From: Desulfatibacillum sp.
GTDB lineage: Bacteria > Desulfobacterota > Desulfobacteria > Desulfobacterales > SpSt-501
Direction of reading: 5' to 3'
Assembly (NCBI GenBank): GCA_020725555.1
Contig: DYEU01000031.1
Span: 52,761 to 116,760 of the forward strand
Length of the DNA: 64,000 nucleotides
Positions 1 to 64,000 of this stretch are shown here, piece after piece. The position numbers were made by a program, and so were the translations under genes. The notes under the pieces were generated by a model. It had not been told where the DNA came from and searched no databases. It was given only the letters and a program-made list of their open reading frames with translations. Every line of letters begins with the position of its first letter. Within the stretch, counting starts at the first letter, position 1.

Positions 1-108
1 GAGGTGGAGGCGCTGCTCCGGGAGATGCGCCTCCCCGAGCTCGCCGGGGCGCGGCGCGGCGCGATCCGCGAGATGGACCGCCTGGCCGATCTCGTCTTCG
101 GCCGCTAG
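1..108 (+). CDS. 3-prime end of an upstream CDS (partial, product unknown)
   Basis: Frame 1 is open from the window edge to TAG at 106-108. Codons nearly all end in G/C, like the confident genes. Too short to name. Confidence 0.3.
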   Translation, partial: EVEALLREMRLPELAGARRGAIREMDRLADLVFGR

Positions 109-121
109 GGAAGGAGGAGCG

Positions 122-853
122 ATGCGCTTTCAGGACAAGGTGGTGATGGTCACCGGGGCCGCCGCCGGCATCGGCCGGGTCACGGCCGAGCGCTTCGCGG
201 CCGAGGGGGCGCGGCTGGCGATCTGCGACGTGGACGCCGAGACCGGCCGCGCGGCCGCCGCCGCCCTCGGCCCGGAGGCCTTCTTCCAGGAAGTCGACAT
301 CCAGAGCGACGCCGCGGTCACGGCCTGGACGGAGGCCGTGATGGCCCGCTTCGGGCGGATCGACGTCCTCGTCAACAACGCCGGCATCACGCGCGATGCG
401 CTGCTGCTGCGCATGAAAGAGGCCGACTGGGACCGGGTTCTCGCCATCAACCTCAAGGGGGCCTTCCTCTGCACGCGCGCCGTCGCCCGCCACATGGTCC
501 AGCAGCGCTCCGGCCGGATCGTGAACGTGGCCTCGGTGGTGGGCCAGATCGGCAACGTCGGCCAGGCGAACTACGTCGCCTCCAAGGCCGGGCTGATCGG
601 GCTGACCAAGACCGCGGCGCGCGAGTTCGCCGGCCGCGGCGTGACCGTTAACGCCGTCGCCCCCGGGTTTATCGAGACGCGGATGACCGCGGTGCTGAGC
701 GAGAAGGTCAAGGAGGCCTTTCTCGCCCAGATCCCGCTCGGCCGCCCGGGCCGGCCGGAGGACGTCGCGGCCGCGATCGCCTTTCTCGCTTCGGACGACG
801 CCGCCTACCTGACGGGCCAGGTGCTGCACGTGAGCGGCGGCATGTACATGTGA
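122..853 (+). CDS. fabG: 3-oxoacyl-ACP reductase (SDR family)
   Basis: N-terminal TGAAAGIG Rossmann motif, NNAG, and the YVASKAG catalytic Y-x3-K. GGAGGAG RBS upstream. Sits directly before acpP and fabF. Confidence 0.9.
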   Translation: MRFQDKVVMVTGAAAGIGRVTAERFAAEGARLAICDVDAETGRAAAAALGPEAFFQEVDIQSDAAVTAWTEAVMARFGRIDVLVNNAGITRDALLLRMKEADWDRVLAINLKGAFLCTRAVARHMVQQRSGRIVNVASVVGQIGNVGQANYVASKAGLIGLTKTAAREFAGRGVTVNAVAPGFIETRMTAVLSEKVKEAFLAQIPLGRPGRPEDVAAAIAFLASDDAAYLTGQVLHVSGGMYM

Positions 854-928
854 GGAGGGGGGCCGCCCGCCGACCCCCCCGGAAATCCCGGCGGCTGCGC
901 GCCGCCGACCCACGGAGGAACGCCCATC

Positions 929-1171
929 ATGGCCACGGTTGAAGAGATCCAGGAGAAGGTGAAGAAGATCATTGCCGAGAAGCTGAGCGTGGAGCTGTCG
1001 GAGGTGAAGCCGGAGGCCTCGTTCGTCGACGACCTCGGGGCGGACTCGCTCGACCTCGTCGAGCTGATCATGTCGATGGAGGAGGAGTTCGGCGTCGAGA
1101 TTTCCGACGAGGACGCCGAGAAGATCCTTACCGTCCAGGACGCCATGGATTACATCGCCCGGCGCAAGTGA
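929..1171 (+). CDS. acpP: acyl carrier protein
   Basis: 80 aa with the [12 protein letters not shown] phosphopantetheine-attachment motif, between fabG and fabF. Confidence 0.95.
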
Positions 1172-1202
1172 CCGCGGCGGCGGGTTGCCACAAGGAGGCG
1201 GT

Positions 1203-2447
1203 TTGAAAAAACGGGTTGTCGTCACGGGTCTGGGGCTCGTCTGCCCCGTCGGCATCGGCGTGGAAGAAAGCTGGCGGGCGATCTGCGAGGGCCGCTCCGG
1301 CATCACGCGGATCACCCGTTTCGACCCTGCCCCCTACGAGACGCAGATCGCGGGGGAGGTGAAGGGCTTCCGGGCGGAAGACTGGATGAGCAAGAAGGAC
1401 GCCAAGCGCTTCGAGCCGTTCATCTCCTACGCCGTCGCCGCGACGCGGCTCGCCCTGGACGACGCCCGGCTGACGATCACCGCGGAGAACGGGCCGCGGG
1501 TGGGGGTCGTCACCGGCTGCGGGCTGGGGGGGCTGCGCTTCATGGAGGAGACCATCCTCAACATCCACACCAACGGCCCGCGGCGGGTGAGCCCCTTTTT
1601 CATCCCCATGATGATCGGCAACATGGCCCCCGGCATGATCTCGATCCTCTTCGGGGCCAAAGGGCCCAACCTCTCCTTCGCCACCGCCTGCGCGGCCGGC
1701 GCGCACGCCGTGGGGGATTCCTTCAAGATCATCCAGGAGGGCCGCGCCGACGCCATGATCACCGGGGGCACCGAGGCCGTCATTTCCCCCTCCTGCATCG
1801 CGGGCTTCAACGCCATGAAGGCCCTCTCCACGCGCAACGCCGAGCCCGAGCGGGCCTCGCGGCCCTTCGACCGCGACCGCGACGGCTTCGTCCCCGGCGA
1901 GGGGGCGGGGATCGTCATCCTCGAGGAACTCGAGCACGCGCTGCGGCGGGGGGCGCGGATCTACGCCGAGCTGATCGGCTACGGCCTGACCGGCGACGGC
2001 TACCACATCACCTCGCCGCCGCCCGACGGCGAGGGCGCCGCCCGCTGCATGCAGATGGCCCTCGACGACGCGGGGATCGCCCGCGAGGAAGTCGACTACA
2101 TCAACGCCCACGGGACCTCGACCGAGCTGAACGACCTCTACGAGACGCGCGCCATCAAGCAGGTGTTCGGGGAGCACGCCTACCGCCTGGCCGTGAGCTC
2201 CACCAAGTCCATGACCGGCCACCTCCTGGGCGGTGCGGGCGGCGTCGAGGCCGTCTTTTCCGCCCTCGCCGTCTACCACGACATCCTCCCCCCCACCATC
2301 AACTACGAAAACCCGGCCGAGGAGCTGGACCTGGACTACGTCCCCAACCGCGCCCGCAAGGCGCGGGTGAACGTCGCCATGTCGAACTCCTTCGGCTTCG
2401 GCGGGACGAACGCCGCTCTCCTGTTCCGCAAGTTCACGGGGCCCTGA
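1203..2447 (+). CDS. fabF: beta-ketoacyl-ACP synthase II
   Basis: [10 protein letters not shown]-terminus, active-site ATACAAG, HGTST and GFGG motifs. The track start (TTG 1185) overlaps the AAGGAGG RBS at 1192-1198, so the in-frame TTG at 1203 is the likelier start. Confidence 0.9.
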
Positions 2448-2469
2448 GGGCCCCCCCGCCCCGTTTTTT
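2438..2469 (+). terminator. possible terminator after fabF
   Basis: GGGGCCC-TGA-GGGCCCC hairpin with the stop codon in the loop, then a T6 run at 2464-2469. Confidence 0.35.
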
Positions 2470-2472
2470 CTC

Positions 2473-2501
2473 TTGCGGCGAAAATTCGGGGCGGATAGTA
2501 T
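2473..2501 (+). promoter_or_regulatory. candidate sigma-70 promoter for the deaminase-nrdR-rib run
   Basis: TTGCGG-N17-TAGTAT, read by eye in the only intergenic gap upstream of 2594. Confidence 0.3.
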
Positions 2502-2593
2502 GATTCTTTCGATTCCAGGCGGTTAGCAGGCCGGAAGCGGGATCGTGGCCGCGGCTGTCCCCCCGGGGGCGGCCGCGGGAAAGCGAGGAGGCC

Positions 2594-3154
2594 ATGCCGG
2601 CGGCGGAGCGGCCCAGCTGGGAAACCTACTTCATGGACATCACCCGTCTCGTCGCCCGGCGCACGACCTGCCTGCGCCGGGCCGTGGGGGCGGTGATCGT
2701 CAAGGACAAGCGCATCCTCGCCACGGGCTACAACGGGGCGCCGACCGGGATCCGGCACTGCGCCGAGGTCGGCTGCCTGCGGGAAAGCCTGGGGGTGGAA
2801 TCCGGCATGCGCCACGAACTGTGCCGGGGGATCCACGCCGAGCAGAACGCCATCCTGCAGGCCGCCTACCACGGCGTCTCGGTCAAGGGCGCGCACCTTT
2901 ACTGCACCACCCAGCCCTGCTCCATCTGCGCCAAGATGATCATCAACGCCGGGATCACGAAGATCTACTACGAATCCGGCTACGCCGACGAGCTGGCGCA
3001 GGCCCTGCTGGAAGAGGCGGGGATCCCCACGGTCTGCCTGGCCGGGGAGGCCAAGGCGGGGGCGCGGGCGGCGGGGCGCACGGGGGGGGCCTGCGGGCGC
3101 TGCCCCCGGCCGGCGGGAAAGGCAGGGGCAGATGAAGTGCCCGTTCTGCGGTGA
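2594..3154 (+). CDS. dCMP deaminase (CMP/dCMP deaminase zinc-binding family, ComEB-like)
   Basis: HAEQNAI and [14 protein letters not shown] zinc-ligand motifs. The low-complexity tail overlaps the nrdR start by 23 nt. Confidence 0.8.
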
Positions 3155-3644
3155 GATCGAAAACCGGGTGATCGACAGCCGCCTGAGCAAGGACGCGCGC
3201 GTCATCCGCCGCCGGCGGGAGTGCCTCGCCTGCAGCCGGCGCTTCACGACCTACGAGCACATCGAGGAGATCCCGATCCTGATCGTGAAGAAGGACGGCC
3301 GCCGGGAGCTCTTCAGCCGGGAGAAAGTCCGCACGGGCATGCTCAAGGCCTGCGAGAAGCGCAACATCAGCCTGAACCTCATCGAGGGCTTCATCGAGGA
3401 CCTCGAGCGCGACCTGCGCGAAAGCGAGGAGAAGGAGATCCCCTCCTCGGTCATCGGCGAAAAGATCATGGCCAAGCTGCACGAGCTCGACGACGTGGCC
3501 TACGTGCGCTTCGCCTCGGTCTATCGCGAGTTCAAGGACGTCCACGATTTCGTGCTCGAGCTGAAAAAGCTGCTGAGCAGCGAAAAAGCCCCCCTGCTCG
3601 AAGACAAACCCGATCCGGCCGGCGGGCCGCCCGGGACCCGATGA
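3132..3644 (+). CDS. nrdR: transcriptional repressor NrdR
   Basis: MKCPFCG...[12 protein letters not shown] zinc ribbon followed by an ATP-cone. Confidence 0.95.
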
Positions 3645-4801
3645 ACCCCGAGGAGCGTTTCATGCGGCGCGCCCTCGCGCTGGCGAGGCGGGGGCGGGGG
3701 TGGACCTCGCCCAACCCCATGGTGGGGGCGGTCGTGGTGCGCGAGGGGCGGGTCGTCGGGGAGGGGTTCCACGCCGCGGCGGGCGAAGCGCACGCCGAGG
3801 TGCGGGCGCTTGAGGCCGCGGGCGGCCGGGCCCGCGGGGCCGAGCTCTACGTGACGCTCGAGCCCTGCAACCACCACGGCCGGACCCCCCCGTGCACGCA
3901 CGCCATCGTCGCCGCCGGCATCCGGCGGGTGGTCATCGCCGCCCGCGACCCCAACCCGCGCGTCGCCGGCGGCGGGGCGGCCTTTCTCGCCGAGCGCGGC
4001 CTGGAGGTGGTCCTGGGGGTGCTCGCCGCGGAGGCCTCGCGGCTGAACGAGGCCTTCTTCAAGCACTGCCGCACCGGCCTCCCCTTCGTCACGGTCAAGT
4101 GCGCCTCCACCCTGGACGGGCGGATCGCCACCCGCACCGGGGATGCGCGCTGGATCACCGGCGAGGCGGCGCGCCGGCGGGTGCACGAGCTGCGGCACGC
4201 CGCGGACGCGATCCTGGTCGGCGTCGGCACGGTCGTCGCCGACGACCCGCAGCTCACCACCCGGCTCCCGGCCGGCCGCCGCGGCAAGGACCCCCTGCGC
4301 GTCGTGCTCGACCCGCGGCTGCGAATCCCCCCGGCGGCGCGGGTGCTGCATCCCGGCTCCGCCGCCGGGACCCTGATCGTCGCCGGCGAGGGGGTCCCCG
4401 CGGAAGCCCGGCGGCGCCTGGAGCGGCCGGGGGTGGAGGTGATCGGCTGCCCCGCGCCCGGCGGCCGGATCGACTGGAGCGCGCTGCTTGCGGAGCTGGG
4501 GTCCCGGGGGGTGATGAGCCTGCTGATCGAGGGCGGAAGCCGGGTCTTCGCCTCGGCCTTCCGGGCGGGTGTTGTGGACAAGGCCTGCTTCTTCATCGCC
4601 CCGATCCTCTTCGCCGGCGACGACGGGGTCCCGGTCTGCGCGGGGCCCGGGGTGGCCGCGGTGCGCGAGGCGATCCGCCTCCAGCGGGCCGAAACGCGGC
4701 GGCTCGGGGAGGATCTGCTGATCGAGGGCTACCCCGCGCCGGCGGGGGACGCCCCCGGGGGCGGCGGTCCGGGGCCCGGCGCTTTGCCGCCCGGCGCCTG
4801 A
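3641..4801 (+). CDS. ribD: bifunctional riboflavin deaminase/reductase RibD
   Basis: In-frame ATG at 3641 forms an ATGA overlap with the nrdR stop. MRRALALA...PNPMVGAVVV, HAEV and PCNHHGRTPPC deaminase motifs, then a RibD_C reductase domain. The upstream part of track ORF 3221-4801 is an off-frame read of nrdR. Confidence 0.9.
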   Translation: MNPEERFMRRALALARRGRGWTSPNPMVGAVVVREGRVVGEGFHAAAGEAHAEVRALEAAGGRARGAELYVTLEPCNHHGRTPPCTHAIVAAGIRRVVIAARDPNPRVAGGGAAFLAERGLEVVLGVLAAEASRLNEAFFKHCRTGLPFVTVKCASTLDGRIATRTGDARWITGEAARRRVHELRHAADAILVGVGTVVADDPQLTTRLPAGRRGKDPLRVVLDPRLRIPPAARVLHPGSAAGTLIVAGEGVPAEARRRLERPGVEVIGCPAPGGRIDWSALLAELGSRGVMSLLIEGGSRVFASAFRAGVVDKACFFIAPILFAGDDGVPVCAGPGVAAVREAIRLQRAETRRLGEDLLIEGYPAPAGDAPGGGGPGPGALPPGA

Positions 4802-4852
4802 AGCCTTATGTTGGGGAGCGAACGGCGGCCCGGGGCCGCCGGGGGAGGAGCG

Positions 4853-5512
4853 GTGTTCACCGGAATCATCGAAGGCCTGGGGACGGTGCGGGCCGTCCAC
4901 CCCTCGGGGGCCGGCCTCCGGCTGGCGATCGAGGCCGACTTCGACCTCGAGGGCACCCGTGTCGGCGACAGCCTCTGCGTGGACGGCGCCTGCCTGACCG
5001 TGGTGCGGCGCGCGGGCCGGAGCGTCGAGGCGGACGTTTCCCCCGAAACGGTCGCGCGGACGACCTTCGGCGCCCTGCGGCCGGGCGCGCGGGTGAACCT
5101 GGAGCGGGCCCTGCGGCTCGGGGACCGGCTGGACGGCCACCTCGTCTCCGGCCACGTGGACGGGACCGGGTGGATCGCCTCCCGCGAGCCGCTCGGCAAC
5201 GCCTTGCGCATCGGCTTCCGCGCGCCCGCCGAGCTCACCCGGGGGATGATCCCCAAAGGGTCGGTCGCGGTCGACGGGGTGAGCCTCACGATCAACCGCC
5301 TGGAGCGCGAGCGCTTCGAGGTCGCGGTCATCCCGCACACGGCCTCGTGGACGACGCTCGGGGCCAAGGAGATCGGCCGGGCCGTGAACATCGAAACCGA
5401 CCTGGTCGGCAAGTACATCGAGCGGTTCCTGCGGCACCCCCGGCAGGAGGGGGAGGCCGCCGCGGCCGGCGTCAGCCTCGAGCAGCTCGCGCGGGCGGGG
5501 TTCATCCGGTAG
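4853..5512 (+). CDS. ribE: riboflavin synthase alpha chain
   Basis: Family N-terminus (V)FTGIIEGLG begins at GTG 4853, just after a GGGGGAGGAG RBS. Duplicated lumazine-binding repeats ([11 protein letters not shown] and [11 protein letters not shown]). Confidence 0.85.
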
Positions 5513-5550
5513 GGGCCGGCGCCGCTCGGGGGAAGGATCGGGTCAGGGTC

Positions 5551-6765
5551 ATGCGGTATCTCGCCATCGAAGAAGCCATCGAGGAAATCCGCCGCGGCCG
5601 GATGATCATCCTGGCCGACGGGCGGGACCCCGAATCCGAGGGGGATTTCTGCATGGCGGCCGAAAAGGTCACCCCCGAGGCCGTCAATTTCATGGCCCGC
5701 CAGGGCCGCGGCCTCATCTGCCTGTCGCTGTCGCGCGAGAAGGCCAGGGCCCTCGATCTCCCCCCGATGGTCGAGAACAACACCTCGCGCTACGGCACCG
5801 GATTCACGGTCTCGATCGATGCGCGCAGCGGGATCACCTCCGGCCTGTCGGCCGCCGACCGCGCGCACACGATCCGCACCGCGGTCGCCCCCGGGGCGCG
5901 CCCCGAGGACCTCGTGCGGCCGGGCCACGTCTTCCCCCTCATGGCGCGCGAGGGCGGGGTGATCGTGCGCACGGGACAGACCGAGGGGTCGGTGGACCTC
6001 GCGCGGCTGGCGGGGCTCACCCCGGCCGGGGTCATCTGCGGCATCCTCGACGAGGACGGCGCGATGGCCCGGACGCCGGCGCTCGAGGCCATCAGCCGCG
6101 AGCACGGCATCGGCATCTGCACGATCACCGACCTCATCGAATACCGCATGCGCACCGAGTCCTTCGTCCACCGCGTGGCCGAGGCGACCATCCCCACGGT
6201 GATCGCCGGCGAATTCCGGGCGGTGGTCTACGAGAACGACATCGACGATTTTCTGCACTTCGCCATGGTCAAGGGCCGGATCGACCCGGAGAAACCCGTG
6301 CTCGTGCGGGTGCACTCCGAGTGCCTCACGGGGGACATCTTCGGGTCGCTGCGCTGCGATTGCGGCCCGCAGCTCCACCGGGCGCTGGCGATGATGGAGG
6401 AGGAGGGCAGCGGGGTGCTCCTCTACATCCGGCAGGAGGGGCGGGGCATCGGGCTGGTGAACAAGATCCGCGCCTACAGCTTGCAGGAGCAGGGGCTGGA
6501 CACGGTCGAGGCGAACCTGCAGCTCGGGTTCCAGCCCGACATGCGCAACTACGGCATCGGCGCCCAGATCCTCGCCGATCTCGGCGTGCGCCGCATGCGG
6601 CTGCTCACCAACAACCCGCGCAAGATGATCGGGCTGGAAGGCTACGGGCTGCGCATCGTGGAGCAGGTGCCGATCGAGGTGGAGCCCAACGAGTTCAACC
6701 GGTGCTACCTTGCGTGCAAGAAATTCAAGATGGGACACCTGCTGTCGCTCGAAAAAACCCCATGA
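5551..6765 (+). CDS. ribBA: bifunctional DHBP synthase / GTP cyclohydrolase II
   Basis: ATG 5551 is in frame with track ORF 3892-6765. DHBP synthase motifs ([16 protein letters not shown]) are followed by RibA motifs ([21 protein letters not shown]). Confidence 0.9.
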
Positions 6766-6803
6766 CGCCCCGGGCGACCGGGGAAGGCGAAGCGGAGGAG
6801 GGC

Positions 6804-7268
6804 ATGCCGAAGGTCATCGAAGGGCCCCTGCGGGCGGAAGGCAAGCAGTTCGCGATCGTGGCCAGCCGCTACAACGATTTCATCACCGGAAAACTGCTCG
6901 AGGGGGCGCTCGATGCGCTCACCCGCTGCGGGGCGCGCGACGGGGACATCGAGGTCGTCAAGGTCCCGGGCGCCTTCGAGATCCCGCTGGCGGCCAAGCG
7001 GCTGGCGGCGAGCGGCCGCTTCCACGCGGTGATCTGCCTCGGGGCCGTGATCCGGGGCGCGACCCCGCATTTCGACTTCGTCGCCGCCGAGACCTCCAAG
7101 GGGATCGCCGCGGTGATGATGGAATCCGGGCTGCCGGTGATCTTCGGGGTGATCACGGTGGACACGATCGAGCAGGCGATCGAGCGCGCCGGCACCAAGC
7201 TCGACAACAAGGGGTTCAGCGCGGCCATGGCCGCGGTCGAGATGGCGAACCTGGTCGAGCGGCTCTGA
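6804..7268 (+). CDS. ribH: 6,7-dimethyl-8-ribityllumazine synthase
   Basis: ATG 6804 after a [32 protein letters not shown] and GATPHFDFV motifs. Confidence 0.9.
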
Positions 7269-7272
7269 GGCG

Positions 7273-7887
7273 ATGGGCGCCCGTCGCAAAGCGCGCGAAG
7301 CGGCCCTGCAGGCGCTGTTCTACATGGACCACGCCGGGGAGTTCACGCCGCAGGCGCTGGAGCGGTTCCGCGGCGAGTTCGCCCCCAAGCCGGAGGCGGC
7401 GGCCTACTTCGAGCGCCTGGTGCGCGGGGTGATGGCGGCGCGCGGGGTTCTCGACCCCCTGATCGAGCGGTACTCGGAGAACTGGAGCCTCGAGCGCATG
7501 GGGGGGGTCGACCGCAACGTAATGCGGATCGCCCTCTTCGAGATGCTCTGCTGCGAGGACATCCCTCACCGCGTGAGCATCGACGAGGCCGTCGACCTCG
7601 GCAAGAAGTTCGGCGGGGAGGAATCCGGGGCCTTCATCAACGGCATCGTGGACCGCATCCGCCTTGCCCTCGAGCGGGGCGAGGTCCAGCGGCCGGCGCC
7701 GGAGGAGATCGGCGCCGCCCCCGGCGGCGCGGCCGAGGAGCCGGCCGCGGAGGCGCAGGCGGGGCCGGCGCCCCCGCCCCCGGCGGCGGAGGCCGACGCG
7801 GAGGCGGGCCGCCCCCGGCGGCGCTACGTCCGCCCCGGCGGACCCCCCCCGCGAAAGAAAGCCAATGCCACAGGAGGACGTTCATGA
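7273..7887 (+). CDS. nusB: transcription antitermination factor NusB with a long A/P/R-rich tail
   Basis: ARRKAREAALQALF N-terminus and the SIDEAVDLGKKFGGEES...FINGIVD core. The last roughly 65 aa are low complexity. Confidence 0.85.
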   Translation: MGARRKAREAALQALFYMDHAGEFTPQALERFRGEFAPKPEAAAYFERLVRGVMAARGVLDPLIERYSENWSLERMGGVDRNVMRIALFEMLCCEDIPHRVSIDEAVDLGKKFGGEESGAFINGIVDRIRLALERGEVQRPAPEEIGAAPGGAAEEPAAEAQAGPAPPPPAAEADAEAGRPRRRYVRPGGPPPRKKANATGGRS

Positions 7888-8516
7888 TCATCCGACAGCT
7901 CGCCGTGGGGCCGCTTCAGGCCAACTGCTTCATCGTCGGCTGTGAGCGAACCCGCCGCGCCGCGGTCATCGACCCGGGCGACGAGGCGGACCGCATTCTC
8001 CTCGCCCTCGCCGAGCGCGGCCTGACCGTGACCCACATCCTGAACACCCACGGCCACTTCGACCATGTCGGCGCAAACCGCCGCCTGAAGCAGGCGACCG
8101 GGGCCCCGCTCCTGATTCACGCGCTCGATGCGCCCATGTTGCGGCTGCTCGCCCGCACGGCGGCCGCCTGGGGCATGGCGGCCGAAAACTCCCCCGACCC
8201 CGACCGCCTGATCGCCGAGGGGGAGACGATCCCGGTGGGGGAGCTCGCCCTGCAGGTGATCCACACGCCCGGCCACACGCCCGGCGGGGTCTCTTTTTAC
8301 GCCGACGGCTGCCTCTTCGTGGGCGACACGCTCTTTGCCGGCTCCGTCGGCCGCACGGATTTCCCCGGGGGCGATTTCGACACCCTGCGGCGGAGCATCC
8401 AGGAAAAGCTCTTCCGCCTGCCCGACGAGGTGCGGGTGTTCACCGGCCACGGGCCGGAGACGACGATCGGCGAGGAAAAGCGCACCAACCCCTTCGTCGG
8501 CCTCCGGCTGCGGTAG
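7884..8516 (+). CDS. MBL-fold metallo-hydrolase (glyoxalase II-like)
   Basis: HTHGHFDHVGAN and HTPGHTPG motifs. ATGA overlap with the nusB stop. Confidence 0.8.
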   Translation: MIIRQLAVGPLQANCFIVGCERTRRAAVIDPGDEADRILLALAERGLTVTHILNTHGHFDHVGANRRLKQATGAPLLIHALDAPMLRLLARTAAAWGMAAENSPDPDRLIAEGETIPVGELALQVIHTPGHTPGGVSFYADGCLFVGDTLFAGSVGRTDFPGGDFDTLRRSIQEKLFRLPDEVRVFTGHGPETTIGEEKRTNPFVGLRLR

Positions 8517-8539
8517 GCGGCGCGGCGTTCGGGGGGGGC

Positions 8540-8965
8540 TCAGAAGGCGCCGAGCTGGCAGGGCTTGATGCGCACCGCGAGCGCCTCGCAGGCCGCGCTC
8601 ACGGCCATGCGGGGCAGCCCCAAGCGCGCGGCGATCTCCCAGGCCGCGCGGCAGGGCAGGCGGCCCTCGGCCAGCGCGGCGCGGATCGCCGCCGCGAGGG
8701 GCTCCTCGACCTGCGCGGCGGGTTTCACGATTTTTTTCTCGGGGAGGTAGCCGAACAGCCCGAGCTGGCAGCGCACCAGGCGGACTCCCAGGCGGTCGGC
8801 CGCGCGGCCGATCTCGATCGGGGCAAGGCCGAGCCGGTCGGCGAGGGCGAAGGCCTCGGCGCAGGCGAGGCGCCCCTCCGGCGCGCTCCGGCGCAGGTCC
8901 TCTTCGAGGCCGTGCGCGGGGGAAGAGGGGTCGGGACGGGGCCCGCTCGAATCCGGGGACGGCAT
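8540..8965 (-). CDS. hypothetical protein built from two copies of a Cys-x30-CQLG-x-F module
   Basis: The ATG (plus-strand CAT at 8963-8965) is preceded by a GGAGGA RBS. Only the C-terminal 141 aa of track ORF 8540-9655 look coding. The internal duplication is offset by exactly 70 residues. Confidence 0.6.
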   Translation of the reverse strand: MPSPDSSGPRPDPSSPAHGLEEDLRRSAPEGRLACAEAFALADRLGLAPIEIGRAADRLGVRLVRCQLGLFGYLPEKKIVKPAAQVEEPLAAAIRAALAEGRLPCRAAWEIAARLGLPRMAVSAACEALAVRIKPCQLGAF

Positions 8966-9107
8966 GGCTTCCTCCTTGCAGGACAGGCGCCGGGGCGTGC
9001 CCGGCGCGTGGGCGTCGGGGGGGACGGGGTCTCCCCCTTGCGGGGCGGCTACCACATTAGCGGCCCGCAGGCAAGCGGGGCGCCGGGGCGGAGGGAAGCG
9101 AAGGTCC

Positions 9108-10214
9108 ATGGAGCATCGCCGCATCTCGCGCCGCATCCAGGTCGGCGCGGTCGCCGTGGGCGGGGGCGCGCCGATCGCCGTCCAGTCGATGACCAACACG
9201 CCGACCGCGGACGTCGCGGCCACGGTGCGCCAGATCCGGCGGCTCGAGGAGGCCGGCTGCGAGATCGTGCGCGTGGCCGTGCCCGACCGCGAGGCGGCCG
9301 ACGCGATCCAGCGCATCAAGCGGGAGATTTCCCTCCCGCTCGTCGCCGACATCCATTTCGACGCGCGCCTTGCCGTGCGCGCCGCCCGGGCCGGCGCCGA
9401 CGGCCTGCGCATCAACCCCGGCAACATCGGCGCCCCGTCCCGGGTGCGGGAGGTGGTCGCCTGCGCCCGCGACCGCGGCATCCCGATCCGCATCGGCGTC
9501 AACGCCGGGTCGCTTGAAAAATCGATCGTGCGCCAATACCAAGGGGTGACGGCCGAGGGGATGGTGGAAAGCGCCCTGCGGCACATCGACCGGATCCGCG
9601 GCTGGGATTTCCACGACCTCAAGGTCTCGCTCAAGGCCTCCGACGTCCCGCGCACCGTCGCCGCCTACCGGTTGATCGCCCGCAAGACCGATCTGCCGCT
9701 GCACCTCGGGGTCACCGAGACCGGGACCCGGGTCGGTGGGCTCGTGAAGTCGGCCCTGGGGATCGGCATGCTCCTCGCCGAGGGCATCGGCGACACCCTG
9801 CGGGTTTCGCTCACCTGCGACCCCGTGGAGGAGGTCCGGGCGGGCTGGGAGATCCTGCGGGCGCTCGAGATCCGGCGCCGCGGCCCGGAGATCATCGCCT
9901 GCCCCACCTGCGGCCGCACGCGCATCGACCTCTTCGCCCTCGTCGAGCGGGTCGAGCGGGAGATCGCGGGCATCGCCGCGCCGCTCAAGGTGGCCGTGAT
10001 GGGTTGTGTCGTCAACGGGCCCGGGGAGGCGCGGGAGGCCGACGTGGGGATCGCCGGCGGGGACGGGGCCGGCATCCTCTTCCGCAAGGGCAAGGTCGTC
10101 CGCCGCCTCCGCGAGGAGGAGCTGGCCGAGGCGCTGGTCGCCGAGGTCCGCCGGCTCGCGGCGGAGCCGCCGCGGGAGCCCGGCCGCGGAACCGGCGGGG
10201 AAGCCGGTTTGTGA
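9108..10214 (+). CDS. ispG: 4-hydroxy-3-methylbut-2-enyl diphosphate synthase
   Basis: RISRRIQVGAVAVGGGAPIAVQSMTNT N-terminus, plus CPTCGR and GCVVNGPGE Fe-S motifs. ATG 9108 is in frame with the track ORF. Confidence 0.9.
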   Translation: MEHRRISRRIQVGAVAVGGGAPIAVQSMTNTPTADVAATVRQIRRLEEAGCEIVRVAVPDREAADAIQRIKREISLPLVADIHFDARLAVRAARAGADGLRINPGNIGAPSRVREVVACARDRGIPIRIGVNAGSLEKSIVRQYQGVTAEGMVESALRHIDRIRGWDFHDLKVSLKASDVPRTVAAYRLIARKTDLPLHLGVTETGTRVGGLVKSALGIGMLLAEGIGDTLRVSLTCDPVEEVRAGWEILRALEIRRRGPEIIACPTCGRTRIDLFALVERVEREIAGIAAPLKVAVMGCVVNGPGEAREADVGIAGGDGAGILFRKGKVVRRLREEELAEALVAEVRRLAAEPPREPGRGTGGEAGL

Positions 10215-10242
10215 ATCTCTGACGAAAGGAAACGCAACGCCG

Positions 10243-11763
10243 ATGGGGAAAACCGCACGAACCGCCATTTCGCCGACGCGCAGCGAAGACTACCCGGAGT
10301 GGTACCAGCAGGTGATCAAGGCCTCGGACCTCGCCGAGCGCTCGCCGGTGCGCGGCTGCATGATCATCAAGCCCTGGGGCTACGCCCTGTGGGAGAACAT
10401 CATGCAGGCCATGGACGAGATGTTCAAGGCGACGGGGGTGAAAAACGCCTACTTCCCCCTCTTCATCCCGCTCAGTTTCCTGCAGAAGGAAGCCGACCAC
10501 GTGGAGGGCTTCGCCAAGGAGTGCGCCGTCGTCACCCACCATCGCCTGGAAAAGGACGGCGGCGGCCAGCTCGTCCCCGCCGGGCGGCTCACCGAGCCGC
10601 TCGTCGTCCGGCCGACCTCGGAGACGATCATCGCCGACGCCTTCAGCCGGTGGATCGCGAGTTACCGGGACCTTCCCGTGCTGATCAACCAGTGGGGCAA
10701 CGTGGTCCGCTGGGAGATGCGCACGCGCATCTTTTTGCGGACCAGCGAGTTCCTCTGGCAGGAGGGGCACACGGCGCACGCCACGGCCGAGGAGGCCTGG
10801 GAGCGGACGGTGATGATGCTCGACATCTACGCCCGGCTCGCCGAGGAGATCCTGGCCATGCCCGTGCTCAAGGGGCGCAAGACCGCGGCCGAGCGGTTCC
10901 CCGGCGCGGTCGACACCCTGTGCATCGAGGCGATGATGCAGGACCGCAAGGCGCTGCAGGCGGGGACTTCCCACTTCCTGGGCCAGAACTTCGCCCGCGC
11001 GGCGGAGATCCGCTTCCACACCGCCGAGGAGAAGGAGGAGTACGTCTGGACCACCTCGTGGGGGGCCTCGACGCGCCTGATCGGCGGCGTGATCATGACC
11101 CACGGCGACGACGACGGCATCGTCCTGCCGCCGCGGGTGGCCTCGGCGCACGTCGCGCTCCTGCCGATCGTCAAGGGCGACGCCGAGCGCGCCGCCGTCG
11201 CCGAGGCGGTCGAGACCCTCGCCCGGGAGCTCGGTGCGCTGCGCTACCACGGCCGACCGGTCACGGTCGAGATCGACCGGCGGGACATCGGCGGGGCGCG
11301 CGTCTGGGAGTGGATCAAGAAGGGGATCCCGCTGCGCGCGGAGATCGGGATGCGCGAGGTGCGCGACCGCACGGTCTTCCTGGGGCGCCGGGACCGGCCG
11401 CACAGCGAGCGGGCCGCGCTGCCCCGGGAGGAGTTCGTCGCGCGGCTGCCCGCGATCCTCGACGAGATCCAGCAGACGCTCTACGACCGGGCGCTCGCCT
11501 ACCGCGAGGCCCACACGCGCCCCTTCGACCGCTGGGAGGAGTTCGTCGCCTTCTTCACCCCCCGCAACGAGGAAAAACCGGAAATCCACGGCGGGTTCGC
11601 GACGGCCCCCTGGTGCGGGGACGGTGCCTGCGAGGCGCGGATCAAGGAGGCGCTGACGGTCAGCATCCGCTGCCTGCCCTTCGAGGAGGAGGACGCCCCC
11701 GGGCCCTGCCTCGCCTGCGGCCGACCCGGCCGCCACCGGGCCGTCTTCGCCAAGGCCTATTGA
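10243..11763 (+). CDS. proS: prolyl-tRNA synthetase (short archaeal/eukaryote-like type without the INS editing domain)
   Basis: DYPEWYQQVIKASDLAE...VRGCMIIKPWGYALWE N-terminus, class II motifs, and a C-terminal Cys cluster ending in Y. ATG 10243 is in frame with the track ORF. Confidence 0.9.
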   Translation: MGKTARTAISPTRSEDYPEWYQQVIKASDLAERSPVRGCMIIKPWGYALWENIMQAMDEMFKATGVKNAYFPLFIPLSFLQKEADHVEGFAKECAVVTHHRLEKDGGGQLVPAGRLTEPLVVRPTSETIIADAFSRWIASYRDLPVLINQWGNVVRWEMRTRIFLRTSEFLWQEGHTAHATAEEAWERTVMMLDIYARLAEEILAMPVLKGRKTAAERFPGAVDTLCIEAMMQDRKALQAGTSHFLGQNFARAAEIRFHTAEEKEEYVWTTSWGASTRLIGGVIMTHGDDDGIVLPPRVASAHVALLPIVKGDAERAAVAEAVETLARELGALRYHGRPVTVEIDRRDIGGARVWEWIKKGIPLRAEIGMREVRDRTVFLGRRDRPHSERAALPREEFVARLPAILDEIQQTLYDRALAYREAHTRPFDRWEEFVAFFTPRNEEKPEIHGGFATAPWCGDGACEARIKEALTVSIRCLPFEEEDAPGPCLACGRPGRHRAVFAKAY

Positions 11764-11804
11764 CCCCCGCCGCCCGGCGGGGTGGGGCGGGATGACGACG
11801 GGTC

Positions 11805-13946
11805 ATGATCCGGATCAACCAGATCCTCGACAAGATCGCCGCCTACGCGCCGGAGTCGCGCCTGGACCTCGTCGAGCGCGCTTACGTCTACTCGGCGCGC
11901 GTCCATGCCGGGCAGGTGCGGCTCTCGGGCGAGCCCTACCTGCTCCACCCCCTCGAGGTCGCCCACATCCTGGCCGAGATGCGCCTGGACGTCGTCAGCG
12001 TCGCCGCGGGGCTGCTTCACGACGTGCTCGAGGACACCGGGGCCCGGCCGGAGGAGCTGCGCGAGCTCTTCGGGGAGGAGGTGCTCGAGCTGGTCTCGGG
12101 GGTGACCAAGCTCAGCCTGCTGCCCGCCGTCTCCTCGCGGGAGCGCCAGGCCGAGAACATCCGCAAGATGTTTCTCGCCATGGCGCGCGACATCCGGGTG
12201 ATCCTCATCAAGCTCGCCGACCGGGTGCACAACATGCGCACCCTGCGCTTCCATTCCCCGGACAAGCGGCGGGAGATCGCCCAGGAGACGATGGACATCT
12301 ACGCGCCCATCGCCGGCCGGCTGGGCATCTACTGGATCAAGACCGAGCTCGAGGAAAACGCCTTCAAGTACCTCCACCCGGAGGAATACGCCCAGATCGA
12401 GCAGTGGGTGGCCACCTCGCGGGCGGAGCGCGAGGCCTACATCGAGAAGATGCGCGGGATCCTCCACCGCCGGCTGCAGGAAATGAACCTGAACGCCGAG
12501 GTGCTCGGCCGCAGCAAGAACTTCTACAGCATCTACTCGAAGATGCGGAAGCAGAACCTCCGCTTCGACCAGATCTACGACCTCACCGCCTTCCGGATCA
12601 TCCTGGACACGGTGCCCCAGTGCTACGAGGCCCTGGGGCTGATCCACTCCATGTGGAAGCCGATCGATTTCAAGTTCAAGGACTACATCGGCCGGCCCAA
12701 GCCGAACATGTACCAGTCGCTGCACACCACGGTCATCGGGCCGGAGGGCGAGCGGATCGAGATCCAGATCCGGACCTGGGAGATGGACCGCATCGCCAAG
12801 TCCGGCATCGCCGCCCACTGGAGCTACAAGGAAGGCCAGCGCTTCGACGAGGATCTGCTCAAGAAACTCGCCTGGATCCAGGACATCGTCGAAAACCAGG
12901 AGCAATTCCGCGATGCGGGCGAATTCCTGGAAAACGTGCGCATCGACCTCTTTCCCGACGAGGTCTACGTCTTCACCCCGCGCGGGGACATCCGCGCCCT
13001 GCCCAAGGGGTCGACCCCGGTCGATTTCGCCTACCTGATCCACACCGAGGTCGGCCACCGCTGCGCCGGCGCCCGGGTGAACGGCCAGATGGTGAGCCTC
13101 ACCTACGAGCTGCAGACGGGCGACATCGTCGAGATCCTCACCGCCCACCACCACCATCCCAGCAAGGACTGGCTCAAGTTCGTCCGCACGATCAAGGCGC
13201 GCTCCAAGATCCGGCAATGGATCAAGACCCAGGAGCGCGAGCGCAGCATCAGCCTCGGCCGGGAGATGCTGGAGAAGGCCTTCCGCAAGGAGCGGCTCAA
13301 TTTCGCGCAGCTCTTCCGCTCGGAGAAGATGGAGGCCGCGGCCGCCGCCCTGGGGTTCAAGACCCTCGACGACCTCGTCGCCGCCGTGGGCTACGGCAAG
13401 ATCACCCCCCTGCAGGTGGTGCGGCCGTTTCTCGCCGCCCCCCCCGCCGAGAGCGACCAGGGCTCCATCCTCGGCAAGCTGATGAGCCGCGTGCGGCGGC
13501 GCAAGCCGCGCGGCGGGGTGCTCGTGCGCGGCATGGAGGACATCCTGATCAAGTTCGGCCGCTGCTGCCAGCCGGTGCCCGGGGACCCGATCATCGGCTA
13601 CATCACCCAGGGCTACGGCGTGACCGTGCACCGGGCGGGCTGCGTCAACGCCCTGCGCAGCAACCCGGAGCGGCAGATCGAGGTCGAATGGAACGTGGAG
13701 ACCGCGGACACCTTCCCGGTGAAGATCCAGGTGATCTCCACCGACCGCCTGGGGCTGCTCGCCGATCTCGTGGGCAACATCAGCAAGCTGGGTGCCAACA
13801 TCCTGCACGCCGCCTCCGACACCAAGGAGAACCGGCTGGTGGAAAGCCGCTTCACCATCAGTGTCCATGACACGGACCACCTCGAGCGCATTCTCGGGGC
13901 GGTGCGTCGGGTCAAGCAGGTGCAGGACGCCTGGCGGGTCTCGTGA
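11805..13946 (+). CDS. relA: bifunctional (p)ppGpp synthetase/hydrolase (RSH family)
   Basis: HD hydrolase motif (HPLEVA, HDVLEDT), a synthetase domain (YQSLHTTV), and TGS and ACT C-terminal domains. Confidence 0.9.
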   Translation: MIRINQILDKIAAYAPESRLDLVERAYVYSARVHAGQVRLSGEPYLLHPLEVAHILAEMRLDVVSVAAGLLHDVLEDTGARPEELRELFGEEVLELVSGVTKLSLLPAVSSRERQAENIRKMFLAMARDIRVILIKLADRVHNMRTLRFHSPDKRREIAQETMDIYAPIAGRLGIYWIKTELEENAFKYLHPEEYAQIEQWVATSRAEREAYIEKMRGILHRRLQEMNLNAEVLGRSKNFYSIYSKMRKQNLRFDQIYDLTAFRIILDTVPQCYEALGLIHSMWKPIDFKFKDYIGRPKPNMYQSLHTTVIGPEGERIEIQIRTWEMDRIAKSGIAAHWSYKEGQRFDEDLLKKLAWIQDIVENQEQFRDAGEFLENVRIDLFPDEVYVFTPRGDIRALPKGSTPVDFAYLIHTEVGHRCAGARVNGQMVSLTYELQTGDIVEILTAHHHHPSKDWLKFVRTIKARSKIRQWIKTQERERSISLGREMLEKAFRKERLNFAQLFRSEKMEAAAAALGFKTLDDLVAAVGYGKITPLQVVRPFLAAPPAESDQGSILGKLMSRVRRRKPRGGVLVRGMEDILIKFGRCCQPVPGDPIIGYITQGYGVTVHRAGCVNALRSNPERQIEVEWNVETADTFPVKIQVISTDRLGLLADLVGNISKLGANILHAASDTKENRLVESRFTISVHDTDHLERILGAVRRVKQVQDAWRVS

Positions 13947-13958
13947 GGGGCGGGGTCC

Positions 13959-14150
13959 TCAGGGGGCTTTCTGGACGCGGCCGGCCTTCAGGCAGGCGGT
14001 GCACACGGTGATCTTGCGGACCCCGGCGTCGGTCTGAGCGCGCACGCGCTGCAGGTTGGGTTCGAAACGGCGCTTGGTCACGTTGTGGGCATGGCTGATG
14101 TTGCTGCCCACGATGGGCTTCTTGCCGCAGATCGCGCATTGCTTGGCCAT
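13959..14150 (-). CDS. rpmB: 50S ribosomal protein L28
   Basis: [34 protein letters not shown]. The start is trimmed to the ATG at 14148-14150. Confidence 0.9.
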
Positions 14151-14199
14151 CGGTGCCTTCCCTTCGCAAACACGTCGCTCAACGAAACGCAAACCCCTT

Positions 14200-14227
14200 T
14201 ATTTACACGATTCGGGGAGAAATGCAA
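14200..14227 (-). promoter_or_regulatory. candidate sigma-70 promoter of rpmB
   Basis: On the minus strand, TTGCAT-N16-TAAATA lies about 50 nt upstream of the rpmB ATG. Confidence 0.4.
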
Positions 14228-14236
14228 TAGCTTCGG

Positions 14237-14246
14237 CCCCCCCCCC
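14237..14246. repeat. homopolymeric C10 (G10 on the minus strand) tract
   Basis: Counted directly. Lies between the bamD stop (14253) and the rpmB -35 element. Confidence 0.9.
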
Positions 14247-14252
14247 GGGGCG

Positions 14253-15116
14253 TCAGCCGTTTTCGGGGGCGAAGGGGGCGGGCGTCGGCGAGGGGGCCCA
14301 GGCGGGCTCGGCGGCCCGGGAAGCGGTCTCTTCCAGACGGCTTTCGCACTGGCGGATCAGATCGAGCGCCGGCTGGTGGTAGCCGACGTCGGGATAGCGG
14401 CTGACGACGGCGCGGAACCGTTCCAGAGCGGCCCGGTAGCGCCCCGCTTTGAAGTAGAAACGCCCGATCCCGAACTCGTGGGCGGCGAGCGTCTTCTGGC
14501 AGGCGATGATGTGGTCGGCCGCCCGCCGCGCCCAGGGATCGCCGGGGTACTGCCGCTGCAGGCGCTCGAAGGCTTCCAGGGCCTTGCGCGCCGGGGTCGG
14601 GTCCCGGTCGGGGGTCGAGATGCGGTCGAAGTGGCAGCGCCCGATCTGGTAGATCACGTAGGGGACGGCCTCGTTGCGGGGATGGAGTTTTTCGAATTCC
14701 TCGTAGGCGAAGAGGGCGTCCTCGTACTGCTCGAGGCGGTAGTGGGCGTCGCCGAGCTTGAGCTCGGCCAAGATGGCGTAGCGGGAGAAGGGGTAGATGT
14801 CCTTGAGCTTCTGGAAGTGTTCCGCGGCCTTGCGGTAGTTGCCGCCGTCGAAGGCCTCCATGCCGCGCAGGACGAGCTCCTCGGCGCTCAGCGACTCGTC
14901 GCCCCCGCCGAAGAGGCCCGTGACGCTTTTCTTGAGGTCGGAGGCGGTTTCCCGGATCGCCGTGCACCCCGCGGGGAGCAGCAGCAGGCCGAGCAGGATC
15001 CCGCTCAGCGCCCGGAAAAGAAGCGGCCGCCACCGCCCCTTGCCGGATGCCGCGCTTGGGCGGAAGCCGGGATGGCTGCCTCGGGGATCAGAGCAGTTTC
15101 TGGAGGGCTTCTTCAA
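14253..15116 (-). CDS. bamD: outer membrane protein assembly factor BamD (TPR lipoprotein)
   Basis: LLLLPAGC lipobox and the YfiO/BamD-like TPR pattern. The only in-frame start is TTG at 15114-15116, inside the trxA 3-prime end, so the start is uncertain. Confidence 0.7.
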   Translation of the reverse strand: MKKPSRNCSDPRGSHPGFRPSAASGKGRWRPLLFRALSGILLGLLLLPAGCTAIRETASDLKKSVTGLFGGGDESLSAEELVLRGMEAFDGGNYRKAAEHFQKLKDIYPFSRYAILAELKLGDAHYRLEQYEDALFAYEEFEKLHPRNEAVPYVIYQIGRCHFDRISTPDRDPTPARKALEAFERLQRQYPGDPWARRAADHIIACQKTLAAHEFGIGRFYFKAGRYRAALERFRAVVSRYPDVGYHQPALDLIRQCESRLEETASRAAEPAWAPSPTPAPFAPENG

Positions 15117-15414
15117 GCTTGGCCTTGGCGACCATGCCCGTGATCTGGTTGACCACGTTTCCGTTTTTGAAGAAGATCAGGGTGGGGATGGCCTTGATGC
15201 CGAACTTGCCGGGGGTCACCGGGTTGTTGTCCACGTTGCACTTGGCGAACTTGATCTTGCCCGCGTAATGCTTGGCCAGATCCTCGACCACGGGCGCGAT
15301 CGCCTTGCACGGCCCGCACCAGGGGGCCCAGAAGTCGACCAGCACGGGCTTTTCGCTTTTCAGGACCTCGGCCTCGAAAGTGCCGTCCTCGAGTTCCAGA
15401 ATGCCGTCCGCCAT
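15088..15414 (-). CDS. trxA: thioredoxin
   Basis: 108 aa with the WAPWCGPCK active site. Confidence 0.92.
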   Translation of the reverse strand: MADGILELEDGTFEAEVLKSEKPVLVDFWAPWCGPCKAIAPVVEDLAKHYAGKIKFAKCNVDNNPVTPGKFGIKAIPTLIFFKNGNVVNQITGMVAKAKLEEALQKLL

Positions 15415-15449
15415 GGGGATGATTCCTTTCTTGAAACCAAATTGACGGG

Positions 15450-15478
15450 ATAATAGAGTCTCCCCCCAGGGATGTCAA
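15450..15478 (-). promoter_or_regulatory. candidate sigma-70 promoter of trxA
   Basis: On the minus strand, TTGACA-N17-TATTAT lies about 35 nt upstream of the trxA ATG, in an AT-rich gap. Confidence 0.5.
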
Positions 15479-15535
15479 CCAACCGGGCCGCCGGGCGCGG
15501 CCGGGGGGACGCGGGGAAAGAACGGGAGGCCGGCC

Positions 15536-16363
15536 ATGCCCCACCCTCAACTGCTCCGGGTCGGGGTCCTCGTCTCCGGCGGGGGCACCAACCTGCAGGC
15601 GATCCTGGACGCCGTGCGTGAAGGACGGCTGCCCGCGCGGGTCGTCTTCGTCGGCGCCGACAACGCGGAGGCGAAAGGGCTGGAGCGCGCCCGCGCCAGC
15701 GGCGTGCCGACCTTCGTCGTCCCCTACCGGGAGATCCTGGCGCGTTTCGCCGCGGACCCGCCGCCCCCGCCGCCGCCCGATTTTTCCCTCGCCGCGGCGC
15801 GCGCCCGCCAACGGCTGCGGCCGGCTGCGGGGGATCCGCGCCTGGACCGGTTTCTCGCCTCCCGGGCCGCGGCCGAGGCGGAGCTGCTGGCCGCCATGCG
15901 GCCCTACCCCTTCGACCTGCTCGTCCTGGCCGGGTTCATGCGCGTGCTCACCCCCTACTTCATCGACCGCGTGAACGCCGGGGCCGACCCGCCGCGCATC
16001 ATGAACATCCACCCCGCGCTACTGCCCGCCTTCCCGGGGACGGACGGCTACGGCGACACCTTTCGCTACGGCTGCAAGGTGGCGGGGTGCACCGTGCATT
16101 TCGTCGATTACGGCGAGGACACCGGGCCGATCATCGGCCAGCGGGCCTTTCCCATCGAGGAGGGGGACACGCTCGAGGCGGTGCGCCGCAAGGGGCTCGA
16201 GCACGAGTGGCGGCTCTACCCCGAGTGCATCCGGCTCTACGCCGAGGGCCGCCTGCGCACGGAACGCCGCGTCTACGAGCTCCCCGGCGGCCGGCGCCTG
16301 ACGCGCACCGTGGTGGTCATCGTCCCGGGGCCCGCTATCCCGCCGGGCGGCCCTCAGAGGTAG
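15536..16363 (+). CDS. purN: phosphoribosylglycinamide formyltransferase with an internal insertion and a C-terminal extension
   Basis: VLVSGGGTNLQAI, LAGFMRVL and NIHPALLPAFPG motifs. It is 275 aa, longer than I expect for PurN. Confidence 0.85.
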   Translation: MPHPQLLRVGVLVSGGGTNLQAILDAVREGRLPARVVFVGADNAEAKGLERARASGVPTFVVPYREILARFAADPPPPPPPDFSLAAARARQRLRPAAGDPRLDRFLASRAAAEAELLAAMRPYPFDLLVLAGFMRVLTPYFIDRVNAGADPPRIMNIHPALLPAFPGTDGYGDTFRYGCKVAGCTVHFVDYGEDTGPIIGQRAFPIEEGDTLEAVRRKGLEHEWRLYPECIRLYAEGRLRTERRVYELPGGRRLTRTVVVIVPGPAIPPGGPQR

Positions 16364-17127
16364 GTGCGCGCCCCGAGGTAGCGCCGGCGGTAGTAGTCGT
16401 CCTCGAGGGAATCGACCCGGATGCGGCTTCCCGGCCGCGGCGCGTGCAGGAAGTCGTCCTTGCCGAGATAGATCCCCACGTGCGACACCCGGGAGCCCCC
16501 GCGGGTCGCGAAGAAGACGAGATCGCCGCGCCGGAGCTCGCCCGGCTTGAGGGGCCGGCCGGCCTGCCACTGTTCCCCGGAGGTGCGCGGCAGCTCGAGG
16601 CCGTTGAGGCCGTAGACCACGCGCGTCAGCCCGCTGCAATCGAACCCGCTGACGGTGGAGTCCCCGCCCCAGCGGTAGGGAACGCCGATGAAGCGCTGGG
16701 CGGTGCGGATCAGTTCGGTGCGGAACTGCTCCTCGCTCAGCGCGCCGTCGCGGCCGAGGGGGTAGTCCTCGGGGGCGACGATGAAAAAGTCCTCGATCAG
16801 CCGCTTGCGCTGCAGCCGGCCGGCCGCGGCGACGGCGTCCTCGCGGGAGGGGAAGTTCCCGATGCGCACCTTGTAGAAGCCGGAGTCGTCGATGAAATGG
16901 TAGGCCGCGAGCCGCTCGGCGAGCAGCCGCTCGGTCAAGCGCACGGCGTTGTCGATGTGCAGGAAGGCGCCCACCTGGATGGTGTAGCGCAGGGCCGGAA
17001 GCGCGGGCCGCGGCCGGGGGGCGGGGGCCTCGGGCCGCGAAGGGGCCACACCCGCACACCCGGCGAGGAGCCAGAGCAGCGCCGCGGCGAGCGCCGCGGC
17101 CGGCCGTCGGCCGGGCCGGTGCGCCAT
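16354..17127 (-). CDS. lipoprotein with SPOR and NlpC/P60 peptidoglycan hydrolase domains
   Basis: LWLLAGC lipobox, a SPOR-like YTIQVGAF...YKVRIGNF segment, and an NlpC/P60 segment with DCSGL and SHVGIY. The start is trimmed to the ATG at 17125-17127. Confidence 0.8.
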   Translation of the reverse strand: MAHRPGRRPAAALAAALLWLLAGCAGVAPSRPEAPAPRPRPALPALRYTIQVGAFLHIDNAVRLTERLLAERLAAYHFIDDSGFYKVRIGNFPSREDAVAAAGRLQRKRLIEDFFIVAPEDYPLGRDGALSEEQFRTELIRTAQRFIGVPYRWGGDSTVSGFDCSGLTRVVYGLNGLELPRTSGEQWQAGRPLKPGELRRGDLVFFATRGGSRVSHVGIYLGKDDFLHAPRPGSRIRVDSLEDDYYRRRYLGARTYL

Positions 17128-18305
17128 CAGCCGGACTCCAGCAGCAGGCCCATGAGCAGGGGAAAGGCGATCATCGTCCCCATCGCCGCGCCGAGGTTCG
17201 TGAAGACGACGACCAGCAGGATGCGGGTCACCCGGTTGCGCCAGAAGCCGCGCACGGAGAGGATGTCCTCGGGGAGGCGTTCCAGGTCCCGCACGCGCGG
17301 CCGGCGCGAGAAGGCCTCGACGAACCCCGAAACCCAGCCGGCGGCGACCAGCGGGTGCAACGTCGTCACCGGTGCCGCGACCGCCGCGGAGAGGATGGCC
17401 GCCGGGTGCGCGAGCGCCAGGGCGGCCCCCAGCCCGGCGAGCAGGCCCGTGCTCAGGCCCCAGAGCGTGACCATGTCCGCCCCGGCCTTTCCGCCGCCGA
17501 ACAGGAAGCCCGCGGCGAAGAGGACGCCGAGGAGGACGGGAACGGACCACGAGAGGAGGCGGGCCCCCCGGCCCGCGGGCGGGACCGTCTCCAGCGCGGC
17601 GAGGTCCACCTCGTCCCGCCAGCAGGCGAGCATCCCCGGCAGGTGCCCGGCGCCCACCACGGCGAGGACCCGTCGGCCCGGAGACTGCCGGATGCGGGCC
17701 GCGAGCACCCGGTCGCGCTCGTCGAGCAGCACCCGTTTCAACGTGGGCACCGTGCGGCCGATCTCGGCCAGCAGGGTCTCGAGCACATCGCGGCGCTTCA
17801 TGCGCTCGATCTCCTCCGCGCCGACCTCGAGGGGGGAGAGGAGGGATCCGGCGAGCTCGCGCAGCAGGCGGAAACGCTCGCGGGTGCCCAGGGAGCGCCA
17901 CAGCCGGGTGAGGCTCACGCGGATGTCGCGGTCGACGAGCCGGATCTGCGCCCCGATCTCCTCGGCCGCCTCCGCCGCGCGCCGCATCTCCGCCCCCGGT
18001 TCCACGTCGAGCCGCCGGGCGATGCGCTTCTGGAAGGAGGCGAGCAGGAGGTTGACGAGCAACACGGCGGCCTTCTTCTCGCGCAGGACGCGCAGGACGT
18101 CCATCTCCCGCCAGCGTTCCTTCTGGCGCAGGGCCTGGTACCGCGCGGGGCAGAGCTCGAGGCAGACGGTGTCGGGCCTCCAGGCGGCGATCGTCTCCGC
18201 GACCAAGCGCGCGGATTCCTCCGACACGTGGGCCGTGCCCAGGAGCAGAAACTCGCGGTCGCCTTCCTGAAGGTGGTGGATCGGGCGCGGGTCGGGCTCG
18301 CTCAT
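17127..18305 (-). CDS. TraB/GumN family protein with a C-terminal membrane region
   Basis: [12 protein letters not shown] motif and a hydrophobic C-terminal third. The stop overlaps the downstream start as TGATG. Confidence 0.7.
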
Positions 18306-18335
18306 GCGGGTGCTTCCGTTTCCGCCCGCGGGAGC

Positions 18336-18363
18336 TTGCAAGCGGCGGGGATTCGGCTACAAT
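18336..18363 (+). promoter_or_regulatory. candidate sigma-70 promoter of the cbbQ-like operon
   Basis: TTGCAA-N16-TACAAT. The track ATG at 18362 lies inside the -10 hexamer. Confidence 0.4.
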
Positions 18364-18418
18364 GGCATTTTACGCCGGATCCCTCCGGATGACAAGCCGT
18401 GAACCCCGCACCGACGCG

Positions 18419-19219
18419 ATGAGCCCCATCGACGCCTACCGCATCCCGACCCCGCCCTTCTACCTGAGCCGCGGCTCCGAGGTCGAGGTCTTCGAGGCGG
18501 CCTGGGAGGCCCGGCTCCCCGTGCTGCTCAAGGGGCCGACGGGATGCGGCAAGACCCGCTTCGTCGAGTACATGGCCTACCGCCTCGGCCGCCCGCTCGT
18601 GACCGTCGCCTGCCACGAGGACCTCTTCGCCTCGGACCTGATCGGCCGCTACCTGCTGCGGCGCGACGAGACCGTCTGGGTCGACGGGCCGCTCACGCTC
18701 GCCGTGCGCCACGGCGCGCTCTGCTATCTCGACGAGGTGGTGGAGGCGCGCAAGGACACCACCGTCGTCATCCACCCCCTCACGGACAACCGCCGCCGCA
18801 TGGTGATCGACAAGACGGGGGAGCTCCTGCCCGCGCACCCCGATTTTCTGATGGTCGTCTCCTACAACCCCGGCTACCAGTCGGTGCTGAAGGACCTCAA
18901 GCCGAGCACGCGGCAGCGGTTCGTGGCCCTCGAGTTCGACTACCCCGAGCCGGAGCGGGAGGCGCGCATCGTGGCCGCCGAGGCCGGCATCCCGCCGGAG
19001 GCCGCCGCCCGGCTCGTCGCCCTGGCCGCCAAGATCCGCAACCTGCGCGAGCAGGGGCTCGCCGAGGGGGCGGGGACCCGGCTGCTCATCCACGCCGGCC
19101 TCCTGGTGCGCCGCGGGGTCGCGATGCGCGAGGCGGTCCGCACCGCGGTCTGCCTGCCGCTCACCGACGACGAACACCTCCGGGAAACCCTCGAGGACCT
19201 GATCGCCGATGTCCTGTGA
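18419..19219 (+). CDS. CbbQ/NirQ/NorQ/GpvN-family AAA+ ATPase
   Basis: [34 protein letters not shown] matches the Walker A region of the family. The start is set to ATG 18419, downstream of the putative promoter; 18389 is also possible. Confidence 0.85.
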
Positions 19220-21752
19220 AGGGCTCTCTCCGGAAGCCGCCGCCCCGGCCGCGGACCCGGCCGCCGCGGACACCGCCTGGGCCTTTGCCGTCGCCCCCGC
19301 CTTCGGCGAGGCGGTGGCGGCGGGGTATGCGGCCCTGAACGGCCGGGCCGGGCGGGAGGCGCGCCTTTGCTTTCACCGCGCCCTGCGGGCGGCCGGCCGG
19401 GAGGGCGCCGCCCCGGGCCGGCTTATCGCCGAGATCCTGCCCCCCGTGCTGCTCTGCGGCGAGGCCGAGGTCCGGCCCGTGTTCTTCCGGGTCTGGGAGG
19501 CGCTCGCCGCGATCGGGTTGCAGGCGCTGCAGGGGCTGCTCTCCGGGCTGCCCCGGCTGCTGTCCGCCGCCGCCGGCAGGCCGGGCCTCGCCGCCCTCGG
19601 CCTCGAGGTGCTCGAGGCCGTCGCCGCCTCGCGGCCGACCCACGAGGAGATCCGGCGCTTCACCCGCACCCTGCCCCCGGCGTTCCTTAGAATCGTCGGC
19701 GAGGGCGATGCGGCGGCCCTCCGGGCCCTGCGGGAGCTCGCCCGGCTGGACCGCCGCCTGCTCGAGCCCTTTCTCGCCGGACGCGAACAGGGCCTCGACC
19801 GGCTCGGCGAGGCGGCGCTTTCCTCCTTCGTGGCCGAGGCGGCCCGCCTGCTGGCGCGCCAGGGCCGGTCGGCCGCCGCCGCCTTTCTCGCCCTCGAGAC
19901 CGAGGCCGCGCGCCGGCACCTGGGCGCCTTCCGGGAGGGCGCCCGGCTGCGCGAGCTGGGGCCGCGGCTTGCCCGCTACCTGCGGGCCCGCCTCGGCCGA
20001 CCGCTCGCCGTGCGCCCGCTCGCGGAGTTCGCGGCGCCGCTGGCCTCCGGCCGCATGGTGGTCTCCGACGGGCGCGCGCTCTACCTCCCGGAGGAGATCG
20101 CCCGCGAGGGAGGCCGGCGGCAAAACGAGGCCTGCTACCGCCTGCTCGCCGGGCTCGAGGCCTCCTTCCACGAGTTCGGCACCTTCGCCTTTCCCGCCCT
20201 CCGGCCGCAAGGTGCCGGGATCAAGGGGTTCCTCGCGGGGTTTCCCGACCCCGCCTTTGCGGGCGAGCTCTTTGGCCTGCTCGAGACCGTGCGCGTCGCC
20301 CGCTGCCTGGCGCAGCGCTACCCGGGACTCGCCGCACGGCTTGCCGCCGCCCTCGCCGCGGAGGAGGAGGCCCTCCCCCCCCGGGCCGAGCCCTCGCTCA
20401 CCGGGCTGCTGCGCCTTCTCGTCGGCGCGGGCGGGGAGGAGAGCGGAGCCGCGGCGAGGGCGGCGGGGATCCTGCGCCCCCTCGCCGACGGGCTCGCGGA
20501 GGACGCCTCCGTCGCCGACACCGCCCTGCAGGTGGAGCGCGCCTACGAGGCGCTCGACCGGCTGCTGGCGGGCGGGGAGGAAGCCCGGCGGCTGTGCACG
20601 CCCTTCGGGTGGCGGCCCTGGCCCCATCCGGGACACGAAACGGAGGCCGGCCCCGGCCGGCGCGGTCGCCGGGGGGTCGCCGGGGGCGCCCCCGGCCTGC
20701 GGCGCGCGCCCACGGCCGAGTCTCGGCCGGGCGGGGCGGAGGGCGGCGCAGGGCCCCCCGGGTCGGCGGAGGCGGCCGCCCGCGGGCACGGCGTGCAGGC
20801 CGGGGCGGAGGAGGACGTGCCCGCCCTGCACGCCGCGGCGGCTGCCGCGGCCGGGGGCAAAGACGCCTTCCGCTACCCCGAGTGGGACGAGGCCCTGGGG
20901 GATTACCTCCCCGACCACGTCACGGTCTACGAGCGGCCCTCGCCCGCCGGCCCGCCCGGCTTCTACGCCGCCGCGCTGGCGCGGCGGGCGGCCCTCGTGC
21001 GCGCGGCGCGGCGCGCCTTCGAGCGCCTGCGGCCCGAGGGGCTGCGGCGCTTGCGGGGGTGGCGCGAGGGGGAGGCGTTCGATTACGGCAGGCTCCTCGA
21101 CTACGCCGTGGACCGCCGGCGCGGCGGGGTCCCCGAGGAGCGGATCTTCGTCAAGCACCTGCCCGACCGGCGCGACGTCGCCGTGCTCCTGCTGGTCGAC
21201 GCCTCGCGCTCGACCGCCGCGGTCGTGCCGGATGCCGGGGCGAGCGTTCTCGCCGTCGAACAGGAGGCGCTCGTGATCCTCTGCGAGGCGCTCGGCGTGC
21301 TCGGCGACGCCTTCGCCGTCGCCGCCTTTTCCGGCTCCGGACGCCGCCACGTCGACTACCGGGTCGTCAAGGGCTTCGACGACCCCTGGGCGGGAGAGGT
21401 TCGCGACCGCATCGGCGGGCTCCTCCCGCAGCGCAACACGCGCCTCGGCGCGGCCCTGCGCCACGCCGGCAGGCGGCTCGGCGAGCAGCCCGCGCGGGTG
21501 CGCCTGCTTGTCCTCTTGAGCGACGGCTTTCCCAACGACGCGGGCTACCGCGCCGAGCGGGCCGTCGCCGACACCCGCCGGGCCCTCACCGAGCTCGCCT
21601 TCCGCGGCATCCGCTTCCATGCGGTCACGGTGAACCACCCGGCCGAGGCGCGGCTCGACCGGCTCTACGGCAGGGCCCGCCACCACGTGATTTCCGACGT
21701 GCGCGCGCTCTCCGGCCGGCTGCTGCGCACCTACCGCGGCCTGACCCGCTGA
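19209..21752 (+). CDS. CbbO/NorD-like protein with a C-terminal von Willebrand factor A domain
   Basis: 847 aa and overlaps the cbbQ-like stop by 11 nt. The C-terminal VWA has the MIDAS motif [10 protein letters not shown]. The long helical N-terminal region is typical of CbbO-size partners. Confidence 0.75.
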
Positions 21753-21816
21753 CCGGGGCGCGGGGCCCCGGGGCCGAAAGCCCGCCCGCGCGCGGCGAAA
21801 CAAGGGGGGGGCGGCG

Positions 21817-22260
21817 ATGCTCGTCTACGAGGGGATCTATCGCTGGGAGGGGTTCGGCGGCCGGCTGCGGCTCCCGCGCGGCTGCTGCCGGCTGCGGATC
21901 TACGACCTCGCCCGGCGGGCACCGGAGGCGGTGGCCCTTCTCCGGCCCATCCTCGTCCTCGTCGCCGACGTCCCGGAGAGCCCCCTGTCGGTGAGAAGCT
22001 GCGCCGGCCACCTGGCGACCTCGATCGCGCGGGATTTCGCGATGGCGCCTTCCCGCATGCTCTATGTCGAGCACGTGCCCGAGAGCCGCTACGGCCGGGA
22101 GGGGGAGCACGTGATCCCCGAGGAGTTCGTGGCGGTCGACTTCACCTGGACGGAGGGCGGGGCGATGCATCCCCGGTGGCGCACGCTCCAGGGGCCTCTC
22201 CTCGAGGCGGTCCGGGATCTGCTCGCGACGGACGCCGGCCCGGGGGGCCCCGGGCCGTGA
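21817..22260 (+). CDS. hypothetical protein
   Basis: 147 aa, starting 64 nt after the VWA gene. ATG is preceded by a G8 tract. Codon third positions are G/C-rich. No family recognised. Confidence 0.5.
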   Translation: MLVYEGIYRWEGFGGRLRLPRGCCRLRIYDLARRAPEAVALLRPILVLVADVPESPLSVRSCAGHLATSIARDFAMAPSRMLYVEHVPESRYGREGEHVIPEEFVAVDFTWTEGGAMHPRWRTLQGPLLEAVRDLLATDAGPGGPGP

Positions 22261-22265
22261 GGGCT

Positions 22266-22895
22266 TCAGCGCAGGGGAAGCACGGTGAAGACGACGCTGC
22301 TCCAGAGGGCATGGGAGACGATCACCGGCGGAAGCCTCCCGCCCCAGGCGTACCAGCCGCCCCAGAAGGCCCCGGCGACGGCCGCGGCGCCGACGAGCAT
22401 GAAGTTCCCCGAAGCCGCGTGCACGGCGGCGTAGAGCGCCCCGGCCGCGGCCCAGCCCCGCAGGCGGCCGAAGCGCTCCATGAGCGCCTCCTGCAAGGTC
22501 CCCCGCCAGAAGATCTCCTCGGCCGGGCCGGTGACCAGGAGCAGCAGCCCGGCGATGACCCAGGCCGGCGTGCCGTCCCCGCGCCGGTAGATGCCCTCGA
22601 TCTGCCCCCCCGCGAAATCGAACACGGCGAGCGAGACCTCGCGCCCGGCCCAGAAGACGGCGTAGAGCAGCGCCGCGCCCGCGGCGCCGGCCAGGAGGTC
22701 GCCCCGCCCGGGAAAAAGCCGCGCGAGCGGCCGCGGCCGCAGGCGCAGCGAGACCGCCGCGAGGAACCCCGCCGCAAGGGAGATCTTCAGCCAGAAGGAG
22801 CCGACGGGCCAGGCGAAGGTCGCCGCCCACAGCAGGAAGGCGATCCCCACGAGGGCCCCCAGGGCGGGGGCGGACGGGCGCGGCTCCCGGCTCAC
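22266..22895 (-). CDS. CPBP family intramembrane metalloprotease (CAAX protease-like)
   Basis: EEIFWRG, YAAVHA and SHALWS motifs in a polytopic protein. The GTG start forms a GTGA overlap with the upstream stop. Confidence 0.75.
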   Translation of the reverse strand: MSREPRPSAPALGALVGIAFLLWAATFAWPVGSFWLKISLAAGFLAAVSLRLRPRPLARLFPGRGDLLAGAAGAALLYAVFWAGREVSLAVFDFAGGQIEGIYRRGDGTPAWVIAGLLLLVTGPAEEIFWRGTLQEALMERFGRLRGWAAAGALYAAVHAASGNFMLVGAAAVAGAFWGGWYAWGGRLPPVIVSHALWSSVVFTVLPLR

Positions 22896-23776
22896 CCGGC
22901 GATCATCGAGGCGACGAGCAGCAGCCCGAAGACGGTGTCCAGGCGCGCGGTCTGCGCGTCGGCGTCGAGGGGCATGTCGGTCGCCATGCGCTTGAGGAGG
23001 CGCAAGCCGATGGGGGCCGAGAGCAGGACGGCGAGCGACAGGCGGGGAAGCGGCCCGGCCACGGCCATGGCCGCGACCGCCGCGTAGGAGAGGACGATGA
23101 GCGCGAGGAAGAGCGACATCCCCCGGCGCGCGCCGAGCAGGATCGGGAGCGTGCGGATCCCCTTGCGGCGGTCGTGCTCCACGTCGCGGAGGTTGTTGGC
23201 GAGGAGCACCAGGGCGACCAGCAGCCCGAAGGGGAGGGAAACGAGGAGCGCCTCGGCGCTGAAGGCCTGTCGCTGGACGTAGTAGGCCCCGCTCACCATG
23301 AGCGGCCCCCACATCAGGAAGACCGAGACCTCCCCGAGGGCGCGGTACTTGTAATGAAACGGCGGGGCCGTGTAGGCGATGCCGGCCGCCGTCCCGGCGA
23401 GGCCGAGCCACAGGACGGCCGGGCCCCGCGCGACGGCGAGGGCGATCCCGATCAGGGCGGCCAAGGCGTAGAGGCCGAAGGCGGCGTTGCGCACCGCCGT
23501 GAGCGAAAGGCGCCGGACGAGCAGCGGGTGCGGGCGGTAGTTTGCGGTGGGCACGGCGGGGTCGTCCACCCCGGAGCGCACGTCGTCGTAGTCGTTGATC
23601 AGGTTGCTCGCCGCGTGCATCAGGACGGCGGCGAGGAGGGTCAGGCCGTAGAGCGGCCAGGAGAAGGCACCGTCGCGCGCGGCGAGCGCCGCCCCCACGG
23701 AGACCGAGATCGCGGTCATCGTGAAGGACCAGGGCCGCGCGGCGAGCAGCCAGTCGAGGGCGGCGGCGGGTGTCAC
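22892..23776 (-). CDS. UbiA-family prenyltransferase (MenA-like)
   Basis: NLINDYDDVRSGVDD Asp-rich motif and about 8 hydrophobic segments. GTG start at 23774-23776 with a GGAGG RBS and a GTGA overlap with the upstream stop. Confidence 0.7.
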   Translation of the reverse strand: MTPAAALDWLLAARPWSFTMTAISVSVGAALAARDGAFSWPLYGLTLLAAVLMHAASNLINDYDDVRSGVDDPAVPTANYRPHPLLVRRLSLTAVRNAAFGLYALAALIGIALAVARGPAVLWLGLAGTAAGIAYTAPPFHYKYRALGEVSVFLMWGPLMVSGAYYVQRQAFSAEALLVSLPFGLLVALVLLANNLRDVEHDRRKGIRTLPILLGARRGMSLFLALIVLSYAAVAAMAVAGPLPRLSLAVLLSAPIGLRLLKRMATDMPLDADAQTARLDTVFGLLLVASMIAG

Positions 23777-24294
23777 GGTGCAGCCTCCGGGGCGCGGGGC
23801 CCCGCGCCGCGGCGGGCCTCCTCGGAGGCGGTCCGGGCGCGCTCGAGCGCCTGCTCGGCCTCGGTGCGCGCGCCCGCGGCGCGCTCCTCCTCGGCGCGGA
23901 TGCGGTATTTGAACTGCTCGCGGCGCGAGGGGGTGTTGCCGAAGCGCTGCCGGGTTTCCAGGGCGCGGCGCTCCTGCTCCTCGGCGCGGCGGATCGCCTC
24001 CCGCGCTGCCTCCTCGGCCTCGCGGGCGCGGCGCTCCCGGGCTTCCGCCGCCTCGCGGCGCTCTTCTTGGCGGCGCTTTTCGAGCCGGCGCAGGCGAAGC
24101 TCCTCGGCCCCCTCCGAGGCCTCGGCCTCGACGACGTCCTGCAGCCGCGCCTCGGCCGGCGGGGGGGCGTCGGTGAGGTGCAGGCGGCCGCGGGCGTCGG
24201 TCCAGGTGTAGACCTTGGTCTGGGCGAAGGCGGAAAGGGCCGCCGCGGCCACGAGGAGACCGGCCAGCCCGAGCGTGCGTGCGGTTTCCGCCAT
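23773..24294 (-). CDS. DUF4124 domain protein with signal peptide and E/R-rich coiled coil
   Basis: KVYTWTDARGRLHLTDAPP follows a signal peptide, then an EERR-rich helix. 173 aa. Confidence 0.7.
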   Translation of the reverse strand: MAETARTLGLAGLLVAAAALSAFAQTKVYTWTDARGRLHLTDAPPPAEARLQDVVEAEASEGAEELRLRRLEKRRQEERREAAEARERRAREAEEAAREAIRRAEEQERRALETRQRFGNTPSRREQFKYRIRAEEERAAGARTEAEQALERARTASEEARRGAGPRAPEAAP

Positions 24295-24333
24295 CTGCGC
24301 CTCCAGCGGATTCAGCGGGGTTTCGATCCGAAA

Positions 24334-24362
24334 AGATTAGCGGGATGAGCTGCAAAAGTCAA
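24334..24362 (-). promoter_or_regulatory. candidate internal promoter for DUF4124-UbiA-CPBP
   Basis: On the minus strand, TTGACT-N17-TAATCT overlaps the helicase stop codon. The -10 element is weak. Confidence 0.3.
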
Positions 24363-26731
24363 TTCGCGAGCGGGCCGCCGCGGGGGTCCCGGCCGGGGGG
24401 GTCGTCCCAGAAGCGCGCCAGTTCCTCGGCGAGCTCGCGCTCGTCGCGCACGGGCCGCGGCTTCCACGCCGGCGGCAGCAGCCGCCGGGTTTTCTCCTCG
24501 GCGTAGCGGCGGTCGAGGAGGAGCAGAACCCCCCGGTCGTCTTCCGAGCGGATGACGCGGCCGGCGGCCTGCAGCACGCGCTGGATGCCCGGGAAGCGGT
24601 AGGCGTAGTCGTAGCCGCTCTCCCCCCGGGCGGCGAAGTGGGCGCGGATGAGCTCGCGTTCGAGGCCGACCGCCGGGAGCCCGACCCCCACGACGGCCGC
24701 GCCGGAGAGCCGCGCGCCGGCGAGATCGATGCCCTCCCCGAAGGCCCCGCCCATCACGGCGAAGCCGACGAGCGTGCCGCCGCCCGGGGCCTCGAAGCGG
24801 GCGAGGAAGGCCTCGCGCTCGGCCTCGCCCATGCCCGGCTCCTGCACGAGGAGGTCGGCCCGCGGGCCTTCGCGGCGGAAGGCCGCGAGCACGAGCCGCA
24901 GGTACTCGTAGGAGGGGAAGAAGAGGAGGTAGTTGCCGCGGCGGCCTTCCACGAAGCGGCGGAGCATCCGGGCCACCTCGCCGCAGGTGCGGGCGCGGTC
25001 GCGGTAGACGGTGGAGACGGTGTCGGCGACGAACACGCCGAAGTGGCGCTCCGGGAACGGGGAGGGCAGCGTCAGGCTCCCCGCGGGGCCGCCCCCGAGC
25101 AGGGAGCGGAAGTAGTCCGGGGGCGAGAGGGTGGCCGAGAAGAAGACGGCCGCGCGGCAGCGGCGCAGGGCCTCGGCCATCGGCCGCGCCGGGTCGACGC
25201 AGAAGAGCTTGACGAGCAGATCCCGGGGCTCGGCCTCCCAGCAGGTGGCGTAGGCCTCGTCGAAGCGCTCGGCGATGCGCAGAAACGCCGCGGCCTCGAA
25301 GTAGCGTTCCTCGAGCTCCCGGCGGTAGGGGGTGCGGCGGTTCTTCTCGAGCCAGCCCTCCGCGGCCGACGCCAAGCCGTCGAGGTGCGCGAGGAGCTCG
25401 GCGGGCGGGTGAGGGTCGGCGACGGCGCCTCCCGCGGCGCGGGCCCGCAGGGCCGCGGGGGCGAGGCAGGCGTCGAGGTCCTCAAGGCGCCGGCGGATCG
25501 CCGGGAGGTCCCCGCCGAGCCGCAGGCCGAGCTCGCGCAAGGGGGACCGGCGCAGCTCGGCCGAGAACATCTCCCGCGAGCGCTCGGCGAGGTTGTGGGC
25601 CTCGTCCACGAGAAAGGCCCAGGGCCCGCCCTCCTCGAGGAAAAACCGGCGCAGAAAGGCCCGGGGGTCGAAGGCGTAGTTGTAGTCGCAGGCCACGAGG
25701 TCGGCCCAGCGGGCCAGGTCGAGCGAGAGCTCGAAGGGGCAGACCCGCTGGGCCCGGGCGGCCTCGGCCACGGCCTCCCGGGTCCAGGCCTCCTCGCGGA
25801 AGAGGGCTTCGCGCGCCGCGGGGAGGCGGTCGTAGTGGCCGGCGGCGAAGCCGCACTCCTCGGGGGTGCAGGCCGCGCCCGGCTGCAGGCAGGCCTTCTC
25901 CCGGGCGGTCAAGGCGAGGTGCTTGAGCCGCAGGCCCCGGCCGCGCAGGGCGGCGAGCGCGCTCTCGGCGGCCAGCCGGCCCGTCGTGCGTGCCGTGAGG
26001 TAGAAGATCTTCTCGCAGGAGCGCTCGGCGAGGGCGCGCACCGCCGGGTAGAGGACCGCGAGCGTCTTGCCGATGCCCGTCGGCGCCTGGATGAAGATCC
26101 GCCCGCCGCGCCGCAGGGCCTCGCGGACGGCACCGATCATCTCCTGCTGCCCCGGCCGGAAGGAGAAAAAGGGGAAGGCGAGCTCTCGGATGGAGGCGTC
26201 ACGCACCGCGGCCCAGGCGCGAAGCGCTTCCGCCCAGCGCAGGTAGCGGCCGACCACCTCGTCGAAGAAGGCCGCAAGTTCCTCCACGTCGTAGAGCCGG
26301 CGCACCGAGCGGGTCGCCCCGCTGTCCGTGCGGGCGTAGGTGAGCTGGACCTCGACGGCCGCGTGGCCGTGGGCGGCGGCGTAGAGAAAGGCGTAGATCC
26401 GCGCCTGGCCCCAGTGCAGCGGGTTTTCCTCGCGCAGGCACTCCCGCAGGGGGCGCCGCGTCGTCTTGATCTCCTCGACCCGCGGGAAGAGCCCGCCGGT
26501 GAAGACCCCGTCGAGCCGCCCGCCGACCCGCAGCCGCAGGCCTTCGCCCTCCACCGTGCGGGCGAGGGCGACCTCGGGGAGGTAGTCCGGGGGCCGCGAG
26601 GCCTGGATCCGCTGGTGCAGGCGCACGGCCTCGGCCGCGGCGGCGGCCCCCGTGAATTCGGCGCGCAGGTCCCCGCGGCGCAGCACGAACTCGACGAGCT
26701 CGCGCACGCCGACGGCGATTTCGGGGCGCAT
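24359..26731 (-). CDS. PD-(D/E)XK (RecB-like) nuclease fused to an XPD/DinG-type Fe-S DNA helicase
   Basis: The N-terminal domain has D...EEIK and QARIY nuclease motifs. The helicase has QAPTGIGKT, four Cys (CLQ, CTPEEC, CPFE), VDEAHNL and C-terminal motifs. The start is trimmed to ATG 26729-26731 and is uncertain. Confidence 0.8.
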   Translation of the reverse strand: MRPEIAVGVRELVEFVLRRGDLRAEFTGAAAAAEAVRLHQRIQASRPPDYLPEVALARTVEGEGLRLRVGGRLDGVFTGGLFPRVEEIKTTRRPLRECLREENPLHWGQARIYAFLYAAAHGHAAVEVQLTYARTDSGATRSVRRLYDVEELAAFFDEVVGRYLRWAEALRAWAAVRDASIRELAFPFFSFRPGQQEMIGAVREALRRGGRIFIQAPTGIGKTLAVLYPAVRALAERSCEKIFYLTARTTGRLAAESALAALRGRGLRLKHLALTAREKACLQPGAACTPEECGFAAGHYDRLPAAREALFREEAWTREAVAEAARAQRVCPFELSLDLARWADLVACDYNYAFDPRAFLRRFFLEEGGPWAFLVDEAHNLAERSREMFSAELRRSPLRELGLRLGGDLPAIRRRLEDLDACLAPAALRARAAGGAVADPHPPAELLAHLDGLASAAEGWLEKNRRTPYRRELEERYFEAAAFLRIAERFDEAYATCWEAEPRDLLVKLFCVDPARPMAEALRRCRAAVFFSATLSPPDYFRSLLGGGPAGSLTLPSPFPERHFGVFVADTVSTVYRDRARTCGEVARMLRRFVEGRRGNYLLFFPSYEYLRLVLAAFRREGPRADLLVQEPGMGEAEREAFLARFEAPGGGTLVGFAVMGGAFGEGIDLAGARLSGAAVVGVGLPAVGLERELIRAHFAARGESGYDYAYRFPGIQRVLQAAGRVIRSEDDRGVLLLLDRRYAEEKTRRLLPPAWKPRPVRDERELAEELARFWDDPPGRDPRGGPLAN

Positions 26732-26804
26732 CTCCGCCGCCGGGAGGTCCGCGGGGCGGGGCCGGGGGTCGGGGGCGGGGGCGGCGGGGGTCACGGCGCT
26801 TCCA

Positions 26805-26820
26805 CGGCGCGGGGTTTGCG
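26805..26820 (+). promoter_or_regulatory. candidate sigma-54 promoter upstream of the activator gene
   Basis: cGGCGC-N5-TTGCg with correct GG/GC spacing (GG 26806-07, GC 26818-19), 83 nt before ATG 26903. One mismatch in the -24 box. Confidence 0.35.
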
Positions 26821-26902
26821 ATCCATCGCAAAACCTGTTATCAGAACTCGGCCGTCTCCGCCAGGCGGAGGCGGCTTTCCCGACCTCGAGGACCCCGTCC
26901 GC

Positions 26903-27934
26903 ATGGCCGAACCCAACCGCTCGACACCCCGGGTCATTCCGCTCGCTGCCGGCGCCGCCATGCCGGGCCTGGTGGCGCAGAGCCCCTCGATGAAGCGCAT
27001 CCTGCGCATCGTGGAGAAGGCCGCCGCCAGCGACACCACGATTCTGCTGAACGGGGAGACCGGGACGGGCAAGGGCGTGCTCGCGCGCCTGATCCACGAG
27101 TGCTCGCCGCGCCGCGGCAGGCCCTTCGTGCCGATCAACTGCGGGGCGACCCCCGAGGGCCTGCTCGAGAGCGAGTTTTTCGGCTACCGCCGCGGCGCCT
27201 TCACGGGCGCCGTCGCCGACACGCCGGGCAAGTTCGAGCTCGCCGACGGCGGGACGGTTTTTCTCGACGAGATCGGGGACATGAGCCCCGAGCTCCAGGT
27301 CAAGGTGCTGCGGGTCCTCGAGGAGGGCGAGTTCGAGCCCGTGGGCGGGCGGGAGACGATCCGCATCAACGTGCGCATCATCGCCGCCACCCACCGCGAC
27401 CTCGAGGAGGAGGTCCAAAAGGGGGCCTTCCGCGAGGACCTCTTCTACCGGCTCCACGTGATTCCCATCGTGCTTCCCCCCCTCCGGGAGCGCCGCAGCG
27501 ACATCCCCTTTCTGGCCGAGCATTTCCTCGAGGAGTCCGCCCGCCGCAACCGGCGGCCGCCGATGCGTCTCTCCGCCGAGGCCCTGGAGGCCCTGGTCCA
27601 CTACCCGTGGTACGGCAACGTCCGCGAGCTGCGCAACCTGATCGAGCGGCTGGTGGTGCTGAAGGAGGGCGATCTCCTCGGCCTGGAGGACCTGCCGGAG
27701 AAGATCCGCGCCGCCCACCCCCTGCGGGAGAGGCGGCGGGCGGCCCTCCCGGCCGTCGAGGGGATATCGCTCCCGGCCGCGGTGCAGGAATTCGAAAAGG
27801 CCCTGATCCGCAGCGCGCTCGAGAAAGCGGGGGGGGTGAAGTACCGGGCGGCGGAGTTGCTCCAGATCAAGCGCACGACCCTCCTCGAGAAGATCAAGCG
27901 CTACCAGCTCGACGGCCTGGTGAACGAATCCTGA
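26903..27934 (+). CDS. sigma-54-dependent transcriptional activator (AAA+ plus Fis-type HTH, no sensory or receiver domain)
   Basis: GETGTGKG, ESEFFGYRRGAFTGA (intact GAFTGA), FLDEIGDM, GNVRELRN and the C-terminal HTH AAELLQIKRTTLLEKIKRY. Only the last 343 aa of track ORF 24638-27934 are real. Confidence 0.85.
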   Translation: MAEPNRSTPRVIPLAAGAAMPGLVAQSPSMKRILRIVEKAAASDTTILLNGETGTGKGVLARLIHECSPRRGRPFVPINCGATPEGLLESEFFGYRRGAFTGAVADTPGKFELADGGTVFLDEIGDMSPELQVKVLRVLEEGEFEPVGGRETIRINVRIIAATHRDLEEEVQKGAFREDLFYRLHVIPIVLPPLRERRSDIPFLAEHFLEESARRNRRPPMRLSAEALEALVHYPWYGNVRELRNLIERLVVLKEGDLLGLEDLPEKIRAAHPLRERRRAALPAVEGISLPAAVQEFEKALIRSALEKAGGVKYRAAELLQIKRTTLLEKIKRYQLDGLVNES

Positions 27935-27969
27935 CCCCGCATCCGGCGGGGCGGCGAAGCGGAAAGGGG

Positions 27970-29139
27970 ATGCGGCGGACGATGGAAGCGGCGGACATTC
28001 TCTTCGTGGACGACGACCGGGCGATCCTGGACCTCGTGGCCGAGTACCTCGAGGAGGCGGGCTACCGCGTGGAGTGCGCCGACAACGGCCTGCGCGCCCT
28101 CGAGCGCATCCGCGAGCGGCCGTTCGCCGTCGTCTTCACCGACATCAAGATGCCCGACATCGACGGCATCGAGCTCTTGAGCGCCATCAAGGCCCTGCGG
28201 CCCGAAACCGCCGTCGTCATGGTGACCGGACACGGGACGATGGAGTCGGCGATCCGCGCCATGAAGGCCGGGAGCTACGATTACCTGCAGAAGCCCTTCA
28301 AGCTCCCCGTCCTCCGGGACATCGTCGTGCGCATCCTCGGCGAGCGCCGGGCGCAGGGCGATGCGGGGCGGCCGGCCCCGCGCGGGGCCCTCCGGCACCG
28401 CTTGGGCCGGCTGGTCGGCATCAGCCCGCGCATGCAGGAGGTCTACGAGGGTCTCGAACGGGTGCGGGCGGGGGCCGGCCCGGTGCTGATCGAGGGCGAA
28501 AGCGGCACCGGCAAGGAGCTCGCCGCGCGGGTGCTCCACGAGCTCTCCGGGCCGGCCGAGCGGCCGTTCGTGGCCGTCGCCTGCCGCAGCGGCTTCCGCG
28601 GGCTCGAGGCCGAGGCCGCCGCGGAGCGCTTCGCCGAACTCTGGGCCGCCGCGGGGGAGGGGACGGTCTACCTCGACGAGCTCTGCGATCTGCCCGCCGT
28701 GGCCCAGGAAGCCCTTGCGCGCCTGGTCCGCTCCCGGCCGGCTTCCGCCGAGCCGGCCCTCCGGCCGCAGGCCCGGCTCGTCGCGGCGACCCAGAAGGCG
28801 GTGCGCGAGGCGCTCGCCCGCGGGGAGCTCGATGCCGGTCTCTTTCCGCTCTTCGGCGGCGCGCTGATCCGCATGCCGCCGCTCCGCGAGCGCCTGGAGG
28901 ACCTCTGTCTCCTCGTCCACCACTTCCTGGAGCGCTTCAACGCGCGGGGCGCCCGCCCGGTGTACACCGTGACCCCCGAGGTGATGGACATCCTGCACGC
29001 CTACCGCTGGCCGGGAAACCTGATCCAGCTCGAGAACGTGATCGAGCGCGCCTTCGCCCTCGGGGTCGAGGCGGTGATCCGCGTCGAGGACCTGCCGCCC
29101 GAGATCCAGACCGCGGGCGCGGTCCGGCGGATCTCCTGA
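27970..29139 (+). CDS. response regulator with a degenerate sigma-54-type AAA+ domain (no GAFTGA, no HTH)
   Basis: Receiver motifs are present (DDD, TDIKMPDIDG, QKPF). The AAA+ domain has GESGTGKE and YLDELCDL, but the GAFTGA segment is absent and WPGNLIQLEN replaces the GNVRELEN motif. The protein ends right after the AAA+ lid. Confidence 0.8.
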   Translation: MRRTMEAADILFVDDDRAILDLVAEYLEEAGYRVECADNGLRALERIRERPFAVVFTDIKMPDIDGIELLSAIKALRPETAVVMVTGHGTMESAIRAMKAGSYDYLQKPFKLPVLRDIVVRILGERRAQGDAGRPAPRGALRHRLGRLVGISPRMQEVYEGLERVRAGAGPVLIEGESGTGKELAARVLHELSGPAERPFVAVACRSGFRGLEAEAAAERFAELWAAAGEGTVYLDELCDLPAVAQEALARLVRSRPASAEPALRPQARLVAATQKAVREALARGELDAGLFPLFGGALIRMPPLRERLEDLCLLVHHFLERFNARGARPVYTVTPEVMDILHAYRWPGNLIQLENVIERAFALGVEAVIRVEDLPPEIQTAGAVRRIS

Positions 29140-29160
29140 CCCCCCGCGGCCCCCGCCCGC

Positions 29161-29733
29161 TCAGTCCGGCACCCCCGGGGCCGTGCGCAGCAGGATCGTG
29201 AGCCGCACGCCCGGGACCCCCCACGCGTCGAGCGCGCACTGCAGCCGGGCGACCGTCGGGACGCCGGGCGGCAGCACGAGGTCGAAGGCGAGCCGTGTTT
29301 CGCGAAAGCCCCACCCCCCGCACCGCGGGCAGACCCCGGCGTAGCCGCCCCGCCCGCCGCAGGCGCCGCAGGGCAGGCCGACGGGCAGGCGCAGCGGAAA
29401 AACCCCGCCCCGCCGCGCTTCCCGCGGGCTGAGCACGACCTCGAGGGCGATCTCCAAGCCTGCGCCGCGCGGCCGGGCGCGCGCCGGGCGCGCGCGCCGC
29501 GGCGGCGGCGGCGGCGGGGATTCCCGGCGGGCAAGGAGCGCGTCGTAGGAGCGGCGGCGCTCGGGCCGGCCGAGCGTCTCGTAGGCTTCGGTCACGTCGC
29601 GGAAGGCGGCGGCATCGGCGGTCGGGCCGCCCACGTCGGGGTGGAGCTCTTTGACCCGGCGGCGGAAGGCGCGCCGGATCTGGCGGGTCGTCGCTTCGCG
29701 GCTGACGCCCAGGATGAGGTAGTAATCTTTCAT
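29161..29733 (-). CDS. J-domain protein with one CxxCxGxG zinc-finger pair (short DnaJ-like)
   Basis: DYYLILGV...HPD J domain, then CGACGGRG and CPRCGGWG. Confidence 0.8.
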   Translation of the reverse strand: MKDYYLILGVSREATTRQIRRAFRRRVKELHPDVGGPTADAAAFRDVTEAYETLGRPERRRSYDALLARRESPPPPPPRRARPARARPRGAGLEIALEVVLSPREARRGGVFPLRLPVGLPCGACGGRGGYAGVCPRCGGWGFRETRLAFDLVLPPGVPTVARLQCALDAWGVPGVRLTILLRTAPGVPD

Positions 29734-29775
29734 CCCCTCGCGTCACAGGCCGCCCGGCGGCGGAAGGCGGCTTGC

Positions 29776-29819
29776 GGCCGCGGGTCCCCCCCGCAGATCG
29801 GGAGGGGCGACCCGCGGCC
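29776..29819 (-). promoter_or_regulatory. 11-bp stem hairpin between hsp20 and the J-protein gene
   Basis: GGCCGCGGGTC (29776-86) pairs with GACCCGCGGCC (29809-19). Could be an attenuator, a processing site or a weak terminator. Confidence 0.35.
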
Positions 29820-29827
29820 TTGGGTCT

Positions 29828-30232
29828 TCAGGCACTCTGGACGGTGATCTTGCGGGGGGTCGCCTTTTCGACCTTGGGCAGGGTCAGGCGCAGCACCCCG
29901 TCCTGCAGCTTCGCCTCGATGCGGTTCTGGTCGATCACCTCGGAAAGGGTGAACTGGCGGTAGAACCGGCCCGTTTCGTACTCGACCAGGAGATCCTCCT
30001 CGTCGGGGTGCTCGAAGGGCTCGACGTCGCCCACGATCGTGAGGATGTTGTCGCGCAGATCGATGCTGAGCGTCTTCGGCTTCACCCCCGGGACGTCGGC
30101 GAGCAGCGTGATCGCCTTGTCGGTCTCGAAGATGTCCACATCCGGCGTGAACGTCGGGCCGGGGGTCGTCTGCTCGGCCTTTGCGGCAAGCTCCTGCTTC
30201 TCCTTCACCTTCAGCTCCTTGCTCTCGGCCAT
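29828..30232 (-). CDS. Hsp20/alpha-crystallin small heat-shock protein
   Basis: 134 aa with an alpha-crystallin pattern (DIFETDKAITLLADVPGV...GVLRLTLPK). The start is trimmed to ATG 30230-30232. Confidence 0.9.
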   Translation of the reverse strand: MAESKELKVKEKQELAAKAEQTTPGPTFTPDVDIFETDKAITLLADVPGVKPKTLSIDLRDNILTIVGDVEPFEHPDEEDLLVEYETGRFYRQFTLSEVIDQNRIEAKLQDGVLRLTLPKVEKATPRKITVQSA

Positions 30233-30249
30233 CGCCTTCACCTCCCTTC

Positions 30250-30699
30250 TCATTTCACCGTGATCTGACGGGGCTTGCTCGCCTCGGCCTTGGGGACGAC
30301 GATCGTGAGGATGCCGTCTTCGAGCCGGGCTTCGACCTTGTCGGGGTTGATTTCGCCGGGCAGCCCGATGACGCGCGAGAATTTCCCGGACTCGCGCTCC
30401 CGGCGATGGTAACGGGCATTGGAATTCTCGGCGGGGATCTTGCGCTCGCCGGAGATCGAGACGCTGTTGCCCGTCGCCTGGATGTCGAGGTCGGCGGCGG
30501 TCATTCCGGGGAGCTCCGCGCGGATGAAGTAGCTCTCCTTGGTCTCGGTCAGGTTGACGAGCGGGAAGACCCCGGAAACCGGGCGCGGCGAGGCCCACTC
30601 CTCGAACAGGCGGTCCATCTGGCGCCGCATGCGCTCGAGCTCGACGAACGGCGAGCGGGAAAACCATCCGGGAAAGCCGGTCAGCCTGCGGTAGATCAT
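30250..30699 (-). CDS. Hsp20/alpha-crystallin small heat-shock protein
   Basis: 149 aa (NLTETKESYFIRAELPGM...GILTIVVPK) with a GGAGGAG RBS. It ends 17 nt upstream of the second hsp20. Confidence 0.9.
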   Translation of the reverse strand: MIYRRLTGFPGWFSRSPFVELERMRRQMDRLFEEWASPRPVSGVFPLVNLTETKESYFIRAELPGMTAADLDIQATGNSVSISGERKIPAENSNARYHRRERESGKFSRVIGLPGEINPDKVEARLEDGILTIVVPKAEASKPRQITVK

Positions 30700-30749
30700 G
30701 GTTCTCCTCCTTTCTCGTTGCGGTGATGTTGCACTGCGTTGGCGCCGGT

Positions 30750-30778
30750 AAGGTAGGATCGAAAAGTTGGATGTCAAG
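30750..30778 (-). promoter_or_regulatory. candidate promoter (sigma-70 or heat-shock type) of the hsp20 operon
   Basis: On the minus strand, CTTGACA-N16-TACCTT lies in a markedly AT-rich island. A second TTGACA sits 27 nt further upstream (30799-30804). Confidence 0.3.
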
Positions 30779-30912
30779 ACAATGATGAGCATGAAGAATG
30801 TCAATGATTGATTTGAATTAGGCGGTTTTAGTAATGGAGATTGGGTGAGGCGGAGCCCCGCGCGCGGCGGCCCGGCCGCCGGGGTGCGGCCAGAGAACCG
30901 GTCGGCGTTTCT

Positions 30913-31587
30913 TCAGCCGCGTTCGGGTGGCAGGGTGAGCGTTTGCCCGGCTTTCAGCGGCGCCTTGGGGTCGAGCCGGTTCAGCTTGACGAGTTCGTCG
31001 AAGGCGACCTTGTAACGCCGGCTGATGCCGTAGAGGGTTTCCCCCTTCTGCACGACATGCACCCGGGGCTGGGCCGCCGGCTTCACGGCGGCGGGGGCGG
31101 CGGCCGGCTTGGCGGCCGCTTCGGCGGGCTTGACCGCGGCTGCGGGCTCTTGGGGGCGGGCCGCCGGCCGGGCGGCGTCGCGGGCGAGCTGGTCGAATTT
31201 CTTGTTCCAGGCGGCTTCCAGCTGGGCGAGGCGCTCGGCGAGGGCGGCCGTCTCTTTGTCGCGGCGCTCGAGCCGGGCGAGGCCGCTTTCCATGGCCTCG
31301 AGCCGGGAGAGTTTCTCCTCCACCGCGCGCAACCGGGAATCGATTCCTTTCAGGGCCTCGCGCTCGGAGCCCCGCGGCGAGCCGGTGAGAAAGAGCAGCG
31401 CCAGGACGATGAGGACGAGCAGGCCCGCGCCGGCGACCACCAGGGGTTTGAGCGATTTTCTCCACTCCGTCCCCTCGCCCGCGCTGCGGCCGTAGGCGTA
31501 AGGCTCTTCGGGTTCTTCGCGCCTGGAGGCGCTCCCGCTGAGGACGAAGCTTTCTTTGGATTCGGATTCGCGGTCGGACGGATGCAT
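30913..31587 (-). CDS. LysM peptidoglycan-binding protein with a membrane anchor and coiled coil
   Basis: The C-terminal LysM reads HVVQKGETLYGISRRY...LKAGQTLTLP. One TM segment is followed by a heptad-like region. Confidence 0.8.
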   Translation of the reverse strand: MHPSDRESESKESFVLSGSASRREEPEEPYAYGRSAGEGTEWRKSLKPLVVAGAGLLVLIVLALLFLTGSPRGSEREALKGIDSRLRAVEEKLSRLEAMESGLARLERRDKETAALAERLAQLEAAWNKKFDQLARDAARPAARPQEPAAAVKPAEAAAKPAAAPAAVKPAAQPRVHVVQKGETLYGISRRYKVAFDELVKLNRLDPKAPLKAGQTLTLPPERG

Positions 31588-31596
31588 GCGGCGTCC

Positions 31597-32118
31597 CTAC
31601 TCCTGTGCCGGGGTTTTGACGTTGCCCTCGAAGGGCTCGGGGTTGGCGAAATAGCCCTCCGGGTCGGCCAGCAGCTTGTCCAAGCGGTAGCGGTAGTAGC
31701 CGATGCGCACGCGCTTGTTTTTCTGCGAGCCGAAATACTCGAGCGGCTGCTCTTCGAGCTCGGCGATCCGTTTTTCGAGCTTCTCCCGCTCGCGGGCGAT
31801 CAGCTCCGCGCGCGTCGGGGGAGCCTGGCGGCGCACGGCCTCGGCCTGGCGCCGTTCCGCCTCCTCGCGCGCCTTCTCGGCTTCGAGTTCCTGGAGGACG
31901 GCCTCGACGCCGGCGTCGCCCGGCTCCGCGGCGCCGGGGGGGGCGGGCGCCGGGGCGGCTTCCTCGAACATCCGCCGCACGTCGCGGGCGTCCGCCGGCG
32001 GCCGGTTGCCGAAGACGACCGTCCCGTCGCGGTCGACCCAGCGGAAGACATCCGCGTTGAGGTAGGAGAGCCCGGGGAGCAGAAAACAGGCGAGGGCGGC
32101 GAGGAGGCGCAGTTTCAT
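31597..32118 (-). CDS. DUF4124 domain protein with signal peptide and E/R-rich coiled coil
   Basis: DVFRWVDRDGTVVFGNRPP follows a signal peptide. 173 aa. Only the last 173 aa of the 1408-aa track ORF are real. ATGA overlap with the PilZ gene. Confidence 0.75.
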   Translation of the reverse strand: MKLRLLAALACFLLPGLSYLNADVFRWVDRDGTVVFGNRPPADARDVRRMFEEAAPAPAPPGAAEPGDAGVEAVLQELEAEKAREEAERRQAEAVRRQAPPTRAELIAREREKLEKRIAELEEQPLEYFGSQKNKRVRIGYYRYRLDKLLADPEGYFANPEPFEGNVKTPAQE

Positions 32119-32663
32119 TTCGGTTCTTCCACGAAGCGCCGGATGGCGCTCCCCTGGGAAGGCGGCAGGGGCTCGAACTTGACCCCGAAACCCTCCGGCC
32201 CGCTCCAGGCGATGCGGCCGCGGAGGGAAAAGGGCTGGCGATGATCGGGAAGCGTGAAATTGAGAATGACCTCCTCGCCCACGGTGAAACGCTCGCGGGT
32301 CTCGACGAAGACGCCCCCGATGCTGATGTCCAGAATGTAGCTGCGGCAATCCCGGCCGCGGACGCGGTAGTCGGCGTTGATCAGGCAGGATTTGCGGGGG
32401 TATTCGCGCATCCGCGGCTCGCTTCCCTCCAGGCGGAGCGTCCTTTCCCCGGCGTCGCTCTCGCCCATCCGGCCGAGCTGCTCGAGCAGCTGGAGCTGCT
32501 CGCTTTCGGGCATGGCGACGATCAGCTGGAAGATCTCGCGCGTGACCCGCTCGCCGGCGAGCTGCCGCAGGAGCAGGAACTGCTGCTCCCGGCTCATGCG
32601 GCTGACCCGCTGAAAGAGCCGGAGGGTCGTGTCGTGTCTTCCGTTGTCGAGATCGGCGAGCAT
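32115..32663 (-). CDS. PilZ domain protein (putative c-di-GMP receptor)
   Basis: REYPRKS...ILDISIGGVFVET matches the RxxxR...D/NxSxxG PilZ signature. A helical N-terminal half precedes it. The start is trimmed to ATG 32661-32663. Confidence 0.75.
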   Translation of the reverse strand: MLADLDNGRHDTTLRLFQRVSRMSREQQFLLLRQLAGERVTREIFQLIVAMPESEQLQLLEQLGRMGESDAGERTLRLEGSEPRMREYPRKSCLINADYRVRGRDCRSYILDISIGGVFVETRERFTVGEEVILNFTLPDHRQPFSLRGRIAWSGPEGFGVKFEPLPPSQGSAIRRFVEEPK

Positions 32664-32759
32664 GGCCTTGCTTTCTCTCCCCGGCCGGTGGGGGCGGAGC
32701 CATCGGGGCCGGGGGGCATTCTGCACGTCCCCCCACTCTACCGCAGCCGCAGGGGGGAG

Positions 32760-33218
32760 TCAAAGCCCGGGGGGCGCTCCGCCGGCCGTCCCGGGGTGCG
32801 GCGGGCCTTCCTCCCCGAGGAGCTCCAGGCGCCATCCGAGCTCGGCCACCCCGCGCACGGTGGCGGCGACCGAGCAGTATTTTTCCTGCGACAGCCGGAT
32901 CGCCTGCTCGGCCGCCTTGGCGGTCAGCCCCCGTCCCGCCAGGCGGTAGACGAGGTCGATGCGGCGGTAGGGCCAGGGCGGCTCCGGGTCGCGCTCGGCC
33001 GCGGTGAGCACCTCGAAGAAGCGCAGCTCGATGCGCTTCTTGCGCAGGATCTCGACCACATCCACGGCCGAGCAGGCGGCGAGCGCGATCAGCAGGAGCT
33101 CGGAGGGTTTCGCGCCGATGGCCTCGGTCTGGCCGGAAAGGACGACCGCGTGGCGTCCGGAGTCGATGCCGACGAAGTGGGTTTCGCCGATCCAGCGCAC
33201 GGTGGTGCGGACGGTCAT
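32760..33218 (-). CDS. OsmC family peroxiredoxin-like protein
   Basis: PSELLLIALAACSAVDV and EKYCSVAATV, the two-Cys OsmC pattern. GGAGGTG RBS. Confidence 0.85.
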   Translation of the reverse strand: MTVRTTVRWIGETHFVGIDSGRHAVVLSGQTEAIGAKPSELLLIALAACSAVDVVEILRKKRIELRFFEVLTAAERDPEPPWPYRRIDLVYRLAGRGLTAKAAEQAIRLSQEKYCSVAATVRGVAELGWRLELLGEEGPPHPGTAGGAPPGL

Positions 33219-33340
33219 GGGAACACCTCCCGGTAGGGTTCCCGGCGCCGGGCGGCGGCCGGAGGGCCGCGGGGCCGGGGGGTTCAAGCTTGGTAGCCCA
33301 TTCCGCGGCGAAAGTCGAGCCGGCCGCACGGGGCGGCCGT

Positions 33341-33370
33341 TTGACACGACGGCGGGATCCGCGGTCTAAT
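33341..33370 (+). promoter_or_regulatory. candidate sigma-70 promoter of the gcvT-SHMT fusion gene
   Basis: TTGACA-N18-TCTAAT, about 60 nt upstream of ATG 33433. Confidence 0.4.
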
Positions 33371-33432
33371 GCACCCCGGCCCGCATCGCCGCTTCGCTCA
33401 CCCCCTCCGGGGCGCTTTGGGCCCCGGGCCGC

Positions 33433-36090
33433 ATGTGGAGCTTCGCCATGGCGCACAGAACCCCGCTCTTTGAACGCCACCGGGCGCTCGGGGCCGCCTT
33501 CACCGAGTTCGCCGGCTGGGAGATGCCCCTGCACTACGCCGCCGGCATCGTCTCCGAGCACCTCGAGACCCGCCGCCGCTGCGGGCTCTTCGACATCTCC
33601 CACATGGGCCGCTTCCGCGTCACGGGCCCGGAGGCGCTCGCCTTGCTGCAGCGGGTGCTCAGCAACAACGCGGCCGCCCTCAACCCCGGGGAGGCCCAGT
33701 ACACCCTGCTCCCCGACGCCTCCGGCGGCGCCCTGGACGACGCCTACCTCTACCGGCTCACGGCCGGGGAGTACCTCCTCGTGGTCAACGCCGCCAACCG
33801 GGAGCGGGACCTCGAGCACCTGCAGGCCGCGGCGGGCGACGTTCCCGGGGTCGCGCTCGCGGACCTCACCTGCGAGACGGCCATGCTGAGCCTCCAGGGG
33901 CCGGAATCGCGGGGGATCCTCGCTTCGCGGCTCGGGGGGGGCTGCCTGCCCGAGCCCTTCCGCAACCGCCTCTGCGCGGCCTCCTGGCAAGGGGCCCCGC
34001 TGTGGATCAGCCGCACAGGATACACCGGCGAGCCGATCGGCTTCGAGATCTTTTGCGCGCCGGAGACCGCCCTCTCTCTCTGGGACGCTCTGGCCGCCGC
34101 CGGGGCCCAGCCGGTGGGTCTGGGCGCGCGTGACACGCTGCGCCTGGAGGCCGGCCTGCCGCTCTACGGCCACGAGCTGGGCCTGGACCCCGCGGGGCGG
34201 CCGATCCCCGTCTTCGCCTGCCCGGCCGCCCGCGCCGCCGTCAGCCTCTCGCCCCTCAAGGGCGACTTCGTGGGGCGGGAGCCGCTCACGCGGCAGTTCG
34301 AGGCCTGGCGCCGCTTCCTCGCCCGGGATTTCGCCCGCCTCGAGGATCTGCCGCGGCTCATCCGGCCGATCGCGCTGATCGACCGCGGGATCGCGCGGGC
34401 CGGGGCGACCGTGCTCCGGGCCTCGCAGCCGGCGGGATGGGTGACCAGCGGGACCATGGTGCCCTACTGGGTGACGGCGGGGGAGGGGCTCGCCTCGGTC
34501 CAGACCGGCGAGAAGGGCATGCGCGCCATCGGCCTCGCCCTGATCGACAGCGACCTCGAGGAGGGCGACGAGATCGAGATCGACATCCGCGGCCGGCCGG
34601 CGCGCGCCGTGATCGTCCCCTGCCACCTGCGCAACGAGGCCCCGCCCCGCGCCTGGCCCGTGCTCTGGCCCGAGGGCGGGGCGGAGCCGCCTGCCGCCCC
34701 CGCCGGCGACCCCGCCGCCCGGACGGCCGCGCTGGTCGCCCGGGCGGTCGAAAACCACCGCTGGCGCCAGGAAGCCTGCATCAACCTGATTCCCTCGGAG
34801 CAGACGCCTTCGCGGCTCGTGCGGCTGCTCTCCGTCACCGACCCCGTCGGCCGCTACGCCGAGCACAAGGCCCTCAAGGCGTTCCGCGAGGCCGACGTCT
34901 TCTTCTACCAGGGGACCGCCTTCATCGGCGAGGTGGAGCGGATGCTCGTCGACGGGCTGCGCCGCATGTTCGGCTGCCGCAACGTCGAGGTGCGCCCCAT
35001 CTCCGGGCAGATGGCCAACATGGCCGTCTACGGCGCCCTCCTCGACTTTCTCAACCGGGCCGACCGGCGGCGCGAGCCGCGCCGGCTGCGCGCGGTCCTC
35101 AACCACCACATCATCCGCGGCGGGCACCTGAGCGCGCAGCCTTCGGGGGCGCTGAAGGATTTCGTGATGCGCGAGTCGCGGCGCGAGCGGCCGGCGGCGC
35201 TCCCCTTTCCGGTGCTGCCCGAGGACCCCTTCCGCATCGACCTCGCCGCGACCCGCGAGCTGATCGCGGCGGCCCGCCCCGAGCTCGTGATCCTTGGCCG
35301 CAGCCTGACGATCTACCGCGAGCCCGTGGCCGAGATCCGGGCCGCCCTCCGCGAAACCGGCGTGCCGGCGGTCCTGATGTACGACGCGGCCCACGTCCTC
35401 GGGCTGCTCGGGCCCTCCTTCCAGCAGCCCTTCGCCGAGGGCGCCGACATCCTCACCGGCTCGACGCACAAGACCTTCTTCGGGACGCAGCGGGGACTCG
35501 TCGCCTGCGATTTCCCCCCCCGCGACCCCCGCTACCCCCTCTGGGAGGCGATCGAGCGGCGCACTTTCCCGGGCAGCCTGAGCAACCACCACCCGGGGAC
35601 CCTCCTCGGGCTGCTCGCGGCCACCTACGAGATGGAGCGCTTCGGCGAGGCCTACCGCGCGGCGGTGATCGAAAACGCCAAGGCCTTCGCCGCCGCGCTC
35701 GCCGCCTGCGGGCTGCGCGTGGCCGGGGACCCGGCCCTGTCCCACACCGAGACCCACCAGGTGATCCTGCTCGTGGGCTACGCCCGCGGGCCGCGGATCG
35801 CCAGGCGGCTCGAGGAAAACCACATCCTGCTCAACTTCCAGGCGGCCCCCGACGAGGAAGGCTTCACCGCCGCCGGCGCGCTGCGCATGGGCGTGCAGGA
35901 GATGACCCGCTTCGGCATGGGGCCCTCCGATTTCGCCGCGCTCGCCCAGCTGATCGCCGATTGCATCCTGCGCAAGACCCCGGTCGGCGAGGAGGTGAAG
36001 CGGCTGCGCCGCCGCTTCCGCGAGATGCGCTACTGCTTTTCGGGGCCCGAGGCCGAGGCCTGGCTCGAGCGGCTGCGGGAGCTGACCTGA
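33433..36090 (+). CDS. fusion protein: glycine-cleavage T-type aminomethyltransferase (N) and serine hydroxymethyltransferase-like PLP domain (C)
   Basis: A single 885-aa ORF. The N half has TPLFERH, FDISHMGRF, TGYTGE and GLGARDTLRLEAGLPLYG. The C half has INLIPSEQTPS, GRYAEH and GSTHKTFFG with the PLP lysine. The start may be 33433 or 33448. Confidence 0.8.
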   Translation: MWSFAMAHRTPLFERHRALGAAFTEFAGWEMPLHYAAGIVSEHLETRRRCGLFDISHMGRFRVTGPEALALLQRVLSNNAAALNPGEAQYTLLPDASGGALDDAYLYRLTAGEYLLVVNAANRERDLEHLQAAAGDVPGVALADLTCETAMLSLQGPESRGILASRLGGGCLPEPFRNRLCAASWQGAPLWISRTGYTGEPIGFEIFCAPETALSLWDALAAAGAQPVGLGARDTLRLEAGLPLYGHELGLDPAGRPIPVFACPAARAAVSLSPLKGDFVGREPLTRQFEAWRRFLARDFARLEDLPRLIRPIALIDRGIARAGATVLRASQPAGWVTSGTMVPYWVTAGEGLASVQTGEKGMRAIGLALIDSDLEEGDEIEIDIRGRPARAVIVPCHLRNEAPPRAWPVLWPEGGAEPPAAPAGDPAARTAALVARAVENHRWRQEACINLIPSEQTPSRLVRLLSVTDPVGRYAEHKALKAFREADVFFYQGTAFIGEVERMLVDGLRRMFGCRNVEVRPISGQMANMAVYGALLDFLNRADRRREPRRLRAVLNHHIIRGGHLSAQPSGALKDFVMRESRRERPAALPFPVLPEDPFRIDLAATRELIAAARPELVILGRSLTIYREPVAEIRAALRETGVPAVLMYDAAHVLGLLGPSFQQPFAEGADILTGSTHKTFFGTQRGLVACDFPPRDPRYPLWEAIERRTFPGSLSNHHPGTLLGLLAATYEMERFGEAYRAAVIENAKAFAAALAACGLRVAGDPALSHTETHQVILLVGYARGPRIARRLEENHILLNFQAAPDEEGFTAAGALRMGVQEMTRFGMGPSDFAALAQLIADCILRKTPVGEEVKRLRRRFREMRYCFSGPEAEAWLERLRELT

Positions 36091-36842
36091 GCAAGGGGAG
36101 CGGGAGAGGGAGGGAAGCGATGAGCGAGATCCGGCTCACGGCCGAGGTGCGCACCGATTTCGACTGCGAGGTTCTCGGCCTTCCGGCCGCGCGCTGGGCG
36201 GAGGCGGTCTTCAAGACGGGCGGCGGGGAGATCGCCCTCGAGGTGAGCGTCGAACAGGACGTGATCGTCGCCCTGATGATGGGCGAGGAGGCGGCCTGGA
36301 AGGGAACGCTCGCGGGCTTGAAGAAGCTGCTCCGCGGGGAGCTCCCGGCGCGGTAAGGCACGGGGGTTCGCCCGCAAGGTCGAGGGCCGCCCCGGAAGGG
36401 GTCTTGCGGTGACGACGAGGCGCAGGGCGGGGAGCGGCGCGGGGGCGCCGAAGTCGAGGAGCGCAACCGGCGGGGAGACGAGGAGCAGCCCGGAGAAGCC
36501 TTCCGGCGCGCCGGCGAGCACCCGGGCGCCGAAGGAGTAGCCCGCGCCGAGGATCTCCACGGCGCCCCGTCCGCGGAGCCACTCCCGCGCGGCGGCGAGG
36601 TCTTCCCGTTCCGGGCCGCCGCCGCCGTGGGCCCCTTCGCTTCGCCCCACGCCGCGGAAATTGAAGCGCAGCACCGAGTACCCCGCCTCGCGGAAGGCCC
36701 GCGCCAGGGCGACGACCACGGGGTTGTCCATGTCCCCGCCGTAGAGGGGATGGGGGTGGGCGATCAGGGCCGCCCGCGGTCCGGCCGCCTCCTCCAGGCG
36801 GCCCTCGAGCCGGATCCCCCCGCAGGGGATGAAGACCTCCAT
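36030..36842 (-). CDS. alpha/beta hydrolase (HPHPLYGG...GYSFG type); C-terminal third uncertain
   Basis: The N-terminal ~160 aa read LIAHPHPLYGGDMDNPVV, RFNFRGVGRSEG and the GYSFG nucleophile elbow. The frame stays open to 36030 through antisense of two plus-strand genes. Codon quality drops below about 36415. Confidence 0.6.
   Translation of the reverse strand: MEVFIPCGGIRLEGRLEEAAGPRAALIAHPHPLYGGDMDNPVVVALARAFREAGYSVLRFNFRGVGRSEGAHGGGGPEREDLAAAREWLRGRGAVEILGAGYSFGARVLAGAPEGFSGLLLVSPPVALLDFGAPAPLPALRLVVTARPLPGRPSTLRANPRALPRRELPAEQLLQARERSLPGRLLAHHQGDDHVLFDAHLEGDLPAARLEDRLRPARGRKAENLAVEIGAHLGREPDLAHRFPPSPAPLAQVSSRSRSSQASASGPEKQ
36120..36356 (+). CDS. hypothetical 78-aa protein (call conflicts with the antisense hydrolase tail)
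   Basis: GGGAGAGGGAGGG RBS, starting 30 nt after the fusion gene. By hand count, 73 of 78 codons end in G/C. No family recognised. Confidence 0.45.
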   Translation: MSEIRLTAEVRTDFDCEVLGLPAARWAEAVFKTGGGEIALEVSVEQDVIVALMMGEEAAWKGTLAGLKKLLRGELPAR

Positions 36843-36848
36843 CGCCGC

Positions 36849-38021
36849 TCACCCCTTGCCCTGCAGCAGGGCGAGCAGCTCGCCGCCGAAGGCCGCGCGC
36901 TGCCAGGGCCGCAGCTCGCCGATGTCCCGGAGCTCGGCCTCCGACCGCGGCCGCCGCTCGGCGAGCGCGCGCATCGCCGCCTTGGAGCAGACGAGCGCCG
37001 GCTCGAGGCCGAGCGCGCGGCCCTTGCGCTCGCGCCAGCGGCGCAGGGCCTGGAGGCGCTCGCCGGCCGCGGCGTTCAGGGTCTCGCGGGGGCGGCGCGG
37101 GTAGCGGGGCAGGCGGTCCTCGGGGAGTGAGAGGGCCGAGGCGATCGCCGCCAGCACCTCCCGGCCGTAGCGCTCGATCTGCAGCGGGCTGAGGGCCCCG
37201 CTTTCGGCGAGGCCGCGGCCGTCGCGCGGGGGGTGCTCGGCCAGGGCGAGCAGGCTTTCGGTGCGGAAGACCTTGAACGGCGGCCGGTCCTTTTTCCGCG
37301 CCAGCGCTTCGCGCAGCGCCAGCAGGGCCTCCAGCACCGCCAGGCCCCGCGGGCCGAGGCGGCCGGCCCCCTTGCAGGAGACAAAGCGGGGCCCCGGCTC
37401 CTTGCCCTCGGCGAAGGGCAGCTCGGCAAGCAGGCGGCACTCCTCGAGCACCCAGGCGAGACGCCCCTTCGCGGCGAGTTCCGCCGCGAGATGCTCCGCG
37501 AGCGGCACGAGGTGGCGCACGTCGGCCGCGGCGTAGGCGACCATGGCCGGCGGGAGCGGGCGCTGCGACCAGTCCTTGCGGCGCTGGCTCTTGTCGAGCT
37601 CCACACCGAAGGTGCGCTTCAGGGCGGCCTCGAGGCCGGTCTCCGCGAAGCCGAGAAAGCGGCAGGCGAGCTGGGTGTCGAAGAGCTGGGCGACGCGGAT
37701 GCCGAAGTCACGCTGGAGGAGGCGGAGGTCGTAGTCCGCGCCGTGGAAGACCTTGCGGATGCGGGCGTCGCCGAACAGGGGCTTGAGGCAGGCGAGGTCC
37801 CGCAGGGCGATCGTGTCCACCACCGCATGCCGCGGGGGGGCGGAAATCTGGAGCAGGCAGGTCTTCTCCTGGAAATGGTAGAGCGAATCGGCCTCGAGGT
37901 CGACGCCGATCGCCGGCGCGGCGGCGATCTCCCGCGCCAGGGCGGAGAGCGCCTCCGGGGTGTCGACCCAGGAGACGGGGGGCGCGGCGGGCGATGCGGC
38001 GGGTTGTCTTGACCCGGACAT
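36849..38021 (-). CDS. rnd: ribonuclease D
   Basis: DEDD exonuclease motifs (GVDLEADSLY, YAAADVRHL) and HRDC-like C-terminal repeats. Confidence 0.85.
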   Translation of the reverse strand: MSGSRQPAASPAAPPVSWVDTPEALSALAREIAAAPAIGVDLEADSLYHFQEKTCLLQISAPPRHAVVDTIALRDLACLKPLFGDARIRKVFHGADYDLRLLQRDFGIRVAQLFDTQLACRFLGFAETGLEAALKRTFGVELDKSQRRKDWSQRPLPPAMVAYAAADVRHLVPLAEHLAAELAAKGRLAWVLEECRLLAELPFAEGKEPGPRFVSCKGAGRLGPRGLAVLEALLALREALARKKDRPPFKVFRTESLLALAEHPPRDGRGLAESGALSPLQIERYGREVLAAIASALSLPEDRLPRYPRRPRETLNAAAGERLQALRRWRERKGRALGLEPALVCSKAAMRALAERRPRSEAELRDIGELRPWQRAAFGGELLALLQGKG

Positions 38022-38038
38022 GCGATCTTCTCTACAAT
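38009..38038 (+). promoter_or_regulatory. candidate sigma-70 promoter of thrS
   Basis: TTGACC-N18-TACAAT overlaps the divergent rnd start codon. Confidence 0.4.
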
Positions 38039-38080
38039 AGATTCTTTGTCTGACTCAAGCCCGGATGTGCGGCATCGGCA

Positions 38081-38125
38081 GGGACCGGCGGTTTGCGGCC
38101 GCGCCGGTCCCGCCGTTTCGGGACC
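38081..38125 (+). promoter_or_regulatory. thrS leader with two mutually exclusive hairpins
   Basis: GGGACCGGCG (38081-90) pairs with CGCCGGTCCC (38102-11). Alternatively GGTCCCG (38106-12) pairs with CGGGACC (38119-25), just before the GGAGGG RBS. Confidence 0.35.
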
Positions 38126-38145
38126 TCTCCCGAGGAGGGATGTTC

Positions 38146-40062
38146 ATGATTGGGATCACGCTCCCCGACGGCAGCCGGCGGGAGTTCGAGGGGCCCGTGA
38201 GCGGCCGGGAGCTCGCCCGCAGCCTCTCCGAGACCCTCGCCCGCAACGCGGTGGCCCTCGAGATCGACGGCCGGCTCGTCGATCTCGACACCCGGATCGA
38301 CCGCGACGCGGCGGTGCGGGTGATCACCCCCCGCGATCCCGAGGCGCTCGAGATCCTGCGCCACAGCGCCGCGCACGTGATGGCCCAGGCCATTCAGCGG
38401 CTCTACCCGGAGGCGAAGCTCACCATCGGGCCGGTCGTCGAGGAGGGCTTCTACTACGACATCGACATGCCCCCCGTCTCCGAGGAGGACTTCCCCCGCA
38501 TCGAGGCCGAGATGCAGAAGATCGTCCAGGCGAAGCTGCCCATCCGCCGCCGCGAGGTGAGCCGGGAGGAGGCGCTCGCCCTCTACCGCGAGGAGCCCTA
38601 CAAGCTCGAGATGATCCGCGAGCTGCCCGAGGGGGTGATCTCGGTCTACGAGCAGGGGGAGTTCGCCGACCTCTGCCGCGGGCCCCATGTCCCGCACACC
38701 GGCTTCGTCAAGGCCGTCAAGCTCCTCAAGGTCTCCGGCGCCTACTGGCGGGCGGACCCCTCGCGCGCCCAGCTGCAGCGCATCTACGGCACGGCCTACT
38801 TCGACAAGAAGGATCTCGACGCCTACCTGCGCTTCCTCGAGGAGGCCCGCCGCCGCAACCACCGCCGCATCGGCCAGGCCCTCGACCTCTTCAGCTTTCA
38901 CGACGAGGCCCCGGGGATGCCCTTTTTCCACCCGCGGGGGATGGTGCTCTGGAACGCGCTGCTCGACTACTGGCGGGAGGAGCACCGGGCGGCGGGGTAC
39001 GTGGAGACGAAGACGCCTCTCCTCTTGAACCGCGCGCTCTGGGAGCGTTCCGGCCACTGGGACAACTACCGCGAGAACATGTACACGACGACGATCGAGG
39101 AGACCGAGTACGCCATCAAGCCGATGAACTGCCCGGGCGGCATGCTCCTCTACAACCGCCGGCCCCACTCTTACCGGGAGCTGCCGCTCCGGGCGGCCGA
39201 GATCGGGCTTGTCCACCGCCACGAGCTCTCCGGGGTCCTCTCGGGGCTCTTCCGCGTGCGCGCCTTCCATCAGGACGACGCGCACATCTTCATGGCTCCC
39301 GAGCAGATCGAGGCCGAGATCCTCGGGGTGCTGCGCCTCGTCGAGCGCATCTACGCCACCTTCGGGCTGGGCTTCCACCTCGAGCTCTCCACGCGGCCCA
39401 AGAAGTCGATCGGCACCGACGCGCAGTGGGCGCTCGCCACCGACGGGCTCCGCTCCGCGCTCGCCGCCTACGGCCGGGAGTACAAGGTGAACGAGGGCGA
39501 CGGGGCCTTCTACGGCCCCAAGATCGACATCCACATCAAGGACGCCCTCAACCGCACCTGGCAGTGCGGCACCATCCAGCTCGACATGTCGCTCCCCGAG
39601 CGCTTCGAGCTCGTCTTCGTCGACCGCGACAACCAGCGCAAGCGGCCGATCATGATCCACCGCGTGATCTACGGTTCGATCGAGCGCTTCCTCGGCATCC
39701 TGATCGAGCACTTCGCCGGCCGGTTTCCCCTGTGGATGGCGCCCGTGCAGGCCGTCCTCCTGCCGATGAACGACGAGCTCGCCCCCCACGCCCAGGAGCT
39801 CAGGCGCTCCTTCGACGGCGCCGGCCTGCGCGTCGAGGTGGACGCCCGCACCGAGAGCCTCAACCGCAAGGTCCGGGAGGCGCAGCTCGCCCAGGTGCCG
39901 CTCATCCTCACCGTGGGCCCGCGCGAGCGGGAGAGCGGGACGCTCGCCGTGCGCACGCTCGACGGCCGCGTGACCCCGGGGGTCGACTGCGGCCGCTTCG
40001 TCGAGGCCGTCCGGGAGAACGTGCGCCGCCGCGCGCTCTCCTTCGAGGGCTTCGGCGGCTGA
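38146..40062 (+). CDS. thrS: threonyl-tRNA synthetase
   Basis: TGS N-terminus MIGITLPDGS, the editing domain HSAAHVMAQA, class II core motifs and an anticodon-binding domain. ATG 38146 is best spaced from the GGAGGG RBS. Confidence 0.9.
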   Translation: MIGITLPDGSRREFEGPVSGRELARSLSETLARNAVALEIDGRLVDLDTRIDRDAAVRVITPRDPEALEILRHSAAHVMAQAIQRLYPEAKLTIGPVVEEGFYYDIDMPPVSEEDFPRIEAEMQKIVQAKLPIRRREVSREEALALYREEPYKLEMIRELPEGVISVYEQGEFADLCRGPHVPHTGFVKAVKLLKVSGAYWRADPSRAQLQRIYGTAYFDKKDLDAYLRFLEEARRRNHRRIGQALDLFSFHDEAPGMPFFHPRGMVLWNALLDYWREEHRAAGYVETKTPLLLNRALWERSGHWDNYRENMYTTTIEETEYAIKPMNCPGGMLLYNRRPHSYRELPLRAAEIGLVHRHELSGVLSGLFRVRAFHQDDAHIFMAPEQIEAEILGVLRLVERIYATFGLGFHLELSTRPKKSIGTDAQWALATDGLRSALAAYGREYKVNEGDGAFYGPKIDIHIKDALNRTWQCGTIQLDMSLPERFELVFVDRDNQRKRPIMIHRVIYGSIERFLGILIEHFAGRFPLWMAPVQAVLLPMNDELAPHAQELRRSFDGAGLRVEVDARTESLNRKVREAQLAQVPLILTVGPRERESGTLAVRTLDGRVTPGVDCGRFVEAVRENVRRRALSFEGFGG

Positions 40063-40078
40063 AGGGAGGCGCACGCCG

Positions 40079-40312
40079 ATGGCCCGACGCCCCCCGCCCG
40101 GAGGCGGCCCCGGAAACGCCGGGGTGACGACGAGCCGGGTCCGCTTCTGCGACCTGCGCTGCCCCGAGGCCGATTTCGCCCGGGCCGCCGGCCTGGACGG
40201 TTCCTGCCGCACCTTCGTCTCGCTCTGGTGCCGGAGGCTCAAGCGGCACGTGACCAAGAACGCCCCCTGCGAGGCCCGCTACGGCCGGCGCCGTCCCACG
40301 ACGGGGTTCTGA
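40079..40312 (+). CDS. small Cys-rich hypothetical protein
   Basis: 77 aa (RFCDLRCPEA...GSCRTFVSLWC...NAPCE). Third codon positions are G/C-rich. The true start may be internal. Confidence 0.45.
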   Translation: MARRPPPGGGPGNAGVTTSRVRFCDLRCPEADFARAAGLDGSCRTFVSLWCRRLKRHVTKNAPCEARYGRRRPTTGF

Positions 40313-40337
40313 GGGGCAAGGACCGAAACCGCGGGCG

Positions 40338-40748
40338 ATGCACCCGTTGCTCACCCACTGGCTGCCGCTCGGCCTCTACGCCGCGGGGATCTTTTTCGCC
40401 TCCTCCCTCCCGAAGCCGCCCCCGTTGCCCTCCGTCGCCGGGGCCGACAAGGTCCTTCACTTCGCCGCCTACGCCGGGCTCGCCGTCCTCTGCGCCCGCG
40501 CCTTCCGCCGCCGCTGGCCGGGGCTCTCCCCCTGGGGGCTCGGCAACCTGAGCCTCCTCGCGGTCGCGCTCTACGGACTCACCGACGAGTTTCACCAGGC
40601 CTTCGTGCCCGGCCGCACGGCGGACCCTTGGGACTGGCTGGCCGACATCCTGGGGGCGGCGGCCGGCACCCTGGCCTACCTCCTCGCGGCCCGCCGCCGC
40701 TCCCGCCCGGGGCCTCCGCGCCTTGACAGGTTTTCCGATCCCGATTAA
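40338..40748 (+). CDS. VanZ family membrane protein
   Basis: DKVLHFAAYAGLA and DEFHQAFVPGRTADPWDWLAD motifs with 4 hydrophobic segments. Confidence 0.8.
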   Translation: MHPLLTHWLPLGLYAAGIFFASSLPKPPPLPSVAGADKVLHFAAYAGLAVLCARAFRRRWPGLSPWGLGNLSLLAVALYGLTDEFHQAFVPGRTADPWDWLADILGAAAGTLAYLLAARRRSRPGPPRLDRFSDPD

Positions 40749-40796
40749 GGAGGGCGGCAGACCCTTCGCCGTGTTCCCCCGCGGACCCCGGAACCC

Positions 40797-42170
40797 ATGG
40801 CCCTCGACCCCCTCTCCGCCGTTTCCCCCGTGGACGGCCGCTACCGCCGCGCGGCCGAGCCGCTCGCCGCCCATTTCTCCGAGGGCGCCCTCATCCGCTA
40901 CCGGCTGCGCGTCGAGGGGGAGTACTTCATCGCCCTGTGCCGCCTGCCGCTGCCCGAGCTGCGGGAGGTCGACCCGGGGCGCCTTGCGGCCCTGCGGGAG
41001 CGGCTGGCGCGGCTTTCGCGCGCCGACGAGGAGCGGGTCAAGGCGATCGAGCGCGAGATCAACCACGACGTCAAGGCGGTCGAGTACCGGCTCAAGGAGA
41101 TCTTCGCCGAGCTCGGGCTCGACCCCTGGCGCGAGTTCGTCCATTTCGGCCTGACCTCCCAGGACATCAACAACACGGCCTTCCCGCTCGCCCTCAAGGA
41201 GGCCTGGAACGAGGTCCTCGCCCCCGCGCTCGCCCAGGTCGTCGGCCGGCTGGCCGCGCTCGCGCGGCAGTGGCGCGAGGTGCCCATGCTCGCCCGCACC
41301 CACGGCCAGCCCGCCTCGCCCACCCGGGTCGGCAAGGAGATCCAGGTCTTCGTCGAGCGGCTGCGGGGGCAGCTGCGGCAGCTCCGCGAGATCCCCTTCT
41401 CGGCCAAGTTCGGCGGGGCGACGGGGAACTTCAACGCCCACCACGTCGCCTACCCCGGCGTCGACTGGATCGCCTTCGCCGACCGCTTCGTGAACGAGAC
41501 CCTGGGCCTCACCCGCACGCGCGTCACGACCCAGATCGAGCCCTACGACAACCTCGCCGCCTTCTGCGACGGCCTGCGGCGCATCCACACCGTGCTGCTC
41601 GACCTCGCCCGCGATTTCTGGACCTACATCGCCTTCGACTGGTTCCGCCAGAAGGTCCGGCCGGAAGAGGTCGGCTCCTCGGCCATGCCGCACAAGGTGA
41701 ACCCGATCGACTTCGAGAACGCCGAGGGGAACCTCGGGGTCGCCAACGCCCTGCTCGGGCACCTGGCGGCCAAGCTCCCCGTTTCGCGCCTGCAGCGCGA
41801 CCTGACCGATTCCACCGTGATCCGCAACGTGGGCGTCGCCCTCGCCCACGGGCTGATCGCCTACCGGAGCCTGCTCCGGGGGCTGGAGAAAATCACGCTC
41901 CACGAGGAGGCGCTCCGCGCCGACCTGGAGGACCACTGGGAGGTGGTGGCCGAGGGGATCCAGACCGTCCTGCGGCGGGAAGGCTACCCCCGGCCCTACG
42001 AGGCGCTCAAGGAGCTCACGCGCACCGGCGGCCGCATCACGCGGGAGGCGATCGCGGCCTTCATCGAAACGCTCGCCGTCCCGCCCCGGGTGAAGGAGGA
42101 GCTCCGGCGCATCACCCCCCACACCTACACGGGGATCGTCCCCGACTTCGGAGAGGAGGACCGCGCATGA
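40797..42170 (+). CDS. purB: adenylosuccinate lyase
   Basis: SPVDGRY N-terminus, and GSSAMPHKVNP, the fumarate-lyase signature. Confidence 0.9.
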   Translation: MALDPLSAVSPVDGRYRRAAEPLAAHFSEGALIRYRLRVEGEYFIALCRLPLPELREVDPGRLAALRERLARLSRADEERVKAIEREINHDVKAVEYRLKEIFAELGLDPWREFVHFGLTSQDINNTAFPLALKEAWNEVLAPALAQVVGRLAALARQWREVPMLARTHGQPASPTRVGKEIQVFVERLRGQLRQLREIPFSAKFGGATGNFNAHHVAYPGVDWIAFADRFVNETLGLTRTRVTTQIEPYDNLAAFCDGLRRIHTVLLDLARDFWTYIAFDWFRQKVRPEEVGSSAMPHKVNPIDFENAEGNLGVANALLGHLAAKLPVSRLQRDLTDSTVIRNVGVALAHGLIAYRSLLRGLEKITLHEEALRADLEDHWEVVAEGIQTVLRREGYPRPYEALKELTRTGGRITREAIAAFIETLAVPPRVKEELRRITPHTYTGIVPDFGEEDRA

Positions 42171-43150
42171 GCCCCCCCCACGTCCTCGTCGAGGCCCGAC
42201 CCTTCAGCGCCTTCGACCCCGCGCCGCTCGAGGCCTTGCGCCGGGCCGGCCTGGAGGTCTCCGACTTCCGGGGCGCGGGGCTTGCCGACCCGCGCTTCGC
42301 CGAGGCCCTCGGCCGGGCGGAGATCCTGCTGTGCGGCAACGACCTGCGCGTCGACGAGGCGGTGCTCGCCCGCGCCGGGCGGCTGCGCGCCGTGGCCAAG
42401 CTCGGGGCGGGCCTGGACACGGTGGACATCGCCGCCGCGACCCGCCGCCGCCTGCCGGTCTTTCACACGCCCGGGGCGAACAACCAGGCCGTGGCCGACC
42501 ACACCTTCGCCCTGATCCTCGCGCTCGCCCGCCGCATCCTCCGCTGCGACCGCGGCCTGCGGGAGAAGCGCTGGGAGCACACGCGCATCCTCGGCGTCGA
42601 GATCTGGAACAAGACGCTCGGCCTGATCGGGCTGGGGGCGATCGGCCGCTGCGTGGCCCTGCGGGCCAAGGGCTTCCAGATGCGCATCCTCGCCCACGAC
42701 CCCTACTGGCCCGAGGCCTTCGCCGCGGAGCACGGGATCGAGCGCGTGGCGATCGGGGAGCTCCTCGAGCGCGCCGACATCGTGAGCCTGCATGTCCCGC
42801 TCACCCCGGAGAGCCGCCACCTGATCGATGCGGCCGCGCTCTCCCGCATGAAGCCGAGCGCCTTCCTCATCAACTGCTCCCGCGGCGGGATCGTGAACGA
42901 GGCCGACCTCGCCGCCGCCCTGCGGGAGGGGCGGATCGCCGGCGCGGGGATCGACGTCTTCGAGGAGGAGCCGCCGCTTTCCTCGCCGCTGCTCGAGATC
43001 GACAACGTCGTGCTCACCCCCCACACGGCGGCCTTCACCTACGAGGGCATGAACCAGATGAGCACCGGGATCGTGGAGCAGATCCTCGCCTTCGTGGCCG
43101 GGGAGCGGCCGCGGCACACGGTCAACCCCGAGGTCTTCGCCCCCGCCTGA
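42167..43150 (+). CDS. D-isomer-specific 2-hydroxyacid dehydrogenase (SerA/GhrB-like)
   Basis: GLIGLGAIGR NAD-binding motif, plus SRGGIV and TPHTAA. ATGA overlap with the purB stop. Confidence 0.85.
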   Translation: MSPPHVLVEARPFSAFDPAPLEALRRAGLEVSDFRGAGLADPRFAEALGRAEILLCGNDLRVDEAVLARAGRLRAVAKLGAGLDTVDIAAATRRRLPVFHTPGANNQAVADHTFALILALARRILRCDRGLREKRWEHTRILGVEIWNKTLGLIGLGAIGRCVALRAKGFQMRILAHDPYWPEAFAAEHGIERVAIGELLERADIVSLHVPLTPESRHLIDAAALSRMKPSAFLINCSRGGIVNEADLAAALREGRIAGAGIDVFEEEPPLSSPLLEIDNVVLTPHTAAFTYEGMNQMSTGIVEQILAFVAGERPRHTVNPEVFAPA

Positions 43151-43169
43151 GCCCCTTCCCCGGATGCGG

Positions 43170-43808
43170 TCAGGGGCGCCCGTCGAGCAGGGCCCGCACC
43201 GTGCGCGAAACGAGCGCCCAGATCGCATCCGCCGGGAGCACCTCCTCGATCGTGCGCGCAAAGAGGGCCGTCATGCGTGCGGGGAACTCCTCGTCGGCGG
43301 TCCACAAGAGCAGGGTGATCGGAACGCGCGGCAGGGGACGGAAGCGGAAGGCGCGGTCGGCGAGCGCGACCGGCTCGGCGGCGAGCCGCCGCGCCGTGGC
43401 CGCGAAGCCCTCGGGGTCGGCGCCGTAGCGTGCCAGGAGCGGCCCGAAATCGAGGGCGTGGGGCCCGCGGAAGAAGTGCCCCTCGCGCAGGTCGCGCACG
43501 CCGACCGGGGGGCCGTTCTCGGGCAGGGGCCGGCGCGCGCGGCAGAGGTACTGCCGGAGGACCAGCTCGAGGAGAGGGTCCGCGGCGGGCTCCCACGCCG
43601 CGCCCCGGGGGCGGAGCAGCCGGCCCGCCGTCGGGTCGACCCGCCGCGGCTCCCCGAGAAACGGGAAGGAAAGCCCGCCGTCGGCGTGGGGGGTGAAGCC
43701 GGTCGCGGCCGCGAGCTCCGGGAGCGCGCGCCGCCGCACGGCTTCCCAGATGCCGCAGGCCGGCGCTGCGTCCCCGCCGCCCGCGGGAGGGGTCCTCTGC
43801 GGGCTCAT
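43170..43808 (-). CDS. hypothetical protein, possibly DUF3786-like
   Basis: 212 aa with an ATGA overlap with mutM. The LLLWTADEEFPA pattern recalls DUF3786, but I am not certain. Confidence 0.5.
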   Translation of the reverse strand: MSPQRTPPAGGGDAAPACGIWEAVRRRALPELAAATGFTPHADGGLSFPFLGEPRRVDPTAGRLLRPRGAAWEPAADPLLELVLRQYLCRARRPLPENGPPVGVRDLREGHFFRGPHALDFGPLLARYGADPEGFAATARRLAAEPVALADRAFRFRPLPRVPITLLLWTADEEFPARMTALFARTIEEVLPADAIWALVSRTVRALLDGRP

Positions 43809-44641
43809 GGCGCCTCCGGCTGGCAGGCCGGGCAGAAGTGGGTGCCCCGGCCGCCGAGGACGATCCGCACGATCGGGGAGCGGCAGCGCGGGCAGGGCTC
43901 GCCCGTGCGGCGGAAGACCCGCAGGGCGTCGGCGTTTCGTCCCCGGCGGCCGCCGACGGAATAGTAGTTCGCCTGGCCGGTGCCGAGCGAGGTCCCCAGG
44001 TTGTTCAGGCCGCGGCGCAGCACGCGCCGGATCGCGCGGTGGAGCCTCGCCGCCTCCGGGGCGGAGAGGGTGTCGGCGGGGCGGCCGGGGTGGATCCCCG
44101 CCTCCCAGAGGGCCTCGTCGGTGTAGATGTTGCCCAGGCCGGCGAGAAAGCCCTGGTCGAGCAGCAGCGGTTTGATCCGGCGCCGGTGCGCCTTGAGCGC
44201 CCGGAAAAACGAGGCGGCCGTGAACGAGGCCCCGAGCGGCTCGGGGCCGAGCCGGCCGAGGATCCGGCCGGCGTCCTCGGTCAGGTAGAGGCGCCCGAAC
44301 TTGCGCGTGTCGTGGAAGCGCAGCTCGCCGCCGTCCCGAAAGCGGAAGACGACGTGCTCGTGGGGCAGGCGCGCGGCCTCCGGCCCGCAGAGCTCCAGCC
44401 GGCCCGACATGCGCAGGTGGAGCAGGAGCTCGCCCCCCCCGCAGAGCGCGATCACCAGGAACTTGCCGCGGCGGCCGACCCCCGCGATGCGGCGGCCGGC
44501 GAGGCGGCGGCAGAACTCATCGACCGCGGGCTCGGCCACGGCGCGCGGCCAGCTGACCTGCGCGCAGGAGAACACGCGCCCCGGCAGGCCCGCCGCGCGC
44601 AGGTCGCGGGCGATCGTTTCGACTTCCGGAAGCTCGGGCAT
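43805..44641 (-). CDS. mutM: formamidopyrimidine-DNA glycosylase
   Basis: MPELPEVETI N-terminus, H2TH region and the C-terminal zinc finger CPRC...CPAC. Confidence 0.92.
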   Translation of the reverse strand: MPELPEVETIARDLRAAGLPGRVFSCAQVSWPRAVAEPAVDEFCRRLAGRRIAGVGRRGKFLVIALCGGGELLLHLRMSGRLELCGPEAARLPHEHVVFRFRDGGELRFHDTRKFGRLYLTEDAGRILGRLGPEPLGASFTAASFFRALKAHRRRIKPLLLDQGFLAGLGNIYTDEALWEAGIHPGRPADTLSAPEAARLHRAIRRVLRRGLNNLGTSLGTGQANYYSVGGRRGRNADALRVFRRTGEPCPRCRSPIVRIVLGGRGTHFCPACQPEAP

Positions 44642-44664
44642 ACGGGACCGGCAGAGGCGGCGGG

Positions 44665-44693
44665 TTGACTTGTCCGCGGCGGGCCCCTATAAC
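44665..44693 (+). promoter_or_regulatory. candidate sigma-70 promoter of the acyl-CoA dehydrogenase gene
   Basis: TTGACT-N17-TATAAC. It would give a leader of roughly 170 nt. Confidence 0.45.
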
Positions 44694-44867
44694 GGCCGCG
44701 ATGCGGACGGGGGGCCGAACCGCCGCCCAGGGTGCCGCCTGTCCGCCCCCTCCTACCAGATGCGGCGCGGGTTGCCAAGAACCGTACGGCGGGTGGGACC
44801 TTCCCGCCGCCCGGCCGAAGCCTCCGGGGCGCTCCCCCGTTTCCCCGGACGAGAGCGGGAGTGAACC

Positions 44868-46025
44868 ATGGACTTCACCCTCTCCACCGAGCACGAGATC
44901 CTCCGCGAGACCGTCCGCAGCTTCGCCGAAAACGAGATCCAGCCCGTCGCCCGCGAGCTCGACGAGGCCGAGCGCTTCTCCTACGAGACGATGGCCAAGA
45001 TGGCCGAGCTGGGGCTCTTCGGGATCTTCGTCTCCGAGACCTACGGCGGGCAGGCGATGGACTACCTCGCCTACATCATCGCCGTCGAGGAGCTCGCGCG
45101 CGTCGACGGCTCCCATGCGGCCACGGTGGCGGCGGGCAACTCGCTCGGCATCGGCCCGATCTACTACTTCGGCAGCGAGGAGCAGAAGCGCCGCTACCTC
45201 CCCAAGCTCTGCAAGGGCGAGACCCTGTGGGGCTTCGGCCTGACCGAGCCGAACGCCGGCTCCGACGCCGCCAACGCGCGCACCACCGCCGTCCTCGACG
45301 GCGACGCCTGGGTGATCAACGGCAGCAAGATCTTCATCACCAACGCCGCCACCGACATCACCGCCGGGGTGACCGTGCTCGCCCGCACCGGCACGCGCCC
45401 GAACGGCAAGCCCGAGCTCTCCTGCATCCTCGTGGAGACCGGGACGCGCGGCTTCACGGCCCGGCCGATGCACGGCAAGATGATGTGGCGCGCCTCCAAC
45501 ACGGCCGAGCTCTACTTCGAGGATTGCCGTGTCCCGCGCGATCACCTGCTGGGCGAGCGCGGCCACGGCTTCCACCAGATGATGCAGACGCTCGACGGCG
45601 GGAGGCTCTCGATCGCGGCGATGGGGCTGGGCGGCGCCCAGGGCTGCTTCGAGCGCGCCCTGCGCTACGCCAACCAGCGCGAGCAGTTCGGCCGCCCGAT
45701 CGCCACCTTTCAGGCGAACGCCTTCAAGCTCGCCGACATGGCCACCGAGATCGAATGCGCGCGGCTGCTCCTCTACAAGGCCTGCTGGCTGCGGGATCAC
45801 GAGCTGCCCTTCGCCAAGGAGGCGGCCATGGCGAAGCTCTACTGCTCCGAGGTGATGTACCGCTGCGCCAACCACGCCGTCCAGCTCCACGGGGGCTACG
45901 GCCTGATGAAGGAGTACGACGTGGAGCGCTTTTACCGCGACCAGAAGCTGCTCGAGATCGGCGAAGGCACCTCCGAGGTGCAGCGCATCGTGATCTCGCG
46001 CCACATCGGGGCCCGCTGCCTGTAG
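44868..46025 (+). CDS. acyl-CoA dehydrogenase (short/medium-chain type)
   Basis: 385 aa with GLTEPNAGSD, the C-terminal QLHGGYG...IGEGTSEVQR and a catalytic Glu context. Confidence 0.9.
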   Translation: MDFTLSTEHEILRETVRSFAENEIQPVARELDEAERFSYETMAKMAELGLFGIFVSETYGGQAMDYLAYIIAVEELARVDGSHAATVAAGNSLGIGPIYYFGSEEQKRRYLPKLCKGETLWGFGLTEPNAGSDAANARTTAVLDGDAWVINGSKIFITNAATDITAGVTVLARTGTRPNGKPELSCILVETGTRGFTARPMHGKMMWRASNTAELYFEDCRVPRDHLLGERGHGFHQMMQTLDGGRLSIAAMGLGGAQGCFERALRYANQREQFGRPIATFQANAFKLADMATEIECARLLLYKACWLRDHELPFAKEAAMAKLYCSEVMYRCANHAVQLHGGYGLMKEYDVERFYRDQKLLEIGEGTSEVQRIVISRHIGARCL

Positions 46026-46051
46026 CCGGGTTCCGGCCCGGAGGAGGACCC

Positions 46052-46690
46052 ATGGAGACCGGCGGACGAAAGACGATCGCCGACATCGATTTCTTCGAAG
46101 ACTTGACCGGCGAGCTCGCCTGCCCCGCCCCCCCGGAGGCCGAGTCGATCGGGGGGCGCATCCGCGCGGTGCGGGAGGCGCAGGGCCTCGGCCTCGAGGA
46201 GATCTCCCGCCTGACCGGCTTCGAGGTCGGCTACCTGGCGAAGGTCGAGGCCGGGGAGATCCAGCCGCCGCTCGGGGAGCTCATGCGCCTGTCGCGGGCG
46301 CTGCGCAGCGCCTTCGGCGCGATCGTCTCCGGGACGGGCGAGAAGCCCTACGCCGTGACCCGGGTCCACGAGCGCCGCGTCGTCCAGCGCTCCGCCGGCC
46401 AGGCCGGCAAGCGCCACCTCTACAGCTACCGCAGCCTGGCCCCCGAGGTGAAGGGCCGCCACATGGAGGCCTTTCTCGTCCAGCTCGGCCCGGCCGCCGA
46501 GCCGGAGTCCTCCTTCCACGAGGGCGAGGAGTTCGTCTTCGTGCTGGAGGGTACCGTGCGCCTGGAAATCGGCGGGGAGCGCTTCGACCTCGAACCCGGG
46601 GACAGCGCCTACTACCTCTCCACGACGCCGCACCAGATTTCCGCCCGCGACGAGCGCGCGACGATCCTCGCCGTCCTCTACCCGGCCTGA
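46052..46690 (+). CDS. XRE-family HTH regulator with a C-terminal cupin domain
   Basis: HTH IRAVREAQGLGLEEISRLTGFEVGYLAKVEAGE, then a cupin beta-barrel (HEGEEFVFVLEG...GDSAYY). ATG 46052 follows a GGAGGAGG RBS. Confidence 0.8.
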   Translation: METGGRKTIADIDFFEDLTGELACPAPPEAESIGGRIRAVREAQGLGLEEISRLTGFEVGYLAKVEAGEIQPPLGELMRLSRALRSAFGAIVSGTGEKPYAVTRVHERRVVQRSAGQAGKRHLYSYRSLAPEVKGRHMEAFLVQLGPAAEPESSFHEGEEFVFVLEGTVRLEIGGERFDLEPGDSAYYLSTTPHQISARDERATILAVLYPA

Positions 46691-46836
46691 CGCCCGGCCG
46701 CCCCGCCGCCTCTTCCCGCGACCCCGCGCGGCGGGGGCGGCTTGCAATTCCCCCGCATCGTTTTTAGCCTATCGCAACGTGCGGCGGCCCTTGGGGGGGC
46801 AACCCCCGGGGGGGCCGCCCGGCAAGGAGGCCGCCC

Positions 46837-49800
46837 ATGCATCCCGGAAGTCTTCGCCGCGCCCTGGCGGGCGCGCTGTTCGTTGTGTTCCTCGCCCTGC
46901 GCGGCGCCTTCGCCGCGGAGGCCCTCCCCCGGATCGAGGTCCGGGAGTTCACGCTTCCGAACGGCATGCTCTTTCTTGTCGTCGAGCGCCCCGCCGTCCC
47001 CCAGGTCGCGGTGCGCCTGGCGATCCGTGCCGGCTCCGCCCTCGAGGACGCCGGCCGCACCGGGATCGCCCACCTGGTCGAGCACATGCTCTTCAAGGGG
47101 ACGCGCAACTTCGGCTCCCGCGACGCCCGCCGGGACGCCGAGCTCCAGGAGCGGATCGACGCGGCCTACGAGGAGCTGCGGGCCGAGGAGGCGCGGCGCA
47201 ACCCCGACCCCGAGCGCATCCGGCGCCTGCGGGAGGAGATGGAGCGCCTGCGCGGGGAGGCCCAGCCGCTCTACATCCCGCAGGTCTTCTCGACCCAGCT
47301 CGGCAAAAACGGCGCCGTCGGCGTCAACGCCTTCACCAACACCGACCAGACGCAGTACGTGGCCTCCGTCCCCGCGGACATGCTCGAGCAGTGGTTCTCG
47401 ATCGCCAGCGAGCAGATCTTCGAGCCCGCCTGGCGGGAGTTCTACGTGGAAAAGGAGGTGGTCAAGCGGGAGTGGGCCTTCCGTTACGCCAACGACCCCG
47501 GGGGCGCGGCCTGGCTGGATCTCCACGCCCTCGCCTACCGGGCCCACCCCTACCGCAACCCCGTGATCGGCTGGCTCGCCGACATCGAGCGCCTCGGCAC
47601 CCGGGACGCGATGGAATTCCACGCCCGCCACTACCACCCGGCGAACGCCGTCTGCGTGCTGGTGGGGGACGTGACCGTGGCCGAGGCCCAGCGGCTGGCC
47701 GGGATCTATTTCGGCCGCTACCCCGCCGGGACGCGCGCCCCCGAGATCGTCACCGCCGAGCCGCCCGCCGGCGGCCCGCGCCGGGGCGTGCGCTACCTCG
47801 AGGGGGCGCGGACCCCGCTCGTGCGCGTCGGCTTTCACGGCCCGCGCATGGGCCACCCCGATTTCTACGCCCTCGACGCGCTTTCCCTGATTCTCAGCCA
47901 GGGCAGAAGCGCGCGGCTCACCCGCCGCCTCGTCGAGGAGGGCCTGGCGGCCGACGCCTGGGCCGTGCACCCGGACCGGCGCTACGCCGGTTTCTTCGTG
48001 CTGGGGGGGACCCCCGTCGAGCCGCGCGAGGAGGGCTTCGCGGAGGCCCCCGAGGAGAAGCGGCGCGAGGCCTACCTCCGGGCCTGCGAGGTGCTCGAGG
48101 AGCGCCTGCTCGCCGAGGTGGAGCGCCTCCAGGCCGAGCCGGTGGCGGAGGAGGAGCTCGCCCGGGTGAAAAAGCTCAACCGCCGCGATTTCCTCGACCG
48201 GCTGCGGAGCAACGGCGCCATCGCCAGCCTCCTCGCCGGCCTCGAGGTCCAGGCGGGCTGGCGCTACCTCGAGGACTACCTCGAGCGCATGGAGGCCGTC
48301 ACCGCCGCGGACGTCCAGCGCGTGGCGCGCGAGGTGCTGCGCCGCGAGCTGCGCACCACGGTCTACGTGATCCCCGGCGGGCCGGCGGCCCGGCCGCCGG
48401 AGCAATACCGCGAGGAGCGCTCGATCCCGAGCGCGGCCGCGGGCCGGCGCGCGATCGCGGCCGCGGATCTGAGCAATCGCTCGCGCTACCCCACCCCCGC
48501 GGGCTGGAAGCACCCGCTTTCCTTCCGGCGCGAGCCGCGCCGCATCGACTACCCCCCGGCGCAGCGCCTGACGGTGGCCGGGGTCCCGGTGTTTTTCCTG
48601 CCGGACGCCGCCCTGCCGCTGGTCGATCTCACCCTCTACGCCCGCCTCGGTTCGGTGGACGAGCCCGTCGAGCTCGCCGGGCTGACCGAGCTGCTCGAGG
48701 AGACGCTCGTGAACGGCGGGACCGAACGCCGCTCCGCCGAGGAGCTCGCGGCCGCGTTGGACGACCACGCGATCCACGTGAACGCCGCGATCGGGCTGGA
48801 GGAATCCTCGCTCCACCTCTCGGTCCTCGCGGCCGACTGGGAGCGGGGCATCGAGCTCCTCGCCGAGATTCTCGCTCGGCCCGCCTTCGAGGCGCGCGTC
48901 CTCGAGGCCGCCCGGGGGCGGATCCTGGATGCCCTGCGCCGTCAGGGCGAGGACGCCGCGGCCGTGGCCCTGCGCGAGGCGATGATCTGGCACTTCGCCG
49001 GACACCCCTACGGCCGGGACCCGCTCGCCGCGCTTGCGACCCTGCCGCGCATCGGCGCCGCGGACCTGAAGGCGTTCCTGCGCTCCCGGCTCACCCCCGA
49101 GCAGCTCGTCGTCGCCGCCGCCGGGGACATCTCCGCGGAGCGGCTCGAGGCGGGGGTCCGCCGCCTGGTCGCGGCCCTCGCCCCCGGGGGGGCGCCCGCG
49201 CGCATGATCCCGCCGCCGGAGCCGACCCCGCCGGTTCTGGCCCTCGTCCACAAGCCGGGCCAGGTCCAGGCCCAGGTCGCGGCCCTGTGGCGCACGGTGC
49301 CGCGCTCCGATCCCCGCTTCTGGAAGCTCGGCCTGCTCATCGAGCTCTTCGGCGGCAACGACTCCCTCCTCTACACCCGGCTGCGGGACGACCTGGGCTA
49401 CGTCTACGCCGCGGGCTTCTCCCCCGCCTCGCGCCGCCAGGCCGGGATGGCCGTGGGCTCGATCGGCGCCCGCAGCGACCGGGCGGCGGCGGCGATCGAG
49501 GAGACCGTCGGCCTGCTTCGCGGGCTTGCGCGGGAGGTGCCGGCGGAGGAGCTCGAGCTCAAGCGCCTCGACGCCCTCAACGGCTTCGTCTTCGCCGTGA
49601 GCTCGCCCCAGGACCTCGTGCGCGCCTACGGCCGCTTCGCGCTGCGGGGGGAGCCGCTCGACACCCTGGTGCGCATCCAGGAGAGCTACTTCGGCGCCAC
49701 GGCCGAAGAGCTGCGGGAGCTCGCCGCCGCCTTCCTCGACCCGAGCCGGATCCAGCTCTTCGTCGTGGCCGACCGGGCGACCCCCGTGACCGCCCCCGGC

Positions 49801-49884
49801 GGCCGCCCGCTCACCCTGGAGGAGGATCTCCGCGGCCTGGCCGAGCGGTTGGGGATTGCCTTCCGGGAGATCGACTGGCGCTGA
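46837..49884 (+). CDS. double-length M16 (pitrilysin/insulinase) family zinc peptidase, secreted
   Basis: Signal peptide, HLVEHMLFKGT (HxxEH) in the first half, and a second M16-like unit without HxxEH in the second half. 1015 aa. Confidence 0.85.
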   Translation: MHPGSLRRALAGALFVVFLALRGAFAAEALPRIEVREFTLPNGMLFLVVERPAVPQVAVRLAIRAGSALEDAGRTGIAHLVEHMLFKGTRNFGSRDARRDAELQERIDAAYEELRAEEARRNPDPERIRRLREEMERLRGEAQPLYIPQVFSTQLGKNGAVGVNAFTNTDQTQYVASVPADMLEQWFSIASEQIFEPAWREFYVEKEVVKREWAFRYANDPGGAAWLDLHALAYRAHPYRNPVIGWLADIERLGTRDAMEFHARHYHPANAVCVLVGDVTVAEAQRLAGIYFGRYPAGTRAPEIVTAEPPAGGPRRGVRYLEGARTPLVRVGFHGPRMGHPDFYALDALSLILSQGRSARLTRRLVEEGLAADAWAVHPDRRYAGFFVLGGTPVEPREEGFAEAPEEKRREAYLRACEVLEERLLAEVERLQAEPVAEEELARVKKLNRRDFLDRLRSNGAIASLLAGLEVQAGWRYLEDYLERMEAVTAADVQRVAREVLRRELRTTVYVIPGGPAARPPEQYREERSIPSAAAGRRAIAAADLSNRSRYPTPAGWKHPLSFRREPRRIDYPPAQRLTVAGVPVFFLPDAALPLVDLTLYARLGSVDEPVELAGLTELLEETLVNGGTERRSAEELAAALDDHAIHVNAAIGLEESSLHLSVLAADWERGIELLAEILARPAFEARVLEAARGRILDALRRQGEDAAAVALREAMIWHFAGHPYGRDPLAALATLPRIGAADLKAFLRSRLTPEQLVVAAAGDISAERLEAGVRRLVAALAPGGAPARMIPPPEPTPPVLALVHKPGQVQAQVAALWRTVPRSDPRFWKLGLLIELFGGNDSLLYTRLRDDLGYVYAAGFSPASRRQAGMAVGSIGARSDRAAAAIEETVGLLRGLAREVPAEELELKRLDALNGFVFAVSSPQDLVRAYGRFALRGEPLDTLVRIQESYFGATAEELRELAAAFLDPSRIQLFVVADRATPVTAPGGRPLTLEEDLRGLAERLGIAFREIDWR

Positions 49885-51517
49885 CGTCCCCGGCGGCTTC
49901 CGGGGCGGCTTCGGCCGCGGCTTGGCTGAACCCGCCGAGGAGATCCCAGAAGAGGGACTCGAGGCCCGGCGGAGCGGGGGAGGGCGGGGGCGGCAGGCCC
50001 GGGCGGAAGCCGCGCGCGGCAAACGGCGCAAGAAAGGGCTCCCGCCGCGTCACCACGTGGACGGGCACGGCGAAGGGGTCCACGCCGGCGGGGATCTCGA
50101 GCGGCGGGGCGTGGTCGCCGAGCACGATCAGGAGCTCGTTTCCCCGGAGGTGGCGGAGGGCGAAGCCGAAGACCGCCTGCAGCGAGTCGAGGAGCACGGC
50201 CCCATAGGCCGCGTGCGCCGCAAGGCTCTCGGCGGCTGCGGCCCCCCCGGCGCTTTCGAAGGCCCGGTAGATCCGGCCGTCGCCGATCGCCTCCCAGTCG
50301 GCGAGGTAGGGTGCCCGGCGATCGAAGGGGGTGTGGCTCCCGGTGAGGATCGCTTCGACGAACACCCGCTCCGTTCCCGCCGTGCGGCGGCCGACCCACT
50401 CCAGCACGTACTGGTCCGGAACCGGGGAAAAGCCGAACGCCGGGCCGGCATAGCCGAAGTCCGCCGCCGTGCGGGTCTCCTCGAAGCCGAAGAAGCCCAT
50501 CTCCGCGGACGGCCAACGGGTTCCGGGCATGGCGCGGAGCGTGCGGTAGCCCGCCTCGCGGAAGCACCCGGCCAGGGGGACGAGCGCCGAGGCGGGCAGG
50601 AGGTCGTGGGCGAGCTGGGTGTCGATCCGCACCCCGGAGGCGAGGCTCGCGTGCGACAGCCACGAGCCGCCGCCCGCCGTCGGCGCCCGGCGCAGGGCGG
50701 AGACCGCCCGGAAGCCGGTCGCCGTGAGATCGGCCGCGATCGCCTCCATGACCGGCCGGATCTCCCTCTCGAGGCGCGGGTCGAACCAGGCGTTCGCGCC
50801 GTAGGACTCGACGAAGACCACGTACACCGCGGCCCCCTCGAGGCGCGCAAAGGCGGGCCGCAGCGCGGCGGCGGCCCGGGCGGCCGCATCGAAGCGGGCC
50901 GTGATTTCGGCGCGCGCGGCGGGAAGCTCCGCAAGGCGCGCAAGCTCCCGGCCGAGCCGGCCCGCCGCCGCGGGGGCGAACCCCGGCGGGGCGGAGGGGG
51001 GGAGGGAGGCGGCGACCGCGACGGCCAGCGCGGCTGCGGCGAGGCGGGAGGCGCGCGCGGCAGGCAGGCGGCCGGCCGCCTCCCCGAGCCGGGAGAGCGC
51101 GCGGAATACGACCCGGCCGAGCAGGACGGCCGCCCCTGCCGCCGCCACGGCAAGCCCCGCCGCGGCGGCGGGGGCCGCGGTGAGGGCGATCAGCCGCAGC
51201 AGGTCCGGCAGCCGGGGGAGGTCCATCGCCAGGCTGAAGGGTCGGTGGAAATAGAGCGGGATCGCCGTATCCGCGCAACGCACCAGGCGCAGCGCGACCG
51301 CCGCGGCCGCCAGCAAAGCGAGCCGGAGCCTCCGGGAGCGGGGGCCCGGCCGGGCCGCGAGCCCGACGAGCCCGAGCAGCCCCAGGGCATCCGGCGAGAG
51401 GCGCGCAAGCGACGCCGGGGACCAGGGGTCGGCCGGGACGTCGCAGGCGAAGAGCGCGTTCAGGAAAAGAAAGGCCGCCGCCCCGGCCCACCCCCCTCCC
51501 GCGCGGGCCGTGCTCAC
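49811..51517 (-). CDS. membrane-anchored sulfatase/alkaline-phosphatase superfamily protein (LtaS/MdoB-like)
   Basis: About 5 N-terminal hydrophobic segments, then VYVVFVESYG and LIVLGDHAPP, typical of LtaS/phosphoglycerol-transferase-like enzymes. The GTG start forms a GTGA overlap with the GT4 stop. Confidence 0.6.
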   Translation of the reverse strand: MSTARAGGGWAGAAAFLFLNALFACDVPADPWSPASLARLSPDALGLLGLVGLAARPGPRSRRLRLALLAAAAVALRLVRCADTAIPLYFHRPFSLAMDLPRLPDLLRLIALTAAPAAAAGLAVAAAGAAVLLGRVVFRALSRLGEAAGRLPAARASRLAAAALAVAVAASLPPSAPPGFAPAAAGRLGRELARLAELPAARAEITARFDAAARAAAALRPAFARLEGAAVYVVFVESYGANAWFDPRLEREIRPVMEAIAADLTATGFRAVSALRRAPTAGGGSWLSHASLASGVRIDTQLAHDLLPASALVPLAGCFREAGYRTLRAMPGTRWPSAEMGFFGFEETRTAADFGYAGPAFGFSPVPDQYVLEWVGRRTAGTERVFVEAILTGSHTPFDRRAPYLADWEAIGDGRIYRAFESAGGAAAAESLAAHAAYGAVLLDSLQAVFGFALRHLRGNELLIVLGDHAPPLEIPAGVDPFAVPVHVVTRREPFLAPFAARGFRPGLPPPPSPAPPGLESLFWDLLGGFSQAAAEAAPEAAGDVSASRSPGRQSPTARPGRGDPPPG

Positions 51518-52641
51518 GGCAGGGCCCCGTGCGGCGGCGCAAGGCCGCGCCGAGCCCGGGCTTGCCCGCCGCGCCGCGCGCAGGCCTCGAGAAAGCGACA
51601 GGCTCCCGCGAGCGATTCGCGCCAGGTCGGCTGCCGCCGGAAATCGCGCCAGGCCCGCACCCCGAGTTCCGCCAGGCGCTCCCGGTTCAGGGCGAGTTCC
51701 CGGACCGCCCGCCGGCAGGCGGCGAGATCGCCCGGCGGGATGAGCCAGCCGTTTTCGCCGTGGCGCACGAACTCCCGCACCCCGGAGGCCGCCGAGCCGA
51801 TCACCGGCAGCCCGAAGGCCATGGCCTCGAGGGCGGCGATGCCGAAGCTCTCGCGGGCGAAGGGCATGGCGAAGGCGTGGGCCTCCGCGTAGCAGCGGGC
51901 GAGCGCGGCCCCGTCGCGGGGGCCGGCAAAGCGCACGCGCTCCCCGAGGCCTAGCCGCAGGACTTCCCGGCGGGCCCGCTGAAAGGTCTCGGGGTCGAGG
52001 GCCGGGCTGCCCACCACGAGGAGCCGCCAGAGCGCGGCCGGAAGGCCCGCGAGGGCCGCGAGCAGGGGAAGGAGCCCCTTGACCGGCGAGGGGTTGCCGA
52101 CGAAGAGAAGCGCAAGCGGCCCCGGTGCGGCGCTGCGGCGGCGGATGGCGGCTTCGTCCTCCGCACCGCCGAGCCGGTCCCCGCCCGGCGGTGCGGCGTG
52201 GACCGGAAGGCCGCCCCTCGTTCGCCGCGCGGCCTCCGCGGCGAGAAGCCGGCCCGGGCAGAGGAGGGCGTCCACGCTGCCGAGGAAGACGGCCTCGGTC
52301 AGGCGGCGGGCGGCCGGGCCCTCGGGCGGCGGGGGGGAGAGCTGATGCAGGAGCGCCACCCGGGCGCCGCGGCGGCGGATCGCGGGGAGCCGGTGGGGCA
52401 GAAGGAGCCCGGGGTGGAGCAGGCCGTCCACGATCACGAGGTCGCCCTCCGGCGGCGCAAGGAGCCGAACGGCGCGGGGTCTTGCGTTTTCCAGCCACAG
52501 CCGCACCGCCGGGCGGACGGGGACGGGGTGCACGGCGACCGTGTGGCCCCGCCGGCTGAGCTCGCGGATCAGGGCGCGGTTGTAGATCGAACCGCCGGTG
52601 AGCGCCGGGAGGCGGGCGGGGACGAGGACGTCGACGCGCAT
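51514..52641 (-). CDS. GT4-family (GT-B fold) glycosyltransferase
   Basis: MRVDVLVP...GGSIYNRAL N-terminus and ESFGIAALEAMAFGLPVIGS...GENGWL, the E-x7-E region. Confidence 0.8.
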   Translation of the reverse strand: MRVDVLVPARLPALTGGSIYNRALIRELSRRGHTVAVHPVPVRPAVRLWLENARPRAVRLLAPPEGDLVIVDGLLHPGLLLPHRLPAIRRRGARVALLHQLSPPPPEGPAARRLTEAVFLGSVDALLCPGRLLAAEAARRTRGGLPVHAAPPGGDRLGGAEDEAAIRRRSAAPGPLALLFVGNPSPVKGLLPLLAALAGLPAALWRLLVVGSPALDPETFQRARREVLRLGLGERVRFAGPRDGAALARCYAEAHAFAMPFARESFGIAALEAMAFGLPVIGSAASGVREFVRHGENGWLIPPGDLAACRRAVRELALNRERLAELGVRAWRDFRRQPTWRESLAGACRFLEACARRGGQARARRGLAPPHGALP

Positions 52642-53018
52642 CAGCCGTCTTCGGCGAACGAGGCCCAGGCCTGCCGGCTTTCCCAGGCGGTGACCGCGAG
52701 CCGGCAGCCCTCCGGGACCGTCCCCGAGGCGCGCACGCGGGCGCAGACGACGCGCGCGAGGTGCTCGAGGCTCGGGTTCACCCCGCGGAACTCCGCGAGC
52801 TCGTTCAGCAGCCGGTCGCGCAGCCCGGCGATCACTGCCTCGAGGGCCGCCGCGAGCCGGTCGAGGTCGACCAGGTAGCCCTGCCCGTCGAGCCGCGGGC
52901 CGCTCACGCGGCACTCGACGCGGTAGGCGTGGGCGTGGGGGGCCTGCTCGGCGGCGGGCGCATCGCCGCCGAGCGCGTGGCGGGCGATGAACTCGCGTTC
53001 TACCGCTACGGCGTACAT
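52641..53018 (-). CDS. 6-pyruvoyl-tetrahydropterin synthase / QueD family (COG0720) protein
   Basis: 125 aa with REFIARHAL, HAHAYRVE (the HxH zinc pair) and PSLEHLA. No Cys precedes the HxH pair. Confidence 0.75.
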   Translation of the reverse strand: MYAVAVEREFIARHALGGDAPAAEQAPHAHAYRVECRVSGPRLDGQGYLVDLDRLAAALEAVIAGLRDRLLNELAEFRGVNPSLEHLARVVCARVRASGTVPEGCRLAVTAWESRQAWASFAEDG

Positions 53019-54037
53019 GAGGGCATCCTCCCGTAGGTGAAGAGCACCTGGAGCACCGGCCCGGGTCCGTGATCGAGTTCCGCGTAGACCTCCCCGGCCT
53101 GCTCGAGGGGGACCTCGCGGCCGATGAACCGCGAGGGCCGCAGGCGGCGGATGAACTCCCAGGCGGCCTCGCGGCGCCGCCGCCGGTCCCAGCGCAAGGC
53201 GACGTGGCCGGGGAGAGTGCTCACCTGGCTGGCGATCAGCCGGATGCGGCTGCGGTGGAAGCGGCCGCCGAGATCGAGCGGCGCCCGCCGCACGCCGTAC
53301 CAGGAGCCGATGACCACCCGGCCGCCGAAGCCGCAGGCGGCGATCGCCTCCGCCAGCACCGCGGGCGAGCCCGAGAGCTCGTAGACGAGATCCGCACCCC
53401 GGCCGGCCGTTTCGCGCGCGAGGTACGCCGCGGCCTCGGCGGGGTCGAGGCTCACGTGCGCGCCGGCCGCCCGCGAGGCCTCCCGCCGGCCGGCCACGGG
53501 GTCCACCGTGACCAGCCGGCCCGGAGCCTGGCCGGCAAGGAGCGCCGCGGTGAGGACCCCCACGATCCCCTGGCCGAAGAGGACCGCCGTTTCCCCGGCG
53601 AGGGGGCGCCCGTCCCAGGCGAGGGTGAGCGCGGTCTCGAGCGCGGCGAGGAAGACGGCGTCGCGGGTGTCGAGGTCCTCGGGAACGGCGACGGCCGCTT
53701 CGAGGGGGACGTTCATCCGCGAGGCGTGGGGGTGGAAGCAGAAGACGCGCCTTCCCTCCCACTCCCCCGGCACCCCGGCCCCGCGGCGGGCGACCTGGCC
53801 GACGACGGCGTAGCCGTAGCGCAGCGGGTAGGCCGCCTTGCCGGCGAGGGTGGGGAGCGTGCCGTCGAGGGGGAGATCCGGCGGAAGCTCCCCGCGGTAA
53901 ACGAGCCGCTCCGTCCCCGGGCTGACCGCCGAGACGGCCGCCTCCACGGTGATCTCCCCCGGCCCCGGCTCGGCCAGGGGCTCCTCCGCGATCCGGACCT
54001 CGCGGGGGGCGGCGAAGACGAGGGCCCGCCGTTTCAT
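53006..54037 (-). CDS. medium-chain dehydrogenase/reductase (zinc-ADH-like fold)
   Basis: SAVSPGTE, PLRYGYAVVGQV and the GQGIVGVLTA nucleotide-binding glycine motif. ATGA overlap upstream and a 13-nt overlap downstream. Confidence 0.75.
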   Translation of the reverse strand: MKRRALVFAAPREVRIAEEPLAEPGPGEITVEAAVSAVSPGTERLVYRGELPPDLPLDGTLPTLAGKAAYPLRYGYAVVGQVARRGAGVPGEWEGRRVFCFHPHASRMNVPLEAAVAVPEDLDTRDAVFLAALETALTLAWDGRPLAGETAVLFGQGIVGVLTAALLAGQAPGRLVTVDPVAGRREASRAAGAHVSLDPAEAAAYLARETAGRGADLVYELSGSPAVLAEAIAACGFGGRVVIGSWYGVRRAPLDLGGRFHRSRIRLIASQVSTLPGHVALRWDRRRRREAAWEFIRRLRPSRFIGREVPLEQAGEVYAELDHGPGPVLQVLFTYGRMPSCTP

Positions 54038-54819
54038 GGGTCCGCCCACGGCGGGGCGGCGAAGAAAACGACGTCCGTGCCGACCCGCTCGAAGCCCCAG
54101 GAGGGAAAGTCGATCGCCAGCCCCCCGGCCGCCCGGGCGCCGTCCAGGGCCGGAAGCCCGCCGAGGAGGCGCGGGCAGATCGTGATCATCAAGGCGTCGG
54201 CCAGGCGGTGCCGCAGGAAATGGGTGATCACGCGGGCCCCGCCCTCGACCATGACGCTGTTCACCGCCGCGCGGCCAAGCCGCTCTAAGAGCCACGCCAC
54301 GTCGACCCGCCCCTCCGGGTCGAGGGGGCAGCAGACCGGCTCGGCGCCGGCCGCCGCGAGCGCGCGCCGCCGGTTGAGCGGCGCATGCGGGCCGTGGGCG
54401 AGGAGCGGCCGGGCGTCGTCCCGCTGCAGCAGCCGTGCCCGCCGCGGGATCCTGAGGCGCGTGTCGAGCACGATCGGCCGCGGCCCGGAGGTCGCCGGCG
54501 GCTTGACCCCGAGCCGGGGGTCGTCGGCGAGGACGGTGCCGATCCCCACGAGGATCGTCTCGCACAGGGCGCGCAGGCGGTGGGTGAGGCCCATGGCCTC
54601 GGGGCCGCTCAGGCGGATGCGCTCGCGCCGCGGCCCGGCGATGCTGCCGTCCACGCTTTGGGCGTAGGTGAGCAGCACGAAAGGCCGGCCTCTTGCGGCG
54701 CGGAAGGACGTCGCCCCCTCGAGCCGCCGCACAAGCGGCGCAAGGCCGCAGATGCTCTCCTCGTCGCCGTGCGGCGGTCCGGGCGGGGGGGGCGGCGCGA
54801 GCGGGGGATCGGGCGTCAT
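54034..54819 (-). CDS. RibD C-terminal-domain-like (pyrimidine reductase / DHFR-like) protein
   Basis: PFVLLTYAQSVDGSIAG, ILVGIGTVLADDPRL and MVEGGARV motifs. Second RibD_C-type domain in the window, besides ribD. Confidence 0.75.
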   Translation of the reverse strand: MTPDPPLAPPPPPGPPHGDEESICGLAPLVRRLEGATSFRAARGRPFVLLTYAQSVDGSIAGPRRERIRLSGPEAMGLTHRLRALCETILVGIGTVLADDPRLGVKPPATSGPRPIVLDTRLRIPRRARLLQRDDARPLLAHGPHAPLNRRRALAAAGAEPVCCPLDPEGRVDVAWLLERLGRAAVNSVMVEGGARVITHFLRHRLADALMITICPRLLGGLPALDGARAAGGLAIDFPSWGFERVGTDVVFFAAPPWADP

Positions 54820-55913
54820 GGGCGGCCTTTCAGCAGGAAGCGGTCTTCCGGTTGCGCGATCCGGGGCCGGCCGGCCCCCAGCAGGAGAAGGCCGACGGCG
54901 GCCGCGGCGAGCGGGCCGAAGGCGGCGCAGCCGGTCGCGGCGAGCCAGGCGGCGAGAAGACTCAATACCACCGCGGCAAGGCGCGCTGCAAGGCCCAGCA
55001 CCCCGAGCAGGGAGAGGAAGGCCGCCCCGGCCGCCCCCGCCGCGCCCGCCGCGGGGCAGGGGGTGAGGCAGGCGCCGAGGGCGGCGGCGGCGAGCGCCAG
55101 GCGCACGGCCGGGGGGAGCAGGGCGGCCGCCAGGGCCTCGGCCCTGCCGAGGACCGGCCCGCGCCAGCGGCCGGTTTCCTCGGCGCGGCCCGTGATCACC
55201 AGCCAGTCGGTGGCGATGCCGGCGAGGAAGGCCGCCGTCACCGCGAGCGAGGCCGGGACGAGCGCCTCCGGTCCGAAGAGGGGCAGCAGGGCGGCCGCCG
55301 CAAAGGCCATCGTGGCCCCCGCCGTAAAGCGGGCCTGCGGCCGGGGGGCGATCGGCCGCACGGGGAGCCCGCGGCGGCGGCGCAGGCACACGGCGAGGCG
55401 CACGGCATAGAAACCGACGCCGGTTGCGGCGTAGAGGGGGTGGACCCGGCCCGTCTGGACGAGGAGCAGGGCGGCCAGGAGGACGCCCAGGGCGTCGGCC
55501 TCGGTGTCGAGGGCGGCCCCCAGGGCGGAGGCCTCGTTGCGCTTGCGGGCGATCCGGCCGTCGGCCGCATCGAGGAGCACGCAGAACCCGTAGAGGAGGC
55601 CGGGCGACCAGGAGAGGGCCTCCGGCACGGGCCCCGCGACCGGCCCCATGGCGAGAAACCCGGCCAGGCCGCAAAGCAGGAGGGCACGGCCGATCGTGAC
55701 CGCCGCGGCTAGGCCGAGGCGGGGCGTCGGGGGGCCGGGCGCGGGGGGCGCTCCCGCGGCCAGAAGCCGCGCGGTGCGCAGGAGCACGGCGGCCGCCGCC
55801 GCGGCGGAACCGGCCGCCCAGCGCAGGGCCGCCTCCGCCCCCGCCGGCGGGGCGAGCGCCGCGGCGCCCGCGGCGATCCACACGAAGGCCGCGGCCGCCG
55901 GCCAGGCCCTCAC
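54816..55913 (-). CDS. CDP-alcohol phosphatidyltransferase family membrane protein
   Basis: DAADGRIARKRNEASALGAALDTEAD matches D-G-x2-A-R-x8-G-x3-D-x3-D. Polytopic. The GTG start forms a GTGA overlap with the sbcB stop. Confidence 0.8.
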   Translation of the reverse strand: MRAWPAAAAFVWIAAGAAALAPPAGAEAALRWAAGSAAAAAAVLLRTARLLAAGAPPAPGPPTPRLGLAAAVTIGRALLLCGLAGFLAMGPVAGPVPEALSWSPGLLYGFCVLLDAADGRIARKRNEASALGAALDTEADALGVLLAALLLVQTGRVHPLYAATGVGFYAVRLAVCLRRRRGLPVRPIAPRPQARFTAGATMAFAAAALLPLFGPEALVPASLAVTAAFLAGIATDWLVITGRAEETGRWRGPVLGRAEALAAALLPPAVRLALAAAALGACLTPCPAAGAAGAAGAAFLSLLGVLGLAARLAAVVLSLLAAWLAATGCAAFGPLAAAAVGLLLLGAGRPRIAQPEDRFLLKGRP

Positions 55914-57379
55914 AGCCCGGCCAGGGGCAGCGGGGCCTGCCGGACGGCGCCGGGAAGGTAGGCTCCCCATCGGTTCAGGATCTCCCGCCTGAGCTCGGCC
56001 AGGAGCTTGCCGGAGGCGTCGTCGGTTTCCGGGGAGCCCTCGAGACGCTCGATCTCGGCGAGCGCGGCGAGCGGGGTCCGGCGCAGGCGGCCGGCATGGT
56101 CGCGCGCCGGCGGGCCGCAGGCGATCCGCCGCAGGTGGGCTTCGGCTTCGCGCGCCAGCGCCTCCGGCAGGGGTCCCGGGTGGTTGCGGAGGATGAGGCG
56201 GCGGGCGAGAATGCGGGCCTGCGGGCTCGCAAAGCGCTCCGCCAGACCGACCCGCTCCTCCCAGCCGGCTTCGTGGAAGCTGCGGCAGAGGGCCTCGTCC
56301 GGCCGCGGCAGGAACCCGTTCTGGTAGAGCCCGGCGTCGGGGTCGAGGTCCGGCACGGGGGGGTGGCGCCAGCCGCGGTGCCGCCGCACCCGAGCGGCGA
56401 ACTCGGCCGGGTGCGCCTGCAGCCATTCGAGGTGGGCGCTGAAGAGCCGCCTTCGCTCCTCGCCGAGCCGCGCGAGGTAGCGCTCCCGCGGCGGAAGCAG
56501 AATCCCCGGCTCCCCGAGGCGCTTGCGGGCGACCCCGGCGTCGTCGGGGGAGCAGGCCTCCTCCCCGGAGCCGGGGGGAAAGGGCCGGTCGAGGCGGAGC
56601 CAGAGGCTCTGCTTGGGGTAAGGCTCGGAGAAGCCGATCCCCAACACCGGGGCGAGAAAGCCGTTTTGCGTGCCCCACTCGCCCGAAAGCAACAGCGCCA
56701 GGCGGTGGTCCCCCAGCTCGCTTTGGAAGGCGACGGGCAGCCGCTCGAGGCGCCCGGCGTCGACCTCGGGGTCGAAGGCGCCGAGCGCCCAGGCCCAGAG
56801 CTCCGCGTTGCGGGCGAGGCGGCGGGCGAGCTCGAGGCAGGCCGCGGCGTCTTCCAGCGCTTCGTGGCAGCGGCCCTCGAAGAAGGCGTTCTCGCGGCCG
56901 AGGTCCGCAAGCCGGAAGGAGACCCGGCCCTCGGGGTGCGGCCAGGCGAGGAGATCGCTTTCCTGGACCCAGTAGAGCAGGGCCACCGGGAAGAGGTCGA
57001 GGCGGCGGCAGCCGCGGGCGTACTGGTGCTCGTAGGGAGGGAGCAGGTTGCGGTAGAAGGAGAAGCGCAGGAACTCGTCGTCGAAGCCGATCGAATTGTA
57101 GCCCAGGCTCCAGGTCCCGGGCCGGGTGAGCCGGCCGTGGATTTCGCGCACGGCCTCGTACTCGGAGCGGCCCTCGGCCAGGTCGGCTGGCCGGATGCGG
57201 TGGACGAGAAGGGCCGCGGGCGAGGGCAGGACGTCGGGCCGGAGGCGGATGCGGATGCGCACCCGTTCCACCTCCTGCAGGGCCTCGTCGGTGCGGATGG
57301 CGGCGAATTCGAGGATCTGGTCGAGGGAGCGGCTGAGACCGGACGTCTCGGTGTCGTAGAAGAGGAAGGAGGCGGCCAT
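55910..57379 (-). CDS. sbcB: exodeoxyribonuclease I
   Basis: FLFYDTETSG, GYNSIGFDDEFLRFSFYRN and HEALEDA DEDDh motifs, plus a C-terminal ExoI-type region. The start is trimmed to ATG 57377-57379. Confidence 0.85.
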   Translation of the reverse strand: MAASFLFYDTETSGLSRSLDQILEFAAIRTDEALQEVERVRIRIRLRPDVLPSPAALLVHRIRPADLAEGRSEYEAVREIHGRLTRPGTWSLGYNSIGFDDEFLRFSFYRNLLPPYEHQYARGCRRLDLFPVALLYWVQESDLLAWPHPEGRVSFRLADLGRENAFFEGRCHEALEDAAACLELARRLARNAELWAWALGAFDPEVDAGRLERLPVAFQSELGDHRLALLLSGEWGTQNGFLAPVLGIGFSEPYPKQSLWLRLDRPFPPGSGEEACSPDDAGVARKRLGEPGILLPPRERYLARLGEERRRLFSAHLEWLQAHPAEFAARVRRHRGWRHPPVPDLDPDAGLYQNGFLPRPDEALCRSFHEAGWEERVGLAERFASPQARILARRLILRNHPGPLPEALAREAEAHLRRIACGPPARDHAGRLRRTPLAALAEIERLEGSPETDDASGKLLAELRREILNRWGAYLPGAVRQAPLPLAGL

Positions 57380-57443
57380 GGCGGCCTGTGTGCGCCGCCG
57401 CGGCCGGGTTGTCAAGCGCAAACCGCCCCGCCGGGCCCCGGGG

Positions 57444-58592
57444 TCAGGCGGCGGCGCCCCGGCCGGGCTCCTCGGCCGGGCCGGTCGTGAGGATCAGCTC
57501 GTCCAAGCCGTAGCCGAAGCTCTTGAGGAGATCGATCGCCGTGCGCACGATCTCCTCGGGCGCAAGCCGGGTTTCGACGTAGATCGCCGTCTTGCGGATT
57601 TTTTCCGGGATCTTGAGCTGGTCGGAGTAGCGCGAGAAGCGGGGCGGCCCGCCGTCGTTCATCCAGAGGACCTTCTCGAAGTCCTGCGGGTGCGCGGCCG
57701 CGAATTCCTGGCAGAGCCGCACCAGGAGCTCCTCCCAGGATTGGACCGCGACCGTCCTGCCGCGGAGGCTGAAGGCGCGGACGGTCTGCCCGCTGAAGAA
57801 CTCCGGCTTGCGCCGGTTGATTTCCCCATCGTCCCGGGCGGCGCTCGGCGCCTCCGGGTCGCGGCCGGTTTCGCCCTCGAAATCGCGCTGGAAGACGATT
57901 TCCGCAGGCCGCGCACCGGCCGGGGCGGCGCGGCCGCGGAGAAATTCCTCCACCCAGGCCCTCTCGGGGGCGGACCCGCAGGAGGCCTCGGTCGCGGCGG
58001 TCAGAAGCTCGACGAGCCGCGGGTCCGGCGCGGCGAGCAGCCTCCCCCAGGCCGCGGGCAGGGCCTCGAGCACGCGGGCGCGCCGGCGCTCGCGGTGGAG
58101 TTGCTCGGCGGCCGCGAGAAACGCCCCCGAGACGAGCTGTTCGCGCCCGAGCAGCGCGGCGAACTCCGCGGCGAGCTGGTCCGCGGGGTCCTGCGCCAGG
58201 TCGCGGCGGAAGACCAGCGCCTCGGCCGCGGAGCCCCCGGCGCCCGGCAGAAACGCCCACCAGCGCCGGCCGTCCGTGTGCAGGGCGAGTTCGGCCCCGG
58301 TCCGGGCGGCCCCCTCGAGCAGGGCGGCATGGACCGCCTCGAGGGCCCCCGTCTCGCGGCGCACGTCGAACAGAAGGCGCGGCAGCCCGTCGAGACACAG
58401 CGCGAAGGCGACCGTCCCGCCGCCGGTGCGGTAGTCGGGCTGGACCTCCTCGACGTTGAAGATGTCCCAGCCGAGAAGGGAAAGAAGCCGCAGCGCGACC
58501 GCCTGGCGCAGGAGAGGCTCCTCGAGCCGACCGAGCCGGGGGTCGGACTTCCAGTCCGCGATCACGGAGGCGATTTTCTTGACCGCTTTCAT
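57444..58592 (-). CDS. hypothetical protein with an HsdR_N-like (type I restriction N-terminal, PD-(D/E)XK fold) domain that looks catalytically degenerate
   Basis: LRQAVALRLLSLLGWD...VAFAL...LLFDVRR resembles the HsdR_N pattern, but the usual D and E-x-K positions read A and D-V-R. The GGGGAG RBS favours ATG 58590-58592. Confidence 0.5.
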   Translation of the reverse strand: MKAVKKIASVIADWKSDPRLGRLEEPLLRQAVALRLLSLLGWDIFNVEEVQPDYRTGGGTVAFALCLDGLPRLLFDVRRETGALEAVHAALLEGAARTGAELALHTDGRRWWAFLPGAGGSAAEALVFRRDLAQDPADQLAAEFAALLGREQLVSGAFLAAAEQLHRERRRARVLEALPAAWGRLLAAPDPRLVELLTAATEASCGSAPERAWVEEFLRGRAAPAGARPAEIVFQRDFEGETGRDPEAPSAARDDGEINRRKPEFFSGQTVRAFSLRGRTVAVQSWEELLVRLCQEFAAAHPQDFEKVLWMNDGGPPRFSRYSDQLKIPEKIRKTAIYVETRLAPEEIVRTAIDLLKSFGYGLDELILTTGPAEEPGRGAAA

Positions 58593-58735
58593 CGGCTCCC
58601 CTCGGCAGGGGATATCGGCCGAAGGGCCTCGGGGCTTGAGAGGGGATTGCCGCGGCCGCACCGGGCGCGGGGGCGGGACTCAAGGGCCGGGGGGCGGCGG
58701 CCGATAGCGAACATGAGCCGCCCGCACGGCGGGCG

Positions 58736-58954
58736 GTGAGGGGAGGCCTCTTGCGACGGAAACTTCTCTTTTGGACGGCCGTGATCTGCGCCGCAGCCGG
58801 GATGCACGCCCCCGACGGCCGGCTCCTGCAGGGCTTCGCCGTCCTGTCCGCTTCTCTGTGGGTCGCCTGGTGGCTGCGCGGCCGGGACCGCCCCGCCGCG
58901 CCCGCCGCCGCGCCTGCGGCCAAACCCGCCGCGAAGGCCGCCAAGGCGCCCTGA
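58736..58954 (+). CDS. possible small membrane protein
   Basis: 72 aa with two hydrophobic segments and an A/P/K tail. Third positions are G/C-rich. GTG start, no clear RBS. Confidence 0.35.
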   Translation: MRGGLLRRKLLFWTAVICAAAGMHAPDGRLLQGFAVLSASLWVAWWLRGRDRPAAPAAAPAAKPAAKAAKAP

Positions 58955-59091
58955 GGGCCCGCGGCGCGGGCGAAGGTGACGGATTTTTGACGCCTTAGCA
59001 GCCGGCCCTCATCCTTTTTCCCGACGGCGCCAGGCCTGCAGAGGAAAAGAACCCCATGAAACAGCAGGGGATTCTTCAACTCCCGGCGGTC

Positions 59092-59107
59092 TGGCACGAT
59101 AGTTGTA
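59092..59107 (+). promoter_or_regulatory. sigma-54-like promoter (imperfect -12)
   Basis: cTGGCACG-atag-TTGTA has a perfect -24 box and correct spacing, but the -12 box reads GT instead of GC. It lies 94 nt upstream of ATG 59201. Confidence 0.3.
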
Positions 59108-59200
59108 TAGTTTTGTAGCATCCGGGGTTTCAAGATTTCGCGAAATCCGGCGATGTAGGAAACGCAGGGAGTGCCGATTTCAGAAAAGGAAGGGCGGGCG

Positions 59201-59428
59201 ATGAGAGGCAGCAGGGCGTTGACCCAGAATTTCGACTACGACCGGGGCTATCTCGTGAAGAGCCCCTGCCGCGGCTGCGGCAAGTACGGCTCGTTTCCCG
59301 AATGCATGGAGAGCTGCCAGGTCCTGGACCGCATCCAGACCGTCCTGAGCGACACGCTCTCGAGCCTGAACAGCTACTCGGCCGCGGAATCCTACAGCCT
59401 TCCCCTGGACGTGCTGGAGCGGATCTAA
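59201..59428 (+). CDS. small Cys-rich hypothetical protein
   Basis: 75 aa (SPCRGCGKYGSFPECMESCQ, a CxxC...CxxxC pattern). AAAGGAAGGG RBS. The track GTG start at 59171 has no RBS. Confidence 0.55.
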   Translation: MRGSRALTQNFDYDRGYLVKSPCRGCGKYGSFPECMESCQVLDRIQTVLSDTLSSLNSYSAAESYSLPLDVLERI

Positions 59429-59521
59429 AGGCGGCTACCCGTCCGCCCCACGCCGGCCCGCGGCGCCTCTCCCCCGGGGAGGCCCGGGGCGGCGCTTGCG
59501 CCGCGACGGGGTTGCAACCCG

Positions 59522-59550
59522 CCGCCTCCCGCGCTAAGGGGAGGCGGTTT
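59522..59550 (+). terminator. possible intrinsic terminator
   Basis: CCGCCTCCC-(8 nt)-GGGAGGCGG followed by TTT. Confidence 0.4.
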
Positions 59551-59608
59551 GCGGCGCAGCCCGGCGCGCGCCTTCCCTCACCTCTTCCCCGACCCGGCGG
59601 AAACCCCG

Positions 59609-60217
59609 ATGGCCCCTTCCGGTCGCGCGGCGGAAACCCCGGCCCTGCTCGTCATCGATCTCGAGCGGGACACCCTCGATGAGCGCAAGGGGTTTCCGAT
59701 CACGCCGCTGGCGCGCGGCCTCCTCCCGGTCGTGAACCGCCTGGCCGGCCGTTTCCGGGCCCGCGGCTGGCCGGTCGTTTTCACGACCGACGCCTTCGAA
59801 CCCGGCGATTTCCTTTTCGGCGGGGCGATGGCCCCTTACTCGCTCCGGGGGACCGCGGGGGCGCGGGTCGCCGCCGAGCTCGACTTGCAGGAGGGCGACC
59901 TCTGGCTGCCCAAGAGACGGTTCTCGGCCTTTTTCGGGACGGATCTCGCGGCCTGGCTGCGCGGCCGGGGGGTGACGCTCTGCGCCGTGGCCGGGGTCTC
60001 GACCCCCTTCTGCGTGCTCGCCACCGCGCTCGACGCCCTGAGCCACGACTTCAAGGCGGTGATCCTCGAGGACGCCGCGGCCGCCCCTTCCGCCGCGCGG
60101 CACGAGGCGCTGCTCTCCGTCTACCGCCGCAACCCCCTCTTTCCGCTGCTGCGCGTCCTCACCTCCGCGGCGCTGCTCGCCGAGCTCGACGCGGGGGGGG
60201 AGGGCGGCGCGGCCTGA
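59609..60217 (+). CDS. isochorismatase-family cysteine hydrolase
   Basis: LLVIDLERD, PKRRFSAF and AGVSTPFCV give the D-K-C triad context. ATG 59609 is in frame with the track ORF. Confidence 0.8.
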   Translation: MAPSGRAAETPALLVIDLERDTLDERKGFPITPLARGLLPVVNRLAGRFRARGWPVVFTTDAFEPGDFLFGGAMAPYSLRGTAGARVAAELDLQEGDLWLPKRRFSAFFGTDLAAWLRGRGVTLCAVAGVSTPFCVLATALDALSHDFKAVILEDAAAAPSAARHEALLSVYRRNPLFPLLRVLTSAALLAELDAGGEGGAA

Positions 60218-60230
60218 GGCGCAGGGCCCT

Positions 60231-60557
60231 TCACTTCCGGCCCTGCAGGCGGCGCTCCCAGTCGAACTCCCGCGAGGTGACCCGGTCTTCCATGCGGCGG
60301 AGGCGGCGGTCGAGATCCGCGAGGCGGTCGCGGAACCCGTCCGTTGCGGCCCCCGCGGCCGGCTCGGGCCTCATGGCCAGCGCGGCCAGGACATAGAGGA
60401 TCAGGCCGGGCCAGAACCCGGTGAAGAGGATCAAGGCCGCGGTGAAGAAGCGCACCCAGAAGACCGGGAATTCGAAGTAGGAGGCGATGCCGCGGCAGAC
60501 GCCGAAGACCGCGCCCTCCCGGGAGCGGTGGAGGCTTCGCCCTGTTGCTCTGCTCAC
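60231..60557 (-). CDS. pspC: envelope stress response membrane protein PspC
   Basis: PspC domain (GAVFGVCRGIASYFEFPVFWVRF), one TM segment, and a C-terminal RLRRMEDRV helix. Confidence 0.8.
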   Translation of the reverse strand: MSRATGRSLHRSREGAVFGVCRGIASYFEFPVFWVRFFTAALILFTGFWPGLILYVLAALAMRPEPAAGAATDGFRDRLADLDRRLRRMEDRVTSREFDWERRLQGRK

Positions 60558-60769
60558 GGCCGCTCCTTTCGCTCCCCGGGTTCGGAGAGCAGGATCTCGA
60601 GCGCCTCGACCCGCTTCTCCAGGCGGTCGATGGCGGCCCGGATCTCCTCCGCGGATGCCTCGTTATCCCGCGCGCCGGGCTCCCGGCGGCGGCGGGACCA
60701 GCGGGCCGCCGCCACGAGAAGCAAGGCGACCAGCCCTCCCAGGACCACGAATCCCGTCGTGTCGAGCAT
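60554..60769 (-). CDS. pspB: envelope stress response membrane protein PspB
   Basis: 71 aa with an N-terminal TM segment, then IDRLEKRVEALEILL, like the E. coli PspB C-terminus. The start is trimmed to ATG 60767-60769. Confidence 0.65.
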   Translation of the reverse strand: MLDTTGFVVLGGLVALLLVAAARWSRRRREPGARDNEASAEEIRAAIDRLEKRVEALEILLSEPGERKERP

Positions 60770-60901
60770 GAATCGCAACCGGCCCTCCCTCCTCATCCGC
60801 AAGGCGAGCGGTTCTCCTCCGCCCGCCGCTTTTCCCCGTCCCGGCCGGTTATAGGCCATGCCGCCTTCCGGGGCAACGGGAAGGCGGCAGAGGGGCGGCG
60901 C

Positions 60902-61576
60902 TTACGCGCCCCGCCGCTCCCCGTCGCGCGCGGCCTTGAGGGCGGCGAGCTCGCGCTCGATCTCCTCGTCCCGCGAAAACCGCTCCAGGGATTCCGCGAG
61001 CTCCCCTGCGCCGGGGGGCAGGACGAGTTCGCCCTCGGCCTCGAGGCGGGCGATTTTCTTTTCGAACTCCTCAAAGCGCACGGCCGCCTGGACGCCTTCC
61101 AGGCGGCGGATCTCCTCCCGCGCCCGCCGCGCCCTTCCGGCATGGCGATGGCGCTCGGCGAGAAGCCGCTTCTTTTCCCGGGCCGCGGTCAGCTTTTCCT
61201 CGAGCAGGCGGATGTCGGCGAGGTACTGCGCGATCAGCGCCTGCTCCTCCTCGGCCTCGGCCGCGAGCGCCGCGGCCGCCTTCTGCCAGCGGCGCTTTTC
61301 GACCAGGGCCTCGCGGGCGAGATCCTCGCGCTCCTTGCGAAGGGCGACCTCGGCCTTCTCCGCCCAGGAACGGCTCTTTTGCCGGGCCTCCTCGGCCCGC
61401 CGCCCCCGCAGGCGCGCCTCGGCCATCAGGGCGGCGCAGGAGGACTTGAGCTCGACGAGCGTGTCCTCCATCTCGCGGATCATGAGGCGGATCATCTTCT
61501 CCGGGTCCTCGGCCCGGTCGAGCATGGCGTTGATGTTGGCGCTGACGATGTCGCGGAAGCGGGTGAAAATGCCCAT
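60902..61576 (-). CDS. pspA: phage shock protein A
   Basis: MGIFTRFRDIVSANINAMLDRAEDPEKMIRLMIREMED, the canonical PspA/IM30 N-terminus. GAGGAGGA RBS. Confidence 0.92.
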   Translation of the reverse strand: MGIFTRFRDIVSANINAMLDRAEDPEKMIRLMIREMEDTLVELKSSCAALMAEARLRGRRAEEARQKSRSWAEKAEVALRKEREDLAREALVEKRRWQKAAAALAAEAEEEQALIAQYLADIRLLEEKLTAAREKKRLLAERHRHAGRARRAREEIRRLEGVQAAVRFEEFEKKIARLEAEGELVLPPGAGELAESLERFSRDEEIERELAALKAARDGERRGA

Positions 61577-61624
61577 GGGGTCCTCCTCGCGGTCATCCGG
61601 GGGCGATCCGGTGCCTGGGAGAGG

Positions 61625-61640
61625 AGCAAGGACGATGCCA
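61625..61640 (-). promoter_or_regulatory. sigma-54 promoter of pspA
   Basis: On the minus strand, TGGCAT-cgtcc-TTGCT has exact GG/GC spacing. It lies about 50 nt upstream of the pspA ATG, facing divergent pspF. Confidence 0.6.
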
Positions 61641-61747
61641 GGGGATGGTGTTGGAAATGATGGACTTTTTCGCGTTCGTGGAGGGCCTCGTGAGGTGGGA
61701 AAAACCAAAGGATGGCAAATTTAACCCGATAATGGTAAAAAATCCCA

Positions 61748-62800
61748 ATGAAAACCTTTCATCGCCCTCCGCCTGGGGAGAGCCTCCCCGAGGCCCTCGG
61801 CGAGTCCGAGGCCTTTCTCGCCTTCCAGGAGAGGCTGGCGCGCGTCGCCCCCGTGCAGCGGCCGGTGCTGATCGTCGGCGAGCGCGGCACGGGAAAGGAG
61901 CTCGCCGCGATCCGGCTTCACTTCCTCTCCGGCCGCTGGCAGCGGCCCCTTGTCACGCTGAACTGCGCCGCGCTCTCCCCCGGGCTGATCGAATCCGAGC
62001 TCTTCGGCTATGAGCGCGGCGCCTTCACCGGCGCCGCCGAGCGCCGGATCGGACGCTTCGAGGCCGCCAACGGGGGCACCCTCTTTCTCGACGAGATCGG
62101 CAACGTGCCCCTCGAGGTGCAGGAGAAGCTCCTCCGCGCCGTGGAGTACCGGGTGATCGAGCGCGTCGGCGGCGCCGAGCCGGTGCGCGTCGATGTGCGC
62201 ATCGTGGCCGCAACCCACGCCGATCTGCCGGCGATGGCGGCGGCGGGCGCCTTCCGCCGCGATCTTCTCGACCGGCTGAGCTTCGAGGTGCTGAGGCTTC
62301 CGCCGCTGCGCGAGCGCGCAGGCGACGTCTCCCTGCTCGCCGAGCACTTCGCCCGCGCCATGGCGGCCGAGCTGGGCCGGCCGGAGCCGCCGCGGTTCTC
62401 CGCCGAGGCCCTCGCCGCCCTCCGTTCCTACCCTTTCCCGGGCAACGTGCGCGAGCTGAAGAACGTGGTCGAGCGCGCGGTCTACCGGGCCGCGGGGCCC
62501 GTCATCCGCGAGCTCGTCTTCGACCCCTTCGGCGGGGAGGGGAAAGCGCCGGAGGCGAAGGCTCCGGGGAAAGCCGCCCCGCCCGTTGCGCCTTCGCCCG
62601 CCGGGGGCGGGATGGCCGATCTCCTCGACCGGCCGCTGCCCGAGGCCGTGACCGAGCTCAAGCGGCGCATGCTCGCCCGGGCGCTTGCGGCCTGCCGCTG
62701 GAACCAGCGCCGCGCGGCCGCGCGGTTGGGCCTGGGCTACGATTCCTTCCGCAGCCTCTACCGGCGGCTGCGCGATGCGCTCCCCCCGCCCGTGGGCTGA
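61748..62800 (+). CDS. pspF: sigma-54-dependent activator PspF (AAA+ plus HTH, no receiver)
   Basis: LIVGERGTGKELAA, ESELFGYERGAFTGA, FLDEIGNV and GNVRELKN, plus the C-terminal HTH AAARLGLGYDSFRSLYRRL. Divergent from pspA. Confidence 0.85.
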   Translation: MKTFHRPPPGESLPEALGESEAFLAFQERLARVAPVQRPVLIVGERGTGKELAAIRLHFLSGRWQRPLVTLNCAALSPGLIESELFGYERGAFTGAAERRIGRFEAANGGTLFLDEIGNVPLEVQEKLLRAVEYRVIERVGGAEPVRVDVRIVAATHADLPAMAAAGAFRRDLLDRLSFEVLRLPPLRERAGDVSLLAEHFARAMAAELGRPEPPRFSAEALAALRSYPFPGNVRELKNVVERAVYRAAGPVIRELVFDPFGGEGKAPEAKAPGKAAPPVAPSPAGGGMADLLDRPLPEAVTELKRRMLARALAACRWNQRRAAARLGLGYDSFRSLYRRLRDALPPPVG

Positions 62801-62841
62801 GGGCCCTCCGGGGCCCGCGGCTCCGGCGCGGGAGAAACGAA

Positions 62842-62876
62842 GGGCCGCCCCCCGTGCGGGGGCGGCCCTTTGGTTT
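62842..62876. terminator. bidirectional intrinsic terminator between pspF and the TRAP gene
   Basis: An 11-bp GC stem, GGGCCGCCCCC (62842-52) with GGGGGCGGCCC (62858-68), and a 5-nt loop. Flanked by GAAACGAA upstream and TTTGGTTT downstream. Confidence 0.55.
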
Positions 62877-62922
62877 CAGGCGCCGCGTCATCCGAAAAGG
62901 CCTGCGCGCGGCGGGGCGCAGG

Positions 62923-64000
62923 TCAGTCTTTGAGCGGGTAGGGCGGGACGATCGAATCGTAGTAGGCCTTCTCCGAGATCATGCCCCAGGTGCCGACCAC
63001 CTTGGCGAATTTCTTGAACGACTCGTTTACTTTTTTCGCGATGGGGGATTTCGCCGCCTCCTCCTCGTTGACCTCCTCGGCGAGCTTGGCGAGCTTCTTC
63101 AAGACCTCGTCGGGGAACTTGACGAGCTCCACCTTGTGCTTGGTGATCAGCTCCTGCAGCGCCGCGCCGTTCTGGGCCTCGAACTGGGCGAGCACCCAGT
63201 GCTCGTTTTCCACGCAGGCCGCGTTCACGATGTGCTGCAGGTCCTTCGGCAGGGACTCGAAGGCCTTCTTGTTGAAGAAGTACTCGAGGTAGGTGCCGGG
63301 CTCGTGCCAGCCGGGGTAGTAGTAGTACTTGGCCGCCTTGTAGAGGCCGAGCCGCAGGTCATGCAGCGGCCCCACCCACTCGGTGGCGTCGATCACGCCG
63401 CGCTCGAGGTTGGTGAAGATCTCGCCGCCCGGGGTGAGGACCACGGTGCCGCCCGCCTTGGCGACCACCTTGCCGCCCAGGCCGGGGATCCGCATTTTGA
63501 GCCCCTTGAAGTCGTCGATCGTCTCGATCCGCTTGCGGAACCAGCCGCCCATCTGGACGCCGGTCGAGCCGCCGGGCCGCGGGATGAGGTTGAAGGGCGC
63601 ATAGACCTCTTCCCAGAGCTTGAGGCCGTCGCCGCCGTGGAACCAGGTCGACATCCCCTGGCCGTTCATGCCGAAGGGCACGGCCGAGAACCACTGCGTG
63701 GCGGGCTCCTTGCCGGCCCAGTAGTAGGAGGCCCCGCTTCCGGCCTCGACCGTCCCGTCGGAGACGGCCTGGAAGGACTCGAGCGCGGGCACGAGCTCGC
63801 CCGCGGCGAAGACCTGGATCTGGAGGCGGCCGTCGGTCAGCTCACCGATCCGCTTGGCCAGCCGCTCGCAGCCGTCCTGGAGCACGGGAAGCTTGGGCGG
63901 CCAGGTGGTCACCATCCGCCACTGGTATTTCTTCTGGGCGATCACGGCCGGGGCGGCGAGCGTGGAGGCACCCACCGCGGCCGCGGTTCCGAGGCCGACT
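62923..64000 (-). CDS. TRAP transporter substrate-binding protein (DctP family), N-terminus beyond the window
   Basis: WRMVTTWPPKLP, GWFRKRI, TEWVGP and YYPGWHEPG motifs. The frame stays open to the window edge, where a signal-peptide-like GLGTAAAVGAS is read. Confidence 0.85.
   Translation of the reverse strand, partial: VGLGTAAAVGASTLAAPAVIAQKKYQWRMVTTWPPKLPVLQDGCERLAKRIGELTDGRLQIQVFAAGELVPALESFQAVSDGTVEAGSGASYYWAGKEPATQWFSAVPFGMNGQGMSTWFHGGDGLKLWEEVYAPFNLIPRPGGSTGVQMGGWFRKRIETIDDFKGLKMRIPGLGGKVVAKAGGTVVLTPGGEIFTNLERGVIDATEWVGPLHDLRLGLYKAAKYYYYPGWHEPGTYLEYFFNKKAFESLPKDLQHIVNAACVENEHWVLAQFEAQNGAALQELITKHKVELVKFPDEVLKKLAKLAEEVNEEEAAKSPIAKKVNESFKKFAKVVGTWGMISEKAYYDSIVPPYPLKD

Follow-up and report, generated by a model that had tools for sequence, protein, structure and literature searches.

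The stretch of DNA analyzed here (64,000 nucleotides, hereafter the window) carries two neighboring genes on its plus strand. Gene 1 (26903–27934) encodes a sensor-less sigma-54 enhancer-binding protein, and gene 2 encodes a protein composed of a response-regulator receiver and a degenerate AAA+ domain. The gene 1 product (343 aa) consists of an N-terminal tail of approx. 22 aa, an AAA+ domain with the GAFTGA loop, a lid and a Fis-type HTH. Pfam searches assigned residues 23–189 to Sigma54_activat (PF00158; 234 bits, 7e-70), 195–276 to AAA_lid_14 and 295–334, at the C-terminus, to HTH_8 (1e-11), and revealed no domain before residue 23. The motifs ESEFFGYRRGAFTGA, FREDLFYRL and GNVRELRN are intact, the latter two representing, together with GETGTGKG and FLDE, the arginine fingers, sensor II and Walker A/B motifs of clade-6 AAA+ proteins, and the L1 loop reads RGAFTGAV (residues 97–104). 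An earlier, sequence-only reading of this locus had described gene 1 as an AAA+ domain plus an HTH, with an intact GAFTGA and no sensory domain, and both the Pfam matches and the motifs agree with it. The same reading placed gene 1 under control in trans, which is plausible, since its architecture is of the sensor-less, group-4 type.

Gene 1 and its counterparts at related loci form a monophyletic clade (SH-aLRT 99). Their cores share, on average, 83% pairwise identity, their HTHs 76% and their lids 57%, and most members keep the peptide SNxxxxxK[IV]IPI at the N-terminus. None of the NCBIfam equivalogs matched gene 1 at its cut-off. The PspF equivalog TIGR02974 scored 259.7 bits against a cut-off of 443.55, and a pspA-like gene lies 34 kb away, in a separate, genuine PspF/PspA pair (60.9–62.8 kb of the window) that has a canonical sigma-54 promoter. 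The analogy with PspF drawn in the sequence-only reading is a loose one.

Gene 2 had been recognized correctly, with its start set one base off: the first ATG is at 27970, not 27971, and the likely true start, backed by orthologues, is the ATG at 27982 (M5), with the stop at 29139. Pfam analysis revealed Response_reg (1e-30, residues 10–119), Sigma54_activat with an E-value of only 2e-19 (149–292) and AAA_lid_14 (306–382), and no HTH; the chain stops 7 residues past the lid. The receiver (27991–28335) contains all of the residues expected of a response regulator (FVDDD, FTD58IKMP, VTG with T86, and QK108PF), and these catalytic residues are invariant in 37/37 members of the gene 2 family, which was sampled as about 37 proteins of uncultured Desulfobacterales-like bacteria.

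The adjoining AAA+ alpha/beta core (28411–28869) is degenerate. The window copy retains Walker A (GESGTGKE) and Walker B (LDE). Alignments to NtrC1 (PDB 1NY5), gene 1 and canonical relatives revealed an 11-residue deletion (at about 28606–28647, where the sequence reads GLEAEAAAERFAELWAAAGEG) that takes out FGxxxGAFTGA and is common to all 37 members. The same alignments showed that both arginine fingers are gone (LDAGLFPLF for FREDLYYRL, consensus FRxDLxYRL), that the glutamate-switch Asn is lost (VAC for VNC) and that the pre-sensor-I (L2) segment is shortened and non-conserved. The lid and C-terminal tail (28870–29139; WPGN[VL]IQLENVIERAFAL ... DLPxEIxTxGEI..) are followed by no HTH. Every member has Ile at the position of the sensor II Arg (GNLIQLEN for GNVRELxN), a 16-residue lid motif is identical in 29/37, and both the C-terminal tail and the truncation are common to all 37. 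Being shared by every family member examined, these features are not due to chance. Walker A was retained in 30 of the 37 members; Walker B appears as DE, DD, NE or EE, and one arginine survives in a few members, so the nucleotide-handling state is not uniform across the family.

The sequence-only reading had reported a complete receiver (TDIKMPDIDG), Walker A and B motifs, a shortened ESELFG..GAFTGA segment, GNLIQLEN in place of GNVRELEN and a missing DNA-binding domain; all of these observations held, including the L1 loop deletion upon alignment with NtrC1. The loss of both arginine fingers and of the switch Asn, and the shortened L2, were not on its list. Gene 2 lacks several features that characterize functional sigma-54 activators, namely GAFTGA, the arginine fingers with the sensor II arginine, and a DNA-binding domain, of which the last is not universal among these proteins (FlgR and CtcC have none). 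The earlier statement that such a protein can contact neither sigma-54 nor DNA is borne out by the absence of both the L1 loop and the HTH; judging from its motifs, the gene 2 product cannot plausibly contact sigma-54, bind DNA in the HTH manner or donate arginine fingers.

An AF2 model of gene 2 obtained from a 45-sequence run had a mean pLDDT of 85 (a 13-sequence run, with a poor lid and a pLDDT of 68, was discarded). At the site of the L1 deletion, the model contains an uninterrupted helix (214–228, pLDDT >90) and no hairpin. The best Foldseek matches were NtrC1 (inactive state), NtrX, NtrC4 and LuxO, and the predicted fold is still that of a bEBP AAA+ domain, closest to the receiver-gated, inactive NtrC1. 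The protein does not qualify as an NtrX, as it scored 234 bits with the equivalog NF051870 (cut-off 600) and lacks the HTH.

An uninterrupted gene 2 reading frame was found in about 35 species-level genomes as well as among hundreds of metagenome proteins (54–92% identity), and the sequence found in the window recurs across many independent hot-spring metagenomes. The window copy of the pair belongs to a high-GC lineage, known mostly from hot-spring metagenomes. Overall dN/dS is 0.15–0.26, with values of 0.04–0.23 for the receiver, 0.17–0.23 for the degenerate core and 0.04–0.20 for the lid and C-terminal tail; the linker between receiver and AAA+ domain is relaxed in the high-GC subclade (0.4–1.2). 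Mean identity is highest in the receiver (74%), the lid (70%) and the C-terminal tail (65%) and lowest in the core (46%), the reverse of the pattern in gene 1, which fits a role in binding rather than catalysis.

Gene 2 is maintained by selection, as judged from its sequence evolution, because dN/dS is low and identical losses occur in 37/37 members. It is very improbable that it represents a decaying, functionless paralogue (a pseudogene in progress) or an artefact of assembly or annotation. The loss of many catalytic motifs, the relaxed linker and the frameshifts found in one of the two genes at loci L037 and L015 might be taken as signs of decay, but the widely intact frame, the low dN/dS, the invariant active site of the receiver, the lid motif identical in 29 members and the recovery of the same sequence from many independent metagenomes effectively rule this out.

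The two genes are separated by a spacer (27935–27981, plus strand, counted to the likely true start of gene 2) that contains a Shine-Dalgarno-like AAAGGGG and, according to a scan of this region, no terminator-like site. Its length, measured in 33 loci, varies between −1 and 151 nt (median 54). Gene 1 lies directly upstream of gene 2 on the same strand in 33/36 loci, and gene 2 was present in all three loci sampled from the gene 1 side. In the three exceptions, a transposase had inserted (L023), the contig ended (L031) or gene 1 was cut at the contig end (L032). The neighbors of the pair in the window encode a DinG-like helicase, a J-protein and two Hsp20 proteins; elsewhere the helicase and hsp20 genes are exchanged for lutABC, a Ser/Thr-kinase-like gene or OmpA/MarR/DsrE genes. 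The check on conserved adjacency suggested in the sequence-only reading was thus answered positively, even where all flanking synteny is lost. In addition, one contig from an RNA library, derived from the metatranscriptome of a relative (94–95% identical), runs continuously from gene 1 into gene 2.

The trees of genes 1 and 2 gave identical sets of three subclades, and the two genes have therefore been co-inherited. Two bEBP-type AAA+ proteins that are co-encoded (adjacent in 33/36 loci) and co-inherited (congruent subclades) are what is expected of a hetero-oligomeric bEBP pair. These data are best explained by a two-gene operon, composed of genes 1 and 2, that has been conserved in one clade of uncultured, Desulfobacterales-like bacteria. 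Adjacency proves their co-inheritance and probably reflects co-expression; it is no proof of co-assembly.

As placed by the phylogeny, gene 2 is a descendant of canonical REC-AAA-HTH activators and not of gene 1, and its origin through tandem duplication of gene 1 is ruled out by the tree. At locus L036, a canonical REC-AAA-HTH activator is followed by a basal gene-1-like gene. The ancestral state was probably of this kind, with two complete activators side by side. The receiver-bearing activator would then have shed sigma-54 contact, catalysis and DNA binding, and the gene 2 lineage would have retained the receiver, the nucleotide pocket and the lid and gained a new C-terminal tail.

Upstream of gene 1 there is a conserved promoter-like element, TTGCGA-N17-TATCAG (26816–26844, plus strand), which is not a sigma-54 promoter. 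TTGCGA-N17-TATCA[GA] was found at a constant distance in 19 main-clade loci (L001–L016 less L015, L022, the window) plus L086 and L087. It resembles the −35 and −10 hexamers of sigma-70 promoters, its −10 lacking the terminal T, and was hence missed by a strict sigma-70 scan. A palindrome, TTTGCGAT-CC-ATCGCAAA (26815–26832), overlaps the element. The sequence-only reading had proposed a sigma-54 promoter at 26805–26820, but this site has 3 mismatches to TGGCAC-N5-TTGCW, its GG-N10-GC spacing is lost outside the closest high-GC subclade (e.g. in L003/L004), and what is conserved there is the sigma-70-like pair.

No conserved −24/−12 element near the pair, and no gene-1-dependent −24/−12 promoter with an upstream enhancer site, was found on searching the 64-kb window and roughly 0.5 Mb of loci from the family; the output of gene 1 can therefore not be linked to any gene. 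Several candidates were considered and rejected. The hsp20 and J-protein genes have a conserved upstream CTTGACAT-N16/17-TA..TT and no −24/−12 element, and are missing from many loci of the family. The sole perfect TGGCAC-N5-TTGC in the window (13782–13797, minus strand) lies within long overlapping ORFs and is probably a chance match. A sigma-54-dependent small RNA encoded downstream, an arrangement known for some Desulfovibrio enhancer-binding proteins, found no counterpart 3′ of gene 2, where there were neither conserved matches nor Rfam matches. A recurring sequence, TGGGACGTTCGTTGCC, falls within a convergent OmpA gene, most likely as part of the coding sequence (it would encode GNERP). 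In agreement with the sequence-only reading, neither the annotation of neighboring genes nor a motif scan revealed an adjacent histidine kinase.

bEBPs lacking sensor domains are controlled by trans-acting proteins (PMC7175178, Table 1), and hetero-oligomers are known for HrpR/HrpS, FleQ/FleT and RedR1/RedR2, with the inactive RedR partner inhibiting the active one via its central domain (PMC10084136). Gene 1 is a complete sigma-54 activator (ATPase, sigma-54 contact loop and DNA binding) without a sensor of its own, and gene 2 is a response regulator that has, as its output domain, the same AAA+ fold in a catalytically crippled form. Having lost the parts needed for acting alone, gene 2 is therefore most likely a signal-controlled regulatory subunit of gene 1. 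More specifically, we see an even chance, on the basis of sequence features, that its product is a phosphorylation-gated subunit acting, more likely as an inhibitor, through association with the gene 1 AAA+ domain.

In the proposed mechanism, Asp58 of gene 2 would be phosphorylated by a kinase encoded elsewhere than beside the pair; loci L036 and L035 hint at a CheA-like enzyme as one candidate. In NtrC1/DctD-type regulators the receiver gates ring assembly; by analogy, phosphorylation may alter the availability of the AAA+/lid module of gene 2, which would join the AAA+ domain of gene 1 and so set its activity at distant sigma-54 promoters. Any interface formed by gene 2 in a mixed ring would be hydrolysis-dead, because gene 2 has no arginine fingers and no L1 loop to supply. 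For this reason, which is one of ring-interface reasoning, we modestly favor a negative role (poison subunit or anti-activator) over that of an obligate co-activator.

Known systems resemble the pair in part. HrpR/HrpS of Pseudomonas syringae is a co-dependent bEBP pair forming hetero-hexamers (Jovanovic et al. 2011, cited in PMC10084136). As here, these are tandem, co-evolving paralogous bEBP-type AAA+ proteins, at least one of them sensor-less and in need of control in trans, and a mixed ring would carry the function. However, HrpR and HrpS both have GAFTGA, catalytic residues and an HTH, have no receiver and are controlled via a third protein, HrpV, whereas gene 2 has neither catalytic capacity nor the loop nor an HTH, itself bears the phospho-receiver and derives from a different bEBP lineage than gene 1, not from tandem duplication. 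In Cereibacter (Rhodobacter) sphaeroides, FleQ/FleT (Poggio et al. 2005, cited in PMC7175178 and PMC10084136) likewise combines a DNA-binding bEBP with a second bEBP-like protein devoid of a DNA-binding domain, and forms a hetero-oligomer. FleT, which is described as an activator subunit required at most promoters, has no receiver either; gene 2, in contrast, has an intact receiver and no GAFTGA, arginine fingers or sensor II Arg.

In PspF-PspA, HrpS-HrpV and FleQ-FleN, a sensor-less or atypical bEBP is restrained by a separate protein. Gene 1 shares the group-4 architecture of PspF (AAA+ plus HTH only), and the co-encoded protein is the obvious candidate regulator; unlike gene 2, PspA, HrpV and FleN are neither AAA+ bEBP paralogues nor response regulators. 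NtrC1, NtrC4 and DctD-type proteins (best PDB matches 1NY5 and 3DZD, 33–34% identity) are built like gene 2 from a receiver, a helical linker and an AAA+ domain, and their receiver gates AAA+ oligomerization; they are, however, complete activators (GAFTGA, fingers, HTH) that form homo-oligomeric rings, whereas gene 2 is incomplete. Finally, NtrX, VpsR, TyrR and Caulobacter NtrC also contain a bEBP-like AAA+ domain without the sigma-54 contact loop, preceded in NtrX and VpsR by a receiver; in contrast to gene 2, all four still possess a DNA-binding domain and work directly on sigma-70 promoters. Full-text literature searches found no published REC-AAA protein lacking GAFTGA and HTH as the partner of a sensor-less bEBP.

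The GAFTGA-less relatives just named, with their sigma-54-independent roles, provide an argument that gene 2 acts independently of gene 1, its AAA+/lid module binding another partner and the adjacency reflecting a common operon and physiological context. Such a partner may be another AAA+ protein, RNA polymerase, a sigma factor, a chaperone or, as in FleQ/VpsR, a nucleotide second messenger. NtrX and VpsR rank among the best structural and sequence matches, and the best-conserved parts of gene 2, the lid and the family-specific C-terminal tail, could dock anywhere. We nevertheless regard independent action as fairly unlikely: all of these precedents act on DNA and retain an HTH, which gene 2 lacks, and within the operon a second bEBP AAA+ domain is the sole conserved fold-level partner on offer. 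Moreover, the adjacency to gene 1 has outlived at least three complete changes of neighborhood, with congruent trees, a persistence not easily accounted for unless the two genes have a direct functional tie.

If such a tie exists, it could also be positive. In a scheme of the HrpR/HrpS or FleQ/FleT type, the gene 1 ring would be inactive alone and phosphorylated gene 2 would nucleate or complete an active mixed ring. The known bEBP pairs are indeed co-dependent activators (PMC10084136), FleT likewise has no DNA-binding domain (PMC7175178), the arrangement at L036 points to two complete activators as the ancestral pair, and with Walker A in 30/37 members and a largely intact nucleotide pocket, ATP binding could drive assembly. 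An obligate co-activator is nonetheless unlikely in our view, as both arginine fingers are absent in most members, and the sensor II Arg and L1 in all. In an alternating ring, the ATP sites of gene 1 would be left without a trans finger and those of gene 2 without coupling to a loop in cis, and in RedR an inactive partner renders mixed rings inactive (PMC10084136).

Returning to gene 2 as a regulatory subunit of gene 1, we tentatively suggest, at less than even probability, that the pair represents a "split NtrC", i.e. a new class of two-component output in which a dead AAA+ effector serves as a phosphorylation-switchable poison or gate of a sensor-less activator ring, and which arose by subfunctionalization of neighboring complete activators rather than by gene fission or tandem duplication.

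Sigma-54 activators are textbook AAA+ machines under the control of their own sensor domains, and to our knowledge control in trans or function as a mixed ring has been established for only a few of them. If the interaction between the two proteins is true, sensing and acting would be split here between two paralogous AAA+ proteins, with a pseudo-enzyme as the sensing partner. The pair would then provide a natural system for counting the active subunits, L1 loops and arginine fingers that a bEBP ring needs, and for studying both the regulation of AAA+ rings by pseudo-ATPases and the evolution of regulatory subunits from full enzymes. It would also constitute a compact two-protein switch, in which phosphorylation sets the activity of a constitutive activator and which could serve in synthetic circuits.

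Gene 1 (26903-27934, + strand) encodes a sensor-less sigma-54 activator (bEBP) of 343 aa. Pfam recognizes a sigma-54 interaction domain (7e-70, residues 23-189), an AAA+ lid (195-276) and a Fis-type HTH (295-334), with no domain match upstream of residue 23; the protein retains GAFTGA, both Walker motifs, the two arginine fingers (FREDLFYRL) and sensor II (GNVRELRN) in intact form. These results agree with the sequence-only reading, in which the protein was described as an AAA+ domain plus HTH with an intact GAFTGA and no sensory domain. None of the NCBIfam equivalogs matched gene 1 at cut-off (the PspF model scored 259.7 against 443.55). In most gene 1 orthologues the AAA+ domain is preceded by the peptide SNxxxxxK[IV]IPI (residues 1-22, 26903-26968), which is missing from one subclade (loci L017/18/20/25/27/34) and might be a docking or regulatory tail.

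Gene 2 lies downstream on the same strand, as had been proposed, with its first ATG at 27970, one base away from the start assigned earlier; orthologue N-termini and Shine-Dalgarno spacing favor ATG 27982 as the likely start. Pfam matched the receiver strongly (1e-30), the sigma-54 interaction domain weakly (2e-19) and the lid well (5e-23), and detected no DNA-binding domain. Alignment to NtrC1 of A. aeolicus (PDB 1NY5, 1.6e-63), to gene 1 and to the closest canonical relatives revealed (i) an 11-residue deletion that removes FGxxxGAFTGA, i.e. the sigma-54 contact loop (L1), (ii) a shortened, non-conserved pre-sensor-I segment (L2), (iii) a glutamate switch without its Asn (VAC for VNC), (iv) absence of both arginine fingers (LDAGLFPLF for FRxDLYYRL), (v) replacement of the sensor II Arg by Ile (GNVRELEN to GNLIQLEN), and (vi) truncation of the chain immediately past the lid. 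Both Walker motifs (A, GESGTGKE; B, LDE) are retained, as are DD, D58, T86 and K108 of the receiver. The loop deletion, the altered GNVRELEN motif, the missing DNA-binding domain, and the complete receiver and Walker motifs had all been claimed from the sequence, and every string quoted for gene 2 was found there.

An AlphaFold2 model built from a 45-sequence alignment (mean pLDDT 85, pTM 0.73) contains an unbroken helix (214-228, pLDDT above 90) in place of the L1 hairpin, and a C-terminal helix (377-388). Foldseek ranked the inactive state of NtrC1 first, followed by NtrX, NtrC4, LuxO, FleQ and VpsR, with TM-scores of 0.74-0.79 for isolated bEBP AAA+ domains. From the alignments and the model, gene 2 is predicted to be a pseudo-ATPase of the bEBP fold fused to a working receiver.

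A search of 5.8 billion proteins returned hundreds of gene 2 homologues (377-390 aa, 54-92% identity), all of REC-AAA-lid architecture and none with an HTH. The family forms only about four clusters in a library of 50%-identity representatives, where the next matches are ordinary REC-AAA-HTH regulators of 450-470 aa. Among GTDB species genomes about 30 MAGs contain it, under the labels Desulfobacterales, Desulfobacteraceae, Desulfatibacillum or delta proteobacterium; two gene 2-bearing MAGs are labelled otherwise (Hyphomicrobiales for locus L007, Gammaproteobacteria for L023). The L1 deletion, the sensor II R to I change, an intact receiver active site, and the absence of an HTH together with a conserved tail (DLPxEI[KR]T[AF]GEIS..) were each present in 37/37 members examined. 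Walker A is unchanged in 30 of these 37, and Walker B is mostly DE, with DD, NE or EE also occurring; the switch Asn is gone in roughly half, and the arginine fingers in most, one subclade keeping the second arginine.

Codon comparisons (Nei-Gojobori) among gene 2 of the window and its three closest relatives show purifying selection, with dN/dS of 0.15-0.26 overall, 0.17-0.23 in the degenerate core, 0.04-0.20 in the lid and 0.04-0.23 in the receiver; the sole relaxed region is the receiver-AAA+ linker (0.4-1.2). The overall ratio, the losses shared by the whole family and the frame conserved in hundreds of homologues effectively exclude a pseudogene or relic. Mean pairwise identities in 29 matched species gave inverted patterns for the two proteins: 83% (gene 1) versus 46% (gene 2) in the AAA+ core, 57% versus 70% in the lid, and 76% for the gene 1 HTH versus 65% for the gene 2 C-tail, the gene 2 receiver (74%) having no counterpart in gene 1. 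This inversion places selection on gene 2, as read from the identities, mainly at the receiver, lid and tail and not at the catalytic core.

The earlier note had asked whether the two genes are kept as neighbours in other genomes, and they are: in 33/36 loci gene 2 is preceded, on its own strand, by a GAFTGA-bearing sensor-less activator whose end lies -1 to 151 nt (median 54) upstream. Among loci with enough upstream DNA the only broken pair is that of L023, where a DDE transposase (L023:2539-3957) occupies exactly the place of gene 1, upstream of an intact gene 2. The other two exceptions lie at contig ends: that of L031 stops just upstream of gene 2, and in L032 gene 1 is present, cut by the contig end before its GAFTGA. 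Reverse sampling from gene 1 homologues found a gene 2-type neighbour in 3/3 loci. The wider neighbourhood of the window (Rce1-like, UbiA, DUF4124, divergent DinG-like helicase, J-protein, two hsp20 genes, LysM, DUF4124, PilZ, OsmC and a GcvT-SHMT fusion) is kept only in the main subclade; elsewhere the flanks comprise lutABC with a Cys/Met PLP enzyme and a Ser/Thr-kinase-like gene, or OmpA, MarR, DsrE and TusA, and the pair is intact across all of them. These comparisons show strict co-inheritance of gene 1 and gene 2. The genes are probably also co-transcribed: a metatranscriptome contig (run X23) of a relative 94-95% identical reads from gene 1 straight through into gene 2, and no terminator-like site was found between them. 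On that contig the gene 2 stop is followed immediately, on the + strand, by the start codon of the J-protein (ATGAAAGATTACTAC...), whose gene is on the - strand in the window (29139-29170 region); the difference reflects an inversion in the relative or else a misassembly.

A maximum-likelihood phylogeny of 119 sequences, covering AAA+ core and lid, resolved the gene 1 proteins as a clade (SH-aLRT 99) and the gene 2 proteins as a separate one (82, or 97 with the odd protein P0137 included). The same three-way split into subclades recurs in both, a sign of co-inheritance. Gene 2 proteins branch from among canonical REC-AAA-HTH regulators (L035, L036, P0126, P0127), far from gene 1; a tandem duplication of gene 1 is thereby rejected, and the phylogeny shows that gene 2 descends from a canonical regulator. 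Its closest canonical relative, at locus L036, has GAFTGA, LRKDLYYRL, GNVRELEN and an HTH, and is followed after about 400 nt by the most basal gene 1-like gene, an arrangement which suggests that two complete activators were neighbours before one degenerated. Within L036:400-10602 this regulator comes after a divergent CheA-CheW-REC, CheB, CheY cluster, and in L035 (L035:570-9386) another canonical relative lies beside genes for flagellin, CheX, a GAF histidine kinase, receivers, HDOD and a CheY-like protein. These clusters may represent the ancestral state of the pair, and give a hint, no more, of chemotaxis-type kinase input.

P0137 (401 aa) branches off basally in the gene 2 family. It has the family lid (GNVIQLENVIERAFAL) and no HTH, but its ESELFGHEKGAFTGA is intact and one arginine remains; the protein is an evolutionary intermediate or else the product of a chimeric assembly. 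Three metagenomic proteins (P0129, P0133, P0153) carry two or three tandem bEBP-type AAA+ modules per chain, some degenerate through absence of GAFTGA or loss of Walker A (e.g. REC-AAA-AAA*, AAA*-AAA*-AAA-HTH), and are possible cis-linked counterparts of mixed bEBP rings.

The sigma-54 promoter proposed before gene 1 (cGGCgC-N5-TTGCg) has three mismatches to the -24/-12 consensus and is unconserved, and was rejected; conserved there instead is a sigma-70-like element, TTGCGA-N17-TATCA[GA] (26816-26844), whose -10 lacks the final T. This promoter region (26731-26903; also L004:6835-6944 of a related locus) is common to the divergent DinG-like helicase. Its conserved dyad TTGC-N5/8-GCAA could provide a -35 for both directions, and the conserved, near-palindromic CTGnTAnCAG around the -10 might be an operator. 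No conserved sigma-54 promoter was found upstream of the neighbours or downstream of gene 2, in the window and about 0.5 Mb of related loci. Sigma-54 is in use in this genome: a phage-shock module (60902-62800) comprises a genuine PspF-like sensor-less activator (61748-62800, + strand) and divergent pspA (- strand, start about 61576), with a canonical promoter (TGGCATCGTCCTTGCT, 61625-61640, - strand) some 50 nt ahead of the pspA start. The module serves as an internal control, showing that this genome has sigma-54 promoters of canonical appearance. Near the pair there is no histidine kinase, as previously remarked.

For the two hsp20 genes (29828-30840), an AT-rich island holds a conserved promoter that resembles those of sigma-70 or sigma-32 (CTTGACAT-N16/17-TAAATT or TACCTT). 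A second conserved motif, CATTACT, is present some 60 nt upstream, and there is no sigma-54 element. The GcvT-SHMT fusion (33433-36090; 885 aa, glycine-cleavage T-protein and serine hydroxymethyltransferase domains) is conserved across the main subclade at 65-84% identity.

The papers searched describe GAFTGA-less bEBP relatives that keep the HTH, HTH-less bEBPs that keep GAFTGA (FlgR, CtcC, FleT), and co-dependent pairs of complete bEBPs. In them we found no case of a bEBP paralogue that carries a receiver, lacks the loop, the fingers and the HTH, and is paired with a sensor-less bEBP, consistent with the earlier impression that such a partner had not been described.

The pair is akin to trans-regulated or hetero-oligomeric bEBPs of a kind already known. 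Assembly of the AAA+ domain is gated by the receiver in NtrC1/DctD-type regulators. Sensor-less (group 4) bEBPs are under the control of trans-acting proteins, and bEBP arginine fingers work in trans across ring interfaces (PMC7175178). Known hetero-oligomers include HrpR/HrpS, FleQ/FleT and RedR1/RedR2, and in RedR the active partner is suppressed by the inactive one via the central domain (PMC10084136). We give about an even chance to gene 2 being a phosphorylation-gated regulatory subunit of gene 1, with whose AAA+ domain it would associate. That gene 2 instead has an independent function not involving sigma-54 seems unlikely to us. As a subunit of gene 1, it could be an obligate co-activator, or could inhibit or gate its partner; the latter role is somewhat favored, because any interface contributed by gene 2 would come without arginine fingers, sensor II and the L1 loop.
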